Assembly: GCA_964304625.1 (NCBI GenBank)
Contig: OZ199840.1
Span: 10,051,218 to 10,115,019 of the forward strand
DNA from: Kudoa neothunni
Lineage: Eukaryota > Animalia > Cnidaria
Length of the DNA stretch: 63,802 nucleotides
Direction of reading: 5' to 3'
Shown here one piece after another: positions 1-63,802 of the stretch; positions within the stretch are counted from its first letter, which is position 1, and every line of letters begins with the position of its first letter. Position numbers and translations under genes: made by a program. Below the pieces are notes generated by a model that did no database searches, was not told the DNA's origin, and worked only from the letters and a program-made list of their open reading frames with translations.

Positions 1-858
1 AATTGCTGTGCCAATGGTGGCAGATGATAGTCTAATGCCATCAGCCAAATCTTCAGTTCCAGTTACTTCAGATACACAGCTTGCTGGTGCCGCTAACAGC
101 GCAAACACATGTTCATCAAATCCCCTTTGCAGTTCCATAACATTTCCCGAGTATGATGCAGCAAATACATACAAAATTTTAGTCACAGCCATCGGAAAGT
201 CTTCACAAAAAGAGCTTATCATAGAATCAAGTATTACAATTAATGCTTCAATTAATGTGTCTATCAAGAATTGTTTAAACCAAACTTATATTAGGTGCAC
301 CACAATTAAACCCAACTGACTCCTCAAAATTGATATCAGTCGTCATTACACGTGATGGGAACAGTTTCATTGTAACCACCACATATCCAGCCAGTATGAA
401 CGATAACTCTAAATGCAAATGGGAGTTACGTAACAGTAGTGTCAAATCTAATGCAGTAGTAAAATCTTGCATGGGAAGAAACATCGACAGATGTACTGCT
501 TTTGAGACCTGTAAAGAATTCAAAATAAATAATTTACCTGATGGAAATAACTATTATTTGACTGTTTACAGTGCTCAAGATGATACAATTTTTGGCGGTG
601 CTGATATACAACAAGGTATATTATTTGTTCACAATGTAATTTATGTTATATATCATAGGAGCAAAGAGTAGTTCAAGGTGAGCTTAGTAAAAATTTTTAT
701 TTTATTAATATTTTTTAGGAATAAAACCAAACTTATGTAAATATTCTTGAATGCTGATATTTGAATTAACTGTTTTTAGAATCATTATTGCGTGCGTTGC
801 TGTGGTCGTGGTCGCAGCGATAGTTGGAATCGTGTTATTGAAGAAGAAAAGAGATTAA
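1..858 (+). CDS. 3' part of 4-Cys FN3-like type-I membrane protein (copy A; paralog of 41526-44523), 5' end outside window
   Basis: Exons <1-230, 295-615, 659-677, 719-736, 780-858 joined by GT-AG introns keep one frame. The protein ends IIIIACVAVVVVAAIVGIVLL-KKKRD* (TM helix plus basic tail). Closely colinear with 43667-44523, introns included. Confidence 0.85.
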
Positions 859-952
859 ATTAATTTTCGTTAACTATGGTTTATAGGCATTATTTATTAA
901 TAAAATTATCAAATGTTGTTTTATGAATTAATAAAAAATCTATCGACTAGAT

Positions 953-3900
953 CAAGGCTTCCCTATTGGGGATGCGAGAAACGGTTCTAGGGGTTCGGAT
1001 AACAAATTTCGTATCTAGATCATTTTAACGGTTATAATTACAAGATTGTAAAGTAATGAAATATTTGGTATCAGAGATGTTAAAGAAAATGCCACCTAAA
1101 AAATTTTGTGAATGAAACATAACACCCAATGATTTCGCTGATGATTTTTTAAAAATAAAAATCTTATCAAATAATATTAAAAATACTGTGGTGGAATTAA
1201 CATTTTTTTAAACTTTTGGTGGTTGAGGTAATCGTGTAAAGATGTATATTTTTAACAAGAAATAATTTATTTTAAATTTCGGTTGAATACAGAAATTAAC
1301 AAAAATTCAACTCGTGATACTAACTTATGCACTAAAGTAATTCCAAAATATAATATTTACATATACGTTATTCCAATAAGTACAATATTTTGCATTTTTT
1401 TATTTGGAGAATATTACCCACAAAATCAAATCTAATAAAGTCGAAAAATGTAGTTTTATTTTTTTCTTAACAAGCATAAAATTAATCTGCATAAAAAACA
1501 GTTAATAATATGATTTTAAAAAAATAATTGTACAAATTTGTTAGGAAGAATACATAAATTCTTTTATGTTTGCACAAAACACCCTGAAAATATTAATAAA
1601 CTAAAAAAATGTTTATACTTACAAAAAAGCTTTTACGCGTTATTTAATTAAATATGACTACTAAAAAAAGCATTTTTCTTCATAATACACGAAAGTTTCA
1701 AAATATGGGTTCTGATAGTGCATTAAGCATTGAACTAACCAAAAAAATTAAACTAAAACATTCAAAATAATTAAATAGGATTGTAAAAAAATAAACAAAG
1801 TTTCGAAGTAAGAACGAACATAATGGAGATAACACGTGCTTTAAGTCTCTTTTTGTTACAAACTATAAATTTAGATGAGACCTTTGTGGTGGCACTATAG
1901 AGTCCATAATTTCTTGCTTTAAAAAACAAATACGAAAAAAAAATTTGATTAGTGAAGCTGTTCTTTAGATGCCACACTCTTCATCATTACACTGTCAATT
2001 AGAGAATAAAATTCCCCAATCTTGCAAGATTTGCATGCTTTTGTGTAACATTTAATGACAGAAAATTAGTTAAATTTCAATTAATATTTAATGATATGAA
2101 AAATTTATTACTTAAGACTCGTTAGCTGAATATTGTCAACCACGAATAAACAAACAATAAACAAATCCCATAATAAAACCACAAGTAACTAATGAGGTTA
2201 TCAATGTTAATTAAATAGTAATAGATTGTGAATTAACTTTGGATAATTTGTATACTTCCTTAAATCGTAAGGGAGGTAACTGATTCAAGAAGAATAAAAT
2301 ATTTAGTTTAAACATATTTTCAAATGAAGGATAAATACTAATTTTATACCTTCCTATTTTTAATCCTAAATTTTTTTCCAATATGGCAAGCCATCAAAAA
2401 ACTCGTCGATGGCGTTGGAAAACCACAATACGTTCTTTGTAATGTCGTTTATTCAAATTCCGACTTGAAGCCATCAAAGTTGCTTCAACATTTTGAGAGC
2501 AAACATGGTGGTAAAACATATAGGGAACGATATCCAGTCATTAGAAGTGAAGAGAGCGCGCTATGAATTAAAGGAACATTTCCTAAATTAGGGTTCATTT
2601 CCCTAGATAAATCCTTGCTTCTCGCTTCATTCAAAATAGCTTATGAAGTGGCAAGAGCAAAAAAACCCCACAATATTGCAGATACATTGGTAAAACCATG
2701 CATTTTAGAGGTAGCAAAGATTGTTTTGGGTGAAGAAGCAGCACAAAAACTCAGAGGGATACCACTATCCAACAATGTTATCCGCAATAAAACTGATGAG
2801 GTAAGCGCTGATATTCTTGATTAAATAGTTTTGGATATCAAAGCATCTCCAATGCAAATTTCGCTCCGGCTGGATGAGTCAACGGATGTCGATAATTGTA
2901 GTCAGCTCAACACTTTCGTAAGATATGTGAAATCGACTTCAATTGAGGAAGACTTTTTATTTTTCAAGGCGTTGAACACAACAATAACTGCAGTGGATAT
3001 TTTTTAAATAGTTAGAGGCTTTTTTGACGCCAACGGAATTCCAATCATAGCTATTGGATCTATTTTGTACCAATGAGGCATTTGTCATGTTAGAAAATAA
3101 ATCGAGCTTTGTTACTCACATAAAATGCCATGTTCTAGGCGTGATAATCACCCATTGTATTTTGCATTGCCAAGCTCTGATGTAAAAAAGTTTTCCGATT
3201 GGTCTAAAATCAGCAATGGATTATTGTATAAAAATAAAAAATTTAATGCGCGGAAGAGCTTTAAATCACAGACGTTTTAAAGCATTTCGCAATGAATATA
3301 AAAATGTAGCTTCTGTTCTTATCTACCACACATAAGTAAGATGGTTGTCTCGAGGAAGTGTTTTAAGTCAGTTTTTTGACTTAAAGTATGAAATCGAAAA
3401 ATTTTTATTGGATCAAAAGTCGGAGCTTGCTAATGTTTTTAAATTCCAAAATTTCTCAATAATGTAGGCATATCTCACTGATATCATTCAACACTTGAAC
3501 TAATTAAATTATTCGCATCAAGTAAAAGATATAAATATTATAAATGCTCTTGACAAGTTACGAGCATTTCGCGAAAAGCTAACCTTATGGTTTGTCAGAA
3601 TAAAAAATAAAAATTTTTGTAGTTTTCCATTATTAGAGGAAAATATCAACAATGAAACGGCTGTTTGAGTTAAGTATACTAGAGCACTTCTGGTGTCACG
3701 CCCTTAATAGTTATTCCAGTTTAGCGAAAAAAGCGCTAAAGATTTTAGTTCCATTTGCAGCTACGTGGTTATGTGAATCGGGGTTTTCAACCCTTTAAGA
3801 CATAAAAAACATGTGTAGTAGCACGATAAAACCAGAAAATGACTTACGAATAGCACTATCCAACAAAAGTACTCGTTCCTATGTTTTAATTGCCAATAAA

Positions 3901-4151
3901 AAATCCCCACAAAGTCCAAAATGTAACTAACATTTTTAATTGTTTATTTTACAATTGTATTTTTTCCTATTAAATGGTTAAAAATGTATATTCTTGCTAT
4001 TGTCTACAAATTTATCGCGGTTATAGGAAATTTGTATGTGCGCATTTATTTTATATATTTCGAATTTTAATCAGTCTTAAAAATACGGATATGGAAATTG
4101 CCGATACAGTTTCAGGGGTTCCCAAACCCAATACGAATAGGGAACCCCTTG
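953..4151 (+). mobile_element. Decayed hAT (Buster/Charlie-like) DNA transposon
   Basis: TIRs caaggcttccctatt (953) and aatagggaaccccttg (ends 4151). Broken transposase at ~2383-3930 with motifs KPSKLLQHF, AYEVARAKKPHNIADTLVKPC, LDESTD, HCILH, RWLSRG, PFAATWLCESGFS; several stops and frameshifts. Confidence 0.85.
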
Positions 4152-4324
4152 TGTAATTCATATGGTATGATTTCCAGATTACTGTGAACAACATGGAGAA
4201 AATCGATTTTTTAGGAGCTCTAAAGAGGAAATTTTAAACGCTCAGTAGTATTTATTCATTTTTAAAAATATTACATAAGATTCATGCGTCTAATTATTTA
4301 AGGTAAGTTAATTAAAATACAATT

Positions 4325-4737
4325 TAGGACTAACTATAGTAACTGTATACGATTTTAAATCAGCACCTTCGTACTATCAGAACAAAGTCGTTTCCTACAA
4401 TTTGTCCTATTAATTGATTTCTCTTTCAAAACTTTTCCATATTCTTATAAATCATAAGAAATTTAAAATTATAGAAAAATAAGAATTTTTTTTGAAGTAT
4501 TTATCAACGCTATATTGATTTCACGTGAATCCGAATATACTCAACGTAAGATTTATTCCTAGTTTAATATATAATTCTTTTTGGACTTAAATTTATTAAG
4601 TCGCTTTTTTAATGTTAATAAAAGTGAGAATTTTTCAAAAACGAAGTGAATTAACAGGACGAATTGTAGGAAACAACATTTCCGGTTGATTATTCGGTTC
4701 CGCCCGAAACTGGCATACATATTGTAGCTTAGTACAA
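4325..4737. repeat. Imperfect fold-back inverted repeat (MITE-like)
   Basis: gtttcctacaatttgtcctattaatt (~4390) is the near reverse complement of aattaacaggacgaattgtaggaaac (~4650); weaker symmetry extends outward. Confidence 0.5.
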
Positions 4738-4977
4738 TTTCGTGTAAAACCTTAAAAGAGACTTTGTCGGTTGATGTTTGCAAGGTTAATCTTAATGAGA
4801 CATTTAATAGACCACATGTCGATATTTGTTTAAATTATCTATATCTTTACGCTTTTTATACTTTAGTAAAAATTAAATTTTTATCACAAAAACGTATCTA
4901 GCTATTTTCATGACATTTGAATTGAAACCGATAGATATTTACTTAACCTATTTTTCTTTTTTATCCAATATCTATTA

Positions 4978-6932
4978 CAGTCAGTGACCGGTTTTACGTA
5001 CTTTTATGCGCGCGCGTCAGAATGAAAATATTCAATTGTTTATTAAATAACGTAATTAGAATGCGCCAATTTGGGATAGTATAGTGTTTAATCATTTTTT
5101 AAATGGAAGTAATCAGTTATTTTTGATTGAGTAAGGTTCCTTGAAATTATGTTGATTGTATCTTCTTCTAACGAAGCTAAGATGGCCGATCGATCATCTT
5201 TATGAAATTTGTTGAATATTTTTAACTCCTTCAAATAAATCAAAGCCTTCTGACATGATATTGGATTTATTTCCAAAATATCAATTTTTTTCACAATTCG
5301 CTTCATCATCACTCTCTACATAAAGTTAATATATATATAAACTCGAAAATTTATCACCTAAAGCTGAAGACTCATCGAATTTTTCAGAATATAGGGTTTG
5401 GACCATATTGATATTCTCTATTGAAGCTTCGTCGGCAATCATATCCTCAATTTCTTCTTGTAATATATTTGGATGAGTTATGTCACATATTTCAATAAAC
5501 TCTTTGTCGGGTGATATCAAAATGCTGTTAGCTTTGACAGGGACCGGTTGTCGAGATGAAAACCCAGCTTTTTGAAAGCAATTTATGATGGTGGATACGC
5601 TTGCACATTCCCACGCTTGTTTAATCAACATCATCGCATCTAAAATGGTTGGTGGAGTTGGTTCTAATCCCACCTCAATACATGAAATATATTTTTTGAT
5701 CATTTTCCTCTTATATGCACATTTGAATGAGTGAATAATCCCTTGATCTAGGGGTTGCAATAAACTAGTGGTATTTTTGGGTAAAAAGATCAGCTTTATG
5801 TTACTGAATAGTTTTTTTTGGTGAGAGGTTGCATTATCTAAAAAAATTAGAACATTTTTATTTTTTTTCGTGAAAATAGAATTGATTTTAGTTAGATATC
5901 TTAGGAAGATTTCACTAGTCATCCAAGACTTCTTGTTGGATTCATATAAAACTGGAAGGCTATTTATATTTTTAAAGCATCTGGGCTTTCGACTAGGTCC
6001 AATAACCAAAGGTTCAAGTTTTTCTCCGCTTAGCGATGCACCCAACAAAACAGTCATTCGTTTTTTAGACTTTCTTGTTCCCTTTGTATGACTTTCTTTG
6101 GAGCTTACATAACTTTTACCTATATAAAATATGCAGGTATGACAAATGGAAAAATATACCTCGTTGTCGTTGATAAAACAACGCGGTTTCATCTATATTA
6201 TAGATACAATCATCACTATATCCTTCACATAAGTTTTTAAGTTGAGAAAGCCATTCAGAACTTGTACATGGGTCAATGTCAGCCGCTTCGCCATGGAAAT
6301 TTATTTTTTTGAGATTAAATCTCGATTTAAAACATCGAAACCAACCGTATGTTGCATTTGATGGTAAATTCTTTTCTTTGGCAATTTCGTTTCTCTTATC
6401 AATGATGTCGGTTGCAGTTAATTCAATTTTCTTTGATCGCGCCCAGCATATCCAATTATAGACACATTCATCGAGGGAAATATTGGTGCCATCATTTAGA
6501 TTTTTCCTATTTTTACAAACCAATCCCCCCTCAAACATTTATATAATTTTCTCTTCATTTTTTAAAATGCCATTAAGAGTGGATATTGTTGATATATTAA
6601 AATGTTTTATAGTAGCAACCTTCGCACCTCTTGAGGTGATTCCATGAAAATATTTAATAATTTTATATTTCTCTTCAATTGTTCTATTCTTAGATTTATT
6701 TTTATTAGCCATTTACGTCACTTTTATGAAAACTATAAACCAATTTGGTCAGAAAAGGTGCGTAAAATTGGTAAATCACGTGATATTTTGATTGCAAAAT
6801 TTAGGTGCATATAAAGTTTTTTCATTTAAATTTATAAATAAATATGTTAGTAAATATATTATTTATTTGTTCATGATATAACTTGTAAAATAAATGCGAT
6901 ATTTAAAAGTACGTAAAACCGGTCACTGACTG
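4978..6932 (-). mobile_element. pogo/Tigger DNA transposon, full length, with an intron-containing and slightly damaged transposase
   Basis: Perfect 29-bp TIR CAGTCAGTGACCGGTTTTACGTACTTTTA with TA on both sides. Transposase at 6712->5088: CENP-B-like HTH, NIDETALFY, FLDNATSH, LQPLDQGII, C-terminal QSKITDYF. In-frame TAA near 6540 and a 1-nt frameshift near 5290. Introns at 6120-6159 and 5316-5357. Confidence 0.93.
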
Positions 6933-8285
6933 TAGTTTTTACTTTTCTGCATAAAATCAAGGTCATATTCAAAATACGCCATAACAAAATGCAAGAGATT
7001 ACAGGATGTTATATTTAGATGACTACTATTATTCTTTTGTCGAGACGGTAATTTTGTCTATTTTTTCGCGTATCTAGAAACTCAAAATATATTTTTCTTA
7101 GCGCCATTAATGACTAATCATATTTTTCATTGATCAATTTTTTTTTCTTATGGAAAAATAACGTGAACAAGTTTAACGGACGCATGTGATGATTAATTAA
7201 ATAAAATAATCTGATTATTAGATTAAGATATTCTGATTAAACATTAAAATAATAAAAATACACCGCATAACATACACCAATGTATTAACATCATGAAACA
7301 ACATTTAATTCAAATTGATGAAAAGAATTTGGTGGAGACATCAGCTTCAGAATTCATAGTTGAACAAAATATTATGCATTTACACGCGGTTAATCTAATT
7401 TTTTAGTAAGCTGATGTGTGCCCTATCAAAATCACGCTACTAAATTAGATCCGCATTCATGTTGTGATATTTTGCTGAATAAAAGGAACCTTCCTCTCTA
7501 TGTTTTATTTCTTTTATATTTTAGTAAAATGTTACAAATTACAAAAAAAATTGCAATAATACGACGATAAATTTTAATTTAATATCTGAAGACGAAATTA
7601 TAATATCGGAAGAAGGTTAAACATTTTAATAGATAGATTCTATTTTTCGTTGTATTTTACACAAGCGTTTTTCTCGACCTTGGGATTTTTGGACTGTTCA
7701 TCCTTGGGTTTTCCTTAAAACCACAAGGAAAACCCTGTTTTGGATTGTATACACACTTGAAATAAACTGACATTTTATACTTTAAGCCATTATTTATTGT
7801 TAAAATCAACATAAAGGGCTGGTTTTTATAGTAAATTTTCAATAGTAAATTTTTACACGAAAGTTTAAAATTTAATAGAAAAAAATATGTTTAAGTAATA
7901 ACGAAAATCATAGATCTAAGAATCTTCAGAATTAGGAGAAATTCATTTTCGTGGCAATAGACAACCCCCACATGAGATTATACGCTAGCTTGGTAATAGC
8001 CACTGCCTTAAAATAATATATCCTGCATATTATATTAAAATCGCGTGAGTGAATAAAGAACGTAATAGTAGAGGCATCAGAAATAATCAATAATAGTCGG
8101 AAAGATGATTGTCTATTCACATAAAATTTTGTCACATACGAATAGTTATTATCTTTTCGTAAGATCGAGATTGGTAAATTTTTATTTTCATTGGACGTAT
8201 GAATAATTAGCAAATTAAATTCCTCTATTCATTTCGATACAAATTTAAACAACAAATTTTTCGTAAATTAACAACTAGTAAGCTA

Positions 8286-11200
8286 ATGATGATGATGAGA
8301 TTGTCTTTGAGACAACGATATTTTTCTACAATATATCACGTCATTTTCACTCGTAATTTTCTTTGAGATTACATGCATTAATCATTATTAGTGGTATATG
8401 CGAAAAATGTGATCCCCGATAATATTGATAATAATATAATGAAAGTGAATTTTTCACACGGAAAAAATGAATATCTTATTTCACTTTCTGGATACCATAT
8501 TGAGAATAGCTTCAAACATTGTGCCCTTCAATACTATGGACAAAATAGAGCGAAGATTGACATCTCTACGTGCACCAACGAACCAACTAGAGGAAAAGTG
8601 GATAATACTTCAAAGATGTGTACTTACAAATGTAAAAAAGTTGAATTAAACCTCAGTGGTGAAGATTTTAAAACCATCAAGTATATAAAATGGTGTCAAG
8701 GTAAGAGTGAGAATGATGTGAAAAACTGTCCTATCAGAAGGGTTTTTGTCATAAAAGGTATAGAAACATGTTTGATAATATTTTTATATCATAAAATAGA
8801 TCTTTACATAAAGAGTTCGTTGACGGCAGCAAAAGAAAATAATGCATTGATTGTTTCAGTTCAAAGTAAACAAAGCAGAAAATTAACAGTCAAAGGTTCT
8901 GGTTTAGTGCACAGCCAAGGATCATCCGAAGTCTTTTATTCAGCCAAATCTTTTACATTACCTTCTAAATCTTACCAACCTACGTATTTGGTTGAAATCG
9001 ACAATCGCTCTCCAGAAATTTTATTGAATCCAAAAAATCTCGATGTGTATTGGTTTATTGCAACTGGATCAACAGCAAATAATAAGAATAATTATTATAC
9101 AATTACGCTTCAAAATCCGAAACCTTCGCAAATTTGTTACTTTGGAATAAAAGACATTAATGACTCTCATTTTTCCTCTAATTGCTCAGATATGAATAGA
9201 GCTGGACCCTGTCTTCAGCCTTGCTACAAAGCTACCTTATATCATGAGAAAACTTTGAAATTCGCTCAAGTACTTGTAAAACCTCTTGACAAGATATTAC
9301 CCAAAGAGTTTATTCAAACTATTACATGTAAATTCTAATTATATAATGTTTCTTATCGATTTTATAGTTGTTACCGATCAACCGATTATTACTGATATTG
9401 GAAAGAATAGGGCGACTGTAAATTTAAATGGTTTAAATAATAATGAAGGTGGGAATGGCGTTTCGGGAGATGCAGCTATCGTGGAAATTAAAATAATAGA
9501 GAAAAATCTAGGAATTAAAAATATATGGAAAGATCCTACGTGTAGCGCGGAGTGCAAAACTTTCACATCTGTCAGTTTGAACTCGCTTCTGCCACTAACA
9601 GAATACATTTTAAAAGTAAAAATAAAAGGACTTACAACAATAGATTCTCCTGAAGTTAATTATTATCACCGTTATTTCTATTTTAAAACTAAAGGTAACG
9701 ATAAATATTTACTCTATGCCTAAAGTTTAGAATAGGGGACGACTTAACAAAAACTGGTAGTGTAACGCCAACCATTACTTCTGATCAACATAATAAACTA
9801 TTTCTAAATCTAGCCAATTTATTTTCTGATGAAAAAAGGAATGTTGCAATATGTGATCTCTATTATTCAGTTGCCGAAAGTGATAAACCGATATATCCTG
9901 CTACTTGTGAAGGTGGCGATAAAAAATTTTGTTCTGATACTTGTAATAGAGAGTTCAATATAATAAATCTTGATCCTAAAACAACATACAAAATAACAGT
10001 TTGTCCGAAGGGATATAACTGTGTTGAAAGCGCTGAGGCGTCAAGTAACTTATTAATAAAATGTAATAATAATAATATATTTCAATAGCTACTGGAATCG
10101 AGTTAAAAATAGAAATCTCAAAAAAAAATGATGAAAAGAAAACTATAGCTACATTGACAGCCTCTCCAACTGAAAGTTTGGGATCTTGGACATACATCCT
10201 ACTGGAACAAGGATCTAACAAAATTATCAAGGATTGTTTGAATAGCGAATGCAATCCTGCTGAAACGAGTGGATCTAACACAATAGATTTCTTATGGGAT
10301 TTTCTCAGCGCTGATGTCACATATAAACTAGTTGTTATAAACAAAAATTTCTCTAAACCAAAAGATACAAACCTATATAGTAATTTCTCTTAAACAGAAA
10401 TATTAATTTTATATTTATAGGTGGTATTGATGAAGGTGATAAGAAAATGATTCTATATTACAAGAAATCAGAACAAACGTACAAGATAAAATTCAAAGAC
10501 GATCTAACGAGTAAGGGTGGCAAACAATGCACAGTCAAAAAATCTAATGATGATCTTTTGGGTTATTCTGATGTTAAATTCAGTGGGGTAACGCCAAAAC
10601 AATGCACCGACTTTTCAACAGAATTCGACATTGATCCTAATAGTAAAAATAAACCAAATTATATTTCCATCACTTATCCAGACAAAAAAACTATCCCTGC
10701 GGAAAAGCTCGATAAATCGGGCATTAGGGCAGAAATTATGGCGAAATCTCAAGTACCGAGCGGGGATCAACTATTAGGAAAAAATGGCGACCAAGGGCAA
10801 AAAAAGGGTTTAGTTGGATCACCTTCATCACCTGTATCATTAAAATCTCCAGAACCAATACCAAACAAATCTACAGAGGTCACTTTTAACGTAGGAAAGG
10901 TCTATTCATACTACATAGGTATTATATAATTTCGTTATAATGTTAACCATATTTTCGAAGATCATTTCAAAGAACTTACTCACATAGCTGAATTAAAAGA
11001 CGATAATATAAAATTGGGTTTAAATAAATGTTCATTACAATGTAATGCATATAAGGATACCCAACAACTAACTCTTACGAAGGAAACACATCCTGGCACC
11101 ACTGAATGTGAATTTGAAAGTTATTCGATTCAATTCGATGAGTTAGTAAAAGACTATTATATAAGCTGTCCAAATTATTTTGACTTTCATTATTTCTACG

Positions 11201-14200
11201 ATAATACATTTGTTAAAAACCAAGCCCCAATTTTTAGTAGATTTTATTACGAACTAAAAAATTATGACCAAAAGAAGACATTCACAGTTCAATTGGTCAA
11301 TCCAGAGCCATCCGAAATGTGCACATTCGAATGGATAGACGCCACAGCAGCAAATTCTAACAGCTTTTTTTCTAATGAATGTGATAATATGGAAAACTGT
11401 TTTTTCAGTATGTGCAACAGCTACAAATTTGGAAATTTGCATACGAGTGTAAAGGCGGTCAAAATAAGGGTTCTAAAACTAGGAATGAAACCTACTATCG
11501 GTTATCAAAATAACATATACATATGTACGGTTTAGATTTATTTAATACGCAACATAAAATTTTTTAGTGAAACATGGAGACGATGCTTCTGCGACAACGG
11601 CTGAAACAAACATTAAAATCGATATTAATGGAAAAAATAAAAACGAGAATGGTGAGGAAATTACCCCTCAACCTGCTTCATGCTCTTTAAATTTTTGGAA
11701 CACATACGCTCCGTTAGTTACTGAAACTGGAAGGAAACGTGTGTCTGATCCATCGTCTACTTGCAGCTTTGGGGAGGTTCTAATTACTCCTAACCCAACT
11801 CATTTACATAATGATGTTATGGTAACCATAACGGGCATATCTGATTATTCACCAAAAAAATATTTTTTCCATAAAATAAGTATTTTATAAAATTAAACGT
11901 TATTTTAAATATATTTTCAGCTCAAACCGAAAAACTTTCTATTCCAGATTCTTCATTAGCACCTAAAACTACTGGATTCACAATTACCGGGGATACTGCA
12001 GCATCAACAAAAATTTGTACTATCTACATAAAAGAGAAAAGTGATTTATATTATCCTGCAAATTGTTTTGAAGGGGAGTTGTGTATAAAACCGTGCAACA
12101 CATCGTTCGTCATTACTGGACTTAACTCCGATACTACTTACGATCTCAAAATTGTTCCTAGTGGAAATTATGAAATAAAAACTTTTGGAAACCAAAAAAC
12201 AAGTAACAGCCATTGTTTATATATTTGTTAAATGAATAAATAAGAAATAGATGGTGAAAAAATTGAATTTATAGTTTCAACTAGTTCCAAGAAGAACAAA
12301 CTCATAATACAAATGAAACCATCTAGGATTGACAACAGCGCTACAAACTGTTATTATCAGTTATATAAGCATGAAACAGACGAAAGTAATCGGGTTATAT
12401 TACATTGATTATCTTCAAATAGTGTCACCTACGAGAATAATAAAATCTCGCATTGATTGTAATAATGGCGATGTTAAAAATTGCAATGATATCCATTTTG
12501 ATAATGATATTTACGATAACAAATATAACTACAGGCTGATGATTTACGCGTATGAAAAATCATCAATGTTCAAGCTATCGATACCAGGTAACTTTTACAA
12601 AGAAATTTGAATTGACAAACAATTATAGCTTTTACTCGACGTGGAAAACTTGAGCAGAAGTTGGTAAAATCTTCGGGTGATGATGCTGAAAAATTCTTAA
12701 TTACACTGAGAGATTTTCCTGATACTAACAAGTGTGTAATAAAGATAGTTAATTTTTTAGAGAATGAATATATAAAGCCACAACTTTGCGTAGGTGGAGA
12801 TAACGGTGATTGTTTGGTGGACTGCACCGAAAGTGATATTAACATCGGATATATTAATTCAAAAGTTGATCGATATATATCAGTTTGTTATGACGCAGAC
12901 AAAGAAGAAGCCAAAAATTGTAAAAAGGTTCAAGTATTCCCAATAATAATGAGTAAATAAAAATAATATTTTATTTATAGTGTAAATAATATTTATAGAC
13001 TTTAAACAAAATAATACTTATAAAATATCTTATACTGACGGCAAAGTTAGTGTCTCTTACAAATCAAACTCAATAACTGATTGGAATATACAATATGACG
13101 GAAATGATGATACACATAGTGACACAGTAAAGACCAGCATGGATCTGAAAGCATATTCTGAGACTCTACAAGATAAATCTGCCGCTCTCTCAATTGATAG
13201 ATATATAAGTTATTATAATATCAGTTCAACACTGTTATGGCCTGGAATATTCTATTACATGAATAATACTTATTTGAAATCAGAAATCCCTCTTAAATCT
13301 CAGATCATTTATTCAATTTCAGGCGATGCTAGTAACAATAGAAAACTCAAAATAAAATTCTCTCCTGGACCATATAATGACGAGATTTGTCACATCAAAG
13401 TATTTAAGGTAAGTGGAAGTAACCCAACTCAACAAAGTATTGTTCTGAATGGATGCACCGAGGCGAAAAAAGAGTGTTTCCATCTTTGTCAAGATGGTAT
13501 TATCAGCTTGACAGAAGACATTGAGAACATCGGAATAATTGTTAAACGAAGGTTTGATACCGATGGATTCGAACAATACTTTAAAAGTAGTATTGTATTT
13601 AACTTCAAAAATAATTTCTCATAGGAAATGACACTGGCATAAATGTAAGCGATATTAAGGATACAGAAGTCACTCTTACCGGACTTAACGTCTATAAGGG
13701 TATGAAGACCGGTGGCATTAATGCTGAATGTGTAATTAAAATACGCCGAGAAAATACCTTTTCAACTGAAACAAAAGCTCAGTGTAAGGACGTTGATGAA
13801 TGTAGTACTAGCTGTGAAGAGTCACACATTATTAATCGTCTTTTGGCTGGTACAAATTATGTGGTATCTGTAACGGTAAACAATATTGGAATTAATAACT
13901 ATGTAAAGAAAGCATCATTCCGGACATGTAAAAATTCAAATTAATTCAAATTCAAAAAATATATTTAGCTGGGGGATATGATTTAACTACGAACGATACA
14001 CCACTAAGCAAAAAGAGTTCCACTGCTACAATAACACCATTTGGATCTGAAAATCTTTTGCCGGTCTGCAGAATTTATGTTAAAAAAAGTGGAGCCTCAG
14101 ATCCAAAATATATGGCCACGTGTGATGGAATGGGAACATGCCAGAATAGATGTGATACTAAGTTCAAAATTGTCAACCTAGAATTAGGAGTGACCTACAA

Positions 14201-15168
14201 TGTGATCGTCGAACCATCTGATGGAAAAAAACAAAGGGAGTATTCTGTTAGGACAAGTATTCAGAATAAAAAAGCTTATGTTATAATCATATTATTTAGT
14301 AAATGGTGCTATTTCAATTAAGCATTATTTTGATCGATATAGTGACTTGACATTTGAAGTGGATTTTGAAGGAAAAGATGGAAATTCCAAATGTCCATTT
14401 ATGATTCAGGAAGAAATTGGAGAAAAACAGGAGGGTAAAATTATTACATGGTGTAATGATGATGAAGAATGTTCTACTAATAAATGCATCGTTAATATCA
14501 ATAACTTGTTGAGTGAAAAGGATTATATATTGAAATTGAAGGCAAAAGATCACTCACTCTATAACAAATATAGTATTAAATGTAAATATATGTTTAATTA
14601 TTAAATAATCCTTACTTTCTAATAATATATTTTGCGAAGACTCAAGAATTGGTAAAATGAAAGGGTAATAGAATTCCAGTTATCTATTATATAATAATAA
14701 TTATTTATTTTTAGTAAATTAAATTAAGTAATTTGCGGAAATAAAAATTTATAGAAGGAGAAAACATAAGGAGTGAATATGCCAGCATCGTAATAGAGGA
14801 TATCGTTCAGAAAGTAATACAAATGGTTGAGAACGGGTAAAAACAATTTTTTATGTCATATTTGTAGCATTATATATAGTAAAATTGTTATAATTTAATT
14901 ACCTGAAAAATAACAAAAATTGTAGTTAGTAAAGAAAATCACAACTACGATGCTGCAAAGAATAGTTATTCGTAATTTATATTTATATTTTCGAGTTTGA
15001 CGTTAGATAGGTCTGTTGGAGGTTACATGTAACAGGAAATATATATATTAGTTGTAGATAATCTCTTTTAGATTATATGCAATGATACCCATTGTGGCTT
15101 CACTTTTGGTGGTATTAGGTATAGCTGTTTACAGAAGGAATTCTAAGGACGCTTCTTATGATCTATAA
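8286..15168 (+). CDS. Giant multi-exon type-I membrane protein (~1,950-2,000 aa): three tandem five-exon cassettes of Cys-rich FN3-like modules, stalk, TM helix, short tail
   Basis: Starts MMMMRLSLRQRYFSTIYHVIFTL|VYA (signal-like). About 22 exons splice into one open frame through phase-1 GT-AG introns (e.g. 8353-8391, 8758-8799, 9328-9367, 9695-9735, 10380-10420). Repeated C..C-x5-9-C-x3-C plus L-x-P/x-x-T-x-Y motifs. Ends ILYAMIPIVASLLVVLGIAVY-RRNSKDASYDL*. Confidence 0.85.
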
Positions 15169-15253
15169 CGACTACGATTGATTCACCATTCATTACATCA
15201 GTTAACAAATTTTTTTCCAGTTATTTAAAAATTATATTTAAGCTATCTGTCCA

Positions 15254-17929
15254 TCTATTATCTACTTCCTAATATATAAAGTAGTAGGGTTCGTGTGTGT
15301 CAGCAAGTATGCATGTGCGTCAATTTTTTCCTTATAGAGAGACATTTATTAAATTTTTTAAAAATCACAATGTTTAAAAAAATCTTTAAATCGTATTTAC
15401 ACTTCTTAATGTCCCAAAAAGCGTTTAGAAAATTGTGATTTTGTCGATTCAAAACTTTTTTATCGGATTCCTTGAGTTTAACAATAAGATAAAAACCTGC
15501 TTATTACCTACTGATGTTCGGTTGAAGTTAATTTTAACCTTTATATGCTCTATGAAATGTTGATTAACTGCTGCCATCTGGCTTTTTATATAGATCCATT
15601 GTGTAAATTTATGTGTTCGTGCAGGTACAGTTTCTATGTCGGAAGTTTTAACGTATTTGACTTGATAAATATATTTTAAAAGTTCTATTAATGGTTTAAA
15701 ATATAGAGAAAAAATTTATATATGTTTCATGAATAACTAACATATGGAGAACCTTCAAATTACATTGATTGAATCTTTATAATGGAAATACTGCGTCCGT
15801 AGATTTCATCTAGATAGTCCGCAAAGTTTAATTTTTCGTTATTAGATTCAATGCGGATGGTTGTATTTTTATTTCACTCAATTATATTATATTATATTAT
15901 TTGTGTTGGTATATGCGCGGTTTGTGGTTTTTTATTGGAAAAAGCGCATTAAAGTGTTTACGGACCAAAGAATATTAATTTGAGTAATATCAGTTTGTTT
16001 TTGTATGTTTTCTTCGATCTCGATTATTTTTTTTATTATTTATCCCTTAAAAAGTTAATAACGCTCACATTTTCCAAGCTAAACCTGAATTCGAATTTAA
16101 AAATCCCCGGCCAAAAAATAACGTATTAGATTGCACTTTAAGAGAATTTAAATAATCTGAGAACAAAAATAAGTGTGATACTGACCTTAAATTATTTAGC
16201 GTTAGTGCCGGGGCCAAGAAATTGTCCATTAAAAACCATAATTAATACACTCCTGCACAAAAACGATCATGATTTAAATTTCAAAATAGACAAAGTATAA
16301 TGCTTAAAAAAATTTGGGTTGACTGCTTCTATGAATCATTTCGAAACAATATTTTTTGGATCGTTATTAAAAACATCTCTATGTGAAATCTTCCTCAAGC
16401 AACGCTGCACAGTGGCAGTTTGAGCAATTTTTTGTAAAAATATAAATTTTTATATTCTCAGAATCTTACATAGTTTATTATTTTTTATCCTGTCGCATAT
16501 CGAGTTAAAAAAGCTCTAAATAAAATAAAATTTCGCGCCAGAAATGAATTTGTTTGATCATATAACATTGTCATTTTTTGTTTTAATAATTTTTATTCAT
16601 TTTAAATTTAACGTTAATGTTTAATATTTTTTATATTCTAATTATAAAATAGAAAATCGGATTAGTTAAATGATTTCAATTTTATTAGGATCTATACATT
16701 GGGAAACCGATTTTGCATACGGCGGATTCTATGTAACATTCTTTGTCATTCACGTTGTTTTTATTTTTTGGCGAGTTACTTTAGTAAGTTTAAAAAAAAT
16801 TTATTTTTAAAATTAAGTTAATTTACGTGAAAGTGCCTTGAGTCCTTAATGATGTAATTAATGAGAGTGCCTCATTGCATTCCAACTGTACATACATAGG
16901 ATTTATATTGTTAAAGTTCATATTGGAGTTTTCATTTTCTTTCGGTACAGATACAAAAAATATTATACATTTTGTAAAATTACGTATATATTCGTTAAAC
17001 AGAATTAATCAATATCTATTCATGTATGTAACCGCAATATCCTGTATATATAGAAACATTTATAAGATTGTGTGCTTTCGAAATCATTAATGTAGAATCT
17101 TTGTCGTTTAAAATATGTTAGTCATTAATGAGATTCCCATCACATTGTTTATGGAAACTTAGATGGTTAATATATTTATGCTATAGCCTCCTAATGTTCT
17201 AAAATCATTAACTGGCTTTGGAAATATCCATCTTAATATAACAACATTCCGTTATATTATAAGGATTAATCATAAGATTATAAGGACGAAAAGAATACGT
17301 TAGAATTGACTCTTACAGGCACAACCAAGAAATAAAGACGATAAAACCAAAATTAATTTTGACATATCATAAATAACCTAAATCTTTAATTAACAACATT
17401 TCTTTCCATAAGCGTATTTAATGAAATCATTGTTGTCTTTCACTAAATTTCTGTTCATTGATTCACCATACATCACATGTATTATGTGCCAATAAACTCT
17501 TAAAATGGTTAATTTTTCCAACATTCACTAAGGCTCTTCATTTAAATAACTATAATTAACCAATGTCGTGAAATATTGTTTACAACCTAATCCTTTTTAA
17601 GCAACCTATAAAGGTTTTCATTTGGAGCTGTAGATGGAATTACCGTTACCAATTAGATCTATTGGACATCATTTTTTATTATTAAAATAATTTCCCAACT
17701 TGCATTATAATGAAGAAAAAATTTCCAAATTGATTATTCATGCATCTCAACTTGAATATTAAAACTAATATGTACAACCGTAGTTTGTGATTTATTTTTT
17801 TGTGTGTAATTTTTAAACATTATATTCTGTTTTCATACTTAAAAAAGAATTAAATGTTTAAAAAATTGACTATTCATGACTTTAACAGTCAGCTTAGCTC
17901 TTCCGAGCACCGCCGGGCTGTCGAGCTAG
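15254..17929 (+). mobile_element. Non-autonomous Helitron-like element (copy H1, with extra internal sequence)
   Basis: 5' TC...atatataaag followed by a GT-rich tract; 3' GC-rich hairpin-like ccgagcaccgccgggctgtcgag-CTAG-t. The first ~1 kb is homologous to the reverse complements of 25269-26374 and 53559-54682. Confidence 0.65.
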
Positions 17930-19949
17930 TTTTGAAAAAAACACATAATTTGAGATTACAAGTTGTTACAATGATGGAATAATGTGAGTTTCTATACGCA
18001 TTCTAAAAACTATGTAAGATGTGTGTAGTGTTTTTAAATAATTAAACGTTTGGGATAACTTCTTAAATGGAAATTTTGTTCCATTGGAATTCCTGAGGTG
18101 TGAAAATTTCTTTTTATCGAATATATCTATTGAGATTGAAATTATATTAGTATTTTCGATAAGTTTCTATATTTGATGAGATAATTTTTTAAATAATGTT
18201 TAAGTTTTTAGTTACCTGATTATTGCCTATCCCCAGACCTTAAGATTAATATTCAAATCAATATACTGTTTTCTTTAGGCTCGCATTAATTTATTATGAT
18301 ATAAAAGCTGCATGAAAATATGCGACACCGCATTCTATACGTAGTTTTAAAATTTATATTCACGATTACTTTTGCGCAAAATACAATCCCCTCTCAATCT
18401 CAATACGTGCCAAGTACGTTAATAAGAAACTATTCGTCTGTTGGATCTAACCGATTTTTTCAAAAAGTTTTCGTTAAACCAAGAATAATTTAATACAAAT
18501 AAATTTGTTTGGCTAATCAAACAGTTCGTATTTTTAAAAAGGGGACACTCCTTAGAGAAAACCAATTGATATTTAAGCATCAGAGTAATTTTTCAAACCA
18601 AAAACATTTTTACATTTTAGACTTAATTTTATTTTGAGAATTTATTTTTATATTTGTGAACCAACAAGTATTTTTGTTAACAAGAAAAGTTTCATTTATT
18701 TAAAAGTCGTGAAATTATGTTAGAATAATGAATACGTAAGTTATCACTCACCGATTATTAAAACCTCATTAACATCCTTTATAAAATTTCAAAAAAGGAG
18801 TAACAATTAATATTTTTATTGCTGACGCACATTAGCTTGATTATATATTTTTTCTTATCGTTTGTAGACTAATCATACATTTTATAACTAGAAGGTTTAA
18901 TGTTTATCGTTAGGTTTTGGAAAGAACTGAAAGTCCTATTTAAATTACTTATTGATTCTGCTTAATAAATAAATGAACATTAATCGTTAATTTAATTGCT
19001 CATAAAATTAAGGTAATTATATTTTTGGTCAATAATGTGTAAAATCTCGAACGTACTCATTAATTTCCTTCAATACCTCTTTTTATATTTGAATGAAAAT
19101 TGTGCGCAATGATTTATTGTTCTAAATCATCACATTGCAAAAATTATGTCAAGCTTTAAAATGTATCAATTTAAATAGAAAAATAAAATTTACAATGATT
19201 AACGTGCTAATTAGATTAACTCTTCCGTAAAATGTCTCCATTCAAAAATAAAATTAAAAGTTAAAATTTTCCATCACATTATACCAAGCAGAGTTGGGCA
19301 TAAAAGCTAGTATTTTATAACGACCACAAAAAAATGGCAACACATCATTGAGGAAAGGAAAGGTATGTTTATGTGTCAACCGATCTATCTTAATTTATCA
19401 ATTATACATTAAAAGAAAGAAAATCTACAATATAATTGATCAATATATGAAGTTATTACATAACTAGATTTTTAACCTAGAAAAAGATGAAATTGATACT
19501 CTAGTGCACATGCACGCGCCAATTTTACTCCGGTAAAACATGCCAGATGGGAAACAAGATTCATAGAAAAGTAAGCATATATTAAATTCAAGAGATTTTG
19601 AATTTGACCCAAAAATATTCAGGATAATTAACAAAAGTCATTGATTAAAATTATTTATAAAGAAATCTCAATTTGTATTAAAATATTCTTAACGTTCCTT
19701 ACAGAATAAAAACGATGTCATATCTAAAGTACAAAAAAATTTTATCGTTTTTAAAAACGGCTTAAAAAATTATGTTGATCATGGGACTCAAATTTAAATG
19801 GCGAATATTCGCCGGAATTAATCAGCAACGCGCCCTCGCCGATTTTAAATGGAGCAGTTGCTGCTGATGCAATAAAGAAAACAATAGAGATAATACAATA
19901 TTATTTGTATAATTATTCTAAACACCAATTATATATACGTGCGATATTT

Positions 19950-21330
19950 TTGACGTAAAAATTGTCATAATAAAGGTGATAATTTCGACATATTGATTTG
20001 TTCATAATTTTCATTGGTTTTTTCATACGTTTTGGAGTTTGGACGTGATAATTGGTAAATTATTTCTTGTTCGGGGATTCTTTGTTGTTCTTTTAACATT
20101 TTTGTGAATTTTTAAATTCCGAAATGATGCTGAGAAAATTTAGAGGTGAAATGTCTGTTAGATATTTCGGTTTAATTTGAAGTCCATTAAACATTTTAAA
20201 ATATCCTAACACATGCATTCCAAGATTCTATTGGAAATTTTGGATTGTAAATAAAGGTTTTTTCAAAATAATTAGAGAATGTTGGCATATTCTATTTTAT
20301 TTGATTTTTCTTATAATTTCATATATTCATCTTCGACATGATGAATGAGAACAAATGCAAGCGAAGTTATACTTTTAATAAAATGTTTAAAGTTATCGGT
20401 TTTTTCCTCATATTCTCCAGAAAAGCCGAGTTTTTGGATTTTTCTATATACACATTGTCAAAAATTGAAAAAAGCATAAATAAACATCACATTTTCATGC
20501 TTTTTTAAAAGTATTGTATTCCTCAATTTCAAAATCGATTATCACATAACTTGGTAGTTCCATCTTACCTTTATCTTTGATTATTTGAATTATTTTGTCA
20601 TATGTTTGTTGTGTTTTGTTGGACGTGAGGGGAAATTTTGTTGAAAACTGAGCCATGAATGACATAAAGTTGGGTAAAATTGTTTGGTGCCACTCTGAAT
20701 GTTCCATCGGCCATCCGATAATTTGATGATTTTAAATGGATTAAATTTTTTTCTGTTGAAAATATTATTATTCGGTTGTTATCTGTAGATCAGGAATCGT
20801 AGAGGCAAAATGGTTCGTTTCGCAACGTTAACAATGAATTGTAATTTTCAGGAACTGGAGAGGTATCGATGTTGTCTCTTTATATTGCAGTCTGAATATT
20901 TTTATATAATGATTTGTTTGATATAATTGGTAAATTATTAATATTTTCGTCAATGAAAACTAGAATATAAACGTTTGATGTTGAATAAACGGTTGTTTTG
21001 GTTACATTTTTGATTTTATCATATAATAGTTGTTTTTTTATATCCTCATTGTTAGTAATACGGTTGTGGAAGTACAATTCATCGATATTGTTTATATTAT
21101 TGAATGGATAAGATCTTAAACTTCCTTTGCATTTTCGAATTTGACATCGACAATATTAAAATTTCTCATTGCTATAATCTTTTAAATAGAAATAACCTTC
21201 GTATAAAAGCATGTCATTTTTTTTTAGATTTAAGTATTTTAAATTCAGGAACGGAATTTTCCGCCATATTTATTATATTGTCGTGTGTAGATGTGGACGC
21301 AACGGATAAATTCCGACAAAAATTTGTCAT
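19950..21330 (-). pseudogene. Mutator-like (MULE) transposase remnant
   Basis: Minus-strand fragments MADGTFRVAPNNFTQLYVIHG (~20715-20650) and VIIDFE..YNTF match the MULE DDE domain pattern; fragmented, ends not defined. Confidence 0.75.
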
Positions 21331-22299
21331 ATTGACTCAAATTATCTAATGATTAAATTATCCAAAGTAATGGATGGATGTCTTACGTCATATTTAACAG
21401 GTTAATCAACATTTCGTTCAAAAATATTAACCATTAAAAATAAAAAAATACATTAGATTTTATATTGTCTTATTTCCTCCATTATGTATTAATTCATTGA
21501 TATTAATTCTTTTATCGATTAAACACGTTTTCAGCGTTCCACAAAGAACGGAACTCTCGCAACATTTCAGTTATGAAATCAAAATAAAAATTACTTTTTA
21601 GAAACGGTTAATTTGTTGAAGTTACTTTAAACATATAGAACCTGCTACCATTAATTATCAAGATTCATCCGACAATGAGTATAAAATTGTCGGAAACTTC
21701 ATTGTTATTAATGTTCAAATATTCCCATTAATTTAGAAATTCTAAATTGATTCTAAAATTTTAAAAGTAATTTAAAAAAATTTAATTTGGTAATCATTTT
21801 AAAAAATTAGAGGTTTTGTTTAATTTTATAAAGTGGAATGTGGACTGACGATTATTTGGAATAGACTGAGAACTCTAAGCCATATTCAAAATATATTTAC
21901 GACTTAAAGCTTTAGTTACTCAAATCATTTTATGTTTATGAATTAACTTATTATATTTTTTAAAAATTGAATTTTGATTATTCAAATAAAACAGCCGTTG
22001 AAATAATCAATAAATTTTTCATGATCGGACAACTTTCGAAGGTATTCTCCCTACGCAATTAATTGGATCATCTACGTTATAATAATTAAAGTAGCGCAAA
22101 ATTTAGAAGCTCATTTTTTAATAACAAATTAGCCCTTATAATTGCATGCATTAAGGTTCGTTATTTTATAGTGCTTTTGATTCCTCATAGATATTTGTAG
22201 TATCGACACCTAATCGAAAAATTTTAACAAAGTATTAACTATAATTTTTAAATGTTTCTAAATTCATTCATTTAAACTCTTTATTATAAACAAGTTATA

Positions 22300-22345
22300 C
22301 TTTCGTTTTATGAATACGTCGGATATTGTAAATAGTAGCGATCTC
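22300..22345 (+). promoter_or_regulatory. Conserved upstream motif of the Kunitz paralogs (putative promoter element)
   Basis: TTC..TGAAT..TCGGA..AAATNG.AACGA-like block found ~70-110 nt before the ATG of all five Kunitz genes. Confidence 0.45.
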
Positions 22346-22413
22346 CTTCAACCACTAAGACAATATATAAGTTTATTTTAATCTTATTTTAAGTCATATA
22401 TAGATTTTTCACT

Positions 22414-23692
22414 ATGATAAGACGTTGTTTTGAATTTATTTGCGTTTTGCAACTTTTGACTCACAATATCACCACATGTACAAAATAATAATATATAAAT
22501 TTCTGATATTCTTTTAGTCAAAGCATTTGATTCTTATAAACTGGACTCCGGTGAGTTCCCTTTTCAACCCGATGGCAGCACCAATGTTACAAAAATCCTT
22601 ACCAGATTCTACGTGAAGGAAGATGGCACTTGCGCAAAGTTTTACTATAAAGGGAGTGGTGGTAATTCCAATAACTTTGGTACTGAACATGAGTGCATGG
22701 ATCATTGTAATTATTATTAACTTTGATAGATTGTTATTTTGTATTTTAGTAAAAGATCTTAGTAAATGGGAAACTCTCCAGGGCTGTAAAGAAGGATATA
22801 TTGCGAAAGGTCCGTGCACCAAGAAGACCATCACTAAATGGGGTTATGCAGCTAGCACTGGAAGATGCACACAATTTGATTATGGTGGTTGCGGTGGTAA
22901 CAATAATCGATTTGGCAATGAAGATGATTGTAAAAGAGCATGCGAAGGTAATATTATTATGAATTAGTATTATTCAATTCTTTTTAGTGGATGATGAAAA
23001 AGCCCCTAATAAATATGATTGTGAACTTCCGCCGAAATATCCCATAAGTGATGAGGTGAAAATTGTAATAGTGAAATCACAAGACGACTCACAAACAAAG
23101 TGTCATTATGCTATAGTTGATAAAGCAGAAACCAGAGGAATATTCCCTTCTTTCAGCAAGTGTCTTTCAACTTGCTATGGTATATTACGTATAATTATGC
23201 ATACAATATTTTATTTTTTAGCAGAAAATGAGCTGATTAATGCATGCAAAAAGCAAGAACCACATCAAGAAAATAGTGGGTCTGATGTGGTTGTAAAGTT
23301 TTACTATGATAATTCGAAAAAAACGTGTTTGACATTCCTTACAAAAGGAACCAATTCAGTATTTGACGGAGAGAAAAATCGCTTCAATACAGAAGAAGAA
23401 TGTATGAGTTACTGCCCAGTTGCTGAAGGTAAAAATATCAAACAAATAAAAAACCATTGATCAAAAATTAGATAAAATAAAAGAGATGACTTATCATGTA
23501 TCAAAGGATATTTGCAATCTAACAGAAGTGCCCGTAGTATCAGGATCACTATCAGGGGTTAATAAATGGTACCACTCTAAAAGTGCCGACATTTCAACGT
23601 GTACAAGCATAACTCATGGGGGAGTTGGAGACATTACAAGCTTCTTTGATACAGAAGCTGAATGCAATGATTTGTGCGGAAACACGGAATAA
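22414..23692 (+). CDS. Secreted five-domain Kunitz/BPTI-family protein K1 (~356 aa, 6 exons)
   Basis: Signal-like exon 1 MIRRCFEFICVLQLLTHNITT. Introns 22478-22517, 22707-22749, 22948-22987, 23180-23221, 23429-23471, all phase 1. Domain 2 is canonical (GPCTK...FDYGGCGGNNNRF...C.RAC); domains 1 and 3-5 are degenerate. Confidence 0.92.
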
Positions 23693-25268
23693 ACCACATT
23701 TAATGTTTATTCTAGTGATTTTATTTATCATGAAAAAATATTATAAACGACCTTCTAAGTATTTTTATTTTCTGTAAATTATTTGGCGTCTTAGATATTA
23801 GATAAAATATAGAATAAAAATGTTGGTATTACCTTTATTATTATATATACTCAATATAATTATTCATATAGGTTTTAAAATATTTTCCGATAAAAATATG
23901 CCATTAATTTTATTAAAAATAAAATTAATAAGCTAAGGTTACATACTTCTTTTAGTACACCAGAAATAATCAACATCCAGCCTGATTTGACAATGACTCG
24001 TTGATCAGTGAACTTAAATGTTGGTTAGTAAAAATTCACATAGTTAATAGTTTTAAGTTTATTTATAAACATTTTAACATTAGGTATATCGCCGATTTAA
24101 CATTTTAAACAAAAAAAATTACATTCACAACGGAGAATAAGATACATTAATTTTAGGTAAAATATCTCCTTGCTCTCATAGAAACAAAAACCTTTATTAG
24201 TTTTGTAAAATTATATATTTTAAACTTTTATCTGAATTATAAATATGCGAAAAAATACAATTGATACATTAAACAAACTATATAATTAGAAACTGTAATT
24301 TTCGACGACTATTTTAAAAAAATTCGACGAATAAAATCGATGCCTATTTACCTGGCGCGTGCACATCATAAAACTTTATTATGCGGCTAAATGTCAATGA
24401 CATAAACATGAATATACTTTTTTATAAACTTTTCCTTTAGAATATAATATTTAAAGTATTCTCATTCGTTCAAACGCTAGTTTCAATGTATAACTTTCGA
24501 GAAAATGCTTTAATTTTGAGAAACTTCTTTTCACGGCTGTAGGTGATAGCGATGTATGCATTAAATTTTAGTCTACCCTAGACAATATGAAATACTTAGA
24601 TTTGTTTAATCTCTAAAATCCAGGACCTATCATTTCATCATTTCTATGGAGTGAGAGTCTCAACAACTCTTTCTGTGGAATTTCACGTTGATCCACGCTG
24701 AAAAATTTTGGTATATTTTTTAGATCAATTTCCTCATTTGAATCTATTTGTTCGGCTATATAATTGTCAAGTCGTGTGCTTTTTCGGTCCTTAATAAAAG
24801 GAGGAATGATCGACAAATTATCTCGATTTAAACCGAACAATGTAGAAATATTTTATAAAATCCGGCGCTTTTCGATGTTTATCATTTTTAATCGAAAATT
24901 CCGGCCTCCATCAGATCTACATATATAAAGTTGTAGTGTCTGTGTGTGTACGCACAAATCTTCACCTTATACAAGGACTTTTTCTACATAGTTATTCTTT
25001 TAGTATATTTCAAAAAACAACAATTGGGGTTCCTAAAATACCCCGTCCGTTCCATAAGGGTTAATATCAAAAATAATTTATTATAATTAATCCAGTCATA
25101 CCTATCATTAAATGTCCAATAAATTTCATAATAATTTTAAAAAAAAAATCAGGATTAATGTCCGAATTAATTATAATTTTTATCGGAAAATGCCGTCATT
25201 ACTTACTTTTTTAACCGAAATAATAGTTGTATTTTAAGTAGTATTTTGCTTTTTATTTTTATATAATA

Positions 25269-26374
25269 CTAGCGCGAACTACCCCTCGTTGCTTGGAGGA
25301 GATTTCGCCTAGAAACGTTTTTTAATAGTATTCAAAAAATATATTGAAGTTTTGAATTAACCCATAGAAACAAAATAACTAAATATTTTTAAGCAACATA
25401 CTTTAACGACTTGGACTAGCGAAATTAAAATTATTTTTTCATTTCTGTAAAGGAGTGTTCCAATCCCAGAGTTCATTTAAAAATTTCGTGGTTCGGCACT
25501 AACGCTAAATAATTTAAGGTCAGCGACATCATCGTATTTTTTTAATTTTCGAATTGCTTAAATCCCGCCAGAGTATTATCTAAAACGTTATTTTTTGGCC
25601 CAGCTCAGAAAGTTCGTGCACAACTATTCATGGGAGATAAATAAATTATAAAGATATAAGAAAACATTAATGTGCTTTTTCTCACGAACAGCCACATATC
25701 GCGCCAATATAAACACAATTAATTAAAATAATTTAGTGAAATAGTAATAAAACCATCTGCATTGAATTTAATCACGGAAAGTGAAACTTAGCGGATGATT
25801 TCAATGAAACCTACGGAAGCCGTATTTCCATTATAACGCTTCAATCAATGTAATTTTAACGTTCTCCACAAAATTGTTATTCATGAAACATACATAGATT
25901 TTTTATCACAACTCAAACCATTAATGGAACTTTCAAAATGTGTTTATCAAGTCAAATACGTTAAAACTCCACAAATAAGAAATTAATCTGCATGAAGGCC
26001 TAAATTTATACACTAAATTTATATACGAAATGAGATAGCAGCAGTTGACCAACATTTGATAGATCATATAATGGGGAAAATTAATTTCAACCAACCATCA
26101 ACAGGTCAAACGCAGGTGTTAATCTTATTGTTAAACTCAAATAATCCAATAAACAAACAATGAATCGACAAAATCACCATTTTTCAAACACTTAAGGGGA
26201 CATTTTGTAGTGTGAAAACGTTTTACAGATTTTTTGAACCATTGTGATTTTTAAAAAATTTCATAAATATCTCTTTATAAGGAAAAAATATTGACGCACA
26301 TGTGTACTTACTGACACACACACACACACACACACAAGGACACTTCAGCTTTACATATATAAGTAGATAGTAGA
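25269..26374 (-). mobile_element. Non-autonomous Helitron-like element (copy H2) carrying a (CA)n tract
   Basis: On the minus strand: TCTAC..atatatgtaaagctgaag-(GT)n 5' end and gcaacgaggggtagttcgcg-CTAG 3' end; homologous to H1 and H3. Confidence 0.7.
26314..26336. repeat. (CA)n microsatellite within the Helitron 5' end
   Basis: Directly visible acacac... run. Confidence 0.9.
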
Positions 26375-26801
26375 TGTATAGTTTTATGTATAGAATAGAG
26401 GTGGTAATACATTTGTATCATCATTCAGTCAGTTAATACTCAACCAACTTTGGTTTAAATTATTTATAAACATAATTTGAATGCGTTTATTAGTTTCTGT
26501 GAGGTGCGAAATAAATCATTTAAAAATTATTAAATATTCTTGTAATAAAAATTTCTTATTTTTAGACTTTTTGTGAAATATACTTCATGTAAAAATGATC
26601 TTTTAGATTGTTTTCTTTTAATAAAAAAATGGTTATAATTTTAATCTTCTTAGGATACAAATGGTTTTTTAGTAACAACTTATTATATTTAAAGAATGAA
26701 TTATTAAATATGTTATACATATAGATGAAGTTTTTTGAGTACTATACTTTGTGCAGATATTATTAGAGTACTTATTTAGGGTATGGTTAAATTCTTGTTA
26801 A

Positions 26802-28996
26802 CCCTCTAAGCTACAAAAAAAAATACCACCCTCCAACCAACTTAGGGTAAATATCATCCCAGACTTTTTTGCTTAAATTTCGTTTAAAAATTATTTTAAT
26901 TTGACTTGCAAATTTTTAAAAAATTCTATTGTAAGGATTTGGAGAAAACCTGAAATTACTGCATTAAATAATCTCACTCGATTAGTTTCGGTTATGTATC
27001 GTACGTTTCCGGAATAAATAAAACTAAGACAATACTATCAAACAACCATAAAACGACATTTTTGAAACAAAATAAACTTTACAAAATAATAAAAAAATGA
27101 GAATTTAGCCTAAGCACAATCTGTACATTTATTCGAAGAATGAAATTTGCAGTAGAATTTATTACAACTGAAACATTTATTGGATGTTTTTTTGTCATTT
27201 TTGATAGGAAAAACACGAAACGTCCTTGTTTTATTTTTGATGTTTTTATTTATTTTCATGTTACCGTTCATCAACGATTGGTACAGGATGTCGACCATTT
27301 CCTTCGAAAAAATGCGCCTTAATTTCGTTTTATCATTTTATACAATGGGTAAAGTGTGGTTCGTAGTGACGTGTAGTTCGTAATTTGAGAAAATGTTACA
27401 AAATTAACGTACATGTAAGCTTATAATAAGTTATTTATTTCTCAAGCTATTTAAAAACATATATCTGCTCGTTAAGAACATAAAAAAATATTTATAAATT
27501 AATTAGATTTTTTATGGATTATTTTGTAGTGATGTGCGGTTCATAACCTATCAAGTGCGTTAACATTTTCGTTTTCGATTAGTGGCGAAATGGCGGACTG
27601 AAATAAAAATTGAGTGAGGATATTTAAACAGAAACACGAAACAATAAAGTTTTTCCAAAACCAGCGAAAACGTGGAGCGGAAACAATATTGGAAATGACG
27701 CCAGTATTAATGATTTTATAAGTGATGGTAACTATAACAGGAATGACAAGTTTCGTAAATCTGGCGATAGGGAACGAAAAATTATTCCATTCAAAATTGC
27801 CTCTCTCTCATTTGTCTGATTTAAGACATTATTTGAAATATCAAGGTTGAAATAGTTATAAACTGCAAACGGATAATGGACAAGAAGTATACAATATAAT
27901 TGTCAGAAAACGTAAACATATCACTATAACTGAGAAATTTCCTTCAAAATAATTTATCATTGTAGTTGATTTAACGTATTTATCCCTCCGCAATGTTACG
28001 CGCGCAATCTTAGAAATTACGAACCACACGTACTATCTGTGTAGTTCGTAGTTTTTTTTGACCCCAAGGGGATTAAGAATCACCCCTCACTCACTATATA
28101 TGTTACTGTATAACGCAAAAGCATTTATTAATCATAAGTCGACTATATCGAAAAATATGACCATGGGCCATTTCCTGTTAAACCATCTTACAGAGACACA
28201 CGACAACATTCTGTCAACAATGTCCACTCCCCCTTTGTTTGGTCGTACCACAATATTTTTTGGGGCTTTTTCTTTTCACATTCACTAAAAATGTTCGTGT
28301 TAATAGTCCCAGTTGACAAAAGAACCACACACTTCCTTTTCTTGTTAAGTTATATTTTCTCAAAATTAGTATATTCTTTTCTTCATTCAATTATTTTTGC
28401 GCCAAACTAATTAAATATTTATAGATGAAGCGATATTGCATAATTTAATCCATTGTGATAATACTGCGTATAGAAAGGAAATATGTATAGGCGTTATAGG
28501 ACAAATTGAAGCGTCATATTTTAATAAATGATAAACATTAATGAATGTTATAAAAACATATCAAATATATGGTACCCGCCTTTAATTATTGAGAATTAAA
28601 CCCGTTTTGGTAAGTATTAACGTGAACCCCTAAAACTATGCATGGACATCACCGGAATCCTATTATACAACGTGAGGGAAATCCAAACTAAAACGTTATC
28701 CTTATATTTTTTAATCATTCGTGTCATTATAATTACTTTATTTATATATAAAAGATAACATTTGATTTTACGCTTGAAACATGATTTTTAAGGCGTGTAA
28801 ATAAACCGTCGGCACATTGAACACATTTTTACCTGAATATATGTCGTCTCCTTTTTACAAAAGTTAATATGAACAAAATTGGCATAACTATAGGAGATTA
28901 CACAAACTTATAAGCTAAAATATGGTGTTTTGATGGATAAAAACCCAGATTTAAGAAAAGTGGGGTCTCAAAGACCCTCTATTGGCCCCGGGAGGG
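26802..28996 (-). mobile_element. piggyBac transposon remnant
   Basis: TTAA|CCCT and AGGG|TTAA ends. Minus-strand fragments YDQTK..VDIVDRM..RKWPMVIFFDIVD..NAFALY (~28100-28280) and the C-terminal Cys-rich DKKTSNKCFSCNKFYCKFH..C..C (27110-27200). May be a composite of two elements. Confidence 0.75.
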
Positions 28997-29307
28997 TTAA
29001 TTAATAAAATAATAATTTTCAAAATAACTATGAAAAATAATCAAAATTTATTTATTTTTTTGTATTATTATACGTGTAAGAAAAAGTGTTTGAGTAAAAA
29101 TTTTGTGGATTTGTATAGAAGTTGAATGGATTAAATTGAACGAGTGCCTTCCGAATAACATTTTAAAACCTATTCTCTATTACGAACTAACCTATAATTC
29201 ATTTAATGAATGTATGGACCAAGTTAAATAGAAACGAGCATTTCTAATAACCAAAACGTTATACACTTATTATAATATTGATTTTGGTTCTGAGTAGATT
29301 TTTAGAT

Positions 29308-32300
29308 ATGAATCGTCTATCAGTTATTTTTTTTCTGCAACTTTTGTGTCGCAATATCACCACATGTATAAAATAATGACTAATATATAAATTGCTGATA
29401 TACTCATAGTTAAAGCATTTGACTCGTATAAACTGGACTCTGGTGAGTTCCCTTATCAAGAGAATGGCTCCACGGATGTCACTAAAATTCTTACCAGATT
29501 CTATGTAAGGGAAGATGGCACCTGTCAAAAATTTTATTATAAAGGAAGTGGTGGTAATTCCAATAACTTTGGAACTGAACATGAATGTCTGGATCATCGT
29601 AAGTAATATTAACTTTGATAGATATTTATTTTATATTTTAGTAAAAGACCTTAGTAAATGGGAAACTCTCCAAGGCTGTAAGGAAGGATACATTGCGGAA
29701 GGTCCGTGCACCAAGAACTCCATCACTAAATGGGGTTTTGTTGCCAGCGCAAGCACCTGTACTTCATTTACCTACGGAGGTTGTGGTGGTAACAATAATC
29801 GGTTTGATACTGAAGACAATTGTAAAAAAGCATGTGACGGTAAAATTATACAGTAGGTGACAGGTCGTGGGCGCAAAAATAGGAATTGGGTTCAATGTGC
29901 CCACGACCCCCTCAAATGCTCTTGAACCGTCATGGCGCATTCAAGCAATACAAAATTTTAGTACGTGCTCTTGCTATTTAATCTCCTTTATATATCACTA
30001 TTTTTGTATTAACACCATGAAATATATTTAATAAAAATAAATTTTCTCATAGCAATGAGTTAGAGGTTAAATGCGATTAATCTAGTCGATCCTCGACTTT
30101 AATTTGTTTCTACAAATTATTTAGACAATGTGATGATAATGCTACCGATTTCTGTCACAAGAATTAAATAAAATAGTAAATACAATTCATACATCCAATT
30201 TTATTACAATCAACATTTTTTTTAATCATAAGGTTTAGACGATCTTCAATAAAAACATGCAGAGAAATTTCTTAATGAATAATTATACCTTAAGGAAGTG
30301 CTGTGAAACAAATAAATTATTTTTTGTACTAAAGAGAAGTAGTAGTAAGAATTAATAGTCAAGATAAATTTAATATACAGTATGGTCTCGATATTGTAAG
30401 GTTTGATATAGGGTAGTCGTTATTTTTTTCAAATTTCTGTAACCAACATTCTAACCTTTTCGATGCATATAGTCTTCTACTTTCGATTTATATCTGGAAA
30501 TACGAAATAATATTTAAAAAATGTATTTTTCGTAAAATTCAGGGTCTTGTTAAAATTTGCAGTGGTTACTTCAAGTTTAATCCGATTAATCCACTAAATT
30601 ACACATCCGAACGCTCGGTATTGTGAAAGAAACAAACTTTCGTAAAAATGTGAACAATTCGATATTATGATTCAATTACCTCAATCCGAAATACCAAAAA
30701 TTACACTATAGCGCGATAGAATACAATTAATTCAGTTATTGTGAGTTTTATTCGAATTAAATTTAGATTTTCTTTTTTGTGTAGAATTATATCTAATAAA
30801 TCTGATATAACGAACTCCAATGTTGTTACTCTCAGTAAAGGAATTACAAATAAAAGCTACACCCAACTTCAAATGGCGTTGTATGGTTGTATTGTGTCAG
30901 AACACCAAAAAATTCGATATTCTAGAATTTTTATCACTGGTTTAAGTGGAACAAAAAACTTCTTAAAAATTTTAAGATTCCGTGTTGTTTAAAAATTCAT
31001 TCTTCATTGAGAAGGAGAAAAGCTGATGATAATATTGTTAATGGTTAGGTAATCCAATTTTATTAGGTAAAAAATAGATCTGAAAAAGAAAACATATTAA
31101 AGCTCGATAAGACCGCTCTTCCCCAAGAACAGCCTACTCAACAAACATATGATATAAAGAAGAAGTAGAATTAAAATTTATAAAACAATCAAAAAACCAG
31201 TAATAGAATTGTAGAGTGCATAATTTAATGGGATAAAAATTTCTATATATTGTCATCGGTAAATTTAAAGGGACACCCTATTTTAAAGGAATTTATGAAC
31301 TTTCTGTTAAATATTAACGATCAAAAATTGATTGAATATCTTCAACTATACTCTTGATATTATAAGAACTCTTGATTAGTTGTTCGCGAATGTTAAGGAA
31401 AAGTTCGTATACTGTTGGATCGATGTCCCTCACATCTTTAATTCAATAATACAAACGAGATAGATTATATTTTTATTAAAAAATAAAATAATTATTATTG
31501 TTGCACGTGCGCGAAATATCAACAAAGGGTAGTGAAAGAACAGGTCCCGAATTAGTGGGCAATATCGAAACCTTGCTGTATATTGATATGCGTAAATTTC
31601 ATAAAATTAATTTACATACTCAATACGATATAACGAACGCATGTAATTTTCGATGGATTAAATCGGCTTCTATAAATAAACGTCAAGTTTTTCGATTTTT
31701 TATGCATAAAGGAGATTATATACAGGTCTGCGCAAACATCTCAATGCCGCAAAAAATACAAATTAACATCATACAATATTTAATAAAATTATATTTCAGT
31801 TTCACCATTTTAATATAGTTATAGTACCATAGAGGTTTTTCCTCTCGAAAGAGATATTCCGTACCCTGAAAGAACATGCCTAATCTTAGCAAAAATTTTT
31901 ACCGCGAATGAAGACAACGGTAACTCGAAGAATCCATAAAAATTGTCGGCAATTTTATATTGCTGAAATCTTTTTTTTAAACAATTTGAGTAGTGCATTT
32001 CAACAAAAGTTTCAGCATTAGAAAGTGAGCGTGCTGTTTGACAAAATTTTTAGAAAAAAACTTCTAGGTCTTGTGTAACTATCTATTATTTTAAATGGTA
32101 ATCCATCATACACCACTACTGAAACAAGATAAATCATTATCTTTTGATTGTTGTGATCTTTAAATAACAAAAGGGGGCAGGAGAGACACGCTTTAACGAT
32201 TCTATCATGGAATGATACTTCGATAATGCATATGTTTCTACACATGGTTTTGTACGTAACATTAACTTATAGTATTTGTAAACAAAATCATTTAAATAAC

Positions 32301-33809
32301 TTCCAAGTTAACTCAATCCTTAATATAATTATCCATATCACAACTTTTCTGCACATTCTTATTAAGGCGCGCTTTCCGAAACAAGCCGAAAAAATAAACG
32401 TCCAAACAGCCTGATATAATCGACGTTTTAAATCTAAAATTACATGCCCTAAATATAATTAAAAAAATTTATCGTACTTACTAGTTGGATTTTGCTTTGA
32501 AAAAGTTCTTAATATTTTATTGGTAAAATTCTGACTTTCTTAAATCGTAAATCGTAAATCTTCGTTTCTAGATCTATGACCGTTGATAACATTTGATATT
32601 TTCGTTTTCTGAAAAATTTTTACATTTTTCTCAAATAAATTAGAGCATCATTCATAGAAATATTAAATTTTTTTAATATTTTGTGATTATTTGTAATTTT
32701 TAATCCATTATTAAGTCTCATAATGGATTATTTATTAACCAAAATCTTATTTAAAGAGGATAGAGATTTTAAGTTAAAACAATTGAGTACTTTAATTTTT
32801 CTGTTTCTCTATTCGATATTCTTTCATAATATGGCGTATCTACTCCTTCTCTCAAAAAACGAAGCTGCTTGATTCTCTTCAAGTGCTCACTGCCCTTCAA
32901 ATGTCCATGAGTCGTAAATGTGAGCTAATTCTTTATTTATTTCGATTTAAACCAAAAATTAAGGTTTTAATAATTTCGCATAATTGTTATGCTTTTATTT
33001 GATCTCTTAAATTAGTAACTGAATAGTGTAAGTCATCAAATCATGACGGGTGAGCACGAGCCGTCACCCACAGTAAATAATTCGCATTATTTATCTTTGT
33101 TTTAGTGGATCCTAATAATAAAGCCCCTAATAAATATGACTGTGGACTTTCGCCGAAATATCCCACAAGTGATGAGGTTAAAGTTGCAATAATAAAAGCA
33201 CAAGATACACAAACCAAGTGTCATTATGCTATTGTTGATAAATCAGAAACCAGAGGAATATTCCCTACTTTCAGCAAATGTCTCTCAACGTGCTATGGTA
33301 TGTTTTATAAATATGCATACAATTACTAATGTTTAGAAACGAGTGCTCTGATTAATGCATGCAGACAGGAAGAACCAGATCAAGATAACACTGCTGAAGG
33401 AGAACCAGTCGTGAAGTTTTACTATAAGAAAACGGAACAAGCATGTTTGCCATTCCTTACGAAACCAAAAAATTCAGGATTTGATGCAACTAAAAATTAC
33501 TTTAATACAGAAGAAGAATGTATGAGCTACTGTCCAGTCGCTGAAGGTAAAATTGTCTCACTACCAACAAATATTAATTAAAAATTAGACAAAATAAAAG
33601 AGATGACGTATCATGTATCAAAGGATATTTGCAACCTAAAAACGGCGCCTACACAGTCAGGTTCATTGAGTAGCGTAATTAAATGGTACCACCTTAATAG
33701 TGGTGAATCCTCAACGTGTACAAGTACAACCCATGGAGGAGTTGGAGATATTACTAGCTTCTTTGATTCAGAAGATGAATGCAAAAATTTATGTGAGAAC
33801 GCGCAATAA
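29308..33809 (+). CDS. Secreted penta-Kunitz protein K2; intron 3 expanded by a 3.2-kb transposon insertion
   Basis: Exons 1-3 at 29308-29839 and exons 4-6 at 33106-33809; all are open and colinear with K1. Confidence 0.85.
29851..33073. mobile_element. Tc1/mariner-pogo-superfamily TIR element inside K2 intron 3
   Basis: TA duplication; imperfect TIR cagtaggtgacaggtcgtg versus (rc) ctgtgggtgacggctcgtg. Removing it restores a 41-nt GT-AG intron. Confidence 0.8.
30378..31578 (+). mobile_element. Decayed pogo-like element nested within the K2 intronic element
   Basis: TA-flanked TIR cagtatggtctcgatattg versus (rc) cagcaaggtttcgatattg; degenerate transposase words DKTALPQEQP..TY and VIGKFKGTPYFKG. 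Confidence 0.7.
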
Positions 33810-34409
33810 TTCACATTAAATGTTATTTTTAGCGATCTTATATATCATTACAAATATTATATACGGTTATTTTTATTTTTTATATCTATTGTGAGTTCTT
33901 TGGCGTCTAATGCATTATTAAAAAATATTGATCAAAAATGTTATTATGAATTTTATTGTCACATTAACTCATTATATGCATTCATATAAGTTTTAAAATA
34001 TTCAGTAATAGAAATAAACCAATAACATCATTATCATTTAAATTTACGAACTAAGATTACATAATTATTTTAATATACCAGAAATAATCAACATCGCCTT
34101 TGTTTTAATAATAACTCATTGAACAATGAATTTAAATGTGGACTAGTGAAATTTCCACATAATTAATGATTTTGGGTATATTTATTCACATTCTAACATT
34201 TTGTATATTATTTTGTTTACTTTTTAATATAACAGAATTTTATTCACAACGGACAGTGTAATAAATTAATTTTAGGTAAATTACTTCCTTGTTCCCACAT
34301 AAACAAAAACGTATATTAATGTTGTAAAATATTATAATAATTCAAAGTTTTTTATAAATAGAAATGCGAGTATAATACTCAATTGATATTCGTAACGAAT
34401 TATGTAACA

Positions 34410-35414
34410 TAGTAAGTAATCAATTTCACGCAATTTTTAAAAACCTATTTAGTTTGAATACTGATTCGTCATTGTTTATATAATGTGTTTCTTATAATAT
34501 TTCAACCAAAATTTGTATAAAAGTTATTTTAATAAGTTGCGAAATTATGTAATCAGAAGTCACGTGATTGATCAATTCCCCACATTTTCTTGGGTACTTG
34601 TTGTTTATTATTATTTTAAGTCAATATTCAATGCCAAAAAACTCCTACACCTGTATCTGTTGTCGCAAAGTACAATTTTAAGTATTATTGTGAAAGTCTC
34701 CAATCTAATGACCGAAAAACTGTCACTATATCGTGTTTTTAAATATCTATTATCTCGACTCCTAATGGCATCCTAGAGATGAGAAATAAAATAATCAAAA
34801 TCCATAAATGTTCGCAGAATCTAAAAATAGAAATTATTTACATGTAGGACAATTTAATTCTGTTGATGAAGATGTATATGAGCGGATTGAGTGCACACTA
34901 AGAAAAAAGATTGCAGTAAGCATCGTCGCGATAATCATCAAGAGAAATCTATCAGCCAAAGAAAAAGGTTTACCTTTGTGTGCTATTCGTGGTGGGTTTC
35001 GCTGTTTTAAAAAAGTTTTAACATTTAAAAATCGAATTTAATTAACTAATCTGCTGATGCTACCGCTGAAACTACTTCATAGTAGACCAATCAAATCAAA
35101 ACATTTTTTAAAAGATACTTTGAACATTTTATTTAGAATGTAGACGAAACTGTCTTATTCCACTGATAGCAGCAAGAAGTGTATTTCATATATCGTTGAA
35201 AAATATTTTTGTGTTGTTAACACGTTTCTCGAGTTTTAATTATCGTTTAAAAATTAATATATAGTTAATCAGCCTTTATAAACGCAATTTAACCATTATT
35301 AAACGTCAATTTTTTCTGAGATGATTGTGCACGCGAGTGAGTGAAACTGGACGTGACCGATTTGACGCACTTTTCTTGGTCCCGAGGGAATTACGTGAAA
35401 TTTGTTCCGTACTG
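34410..35414 (+). mobile_element. Deleted pogo-like remnant
   Basis: HTH fragment GQFNSVDEDVYE, a VDETVLF word, and a right TIR ending ...ccgtactg|TA; the left TIR is degenerate. Confidence 0.55.
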
Positions 35415-37019
35415 TAATTCCATAGTTTGTAATTTCATGGATTGATTACCATTTAAAATTAATATGAATATTACAACATAATTTATAATGATGTGGCCTT
35501 AAGTTTTTTATATTAACTTCAAATAATATATTACTTTTTATTTTTCATTTATTAAAAGAATATTATGAATATTTATATCAACAATACATACAGATCAAAT
35601 AGTACGTTCGCGCGATTTTAAAGTCAATTTTAGGCAAAATGATGCATATTATCAACAAAGCGTTTTAAATTACAATATTTTATTGATTTTTTGTCTGAAA
35701 ATTATTTTTCAGGTGTAAAAACTCAACTGAATTAAGTTTATAAACGTCAACTTAAGTAAGGTGTCCAACACGTATTAAATTATATATGAAAAAGCAAAAG
35801 TAAGTATTAGCCGTATTGCGTATTACCTGCAACCCACTGTAGTAGGTATAACTTTATTCATACTGCTGTGAAGAAGAGTCAAGCTCACTAAATAATTTTC
35901 TACAATCGCTTTCATTAAGTTAGTTAATGTATGCAATAAATTATCTGTCATCTTTTTTTTTAGTTATTATTTTCATAAATTTTGGATTCATTATGAGTTT
36001 GATTGAATTCATTACAGTTCGATTCATTATCTTCTTCGATGTGCGCGTTCGGGTCAGTTGATACATCGCCGTTCATTATTATATTCGCCATCTTCAGATG
36101 CAACCTTACGTTTTGAGTCAGCCGAATTATTGTTTATAACCCATATGAGGATCACAAGTATTTCTATACCGACCTCAGACGGTTTTATCGATTTTAGTAG
36201 GTGGTTATGCGGTAGTTGGTGCAAAATAAAGAACGGTCGTAAAACATTGGGTCCATATTTTTGATAACCATGGCATAATTAAACTTAAAATGAATTAAAA
36301 TGTTGAAGCTTGATGTTAATGGTAGTATGGGATTATCAGAATTACGGATCTTACAAAAAATTTCTGTTGTGAGGAAGGAAAATATAAAAATGTGCTCATT
36401 ATTACATCATCAGTCATCTTGTCAGGAATCATCGATAACTTGTTTTCCCCTAATAGTGAAATTCCTCTCCAAAGTGTTTTTTACCGCAAATAAATAAGAA
36501 TAATAAAGTAAAAAGTTATATGTGATCAATAACTTATTTTTAAAATCCTATATAGCATTAAATTCTTCCTAAGTTTTAGCATATGTTTTTATGCGATATA
36601 ATCAGTCGAATACATTGTTTTTGTTGTAAAATAAAATATAAAATGATAATATAATTGATTAAAATTTAGTTATTCGCCTAATAACATACAAAACTAATGG
36701 AAATAAAATTAATCTTATAATCCATCCACATGCACCATTGTTGTAGAAAGAGTCACCATCAATAAAGAGACTTTATTTAACCAATTTATACTTGGACCAA
36801 AAGGGGACCACTGAGCCTTTGTGTAACTCTTTGAAAAATCTTATAAAAACATACATAGGATAAACAAATTTTTTCTACTCCTGTAAATATAATTACATAA
36901 AATTTATGATATAATTTACGTAACATTAATTTTGTGATATAGAATATCCCTATAATTTTATAAGCAATTAATTAAATTTTGGATCAGAAAGGGACCTCCT
37001 GAGATTTCTAGGGTTAATA

Positions 37020-37594
37020 AGATTCTCACCAATGTCGTGAGGCTACTTTGTTTTCGCTATACGTTGTGCGATGTAATAGGACGCTGTAAGCATTGGTTTT
37101 TACTCTGGCATGAAACCAAATTTTGGCAATGTCCATGCGGTTCCAAATCTATTCCTTCTTACCTCAAATTTAGCTCGATAATCAGATGTATGAGTAGGAT
37201 GTACAGATTCTAGGTGTTGCTTTAGAATCGAAGGTTTCATAGAACCGTTTCCAAGTATCATTGAGCATAAAACTCATTGAGATTTCTCGAGCCCATCCAC
37301 AACAATTAGATCAACCCCATACTGTATATAAGAATCCAGACACGTACGTTTCTTCGATATGACAAAATATAAACTGATTTGAGTTGGTAATGGTCATATG
37401 ACTAAAATTCAATTTACTGTGAATGTGCAAAAATACCTTGTTCGGTGCTTTGTGAACAAAAATAAATTTGATAAAACTCGTTTCATTGTCGTAAGGAATT
37501 AACTTTACTACATACGAAATTTTTATATTCTACTATGATGTCCAACAATTTACCCCCTAACCTACCCAAATTTACCCCCGGGTGGGAACCTCTG
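37020..37594 (-). mobile_element. 5' fragment of a hAT (Buster-like) element
   Basis: TIR (rc) cagaggttccca at 37594. Minus-strand YIQYG..EKSQ*VLCSMILGNGSMKPSILKQHLESVHP matches the BED-like N-terminus also seen in the 953-4151 element. Confidence 0.7.
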
Positions 37595-39278
37595 CTTTAG
37601 CATAACTTGAAGAAAACCTGCTGGCTATGCGTTTAGATCGTTATCATTTTCAATAATGTGGTTTTAACTGAAACACTTTTGTAATTGGACTTTGGAAAAT
37701 AAATTATTCGTTTATTAAAGGATAGTATTTAACTTGCTGATTTTTTAAAAATACGAGGATGATGTTATATAATTTATTTTCATTATTAAATGATCAGCTA
37801 CAGAAATATAAGTATATATTGTAAACAGTATTTTTGAAATTATTATATTAATTAGTTGGATATATTTTAAATGTTTCGTAATCACTCTTGCTTTCTCATT
37901 CTATTCAAATTGAACTGGTGAATTTTTATTGCCTTTGGAAAATCATCAATTTTTGTGATGAAAAATCAAAGGACGACCCAAACATCTCCCTGATATGAAC
38001 GTATAAAGTTGGCTCATAAATCATTTTAAATCATTTTTCTAGAGGTTAAATCTACTCCAGATGTAATTCAAAGATTACTTCAGAAAGTTTTTATATATTA
38101 AAATAATCTGGCATTGTTTTGTTGATTGAACAGTATAATTTTATATAAATTGTACTAATAAGACTGACAGAAAATCTTGCAACAATATCACTCAATTCGT
38201 TCTACTAGTTACGCTAACAGTTTTGGGTGTATAAATGGCCACCAAAGAAAATTGACGATTTTTAAATTAAAGCGAGTCCTATAACTCTAAAGATCCCTAA
38301 AAGTAATAATTTTTTAATTGAACTCCTTTAATAATTCTTTATACATATAGTCGTCTATTATAAATCGGATTTCTTGACTCTAATGCCTTTAACCAAATAT
38401 AAACTGGAGCATACAAATTATTATTTTATCCCTGATCCATTTTTATTTTTAATAAATCAAAACTTAATTTATATGAGGAAATTAATTAGACATTTTTTTT
38501 GGAATTTCCAAACCAGAAATATGAACGAGGTCAAAATCGTGTATTGTAAAAGATTTGTCGGCTTTCGTTCGCAAATTTTTAAATAATGGAAAAATAATTT
38601 TTTTATTTCTAAATGATTTACATTGATATTATGTATGTAATTAATCTAAGAAAAGGATGTAGAAAATTAAGGTTGTAGCCGAAAAACTACGTAAGATCGA
38701 TATCTATTGTTTCTAAAAAAACTTTATTTGAAATTTTTAAGTTCATTTACATAACAAACTATCTTAATTTACAAAAATAGTTTGCCTCCGATAATTATAT
38801 TTTAGAGAAGAAGAAAAAAAATACGTAAAATCGATTACCTACTGTATTAAGATAATATATAAATGGTGAATAAATGTGTTTATTGTTAATTCTGAATGAA
38901 AAAAATCTTATCTCTACGACACTTTCACAATATTATGAATGCGTTAGTCTATTACATTGATGCTTTTGTAATCTGAGCTTTATATTTTTATTTAAATATT
39001 TTCACTTTTTGTTTTATAGAAATTTTTTCCTCATTTATTTAAAAATTAAAGGAAGATATAATATGTGGAAGTAAATATATAAAGTAATTATTTTAGAATA
39101 ATTTAAAATTATTATTTAATATCTATTTGGTTAAATCATGAAAAATGCTTAGCTAACGCTTATAGGAACCCTTCAGCATTGGTACAATAAACAGAATCGA
39201 CATGTATTTTCGGTGACATGATTTTTATGTTTCCAGAAATTTGATTCATTTAATAAACATTTGGAACAATACTTAATA

Positions 39279-41238
39279 TAGTCGAGATTGGATATTGCGT
39301 AATTCAAAATTTTCAACGTTATCCTTTATAGAGAGTAAGTTGGCTTTAGGAAATTATTATTATCTTACTATGATGTAAATGCATTTGGTAATAAAAAAAT
39401 AATATAATACAAAAAGTCTCGTTATTATGTGGTTTTTTGTCGTCGATTGGTTTAAATCAAATAGTGTTTTCTTCATTATGCCCAATGAACACTGCAATAC
39501 TTCAGAGAAAATGGAAATCTTCCATTACTACAATTCGATAAAAATGTTGAAGGGCGCGAAATCAATGACAATTTCTAAGTTCAAATTTAGTGGTATAGTA
39601 GTCTTCTGTTGAATATTAATGTAAAATCATATTTAAGATCATTCAACATTTGATAGAATTCTCTCGCACCAACATAAATTCAAAAATACAGATATTTAAA
39701 GTAAAGGGAAGAGAGGAGAAGAGACATTCTGCAGGCAGATTCAAAAATATAGATGATGAAGTGTATGATTGGTTTGTTAAACAACGGTCGAATCGTAACG
39801 TTCTGTCGGGAGATGCCATTATCAAAAGGGCTTCTTATATTGCATATGAGAACAAAATTGCCAATTTTAAGGCCAAAATGGGAGGGCTTTCAGTGTTCAA
39901 GTCAAGATATGAGAAGGTTTTCAAAAAGTTGTTCCATGGTGAGGCTGCGAGTGCATATGTTGCATTAGTCGACTCATTGATTATTGAAAACATTGATTTA
40001 ATTAATGCATATAATCCAAAAGACGTTATAAACAGTGATGAAACTGCTCTTTATTATGAGCAGTTACAAAATAGTAGTTATGATTTAACGGAGGAATTCA
40101 AAATAAGGGGAAAATTATCCAAAAAAGGTGACTGTTTTACTGTTCTCGGCCTTAAATGTGGATAAGTTCCCATTAGTTTTTATCGGGAAATTTCAAAATC
40201 CTAGGTGTTTTAAAGAAGTTAAATATCTACCGTGTGAATGTTATTCACAAAAAAGCGCATGGATGACGTGTACTATATTTATACAGCTAATGAAAAATTT
40301 TACCCGATGGATGATAAATGAGAATAGAAAAGTCTTAATTTAGTCGGACCAATGTCCAGGCCACTCAAAAAATATTGATTGCTTTGAAAATATCAAATTT
40401 TTGTCGCTATTCAAAAATACAACTCCTATTTTACGATCCCGGCGATTTAGACATCATTCGTTGCCTTAAAAGCAGTTACAAAAGTTCAACTACCGATTGA
40501 ATGGTTTTATGCGAAGATTTTGTCATAAAAAAATATACATTGCTTGACTCAATCTTAGCACTAAATTTTGGGGCAGTATTCCGTCGAAAATTATTATTAA
40601 TTGCTTTAAAAAATCAAAAATATTGGGAGATATTAAATAAAATTACGATAATAATGTTATTATCAATTTATAGAACAAGATGTGAGAGAGATACCACAAA
40701 TCAGCAGCAGTTCTCAAGGTAATATTTTACGTATACCAAACGAATTTTTTTAGATAAAATCAAATATTCAGAAATATGTTTGGTGATGATTATGAAACAA
40801 CATGTGGGGAAGAAAATAATTTGAATTTATTGTCCATGAATGAAGAATCTGATGATAGCGAGACAATCATTGAAGAAATCAAAATTTCAATTAAACAAAT
40901 GAAAAATACAGTGAACGTTCTGAGGGAAGCTTTTATTAAAGATCTGTCGGATTTGTTTGATTTATAACCCGTAATGGAACGATTTTCAAAAATATCATGA
41001 GAAAGATTCCAAAAAACTAAAATTACTAGCTTTTTCGACAAAATTTTATAAATTACATTTAATCAAATAATATATTTTTATTTAAAAATTGATTTGCACG
41101 ACTTATCATCTGACGTAAGCACAAGAAAATCGTAATTTTATTGGTGATGCGCATGCGTAAACTAGATATTGTGGAAAAACTTTTATTGCGTGGTTATTTG
41201 CTGGTTCCGAATAACCACACAATATCCAATCTCGACTA
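39279..41238 (+). mobile_element. pogo/Tigger transposon with pseudogenised transposase
   Basis: TIR tagtcgagattggatattg at both ends with TA flanks; fragments DDEVYDWF, NSDETALYY, IGKFQNPRCFK, SAWMT and terminal KTKITSFF; frameshifts. Confidence 0.88.
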
Positions 41239-41525
41239 TACTCTCTATAACACATAGTATTACCATTATTTTGCTAAAGCTTAATATTTTATTTCGATGT
41301 TACGCTAAAAAACAATGTATCGTGGAAACACTTAATTCCATAAATAGTTATAATTAATTTATCACGTCGATTTGAGTTCGATAACAAAAAATTGGTTTAG
41401 CTTAATTTTTTAATAACTTGAATAATTATTATCTAGTTTAAGCTTTTCTAAAAAACAATAAATAAGTGAAATTCGGGTCAATTGTATTCCGAACCATCAA
41501 TTGGTAGGCCATTTAATTGTCAATC

Positions 41526-44523
41526 ATGAGAATAGCTGGACTTTTCTGTCTTGGTTTAGGTATCTCCCAGAATTAATTTTAATGCTAATGTAAGTTTAGG
41601 TGTTTTAATATCAGGTATATCCAATGCTGTTGTAAATTCAAATCCTCCAGTTGGAGCCGAAGCTTCACCTGCAGTTACACCTCCAACGAAAACGCTCAAA
41701 TACCAGATTGTGAAAAGTCCAACTGGTAACGCAGAAGTTATTAAACTCAATCTTGGGGGCTCTGCATATGTAAATGGCAAAAAATGCCTCCTAAGGCGAT
41801 CTAACGAGGCAGAAATTGCAAAGGATACTGGTAATACAGTAACGGCTGCGTTTATGGACATCAACACCTGTACTGCTAATGTTAGCGAGTCGGATGTTAG
41901 TAGTAAATGTGTTGTCAGTTGTGACACTGATACGAATACTATTGATTACAACAAGCTATCACCAAGAACCAAATACATATATGTTTATGTTGGCATTGAA
42001 ACAGCTACTCTTAAAGATATGGTTAAAGGAGCAGAAGCAAAAGTCTTCGGATATTCAATACGTAAATCAATTTAATTGATATGAAAATAAATTTAATTTA
42101 GCTTTATTGGCTAACCCACAAATTTCCGTGTCTACTGACACTAGTCAGCTAAAATTCCTAGCCAAGACTTGTGCTCCTGTAGATTGCCCCATTTATTATA
42201 AAGATATCAAATATGAAGCTGGTACCAAAGGGGGCGATTGTACTGCTGAGAATACTGCAAACAGGGTTGATTTTGATTTATTGTTACCGCATTACGAAGT
42301 AAGGTGTGAAAAATATCCCAGTTTCTTCTACAATATGCCCAATCAATATATGAAGAAAAACATAGACATTTATGAGCCTCAATTTTATGTGATTAAAAAA
42401 ACTGGAAACAAAATGGGAATTAAATTTACCAATTCACCCTCATCTGAAATATGCCTATTCAATATTAAAAATGGGCATGATTCAACAAGCCCCGAATCAT
42501 ATACGTCTGATTGTGGCGGTATTGATAAAATGTGTTATGCTCCTTGTAAGTATGTCGAACTCAAAGGCATTGCGGAGAAAAAGTTTTTTAAAATTTTAAT
42601 CCAAACAAGGCACCACGACATAACAACTACTGGTAGTAATTTGGATGGTTACGAACAAACTAAATTTGGTAACCCATACATCAATAGGCATTTTTATTAT
42701 TTTCTTCAGGATTTACTGAACCGAATGAGGGATTACTTTCTACCTATACCAATGCTGGTGTTACGTTTGAAGATGCTTTATTAAAAGTTAGAAGTTCGCC
42801 AATTATGACTTCATGTACTCTTCAACATTATTTCGCTGATAAACCAAAGCAATCCACCCTAGTCGATACAAAATGTGACAGTACTAGTACTAAGAATAGT
42901 AAATGCACCGATCAATGCACAAAATTGGTGATTCAGCAATTAGCAGCGGGAAAAGCCTATATGATTGAGATTACATTTGCAGGAACTAACGTTCCAGCGG
43001 GTTACAAAGAACATATATTCATAAGAACAAGTAAATCATTATAATTATTTGATATTATAATGAATTATAAAGGAAAGGGAGATAAAGCATATGGAACTGC
43101 TGATCCTACAAAGACAGACACAACAGTTTCTCTTACAGCTATTGGCGGAACTGCACTTCAAGATAGGAAAACAGAACCCACCTGTGAGTATTTAGTAAGT
43201 CCAGCTGGATTGGATAGCTTCTACCCCGTGAAGTGCAATGGCTACACCCCGTGTAGAGGAATTTGTAGGGATCAGGTTAAGATAGAGGATCTTGAGCCAA
43301 ACACATCTTATGACATCAGAGTGATCGCACATAAGGACTACGATAAAAAAGATTACAAAGATATACGAACAGGTTATTGAATTGAAGTTATAATTTATTC
43401 TTTAAATTTTTAATAGAATTAACAACATTGAGGATAACACACAAGATCACATTGGATGGTTTGTTCTTGAAGGCACGATTAAATTCCGTGGATCCAACTG
43501 CAACATGCAGTTATATTATACAAAAGAAGATTGGTATCGATTATACGGATTATTACACATGTCCAGAGGTGCCGAAAATAACGACACCAGTTGCCGCCCC
43601 AGTAGCACCAGCACCCGCTTCAACATCTCCTTCCATGTTAAGTTCTGCAGATCTCAACATAGCTAGAATTGCCATACCGACGACAGCAGATGATGGTCTA
43701 ATGTCAGCAGTGAACTCTTCAGTCGCAGATACTTCAGATACACATCTTGCTGGTGCCGCTGACAACACAAGCACATGTTCATCAAATCCCCTTTGCAGTT
43801 CCATAACATTCCCCGAGTATGAAGCAACTAATACATACAAAATTGTAGTCACAGCTATCGGAAAATCTTCTGAAAAAGAGCTTATCATAGAATCAAGTAC
43901 TACAATTAGTGTTTTAATTAATGTCTCTATCAAGAATTTCATAAACGAAACTTAAATTAGGTGCACCGAGAGTAAACCCAACTGATTCCTCAAAATTGAT
44001 ATCAGTCGTCATTACACGTGATGGGAACAGTTTCATTGTAACCACAACATATCCAGCCAGTATGAACGATAACTCAAAATGCAAATGGGAGTTACGTAAC
44101 AGTAGTGTCAAGTCGAATGCGGTAGTAAAATCTTGCATGGGAAGAAGCGTCGACAGATGTACTGCCTTTGTAACCTGTAAAGAATTCAAAATAAATGATT
44201 TACCTGATGGAAATAACTATTATTTGACTGTTTACAATGCTCAAGATAATAATATTTTCGGTGGAGCTGACATTCAACAAGGTATATTATTTGTTCACAG
44301 TGTGATTTAATGTTATATATATCGCAGGAGCAAAAAGTAGTTCAGGGTGAATTTAGTTAAATGCTTTTTTTAAATTTAATATTTTTTAGGGATAAAACAA
44401 AACTTATGTAACCATTTTTAAATGTTGATATTGGAACTAACATTTTATAGAATCATTATTGCATGCGTTGCTGTGGTTGTGGTCGTAGCGATAATTGGAG
44501 TCGTGGTTTTTAAGAAGAAATGA
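41526..44523 (+). CDS. 4-Cys FN3-like type-I membrane protein (copy B, ~865 aa, 10 exons)
   Basis: Signal peptide MRIAGLFCLGLGVLISGISNA. Introns 41560-41599, 42062-42101, 42669-42709, 43031-43072, 43373-43416, 43897-43960, 44282-44327, 44347-44389, 44408-44450. FN3-like IEDLEPNTSYDIRV motif; TM IIIIACVAVVVVVAIIGVVVF-KKK*. Confidence 0.9.
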
Positions 44524-44784
44524 GATAAAAATTATTTTCGTTAACTATAGTTAGTAGGTAGTATTTGTTGATAAAATTCTTCGATTACGTGGCATTAATT
44601 GATATTTTAAGCCATTAGTTGAAATTATTGTTTTTCGAATTTTTACTTGTGACTTTAGAGAGAAAATAGGATATCCAATGTTTATTTTTATAAAATTATG
44701 TGATTTCAGAGGATTTTTCTCCATTTTATATCTACTTTTAATTAGTTTTTTATAACTCTAACTGTGGTTATAATTTTTATTAGC

Positions 44785-45777
44785 CCCCGAAGGACCGACT
44801 TAAAAAAAATTTCGCGAGTATCCAACTGGGGTCCTTTTTGAACCCAAGAATTTTTCATTTTTTCAAACAATAAAAGTATTTTACTTTGTCTGGTTGTTAT
44901 ATTTATTATGCGTATTTAATAAAAATTAGGTGATAGGATTTCTACCGCTGCTGAGTTATTATTAAATGCTTACATCATTCCATAAACTATTACTCAGGTT
45001 ACATGTATATTAATGGATATAATGCTTCAAATAGATAGATATCGTTATCTCGGAACACTTTCAAGTGATGAACGATAATAGTTGAATATCTAATTGAGAT
45101 TTGATGTGAACTTTGAGCATAAGATCCAAAACATTTGATGATTACAATCTCCGGTGTTTCTCGATAATATGTGTATGCAACTGTAGATTCTGATTTGATC
45201 TTAGTTTATTAAATGGGAACGTCATTTCCCAATTAACTTGAAACTATTCGGATGCGGAGACTATAAAACATATTTTTGATAAAAAATAAATATATTTTAA
45301 AGATGATGGCAGATTTTTTTATCTCCTCTTTTTGATTTAAAATAGAAATTCGATGTATGCCTTCCTTTATTACATTGTTTGTTGAAGACTCTTCTAAAGG
45401 ATCATCTCTGGACAATTCCCATAGCTGAAAGGAATCCATCGGTAGGAAATAAAAAAATGTATACATTGAACGTCTAATAACACTTTAACATTTTTTATTC
45501 AAAATTAATGACATTAGCTATCTTTATAATATTTATTATTTTGATATCAATTCGTAATAACTTTATCTAAAAGAAATGGCAGGCGATGTGCTTGCTAAAA
45601 ATAAAATATTTAAATCAGTTAATGCACTTTTTTCTTCATAACTTTATAATTATGAAAAGCAGACTCTAATTAAGAATTACGGAATTTTTGAACCCTCCCA
45701 TTTAGTTTAATATACGAAAAAAAGTCGAAATATCGAAATTGGGGTCACAAATGACCCCTGTTGGTCCCACGAGGGTT
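44785..45777. mobile_element. piggyBac-like non-autonomous element
   Basis: ccc...ggg ends with decayed TTAA flanks; subterminal ggggtc-N5-gaccc palindromes similar to the 28960-28996 end. Confidence 0.5.
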
Positions 45778-45832
45778 ATTCTAAATCTGAACAAATTATG
45801 TTATTGAATTACTAGGTTAAAATATTGGTAAT

Positions 45833-46924
45833 TAGCGTTGCCAACCCAAATCGGACAAATCAGATGTTTTGTAAAAACGGAACTAATATTTAATTATATG
45901 TATAAATATTACTTTAATCTATAATTAGCTCAGAAACTTCAAAAATATCACATCATTTGGTCGATGCGTCGACAAAAATTTCCTCATTAGAACAAGATTA
46001 TCTAATGTAGAGCACCAAATTTTATTTCTTCTGGTGTTTTCAATAACTCTTGAAGAGAAAATGCTCTTTTCGGAGAAGCGTTAATCAGAGCTAGAGGAAG
46101 TAAAGATGTGTTGTATTTTCCGATAGAAATAAAATTTATTTTCCCATAAACAATGACCGAAAAGGCGATTGTTAATAATTTAATCAAACAAACTTTGTTT
46201 CTAAGTCCATTCAATTCCTTTAATTTCAAACAATTATATTAGAGTCTTTCTTTCGATTTTTGAATAACACTTAACAACTATACCTAGTTGAGGTTTTATT
46301 TTTATGTGCAACTATTTATTCATTAAAATTAAGAAAAATTAGTCAAGTAGATAATATTTAGTTAAATTTAAATTTTTATAGGTAATACCTAAAATTAGAA
46401 TTTTTTTTAATTGATAACAAACACTTTTAATGATAACTTAGCATCGGATATCACCAACATCAGTCTTTTTTTAAATTCAAGCATCCAGAATTCAAACACA
46501 AAAATATCTTCTTAATAATTCCAAAATGGTTCGCAGTCATGATAAAACTGTCTTTTCACAATAATGGTAAAAAAAAGAAATTTTAGTTTTAACAGGAGCA
46601 TAATATTTAAAAATGTGTTCATTTAGGTAAATTTTTGGCATGTTTTTAAGCTCAATTTTTATATTGCACGGGCTTTAAGAATTATAAAAATTAAAAATTG
46701 TATTTTGCGTTTGATGAACTTCTATTGCAGACATTTTAATTTGAAATAAAGTATTGTTCCAAGTATAAAATTATCTACTCGAAGATTTCTCGTAATGTAA
46801 TCAACAACGTTTAAATTCCATTTTTTGTGAGTTAGCAATAACTCCTTGTCTTTGCAACTTTGTTTTGCGATTATTCAATCTTTCGAAGAACAAGAGTAAA
46901 AATCGGATACGGTTGGCAACACTG
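45833..46924. mobile_element. Non-autonomous TIR element (hAT-like)
   Basis: tagcgttgccaacc versus (rc) cagtgttgccaacc; the 8-bp flanks match only partly. Confidence 0.45.
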
Positions 46925-47564
46925 GTGGTAGGGGTAAAGTTCGTGGCACCTGAAAAACACCTTCTTGTGCATATTTTTTCTCGTTTCTTTTTACACGATT
47001 GTTTATAATAAAATAAAAGAATAGCGAGTACAAAAATTCATCGACAACAAATAGTATCTAACTTTTCGCATAATCATAGGTCGACAACAATCGTTGTAAT
47101 CTTAATCTTTTTTTGCATTATCCAAACATTCAATTACTCACGTATCTTAAGTATATTGACATTTTTCATTATATTCAATAGTATAACATATTTTAAAAAA
47201 TAATTTGAAAGTATTTTTAAAAAATTTCACGCATTCTATTTAATATTACCTTATTTATTACGCCAAAGAAACGATTTGTAAAATCTAATCCCATTATCTA
47301 TATGTAAGTATAAATACTTTAGTTGATAAATTTTTATAAAAAGTTTTTACATTTACCCCTCCGAGCGTCCGAAAATCGACTTTACACACACCTACTTTTG
47401 GGGTCCAATGGACCCCACATTTTTTTTATCTTGAATTATGCAAAAAAATTAAATAAGTAATTGACTGAAATATGAAAGAAAATTATAGATAGAATATTGA
47501 AAAATATAACAAACATCACTCCCTTGATTGATTGCGATAATTATCGAAGAGTTTACAACGTTAA

Positions 47565-48789
47565 CCCTCCCTGCCCGGGGTGGGGTATTTGCCATATCCC
47601 AAAAGAAATATTTTTTGTTTTACTCAAAGCACGAGAATTTTTTCGCTGTGTAATTTTTAGAATGTTCCTACAAACTTATAAGGCTTCGATTTCAACAAAA
47701 AAAAATGTATTCGAAATTTTATAAACTAAAAATTATTCACTTCTAAAATTCGAGAGAGTAATTTCTTAAATAATGTATAACTAATTTGAATCTCTATTTA
47801 ATATACAGTTCAACATCATTTAATAATTAAAATTCCTTTATTATTAACCAGAAAAAACATGTTATCATCGAAGTAAAACTGATTGAGTATTTACGAAAAT
47901 TAATTCGATAATACTTTACTAATCTGGCGGCTTGCGCGTATTTTCGATTCGTATAAATTTTTCATTCTCTGGGGAAACTTCTTGTCTTGAATTAATTAAA
48001 AAACTTTTGAAAAATTAAGGAAACCGTTGGGATCTCATTTAGTATAGGTCCCTAATTCACATTGCATATTGGTGATTATTGTTTATTACGACGCCATGTA
48101 TGAGATTAGACAAAAAATTTGTTTTTAAAATTTGGGGGAATTTTGATTCGCTACAGATGAAAAGAGCAAATAAGATTTTTGAGACCATTTCTGACGACAA
48201 AAAATTGTAAACACACTAAAATTGGAGGAGCCGCACACTTCACAATTACCCTTAAGTTCAGCCTGTTGATGTTGATATTATTATAGTCTGTTTAACCCTC
48301 ATTCATTTTCAAATAGATATAGATTCTTTAATTTAAACCAACTCGATTTCCGCAATTAGCTGACACTCATGCACAAGTGGATCCAAACCAGGCGGGAGAC
48401 TTAATCCAATTATACTGATAAAATATGAAGGGGGCAGCTTGTGATATTTCTCGTGAGCAACGATGTTTGCTAATAATGATGTATTCGTATGTTCCGAACA
48501 TATTTATTGATTCATATGGTCTAAATCATTATTTTTCCGAAAATTGGGAAATTGGTCGTTTGTAGGCCCGTGTAGCTGCTCTGTATTGTATTTGCAATAT
48601 TGTCGTTTTATTTATTAAAGTGGATAGAACAATTTTGAATGTTAACTTCTATTAATATATATGTTCATGATAGTTTAAATTATGTAGACTTCTAAGGATT
48701 TAAAGTTGACTAAGACATATTTTTGCTGGGAAACGACAGATACCCCACATCGGACCACGCGTACTTTTGTTGACGCAATACAGGAAAGG
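47565..48789. mobile_element. piggyBac-like non-autonomous element
   Basis: TTAA|ccctccctg ... caggaaagg|TTAA. Confidence 0.55.
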
Positions 48790-49462
48790 TTAAACACACT
48801 TTTTATTTTTGGAAATTTTAATATATTTGGCTTGATAAATACACTTTAAAAGTACTATAGGTTGTATTTAATATGGCAAAAGTATGCAAATTTGCTAAAT
48901 TAATGAAGAATTAGAAGCGTATGTTGTAACCAGATGGATTCAATCCATACATGCTGAAACTAGGTTCCCAAATTTCATCATAGCGATCGTTAGACTTAAT
49001 TTTAAGCGATAAGAGTTCATGTATAGATTGAAATCTTACTTAACCTAATTATTTAACAAATTTTTGTTTATATTAACAGGTTACACAACAGTTTTGAGGA
49101 GAGAGTGTATAAAAATGTGTCGGATAAATATATTAAATTGAACGATAAAAATTAATTATCGTAAGATATTATCGAATTATTTAGGTTTTGCTACTTTCAT
49201 TATCTCGCTAAATTATCTCAATTTTTTGCTGTACTCATCATAGTCGTTTACAGTATGGTATATATATTAATATTTATTTAATCCCTCCTCAAGACTAATC
49301 AAAAGTCTTATATTTCTTTGTTTTTTGAACGTATTCATCCATGATGAAATATTCTCAATCCCGTGCGAAGTTTGGCAGTTCCCGCTAGTTTAGGTTAAAT
49401 GGCTACGTAAAAGTTAACTTAAGCTATTTAAATTATTTAATGATTTTTGAATTAACTTATTA

Positions 49463-50271
49463 AAGTCAACGACTGGTTTTACGCTTTTCGTGCGAGCGCA
49501 TCACATAAAATTATTCAATCATTTATTAAATAACGTAATTAGAATGCCCAAATTCTAATGCAAATGTTAAAATTTTTTTAAATAAATGCACATTCGTTAA
49601 CTGGGTTTGAATAATCTCCTCGGGATCACGTAAAAATGTGTCTGAAATTGGTAAAGTCCAGTTTTACGCATTTATTAGCGCGCGCATATAATATACTTAG
49701 CCACTTAATATAATTGAATCGCATATATTTAAGAGAAAAATAATTAGTTAATTTTTTTCACCAAACATTCGTCCAAATATTTGAAATATAGCTATTCACC
49801 ATTGCGATCATGATCGATCTTTTTTGTCAAACTTGGATAGTTTTTTGAACTCATTTTAATAAATTCGCAAACGAAGACAATAATCGATTTGTGTTAAATC
49901 ATTTAAAAGATTTTATTTAAGTTTTTTAGGTGTCATAGTGGTTGAATATGGAGGATATGTCTGGTGCTTTATAGTAACAAATTTAGTTGCTTTGGAGGAA
50001 ATATTGCGGAGATATTTTATCATTTCATGTTTGATTTTATTTTTTTGGATCATTAAACAAAATTTATCTATTTTCTCAATAACGTTCCGAAAAAAAATGC
50101 GTAAAGCATTCCAGTCACGGGATTCACAATCTGGAAATTTCGAAACCTTATAATATTATTTAGACCAAAATTTTTTAATAAAAACATTAAAAAATATTAT
50201 ATATTGATTGGACATTTTGTTATTCAAATTATTCTCATTTTTAGAATGTGCGTAAAACCGGTCACTGACTG
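49463..50271. mobile_element. MITE derived from the 4978-6932 pogo family
   Basis: The left ~90 nt and right TIR (cgtaaaaccggtcactgactg) match the 4978-6932 element; an empty site is visible in the paralogous K1 upstream region (~21940-21960). Confidence 0.8.
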
Positions 50272-50711
50272 TTTTATGTCACTAAACTGAATTTTAATTA
50301 CTAAAGTAAAACAGTCGCTGAGATAATCAGAACGGTTTTCATGATCGGATGTTTTTTGAATAATTTATAAAATATAATAAGTATTCAAACTTTTAATAGT
50401 ACATTTTATATTAACAAATTCGCCTTGGCGATAGAATGTATCAGGCATTTTTAGTTCATGGAAAAATCCATACTTTAAAAACGTTTTCAGTACCGAGATC
50501 TAATTGTAATACTTTTTCACAAAATAATGAGAAAAATCTATAAGCGTCTTTAAGTTCATTTATTGAAATTCTCTATTATAATCACATCAAACGTTCGTTT
50601 TCTGAATGTATCGGATATTATAAATAGTAACGATCTCTTACATCCATTAAGACAATATGTATATATATATTTATTATAATCGTAATCTAAGTTATATATA
50701 GATTTTTCACT

Positions 50712-51991
50712 ATGATAAAAGGTTGTTTTCTATTTATTTGCCTTGTGCAATTGTTGGCTCGAAATTCTACTGCATGTATATCAATTTGAGTAGCGTATTA
50801 GTTCTCTACTTTCTTCTAGTCAAAGCACTTGACTCATATAAACTTGACTCCGGCGAATTTCCTTTTCAGTCCAACGGTCAAACTGATGTTACCAAAATCC
50901 TTACCAGATTTTACGTGAAGGAGGACGGAACATGCGAAAAATTTTATTATAAAGGAAGTGGTGGTAACTCCAATAACTTTGGAACTGAACATGAGTGCAT
51001 GGATCACTGTAAATAATATCGATTGTGAAAGATATTTATTCCGTATTTTAGTGAAAGAACTTACTAAGTGGGAAACTCTCCAGGGATGTAAGGAAGGATA
51101 CATTTCGAAAGGTCCATGCACCAAGACTGTTTCTAAATATGGCTATGAAGCTAGCACTGGAAGTTGCACACGATTTGATTATGGCGGTTGTGGTGGGAAC
51201 AATAATCGATTTGAGAATGAAAACGATTGTAAAATAGCGTGCGAAGGTAAAAAATCGAGGAATATATTATATATATATGTTTTCATAGTCGATAATGATA
51301 ATAAGGCTCCTAATAAATATGATTGTGATCTTGCACCAAAATATCCAGTAAGTGACGAGGTTAAAATTGCAATAGTTAAATCACAAGACAGTTCACAAAC
51401 CAAGTGTCACTACGCCATTGTTGATAAGGCGGAAACAAGAGGAATATTCCCTACTTTCAGCAAATGTCTCTCAACATGCTATGGTATGTTTTATAAATAT
51501 GCATATAATATTTTTTTAGAAGAATCTAATCTGATTCAGGCATGTCAGAAGGAAATACCAGATCAGGATAATAGTAGTGGAAAAAATTTAGTTGTGAAGT
51601 TTTACTATAAGAAAACAGAAAAAGCATGTTTTACATTTCTTACAAGAGAAAAAAATTCAGGTTTTGAGGCGTCAACAAATTATTTCAATACAGAGGAAGA
51701 ATGCATGAGCTACTGTCCAGTTGATGAAGGTAATAATATTGAACAATTTAAATATATAACAAAAAATTAGATAAAATAAAAGAGATGACTTATCATGTAT
51801 CCAGAGATATCTGCAGCATGACAACACCACCCAGTGCATCTGGATCACTGACTGGCGTTACTAAATGGTATTACAATAAAAGCGCTAGCACTCCAGCATG
51901 CGAAAGCATGACTCACGGGGGAATTGGAGATATAAATGGTCTTTTTGATTCTCTCGATGAATGTACTACTTTGTGTGGAAGTAGTTCATAA
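50712..51991 (+). CDS. Secreted penta-Kunitz protein K3
   Basis: Same six-exon structure as K1; MIKGCFLFICLVQLLARNSTA signal-like exon; ends CTTLCGSSS*. Confidence 0.92.
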
Positions 51992-52629
51992 AAAACGTAG
52001 ACTTTTGTTCCTTTCATTTTTTTCATTTATATTTATAGAATTTGATATTTTATTTAAAAAAATATTATTTTATTAAATAATGCTTAAATAACGTGACCAA
52101 AATTATAAAATTTTTCTAAGCTCTTCTTGGTAGTCCATATAATTAAACTTTATTAGCTAAGCGACAAGTATTTTTTAAATGCGAAATATAGAAATCTCCA
52201 TATTAATTAAAATTTAGGCATGTAAACTAATAATTCTTATCTTAAATTTAGTAGTTGTGTTACTGCCAAAAATTAACAAGAATGTTGTAATCAAACATCA
52301 TTGCTAGATCTAAGTTGTATTTTAGTTATTAATAACGTGGCAGGTACTTTTTATCATAATTATTATTGTGGTTCTTTATATTATTTTACTATTTAAATTT
52401 ATTCGTGAAAAATATTTTCAACTAAAAACGTTATTTTTATAGCTTCATTTGATTGTGTAGAAAAAGTCTCGTTATTTAAACGTTACGTATCGTTTTCTAC
52501 AAAACCGAATATCTTTGCTAATTGAATTGAATGTTATATATTATAATTCGATACGGCAAGCAATAATTTAATAAATGGGACTATTTTACAGTATGTTATG
52601 AATTTTGACATTTTTCGTTAATTATCGAA

Positions 52630-53530
52630 TAATTGCGCGGGATGGGAAGTTTTAGGAAATTATTCACCTTAGAGGACATCGACGATGTAAAAGTCTTTGA
52701 TTTTGCATATTTTCGTGAAGATAATTTATATACAATTTATGTTTTGCACCATCTTGGAACACTACAAAGCTACATGAAATGTTCGTGTGGCGCGGTAATG
52801 AAGATATCAACAAGAAAGTACAACCGTGATTACTACCAATTTAGATATGAAAATTGCCAAAAATGATGCTCAGTAAGAAAAAATAGTGTTTTTGAATTAT
52901 CCAAACTTCCTATATGGAAAGGTTTTCTTTTTGTGGTTTTCGTCATCCAGGACCTAACGGCTATTTACGAACCACTACAATTTTATTTCAAAATAGAGTC
53001 ATATGTCATTGTTTTTGAATGGAAGAGTATTATTCACGACTTAATGGCTTCAAAACATGATGAAGAATCCAGAAAAATCGGGAGAGTAGGAGTTGTTGTA
53101 CAGATCGATGAAACCGCCATCTCAAACAGAAAATACAATGTAGATAGAATATTGAAGAACCAGCAGTATTGGATGATAGACGGGATAGATGAAGATTATT
53201 ACTGTTTCTTAAAAATTTCCCGTCTTAGAAATCAAAATGCTCTCGAGGGAACAATCATCCAAAATGTTGAAAACGGTTCGACAATATGGGTAGATGGTTG
53301 GGCTGGATATAATCGACTGGCCGATTTAGGGTTTGTTCATGAATAGGTGATCCATAAAAGGAGGTTTGTATCGAACGAAGGTGTTCATACTAATCGAATC
53401 GAAGCTACTTGAGGAGCTGTCAAACGCAAATACAGAAACGCGACCAAAAAAAGTCCGAGTAAACTTGCCGGGATAAATATCCGATTTATTGTTTAGAAAT
53501 AAATATCAAAATAAGGAATTGAGCACTCTG
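52630..53530 (+). pseudogene. Merlin (IS1016/IS1595-like DDE) transposase remnant
   Basis: VVQIDETAISNRKYN...GSTIWVDGWAGYNRL..LGFVHE*VIH..FV...GVHTNRIEAT* matches the Merlin/ISXO2 pattern; N-terminal C-x-C zinc-ribbon word; in-frame stops. Confidence 0.85.
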
Positions 53531-53558
53531 TGTAAATGTGTAATGGTTTTATATTCAA

Positions 53559-54682
53559 CCAGCGAGAATTACTCAGCGTCGCTTTAGGAAATTTTTGCAT
53601 AGATACGTCACTTAATAATATTCAAAAAATATACTGAAGTTTGAAGTTAACCCATAGATGCAAAATAACAAAAAAATTTTGAGTGACGTACTTTCATCGA
53701 TTTGGATTAGCGAAAATTAAATTATAATCATTTCTGTGAAGGAAAATATCAATTCCGGAGTTCATTTAAAAATTTGGTGTCCTGGCACCAACGCTAAAGA
53801 ATTTATTGTCAGTGTCGTATTTTTTTGCATGGCCGAATTATTTAAATCCCTTTAAAAAGTTACCCTAAACGTTATTTTTGGTCCAGCTCAGAAATTTTAT
53901 GCCCCAATGTTTACGGGAGACAAATATATAGAGTTAGATGAAAATAGACGAAAATTAATTTTTTCTGCTCAAATTAATATCTTTTGGCCTGGCAAGAGTT
54001 TAATGCACGTTTTCCCTTAAACAGTCACAAATCAAGTCAACTTCAACATAAACAATTTAAATAATTGGGTGAAATAAAATTACAACCATAAGCATTGAAT
54101 TTAATCAATGAAAGTTCAACATAGCGGACGATTTCAATGAAATCCACGGACATGTTGCTTGTGCTATAAAGCTTCAATTTATCTGATGATCGCATACACA
54201 ATTAATTCGCTATTAATGAAACAAATATAGACTTTTTCTCATATTTTAAACCATTAATAGAACTTTCAAAAGGTGTTTATCAAGTCAAATACGTTAAAAC
54301 TCCACAAATAAGAAGTGTATCTGCATGATCACCTAAATTTACAGACTTAATTTGTATACAAAGTCAGATAGCAGCTGTTAATCAACATTTGATAGAGCAT
54401 ACAAAGGGGAAAATTAATTTCAACCGACCCTCATCATAACATAAGCCGATGTTAATCTCATTGTTTAACTCAAGTAATCCAATAAACAAATTTTGAATCG
54501 ACAAAATCACCGTTTTCTAAACATATTTGGGAACATTTTGTAATGTTAAAACGATTTAAAGATTTTTTAATACATCGTGACATTAAAAAAATTCTTAAAT
54601 GTCTCTATAAGGAAAACATTTTGACGCACGTGCGCACTTGTAGACACACACACGCGAACACTTTAGCTTTATATATATATAT
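53559..54682 (-). mobile_element. Non-autonomous Helitron-like element (copy H3)
   Basis: Colinear with 25269-26374 over ~1.1 kb. Confidence 0.7.
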
Positions 54683-55757
54683 CAGAGGTGGCTAAACCTG
54701 TCCAAATGGGGAACCAACTTTAAGGTTTCCAAAATTTTCAAGAGTCACAAGGCATTAAAATCATTTATATACCTCTTCCTTATTTAAAACTTACATTTTG
54801 GGGAAATTTTGGTATATATTAAGATAAAATGGTGTAGAATTATAAATAATGTTTTTTAATTTTTTCTTATTAAGTTAACCGCTGGAAAATTTACTTATAA
54901 TTTTTATAGGTTTAAATTAAATTAATATAGGTTTTCCAAAAAAATAAATGAGTCGATAATGATCCAATAAAACTTTTTCTCTATGAAAAAGGTCACGAAA
55001 ATTGTAAAATATTTTTCATATTTAATCATGTATCTTATTCTGACAAAAAATAAAATTAAATATTTACGAATAATGTAATAACACAAGAATTTAATGTTCT
55101 CGAGTTTTTTAAGAAATTTTCTCTAATAGGACAAGTTTTTCTTGTTTCCACATTATCAATGAACTGGCGATAACCTGGTTCGTATGCTGTTAACGTTGTA
55201 CGAATTAGTTCCGTCAGGTGTTTGTTTGTGAGGTAGGGATCCGCAATACCTCGATTTTACAAATATCATCGTCGAATAAATAATTTCACAACAATAAGTT
55301 TTATCTAAGATAGAAACATGTTTGAGGAAGATTTCTTTTAATTTTGAATATTTAGTTTCTGGAACGTATTTCCACAATTCATTTAGTGGGTTGGAATTAT
55401 GAATCATGTTTAAAGCCTTAATGAATGTTTTATTCATTCGATATCTATCAATTTGGTAATAGATAAACGCTAGTTCTAATTGTATTTCCTAATGAAACTA
55501 GTGATAATTCAAATTTTCATCAAATAATATAACTATATGGTAGGTTGTAACTGTGTTTTCTAATCAAAAATATTATCTAGTTTAAGATTAAAGATTTAAT
55601 TTCTTCGCCTGATTAAATAGTTAAAACATTTCACTTTGCTGAATTAACGTTCTGGTTGAATTAGGAAAAATATTACTAGAAAAAATTTTTTCAAGAGCCA
55701 CACCATAACTTTCAAAAAGCCACTTGTGGCTTGAAAGCCATGATTTGGTCATCCCTG
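54683..55757 (-). mobile_element. Internally deleted hAT element
   Basis: TIRs cagaggtggctaaac and (rc) cagggatgaccaaat; flanks atatatat/atatatac (7/8 TSD); hAT dimerisation-domain fragment LWKYVPETKYSKLK..TYCCEIIYSTMIFVKSRY. Confidence 0.75.
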
Positions 55758-55764
55758 ATATATA

Positions 55765-57553
55765 CAGTAGGTAACCGATTTTCCATAACTTTCTGCGCAT
55801 GTTAAAATTAAAAAATTTACTTATTTTAAAGAAATTCATTTCATTTATACATTCATCTCCTTTTATCGAAATAATATGTTATTTAATGTTACTTTTATTT
55901 AAATTTTTAAAGACGTATGTCGTAATTTTATCGTCTTAACTCATTATTGAGTCTAGATAATTAATTCCCCTCTGTCGTGTATTTATTCTGCCTGTTTAAA
56001 AATTTAAATACATCTTTTTTTGATAAAAATTCTGCCACTTCTAAATCTTCAGTTTCAGAATCCGCTGATTCAACGATCAAAGGAGCAAGCTTGTCAAAGT
56101 GTTTTGATGTAGGCATAATGACACTCCCTTTAATAATCACGGAATTTCCAGCTGAGATTTATTGCCCAAATTAATATTTAATGAACGCTGGTATTTATCG
56201 GCTGCAGGAAACTCACATTTTCTGAATCAGTTAAATACAATATCCTTTGAAACATCGTCCCATTATTTATAATTAGGAACAAAGTTTGAAGCATACCTTT
56301 TGAGGATGTGTTTATATCACAGCTAACTACAGCAACATGGTTTTCTACTAAACTGTTTTTGTAGTTTGCTTTGAATTTGAAAGTGATTCCATGGTCTAAT
56401 AGTTGCAAAACACTAGTTGAATTTTTTGTAAGGAATATAAGAGAGATATTGGATAAATGAATTTAGGCGTGGCAAGTGACATTATTAAGAAGTAGTAAAC
56501 TCTCTTGCACGTAGTTCTGAATACATTGTTAAAATTAGAAAGATATTTGTTAGATGTTTCCCTAGTCATCCATTTTTTCCTGCTTGATTTGTATTTAACT
56601 AGAAATGTTTTATTTAGCATTTTTAAAACAACATGGTTTTTGTGATTTCCAGTTACAAGAGATTAAATGCAACCTCCAGACATAGATTCATGCCACAAAA
56701 CAGTAACTATTTTTTTAGATTTTCCCCCCTTTGAGTTTTTTTCTCTCGACGAAACGTAGAATTAAAAACAATGGACCTCTATGTTGTTAATAAAATAGTG
56801 CAGTTTCGTCAAGGTTATAAATACAGTTATCGTTGTTACCTTTGACTTAGTGATTCATTTTAGATTGCCAACTTTCTACAAAATTTTAATCAACATAAGC
56901 AGCATCACCATAAGCAGTGATATGTTTAAATTAAATCATGATTTAAAACCAAGAAATCAATCATGGGTCATTACTGCGTTTAAGTTCAATTTTTTTGTCA
57001 ATTGGTTTCTTCTATATATGATATCATGATCAGATAGTTAAATTTTTTTATCTCAAGTGATTCACACAGTCATATACCAAAGTATCGAGGTCGTTATTTG
57101 AACACTGTTTAAAATTTTTTCTCTCTGAAGAAGCCAAGCCAGTTATAAGATAAAACTATATCTTTCTTCCTAATCAAGATGATATCTAGAGTAGAAATAG
57201 AAAGGATCTTAAATTTATTAAAAGTAGTAATTTTGCACTCCTGTTTAGTATACTTTAAAAAAATCAGTAAATTTATATTTTAGTTTTAGTTTTATTATTT
57301 CCTCATTTTTAACTTTTTCAGACATTATAAATGTAAAAAAAGGCACAACACTAAATCCGCCTAGAGCTGAAAAATTACGGAGAATCATTAATCGCTAATA
57401 ATGTGAAAACCCCCACGTTTAAATGTTCAATTTTTAAAATTTTTGTAAATTATTATTGAAATCTAAAAGTAAAATCAAATATATGGTCTAAAATATTAAA
57501 ACAATATTCTAATGGAAGAAAGTCCGAAGTTACCGAAACTCGGTTACCTACTG
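55765..57553 (-). mobile_element. Decayed pogo/Tigger transposon
   Basis: TA-flanked TIR cagtaggtaaccga; fragments DETALFY, KKWMT, LLDHGIT. Confidence 0.8.
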
Positions 57554-57854
57554 TATATATATAATAGATAATAATCATTATTTAATACTAATATTCCTAA
57601 CTCAAGTAAAAGGTTATATTTCCCGCAATCTTAAAGATAACGTTAAATTATACAAAATATGTTTCCATAATTATGAGAAAATCTATTATGATGTATTTAA
57701 TAATATTTTAGGTTTCAATTATTTTAACGTATAAAAACACTAAAAATAATTATTCTATTCAGAAAATCGAACAATAGTTGGCACCAAGTAACAAATAAGG
57801 ATCTCTTTACATATTTCTTATTTAATAATAAATTTCTACTGCATTTTTAATATA

Positions 57855-59807
57855 CAGTAGTACAGGGATACTACGCACTTTTTGAGACAAACCTTTTAGG
57901 TGCGTAATATCCCTGAAGTACGCAGTATCCATGTTAGCGCGTGGTCGTATTTTGTATTCAAAAATTACATTTTCTTTCTTATGTTAATGATAAATCGTAG
58001 ATTTTCATACAAAGTTGAATGTTAAACAAAAACAATAAATATCGAATAAGTACATTATAATTATTCTAAAATATGTACATTTTTTTAAATAGTCAGCTAT
58101 TTTATCATTCGTTTACGAACCGTGTCTTATTTTACAGATGGAGAAGTTCAGTTTTATTTTACTTTCCAACACAGGTAAGACATGAATAAAAATATTTTCT
58201 CTTAATTTATTTTAATGCCCAATGACTTCATTCATGGAACTAATGATGCTAGTTTTTTACATAATTTTCATCAGTAAACGATTTATTCATTGCGTCGACT
58301 TCATTATTTATTGTGTTAACATGTTTAGCTTCTGGACCTTTAAATGAAGTAATTTCATCTATATTAACCTGAACCTTCAGTTTATTTTTTCTAAGGATTT
58401 ACTCCAATCGAAAGAATAATGCCTCCTGACCCACAAATTATTAACAAGAATGGTTTTTAAAACTGATTTTGATTGTTCCTTCACTCATTAACTTCCATAC
58501 TTCTTTCATCATGTGCATATCAAAAAGTAAATCTGGTGGATCATTATTTAAATTTTTATCAAAAATACTAATGGAATTAACAGCAACTTTATTTATCAAA
58601 TAATTCGTCAGACGATTTTTGTAAATGTATTAAACACCGTTAATAATTCCTTGATCTGATTGTTGCAATACGCTGGTTGTTTCTTGTGGGGTAAAAACTG
58701 AGTTGAATATTTGAAAAATTTAGCGTGATATGAGCTGGGATATTTTTACTTAATCATATGATTCTTCTTTTACAGTGAAAAGTTTCAGATTTATACCGTC
58801 GGATATTTTGAAAAAATAAAGTCTTCTTATTAGTTTAATAGGGGTGCGAGAGGTCTTATATTTTGCGCAAGCACTAAGGTTTTTCATTATTGCGAATTAT
58901 TAATAAGAGTCTTTTTTCTGACATCGAGTAGATCACAACAATTGTTACTTCCTCTTCGATTTTGTTAGAACCGCGCAAATTTTCCTCCATTTCAAATGGA
59001 TAAAAATAAATTAAATTTCACACAGAGATGTAAATTTAAATGATATTTTACCTTATTCTGCTGGAAAAATAGCCCAGTTTCATCCAAATTAAAAATATCA
59101 TTTGGACCATAATTTTCGATCAATTTTAACTGTTGATCTTTCCAAGAGAAAATTATTTCAGGGACAGCATTCCTGGATTCACCTATGAATTTGTTATTTT
59201 CAACCCAATTCTCGAAGAAAATCCTTAAAACCAACCTTAGAAATTGTGTTTTAACTTCATATGAATAATTATGTACCTTTTTAATTATATCATCCTGAGA
59301 GAGTTCGATATAACATGATCTCATTGGCTCAGTCCGCTCTCTAACTTTAGAATCTAAAATGTTGAAATTATCTTTTATTGAAATTTCTTTGCTGTGATAT
59401 AGGTCCCCGGTGTTATAATCTTCCAGAATAATGTTCTTTTTTTAATATTATGCTGTTTAAAGCAGATTTCGATTTTAATTCAAATTTCTCAACGGTTTTA
59501 AATTTTGAGGCGCTGAATTTTTTAATATCACCATAATAGTTTATTATTTTTACTTTATTATCTAATTATCGATACTTTTCATATTTCTTAAATGGGTACT
59601 AACTATGTCGTTGGATTAAATTGGGGGATTTTTAGTGCGTAGTAATCATGCAGTCAAATTTTCTCTGAATCTGGGTCATATTTTCGAAAATAATTTCGCT
59701 TGATTAAGAATTTTTAAGTATTTATTACTAAAAATAGCAATGCTGTGAATTTTTATTAGGAATCCTTGCCATAATATCAAGAAGCGCGTAGTACCCCCGC
59801 ACAACTG
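57855..59807 (-). mobile_element. Decayed pogo/Tigger transposon
   Basis: TA-flanked TIR cagtagtacagggatactacgcactt versus (rc) cagttgtgcgggggtactacgcgctt; fragments IFNLDETGLFF and TTSVLQQSDQGII. Confidence 0.82.
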
Positions 59808-60155
59808 TACTTATTTTGGAACCACAAAATAAATTTTCGATAATTATTTTGAATTTTTATTATACTATAATAATAAATTATTTGGAAAATAAATAGGAAA
59901 AGATTAGTTGATTAAATGACGTTATTCATTGTATTTAACTATTTCTAATATTTTTTTTTTAAATAATTTATTGACAAACATTAAAATACATGGGTATTTG
60001 ATTTCTAATTCCTCTATTCAAGCTCATTCTCTGTTGTCACCTAATTCACCATATATGAATTAATCGGAACCAACTAAATGGCAACGACTATTAAATAATT
60101 AAGACAATACATAGTTAATATAATCTTGTTATTCGCTGAGTATTAATTTTTTACT

Positions 60156-61432
60156 ATGGCGAAACTACATTTTCTATTTATCACATTTTCGTTGTTTTTC
60201 CGTAACATTATCACATGTAAATAATTTATGTTAAAATTTCAATTTCTCATCTCTATTTAGTCAAAGCACTAGACTATTATAAACTGGATTCTGGTGAGTT
60301 CCCCTATCAAAAGGATGGTAAAATAAATGTCACCAATATACTCACCAGATTCTATGTAAAGGAAGATGGCACCTGCCAAAAATTTTATTATAAAGGAAGT
60401 GGTGGTAACACCAATAATTTCGGAACTGAGCATGAATGTCTGGAACATTGTAAACGATAACGCTTGTGACGGATATTTAATTCGAATCTTAGTGGCTGAG
60501 CTCACTAAATGGGAAACTCTTGAAGGTTGCAAGGAAGGATATATTTCGGAAGGTCCATGTACTAAAGAGGCCGTTACAAGATACGGCTATGTTGCTAATT
60601 CAAAAACTTGTAATTCGTTTGAGTACAAGGGATGTGGTGGAAACAATAATCGATTCATACAAGAAGATGACTGCAAAAAAGCATGTGAAGGTAGAACAAT
60701 TTAAAAAAAAATTTTAATATTTTTTAGTTGATAATGAAAATAAGGCGCCAAACTCATACGATTGCGCTCTTCCGCCAAAACACCCCATAAGCAACGAGGT
60801 TAAAATTGCCATCGTTAAGTCACAAGATAGCACACAAACAAAATGTTACTATGCCATTGTTGATAAGGAAGAAACTAGAGGAATATTCCCTTCATTCAGC
60901 AAGTGTCTTACAACCTGCTACCGTATATTTTAAATAAATATTTATTTTCTATTTATTTATATTAGCAAATGGTCAGATTGGGGCTTGCTCAAAAAATGTA
61001 CCCCATCAAGAAACTACTGCTAATGGAGACTTAGTTGTAAAATTTTACTACAAGAACACTGATCAAACGTGTTTGCCATTCCTTACCTACCAATCATCGG
61101 ATTCATTTAACCCAGCTAATAACTATTTTAATACAGAAGAAGAATGTATGAGCTACTGCCCAGTCTCTGAAGGTAACATTCTTTAATATAGAGTATATAT
61201 CACTACAGAAATAGATAAAATAAGAGAGATGACATTTCGAATAACTAAGGATGCCTGTAATTTAGCAGCTGCTCCGACAGCGTCTGGATCGCTTACTAGT
61301 GTAACTAAATGGTATTACGACAAAACTACCGATTCTCCAAAGTGTATAAGCATGAGTCATGGGGGAGTGGGAGACACTTCCGGACTTTTCGATACTGAAA
61401 TTGAATGCAAAAATTTGTGTGGAAACGTTTAA
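60156..61432 (+). CDS. Secreted penta-Kunitz protein K4
   Basis: Same six-exon structure, open frame after splicing; ends CKNLCGNV*. Confidence 0.92.
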
Positions 61433-63118
61433 TGAAAAGCTTTCAATATTTGTCTCATCGCCTTCAACTATCTTTATAAATTGTAGTGACAGTCGTCTTA
61501 CCATTAAATTCTATTGTCTTATGAACTCTCTTCCTTCAAAAATAACGAATGCATCAGTGATACAAATATTGCTAAAATTTTTTCTTTATCACATCAATTC
61601 ATGTATTAAAGTAAAAAGTTTCTTCTTTAATATGAAGAAGTGTTAACATTATAATACAAATATAAGAAACTAAAGCAATATTTCTTTTTATAAATAAATG
61701 AATCTTAGAAAAATAATAATTCTTGTTTAGAGTAGAGTTCATGTATGATCGAAGTTAATTAACTATGTATACAATCAATCACTATAATCATTCTTTTTAA
61801 TATTTTTTCTTCTCATTACCATAATAATCTACATTTGGTATCAATTTATTAAGTAAAATATCCCATCTTACAATTTTTTAAATTTATTGACGGCATCATA
61901 CAGATTATGGTTAAATCCTTCTTAAATGAAAATCTGTATTGTGGTAAAAATATATTTATTACATGTTTAATAACTCACCATAACAATATGTATAATAATT
62001 CGACCCAGATAAATAAAACTTAATAAATATAATTTATGAATCGTAAGCAATTAAAAAGAATAATTCTAAGCAACTGTTCAAAACTTATTGATGGGATACC
62101 TCATTTTAATATAAAATGAAAAATGGCACAATGATTTTTAAATAATTTTAATTTAGTATTAATTTTTTTTTATTCTGACTAATGTTTATACACTTTTTAG
62201 TGACAAAATTTTAAGTTTTTATGACAAACAGTTACACAATTGTATTTAAATAAAATTGCATATGTTATTCATAATTATTATTAAAATGACTAATAGTAAA
62301 AACAATAATCAAACCTATTCGGAATAGATTAAATTGAATGAATACGATTTATTGTAATTTAGCGCATTAAATAATGTTGCAGCAATTAATTTAGAAACTA
62401 GACCAATAAGTGGTAATGTAAATACTTAATATCCTCAAAATCCTGATATTTTTCACCTTAATTGGATACTCGAGAACATTTATTTGCATTTAGAGATATT
62501 TTTATTTATTATTTGTCTTCGATACTTGAATACAGAAGGGGGAAATATTCATTTAAGTAACAAATAAATGATTTAATGAACGATTTTAATTCAAAGGTAT
62601 TATAGTCAAAATATTTGATGAGTATTGTTTTCGTCATATTTTAAATAAACCTTTTTTATAGTTTTATAAGGACAACCAAAAGACAGTATACCTTTTTTAT
62701 TTAAATTTACTTAGTTTATATATAAACTAAAAATTAGAGAAGTTGTTTAAAATAATATTTTGTTGAATAATAATTTAATAGCCGGAAAATTTGTATTTGG
62801 ACAATAATTGACTACCTACTTTTATTTTTCAGATAATTATTATAATGGCAATGGAAACAATTGTATATAAGAAATACAGTACAAACTAGATGGAATGTAA
62901 AAATGTGTGATATATTTGTATTAAATAACGAAAAGTGTTCAATGATAACATGGTCAGAGTTATTCGGGATTCTCGTATAGAAGATTATTCTATATTATCT
63001 ACAGCTAAACCTTCGGTTTATAAATATGTCGGGAACTGTTAATTGAAACGATTTTTCATGAATAAATTTCTTAAATAATTTCCGTAATCTTGCTTTTGTA
63101 AAATCCTAATTTTTCAAC

Positions 63119-63802
63119 ATGATAAGTAGTTGTTTTTTTTTCATTCTCAAATTACAACTTCTGGCTCACCGCACTGCTGCGTGTATTTTATTTTGGCGAA
63201 TATATTAAACCTTGATTTTCTCGTAGTTAAAGCACTAGACTCTTATAAACTGGACTCTGGCGAATTCCCCTATCAAGAGAATGGTTCTACGGATTTCACA
63301 AAAATTCTCACCAGATTTTATGTAAAGGAAGATGGCACCTGTGACAAATTTTATTATAAGGGAAGTGGTGGTAATTCCAATAATTTTGGGACTGAACATG
63401 AATGCTTGGAACATTGTAAATGAAATCTCTATTGATAATTATTTAATTCGAATCATAGTATCTGGTCTGTCTAAATGGGAAACTCTTGGTGGTTGCAAGG
63501 AAGGATATACTTCCTCCGGTCCATGTACAAAGGCAGTTGCTACAAGATACGGTTTTGATGTCATTTCAAACACTTGTAAAGCCTTTGACTACAAGGGCTG
63601 TGGTGGTAACAATAATCGCTTTGAGTCTCTCGATGATTGCAAAAAAGCATGTGAAGGTAGAAAAATTTTTAAAAAATGTAATTATTTTTTAGTTGACAAG
63701 GAAAATAAGGCGCCAAACACATATGACTGTGATCTTCCGCCAAAATACCCTATAACTGACGAGGTTAAAATTGCAATAGTAAAATCACAAGAAACTAGAT
63801 AT
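63119..63802 (+). CDS. Secreted penta-Kunitz protein K5 (5' part; runs off the window)
   Basis: MISSCFFFILKLQLLAHRTAA exon 1; exons 2-3 intact; exon 4 cut by the window end. Confidence 0.88.

Follow-up and report, generated by a model that had tools for sequence, protein, structure and literature searches.

How are the 91 nucleotides at positions 14664-14754 removed from the transcript of a putative surface-protein gene of Kudoa neothunni, a myxozoan cnidarian that parasitises fish, when they appear to hold two introns, one of them lying within the donor site of the other? Positions are those of the window, i.e., the whole stretch of 63,802 nucleotides that was analysed, and all features of the gene are on its plus strand; in motifs, a slash marks a splice junction or, in brackets, alternative bases. 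A preliminary description interpreted the locus as a donor-disrupted spliceosomal twin intron, or [D1,2] stwintron, and every coordinate that it claimed matches to the base. Judged by its sequence, 14664-14754 is a real and conserved candidate for such a structure, and we consider it quite probable that it is indeed a [D1,2] stwintron.

The small exon upstream (14640-14663, 24 nt, x/AC TCA AGA ATT GGT AAA ATG AAA G) ends in phase 1 and is in frame in all paralogues. Its 3' boundary is spanned by GGGT (14663-14666), in which G14664 is the first base of the split outer donor, invariant in 28 of 28 paralogues here and in 22 of 22 at a second site of the same kind. The inner intron (14665-14714, GTAATA...TTTTTAG) has a canonical donor and acceptor and is of normal size, 50 nt compared with 35-58 nt for the plain introns of the gene and 40-50 nt for its counterparts in paralogues. 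T14715 stands directly 3' of the inner acceptor and opens the remainder of the outer intron (14715-14754, TAAATT...TTTATAG), whose terminal AG is at 14753-54; the next exon begins at A14755 (x/AA GGA). With the inner intron placed between donor nucleotides 1 (G) and 2 (T), its excision would leave a canonical donor, as at all 50 parsed paralogue sites: G14664 joined to T14715 gives GTAAAT, just as had been proposed, and the outer intron becomes a 41-nt GTAAAT...AG unit. GTAAAT is also, as claimed, a common donor; it ranks second among about 690 predicted introns in a 264-kb sample (the window plus twenty 10-kb pieces of contig C1, 0.65% of the genome), and it is the donor of three of the 17 plain introns in the gene.

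Once the 41-nt outer unit is removed as well, the product, AAAG/AAGGAG, is in frame. The exons between 9368 and 14835 are all multiples of three, and therefore all introns there are in phase 1, which agrees with the earlier claim. If 14665 is spliced to 14754 in one step, the frame is shifted and runs into TGA once the junction codon and six further codons have been read, so that the original estimate of a stop within six codons was essentially right. The alternative donor named at the same time, GT at 14652, is present and in frame, and yields a 12-nt exon and a 103-nt intron. Across the family, the nested arrangement appears to be the sole canonical GT-AG solution that keeps the frame in essentially all members, which supports the [D1,2] reading. 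The U12 donor motif (A/G)TATCCTT is absent from 14640-14760, the AT-rich introns do not allow a branch-point consensus to be defined, and in RNA folding the nested introns do not stand out from shuffled controls (z = -1.5 and -0.4).

The host gene was modelled by simple dynamic programming, with or without nested introns allowed, and spans at least the interval from 8391 to the TAA stop at 15166-15168. Of its 17 plain introns, the donors of which all start with GTA, 14 are 35-46 nt long, and the mode is 41 nt. When nested introns are allowed, the program chooses them at 14664-14754 and at 14836-14925; when they are not, it is forced into a 103-nt intron at the first site and needs, at the second, an 11-nt exon that is in frame by chance only. 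The last ectodomain exon (14300-14581, 282 nt, phase 1 at both ends) corresponds to a cysteine-bearing, FN3-like β-sandwich, and is followed by a plain intron of 58 nt (14582-14639, GTAAAT...GCGAAG), the acceptor of which is supported by the split Tyr codon T/AC, replaced by the synonymous T/AT in paralogue L005. Beyond the small exon and the first nested intron lies an exon of 81 nt (14755-14835, phase 1 at both ends), whose coding sequence, GENIRSEY..., is conserved in paralogues. The C-terminal exons modelled after the second nested intron are at 14926-14971, 15011-15028 and 15072-15165, with plain introns at 14972-15010 and 15029-15071; the last exon encodes a transmembrane helix, the hydrophobic stretch of which is conserved in paralogues, and a short tail.

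Pfam searches of the gene detect weak FN3 matches and nothing else. For the 93-residue exon, AlphaFold, given 23 paralogues, models a β-sandwich of seven strands (pLDDT 83), for which FN3 domains are the best but weak matches in fold comparison (TM 0.5-0.66, E about 0.01-0.05). No relatives of this exon are found in a collection of 15 billion proteins, which returned two spurious weak matches. Sequence and predicted fold together suggest that the gene encodes a modular, FN3-like, single-pass surface protein of the myxozoan.

The spacing of AG dinucleotides bears directly on how the locus may be spliced. Fifteen of the gene's 17 plain introns end at the first AG that lies 35 nt or more from the donor. 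Counted from GT 14665, the first such AG is at 50 nt, and a one-step splice to 14754 would skip the AGs at 50 and 64 nt; a splice from GT 14652 to 14754 would skip those at 63 and 77 nt. The regenerated donor finds its first suitably distant AG at 41 nt. At the first site, both halves comply with this rule in 28 of 28 copies; at the second site the rule is looser, with 20 of 22 inner halves and 14 of 22 outer halves complying. One-step splices in the family would skip one to three suitably spaced AGs. A one-step splice of 90 or 103 nt would, therefore, be atypical of a gene in which plain introns have the lengths given above and mostly use the first AG. According to a 2026 study of myxozoan splice signals, only 'GTa' is left of the donor and 'AG' of the acceptor (PMC13644364); the paper says nothing of nested, twin or recursive introns. 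Signals so reduced fit splicing that is largely governed by spacing.

The 93-residue exon has at least 67 exon-level matches in the same 40.3-Mb genome. We read 29 copies and one more distant relative, parsing 28 at the first site and 22 at the second, the latter number being that of the copies that the parser could anchor; L022 (G000:C2:6214580-6216100) was left out because of a run of N just after the first nested intron begins. All 28 paralogues parsed at the first site (79% to about 41% protein identity) have the structure N/G[GT(A/G)...AG]T(A/G)...AG/, with an inner part of 40-50 nt and an outer acceptor AG at 39-45 nt, mostly ATAG. The remaining intron sequence is not alignable between distant copies, and the nested structure is kept regardless. 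The base before the invariant G is G in 24 copies, A in three and C in one. The inner AG is followed by T(A/G) in all 50 parsed sites, usually as TAAAT, and is preceded by T at position -3 in all 50 as well; the junction reads AG/TA in 47 sites, AG/TG in three, and the ratchet-type AG/GT in none. The regenerated donors (GTAAAT, GTAACT, GTAATT, GTATAT, GTGAAT and others) are of the kinds found in ordinary introns. Among the approximately 690 predicted introns of the 264-kb sample, G stands at position -1 of the donor in only 27%, and TA or TG follows the acceptor in only 12%.

Run on that sample, the gene-model program placed real nested introns at two sites, both in this gene, and nowhere else; four decoy definitions were used one to seven times each on the same 264 kb. 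The low number of decoy calls, together with the presence of the pattern in 28 of 28 and 22 of 22 parsed copies, indicates that the nested structure is more than chance, with the proviso that these fractions overstate the number of independent events since the paralogues share ancestry. In the divergent relative at C3:2222979-2223202, the exon sequences are quite different and both nested structures are still found ahead of the membrane anchor. When the whole genome was searched with a consensus of the family, 41 of 55 distinct sites are in the family and the rest look like chance, and the raw matches number 80 for the consensus and 157 for a reversed control. No stwintrons were found outside the family in the 264-kb sample, within which they appear to be confined to it.

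The outer part behaves as non-coding sequence, because its length is not always a multiple of three, changing by 1-2 nt between copies with 1-nt indels even between close ones, and because it carries stop codons in L001, L002 and L005. In nine copies (L003, L004, L006, L008-L011, L016 and L017) it is 42 nt long and open in frame, and its retention would add 14 residues; in these copies a skipped second step would produce an insertion, not a truncation, and may therefore act as an isoform switch. In one copy, L014 (G000:C2:9716886-9718400), the 81-nt exon lacks its seven initial codons, and the frame is kept only if about 110 nt are spliced out in a single step; the copy may be decaying, or its stwintron may have been resolved.

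The second candidate [D1,2] nested intron, at 14836-14925, is built in the same way: G14836 is followed by an inner intron of 43 nt (14837-14879) and by the outer remainder (14880-14925, TAAAAT...AG), the outer unit measuring 47 nt with G14836 included. All 22 copies parsed here retain the structure (inner part 39-49 nt, outer part 38-49 nt). A plain alternative exists in this copy, GT 14837 to AG 14929, which is 93 nt long and in frame; the AG at 14929 is missing in L002, L005, L009 and L011. The two nested introns thus flank the symmetric 81-nt exon, just ahead of the membrane anchor, like a pair of bookends.

Several other ways of splicing the first site have to be weighed. The main product of this copy might come from the plain 103-nt intron that runs from GT 14652 to 14754, the nested appearance being incidental; we regard this as unlikely. 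The GTAAAA donor is among the common ones and looks good in this copy, a GT is found at the same position in L002, L004, L005, L009 and L012, and the product would be in frame, but the position is occupied by GTC (GGTCAA) in the close copies (75-80% identity) L003 and L006-L008 and in the slightly more divergent L011, and by GTG (GGTGAA) in L010, and in most of the distant paralogues (e.g., L013, L015, L023-L029) the small exon contains no GT except that of G/GT. Copies such as those at C1:1902357 and C2:9624190 offer no canonical one-step route. The AAA codon, moreover, is replaced by CAA or GAA in other copies, which looks like variation of the coding type; the intron would be 2.5 times the local norm; and the invariant internal AG/T(A/G) would be left without explanation. 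As an alternative donor in this copy, GT 14652 could give an isoform shorter by four residues. Very unlikely, in our view, is a single non-canonical splice of the whole 91 nt, an apparent GG-AG intron in which the internal AG/TA is kept for another reason, for example as an intronic signal. Its mature product would be identical to that of the nested route, myxozoan splice signals are minimal (PMC13644364), and L014 seems to need a long one-step splice, yet all 17 other introns of the gene begin with GTA, and the internal element resembles a full acceptor followed by a donor, down to the T at -3 and the T(A/G) in every site parsed. This element is also 38-49 nt from the 3' end, presumably too far upstream for a branch site, and folding reveals no special structure.

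The least probable of these alternatives, with hardly any weight in our estimate, is removal of the inner intron alone. The frame would then read GGT AAA TTA AAT TAA and stop in the retained piece (...GKLN), leaving a secreted ectodomain with the anchor exons unjoined in this copy, and the symmetric exons would permit such isoform variety. Against this stand the downstream exons and the transmembrane helix, which are conserved and open in 28 paralogues and, therefore, translated in some transcript, while no canonical in-frame route but the nested one leads to them. A few more splices were tried and rejected: the GT at 14573, which in combination with 14754 is in frame here, is missing in L009 and L010, and the splices 14582 to 14754, 14582 to 14646, and the inner intron combined with GT 14728 all hit stops.

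In the [D1,2] stwintron reading, the second intron is without a usable donor until the first has been removed, and the frame into the downstream exons requires that both be removed. As one intron is inside the donor of the other, removal would proceed in two ordered steps, the order itself being inferred. The first-AG rule implies that the inner unit should go like any other intron, after which only the G/T donor restores the frame. In mechanistic terms, the spliceosome here would read little beyond GTA and an AG some 35-50 nt further on, and with recognition so minimal GT 14665 should take as its partner the nearest AG at such a distance, 14713-14. The first ligation would create ...AAAG/GTAAAT; the intermediate that lacks only 14665-14714 would read ...AAAGG/TAAATT.... 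In a second round, the new donor would be paired with AG 14753-54, and 41 nt that include G14664 would be removed, leaving AAAG/AAGGAG. The nested model predicts the mature junction AAATGAAAG/AAGGAGAAAAC, with AAATGAAAG/AAGGAG in the product, and a cDNA made by this route would contain GGTAAAATGAAAG joined to AAGGAG. The same two steps would operate at 14836-14925. A much more tentative proposal, doubtful at present, is that myxozoan spliceosomes measure distance, such that a longer intervening sequence can be removed only as nested short introns, and that the tandem stwintrons around the symmetric 81-nt exon make up a conserved two-step checkpoint, by which each member of the variable family would be either membrane-anchored (both steps completed) or truncated and secreted (second step omitted).

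In the literature that we searched, every stwintron described is fungal and none is from an animal, and the structure at 14664-14754, as read from its sequence, is probably the first animal example. [D1,2] stwintrons of ascomycetes are known from Aspergillus, Hypoxylaceae and Xylariaceae (Flipphi, Fekete, Karaffa et al.; PMC5639578, PMC9024468, PMC12403724, PMC6616335), and the authors of the fungal work saw no reason against their occurrence in other kingdoms (PMC6616335). The Kudoa structure shares with them an internal U2-type intron between G1 and T2 of the external donor, an external donor that would exist only after the first excision, and two short units of the intron-definition kind. 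It differs from them in its host, a myxozoan cnidarian, and in that the branch-point consensus is not recognisable; it also occurs as a tandem pair flanking a single exon of 81 nt, and its positions are fixed in a family of at least 60 paralogous genes, whereas the known fungal cases are sequence-similar 'sister' copies that occupy new positions.

Recursive splicing at ratchet points is reportedly treated by Sibley et al. in a paper of 2015. Ratchet-type recursive splicing in Drosophila and vertebrates (Burnette et al. 2005) is similar to the process proposed here in that the sequence is removed in succession, with a 5' splice site regenerated after the first ligation. Ratchet sites, however, are AG/GT, i.e., a complete donor abuts the acceptor, and they subdivide very long introns. 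The Kudoa junction is instead AG/TA, with the missing G supplied from upstream of the first donor, so that one base would be spliced in as exon and then removed in step two, and the total is 91 nt. U2/U12 twintrons of insects and vertebrates (PMC3564746) are likewise pairs of spliceosomal introns that share one position in an animal gene, but they are alternative, competing introns of two spliceosome types, whereas the Kudoa pair would be obligatory and ordered, and has no U12-type donor.

If true, conservation of a stwintron pair across a gene family would mean that obligatory ordered splicing can be stable over long evolutionary time, and a host whose signals are reportedly reduced to GTA and AG would be a natural setting for studying intron definition by spacing alone. 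A gene predictor that accepts GT-AG introns and no others has no means of connecting the ectodomain with the anchor, and the members of this large family are therefore likely to be annotated wrongly, as truncated or as secreted proteins. The genes of the published Kudoa neothunni assembly, obtained from yellowfin tuna data, were predicted from protein hints only (PMC12239612).

The published assembly is 40.2 Mb with 30.4% genomic GC, in three chromosome scaffolds and a circular mitochondrial contig (PMC12239612). The assembly analysed has 40,260,978 bases in three large contigs (17.2, 12.0 and 11.0 Mb) and one of 18.2 kb, and GC content is 30.5% in the 264-kb sample. That the host is an animal, as had been claimed, is borne out by its HSP70, which is 76-78% identical to animal HSC70; this gene is intronless, and no match is closer than the animal HSC70 proteins. 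The 18.2-kb contig is mitochondrial (43% GC, compared with about 30% in the nuclear part). TGA is read as Trp in its code, and AGA occurs at conserved arginine positions of cox1, as in the non-bilaterian animal code; its proteins are very divergent (L031, G000:C4:1-10000), and Rfam finds no tRNA or rRNA in its first 10 kb. Two U1 snRNA genes lie head to head at G000:C2:670702-671375 (110 and 90 bits). Rfam and tRNA scans of the window give no matches. Rfam SL1 has none in the genome either, a negative that carries no information since the controls also gave none.

The window contains, in addition, several features apart from this gene. A DDE_1 pogo-like transposase ORF remnant is found at 5326-6192 on the minus strand (E = 6e-38), and further transposase remnants, a DNA-binding domain of the Tc5 type and a weak piece resembling ISXO2, are at 39650-40165 and 52933-53346 on the plus strand. 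Kunitz/BPTI domains are present in four open frames on the plus strand (22987-23460, 29515-29856, 50958-51770 and 60366-60704; E = 6e-9 to 4e-18), which suggests a dispersed array of Kunitz genes in the window. Finally, a run of open frames at 41710-44310 on the plus strand, with a weak FN3 match at 43060-43380, may be another modular surface-protein gene.

Follow-up and report, generated by a model that had tools for sequence, protein, structure and literature searches.

How can an intron be removed when the reading frame demands that the excised stretch begin with GG rather than GT? This question is raised by the last part of a large gene in the window, by which we mean the whole stretch of 63,802 nucleotides analysed here (AT-rich, with a GC content of about 29%). 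The exons at positions 14755-14835 and 14926-14971 have one usable frame each, so that the mRNA must join 14835 to 14926 (...GAG AAC G|TT AGT AAA...), and the intervening 90 nt therefore start with GG and not with GT. In spliceosomal twin introns (stwintrons) of the [D1,2] type, an inner intron lies between the first and the second base of the donor of an outer intron (PMC6616335, PMC12403724). On the evidence of their splice signals, we consider it probable that 14836-14925 and the preceding intron, 14664-14754, are two consecutive [D1,2] stwintrons that would be removed inside-out, in two steps.

Host gene and layout of the candidate twin introns

The host gene (8286-15168; this and all features described below lie on the forward strand) was delineated from a chain of open reading frames and the introns inferred between them, from weak Pfam matches to fn3 (E 0.002) and from its paralogs, and it appears to encode a large type I membrane protein. 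Its 5' part encodes many domains, each on one exon of about 100-200 codons, which are fn3-like and have conserved cysteines. Downstream of these domain exons come small exons for a stalk and then a transmembrane exon, and the protein ends in a short tail, with the stop codon at 15166-15168. The ordinary introns of the gene are short, as the 17 that could be placed unambiguously measure 37-58 nt (median 41). All 17 start with GT, end with AG and have a TAAT/TAAC-like box 10-16 nt upstream of the AG.

The exon upstream of the first candidate stwintron (14640-14663, 24 nt, phase 1 to 1) has a single open frame across paralogs. The exon between the two candidates (14755-14835, 81 nt) is also symmetric, phase 1 to 1, with a single open frame, which makes its in-frame skipping possible; the corresponding exons of paralogs are 78, 81 or 84 nt long. 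Downstream of the second candidate, an exon of 46 nt (14926-14971, phase 1 to 2) has a frame that continues into the transmembrane exon. The 100-nt gap between these two (14972-15071) is made up of two mini-introns, 14972-15010 (39 nt) and 15029-15071 (43 nt), around a micro-exon of 18 nt (GTCTGTTGGAGGTTACAT, 15011-15028) that is stop-free and conserved in all paralogs, and the frame is kept with or without its inclusion. Translation of the last exon (15072-15168) gives a transmembrane helix and a short cytoplasmic tail.

The 90 nt at 14836-14925 read G|GTAAAAA...TATAG|TAAAAT...TTGTAG. The first base, G14836, is the putative first G of a split outer donor, and GGT is found at this place in 40 of 40 copies of the gene family described below. 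It is followed by an inner intron of 43 nt (14837-14879; GT at 14837-14838, AG at 14878-14879) with a branch-like TGTAGC/TATAAC box 12-13 nt upstream of the AG, and then by the remaining outer intron (14880-14925; acceptor TTGTAG, AG at 14924-14925), which comes to 47 nt when G14836 is counted. G14836 together with the TAAAAT that starts at 14880 makes a regenerated donor, GTAAAAT. This layout agrees in every coordinate with that given in the earlier note, which had also claimed the same design for the preceding intron. That intron, a candidate on grounds of sequence, frames and paralogs, does consist of G14664, an inner intron of 50 nt (14665-14714) and a remainder (14715-14754), and its outer intron measures 41 nt once the donor GTAAATT is regenerated.

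The elements of a [D1,2] stwintron are thus found at both positions, namely a complete inner intron after the first G, a regenerated canonical donor (G followed by URNNN) and an outer intron of normal size. The inner units hold a TAAT/TAAC-type box 10-16 nt upstream of the AG, as ordinary introns do, and the outer units hold TAAT, TAAC or CTAAC boxes of their own and end in YAG, with one AAG. Within the host gene, only these two introns start with GG and only they have double length. When the two twins are aligned with each other, the similarity is weak (11 of 1000 shuffles score as high; z of 2.6 for the outer halves) and comes mostly from shared signals. This hints at a duplication origin of the pair, short of demonstration.

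Joined translations, computed by script, set out the consequences of each way of splicing. The junction G+TT AGT AAA GAA, which had been proposed as an in-frame, phase-1 junction, proved to have the sole frame that continues into the transmembrane exon. At the second twin, plain splicing from GT14837 to AG14925 gives GGT TAG, that is, a stop; removal of the inner intron alone leads to a stop after six more codons, and retention of the whole element reads GGG TAA in frame (14835-14840). At the first twin, one-step splicing from GT14665 to AG14754 leads to a stop after 7 further codons, and there is no in-frame alternative in any copy. As GGG TAA stands in frame in the donor region here too (14663-14669), retention of either intron would end the protein just before its membrane anchor. 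The stops that lie within one to seven codons after one-step GT-AG splicing may permit anchor-less isoforms. Apart from a 93-nt escape at the second twin, available in 24 of the 40 copies, it is the two-step product that restores an open frame at both twins. A micro-exon inside 14837-14925 was rejected, since it would depend on the GT at 14887, the sole one downstream of 14879, which paralogs lack and which leads into the wrong frame, and an upstream donor at GT14826 was ruled out on frame.

Conservation of the candidate twins in a gene family

We searched the 40.26-Mb assembly (three large contigs and one contig of 18 kb) and obtained at least 38 DNA matches to the C-terminal module of the host gene within its own genome. 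The family to which the gene belongs comprises at least 40 large fn3-like type I membrane proteins, encoded partly in tandem clusters (G000, C1 339-515 kb and 16.15-16.20 Mb, C2 6.26-6.36 Mb, C3 9.02-9.07 Mb) and partly at scattered loci. No relatives of the last domain exon were found among 1.84 billion protein representatives, in which the only matches were two weak and unrelated ones. By sequence comparison, the family is lineage-specific and looks like a variable surface-protein family.

The same genome has only three matches to zf-C4 nuclear-receptor zinc fingers, which lie in tandem within 10 kb (G000:C1:10296485-10306767), and no Wnt or nematode cuticle-collagen domains were found in it, both being weak negatives. 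We take the zinc fingers as a sign of an animal genome. Their small number and the lack of matches to the other two domains suggest a strongly reduced animal gene set. The fourth contig (G000:C4, 18219 nt, loci L029 and L030) has a GC content of 44%, against about 29% in the window, with a cytochrome-b-like (cob-like) open reading frame and few convincing tRNAs. It is probably a divergent mitochondrial genome.

For the comparison of the twin introns, 40 paralogous loci were examined (L001-L028, L031, L038, L040 and L047-L055), with DNA identities from 88% down to about 64%; 34 of them were parsed by script and the remainder were checked by eye. The pattern G|GT...YAG|TR...AG, together with a TAAT/TAAC box, is found at both twin positions in all 40 loci, with the outer acceptor of the second twin altered in L018, and both twins are kept in the more distant copy L031. 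The earlier note had argued that the twin signature is not due to chance and had pointed to paralogs as a place to check its conservation; the recurrence of the design at both positions throughout the family bears this out. Since the 40 copies descend from one ancestral gene, they represent one evolutionary origin and not 40 independent ones.

Twenty-eight distinct sequences were aligned. Of the 10 columns that correspond to the inner YAG and the TA after it, 9 are invariant, whereas the same is true of 8 of the 159 remaining intron columns (Fisher 9e-10; Mann-Whitney 1.5e-6). The inner YAG of the second twin does not vary in these 28 sequences, and neither do the branch-box columns A14700 and T14704 in TAAT of the first twin and T14865 in TATAAC/TGTAGC of the second. 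At non-signal intron positions, the window copy is 46-56% identical to distant copies. The conservation of the internal splice signals in introns that have otherwise drifted indicates purifying selection on them, which by this measure is as strong as that on the outer signals. The regenerated donors of paralogs vary within what a donor tolerates, as the observed set consists of GTAAAT, GTGAAT, GTATAA, GTAATT and GTAACT, with A or G always at position +3 in the parsed copies. Unit sizes across copies are 39-57 nt for the inner and 38-54 nt for the outer introns, beside the 37-58 nt of ordinary ones.

A strict genome-wide search for the pattern gave 15 matches, against 2 in the control, and all of these except L037 are family members. 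L037 (G000:C1:3105439-3105518) was rejected as a stwintron, because it is an ordinary intron of 43 nt whose downstream exon opens with TAAAAT, in a gene unrelated to the family that encodes a signal peptide and a Cys-rich domain. TAG|TAAAAT alone is therefore no marker of a stwintron. No resolved twin, in which the inner intron or the whole element had been lost, was present among the 40 loci; a copy resolved in this way would be the DNA footprint of a splicing intermediate. Likewise, no retrocopy with the spliced junction was found in the species' own genome with up to 3 mismatches allowed, and a metagenome scan for this junction gave a sole match, L056, which is alike over the 24-mer only and is regarded as a chance match.

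Two copies carry lesions near the twins. In L018 (G000:C2:986086-987092), AA replaces AG at the outer acceptor of the second stwintron, and L024 (G000:C3:9022193-9023178) has a 1-nt insertion in its 78-nt exon. Pseudogenes or assembly errors are possible explanations in both cases.

Proposed excision and rival readings

On the stwintron reading, the spliceosome, which by intron definition pairs the nearest sites, would take out the 43-nt inner intron (GT14837-AG14879) at the start. G14836 would then adjoin T14880, creating the donor GTAAAAT, and this donor and the acceptor at 14925 would allow removal of the 47-nt outer intron. The net product would join 14835 to 14926, the sole junction from which all family members read on in frame into the transmembrane exon, with the predicted mature sequence GAGAACG|TTAGTAAAG. 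The inner-spliced intermediate expected at the second stwintron is ...GAGAACGG|TAAAATTG..., still with 14880-14925, and that expected at the first is ...AAAGG|TAAATTAA.... We infer both the sequence of these events and the occurrence of an intermediate. With the [D1,2] idea, a single assumption covers why the excised stretch starts with GG and has double length, why an acceptor, a branch box and TR are conserved inside it, and why both halves keep a constant size.

The same frame-required mRNA junction would also result from a single-step, non-canonical GG-AG intron of 90 nt (14836-14925), cut one base upstream of the GT, in which the internal AGTA is idle. We consider this rather unlikely, as it leaves unexplained why the YAG|TR inside the element and its TAAT/TAAC box are conserved like the outer splice sites, why the only introns that start with GG are also the only ones of double length, and why the size of their halves is that of ordinary introns in every copy. 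It is also at odds with the GT start of the 17 other introns of the gene. The conserved AGTA could in principle serve some other intronic function. The anatomy of the element, the logic of its frames and its strong conservation in paralogs speak for the stwintron proposal made in the earlier note, whereas two-step excision is deduced and still faces the one-step intron as its main rival. The earlier note had also named a GT-AG intron of 93 nt (14837-14929) as an alternative, which could arise in one step or after prior removal of GT14879-AG14925. Its junction would be GAGAACGG|TAAAGAA, with an mRNA that encodes ...ENGKENH..., in place of ...ENVSKENH... on the stwintron route. This splice is in frame in the window copy, and the AG that it needs is present in 24 of the 40 copies, so that the alternative is feasible as far as this copy goes. 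However, the AG is missing in the other 16, which keep the rest of the structure, and at the upstream twin (14664-14754) no copy has an in-frame counterpart; the 93-nt intron therefore cannot be the conserved solution. Its length, moreover, is far outside the 37-58 nt that ordinary introns have in this gene. It is distinctly unlikely to be the main route in the window copy, where it may be used for a minor isoform.

A different possibility is that the tail of the gene is mis-modelled or decaying, or that the transcript ends at the in-frame TAA after GGG (14835-14840), which would yield a secreted protein without an anchor. In its favour are the immediate stop upon retention of either twin and two copies that look damaged, L018 (outer acceptor of the second twin lost) and L024 (exon insertion). 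Against this, reading frames stay open and conserved through the 46-nt exon, the micro-exon and the transmembrane exon in nearly all of the 40 copies, which is unexpected if these exons are never translated, and we regard this explanation as very improbable.

Control by the pair of the skipping of the 81-nt exon, or of stalk length, as had been suggested before, is a speculation. A broader and unlikely scheme would be that the spliceosome of this mini-intron genome is limited to about 60 nt per excision, so that longer sequences have to be assembled from 40-nt units that are nested or adjoin each other (stwintrons, micro-exons). The two twins in tandem would then also act as a switch: both steps would give a membrane-anchored variable surface protein, stalling or one-step splicing would lead to the conserved stops and a secreted, anchor-less form, and pairing of the inner donor of the first twin with the inner acceptor of the second would leave out the 81-nt stalk exon without loss of frame. 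A practical consequence is that standard gene-prediction programs, which require GT donors, will cut short or put out of frame all members of this large surface-protein family.

Comparison with known splicing systems

Appendicularian tunicates have non-canonical G*-AG introns that are removed in one step and are not known to have conserved internal splice signals. The Kudoa introns resemble these in their apparent GG-AG boundary and in being mini-introns of a compact animal genome, but differ in that their internal signals are conserved. Recursive splice sites, in turn, have the form AG|GTAAGT and occur in very long introns, and the donor that they regenerate starts at the junction. Successive removal, with a donor regenerated at the first junction, is common to the proposed Kudoa mechanism and to the ratchet points and zero-length exons of Drosophila and vertebrates (reviewed in PMC5126111). 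In contrast to recursive splicing, the regenerated Kudoa donor would owe its G to the sequence 5' of the first cut, the second cut would be shifted by one base in the 5' direction, and the element as a whole measures only 90 nt. The ratchet-point motif, YAG|GTRAGT, is absent, because the internal site is YAG|TA and no copy has a G after the inner AG.

The closest parallel is found in fungi. A fungal stwintron that is spliced alternatively, as [D1,2] or as [A2,3] (Fekete et al. 2017, PMC5587772), shares with the Kudoa twins the overlap of two potential inner introns by one G: the G of the inner acceptor is followed by T, so that a second intron, GT14879-AG14925, overlaps the inner one by this base. 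They differ in that the base after the outer AG in the window copy is A (A14755) or T (T14926) and an acceptor cannot be rebuilt from it. Since this base is not G, the [A2,3] route is closed, in agreement with the earlier note, which had called it unavailable. Among paralogs, the base is A, G or T at the first twin and A or T at the second; where the first has G, as in L006, splicing to an acceptor rebuilt in this way would break the frame. Unlike the fungal case, the second Kudoa twin, and only this one, has an in-frame escape in 24 of 40 copies, through an AG that lies four bases beyond.

The discoverers of stwintrons, who described them in fungi, saw no reason against their presence in other kingdoms (PMC6616335). 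In the literature that we searched, no stwintrons outside fungi were found, and all experimental reports were fungal. If our interpretation is true, the Kudoa introns are a well-conserved pair of animal stwintrons, which extends the phenomenon beyond fungi, and their 40 sequence variants are a natural test bed for splicing that must run inside-out under strict intron definition.

As in the [D1,2] stwintrons of fungi studied by Flipphi, Fekete and co-workers, an inner U2-type intron would split the G and U of the outer donor, and its removal would form a new donor (PMC12403724, PMC9024468, PMC6616335). The two systems are also alike in that both units are short canonical introns and that the frame is restored by inside-out removal alone. 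The fungal stwintrons have been verified by RT-PCR, whereas the Kudoa twins, with units of about 40-50 nt, are candidates from DNA sequence. The host of the latter is an animal, whereas the known [D1,2] stwintrons belong to filamentous fungi. The candidate animal pair is further unusual in that, unlike fungal stwintrons, its members are consecutive and flank one symmetric exon. Finally, where the fungal elements have spread to new positions, the Kudoa twins appear to have been passed on within a family of about 40 genes.
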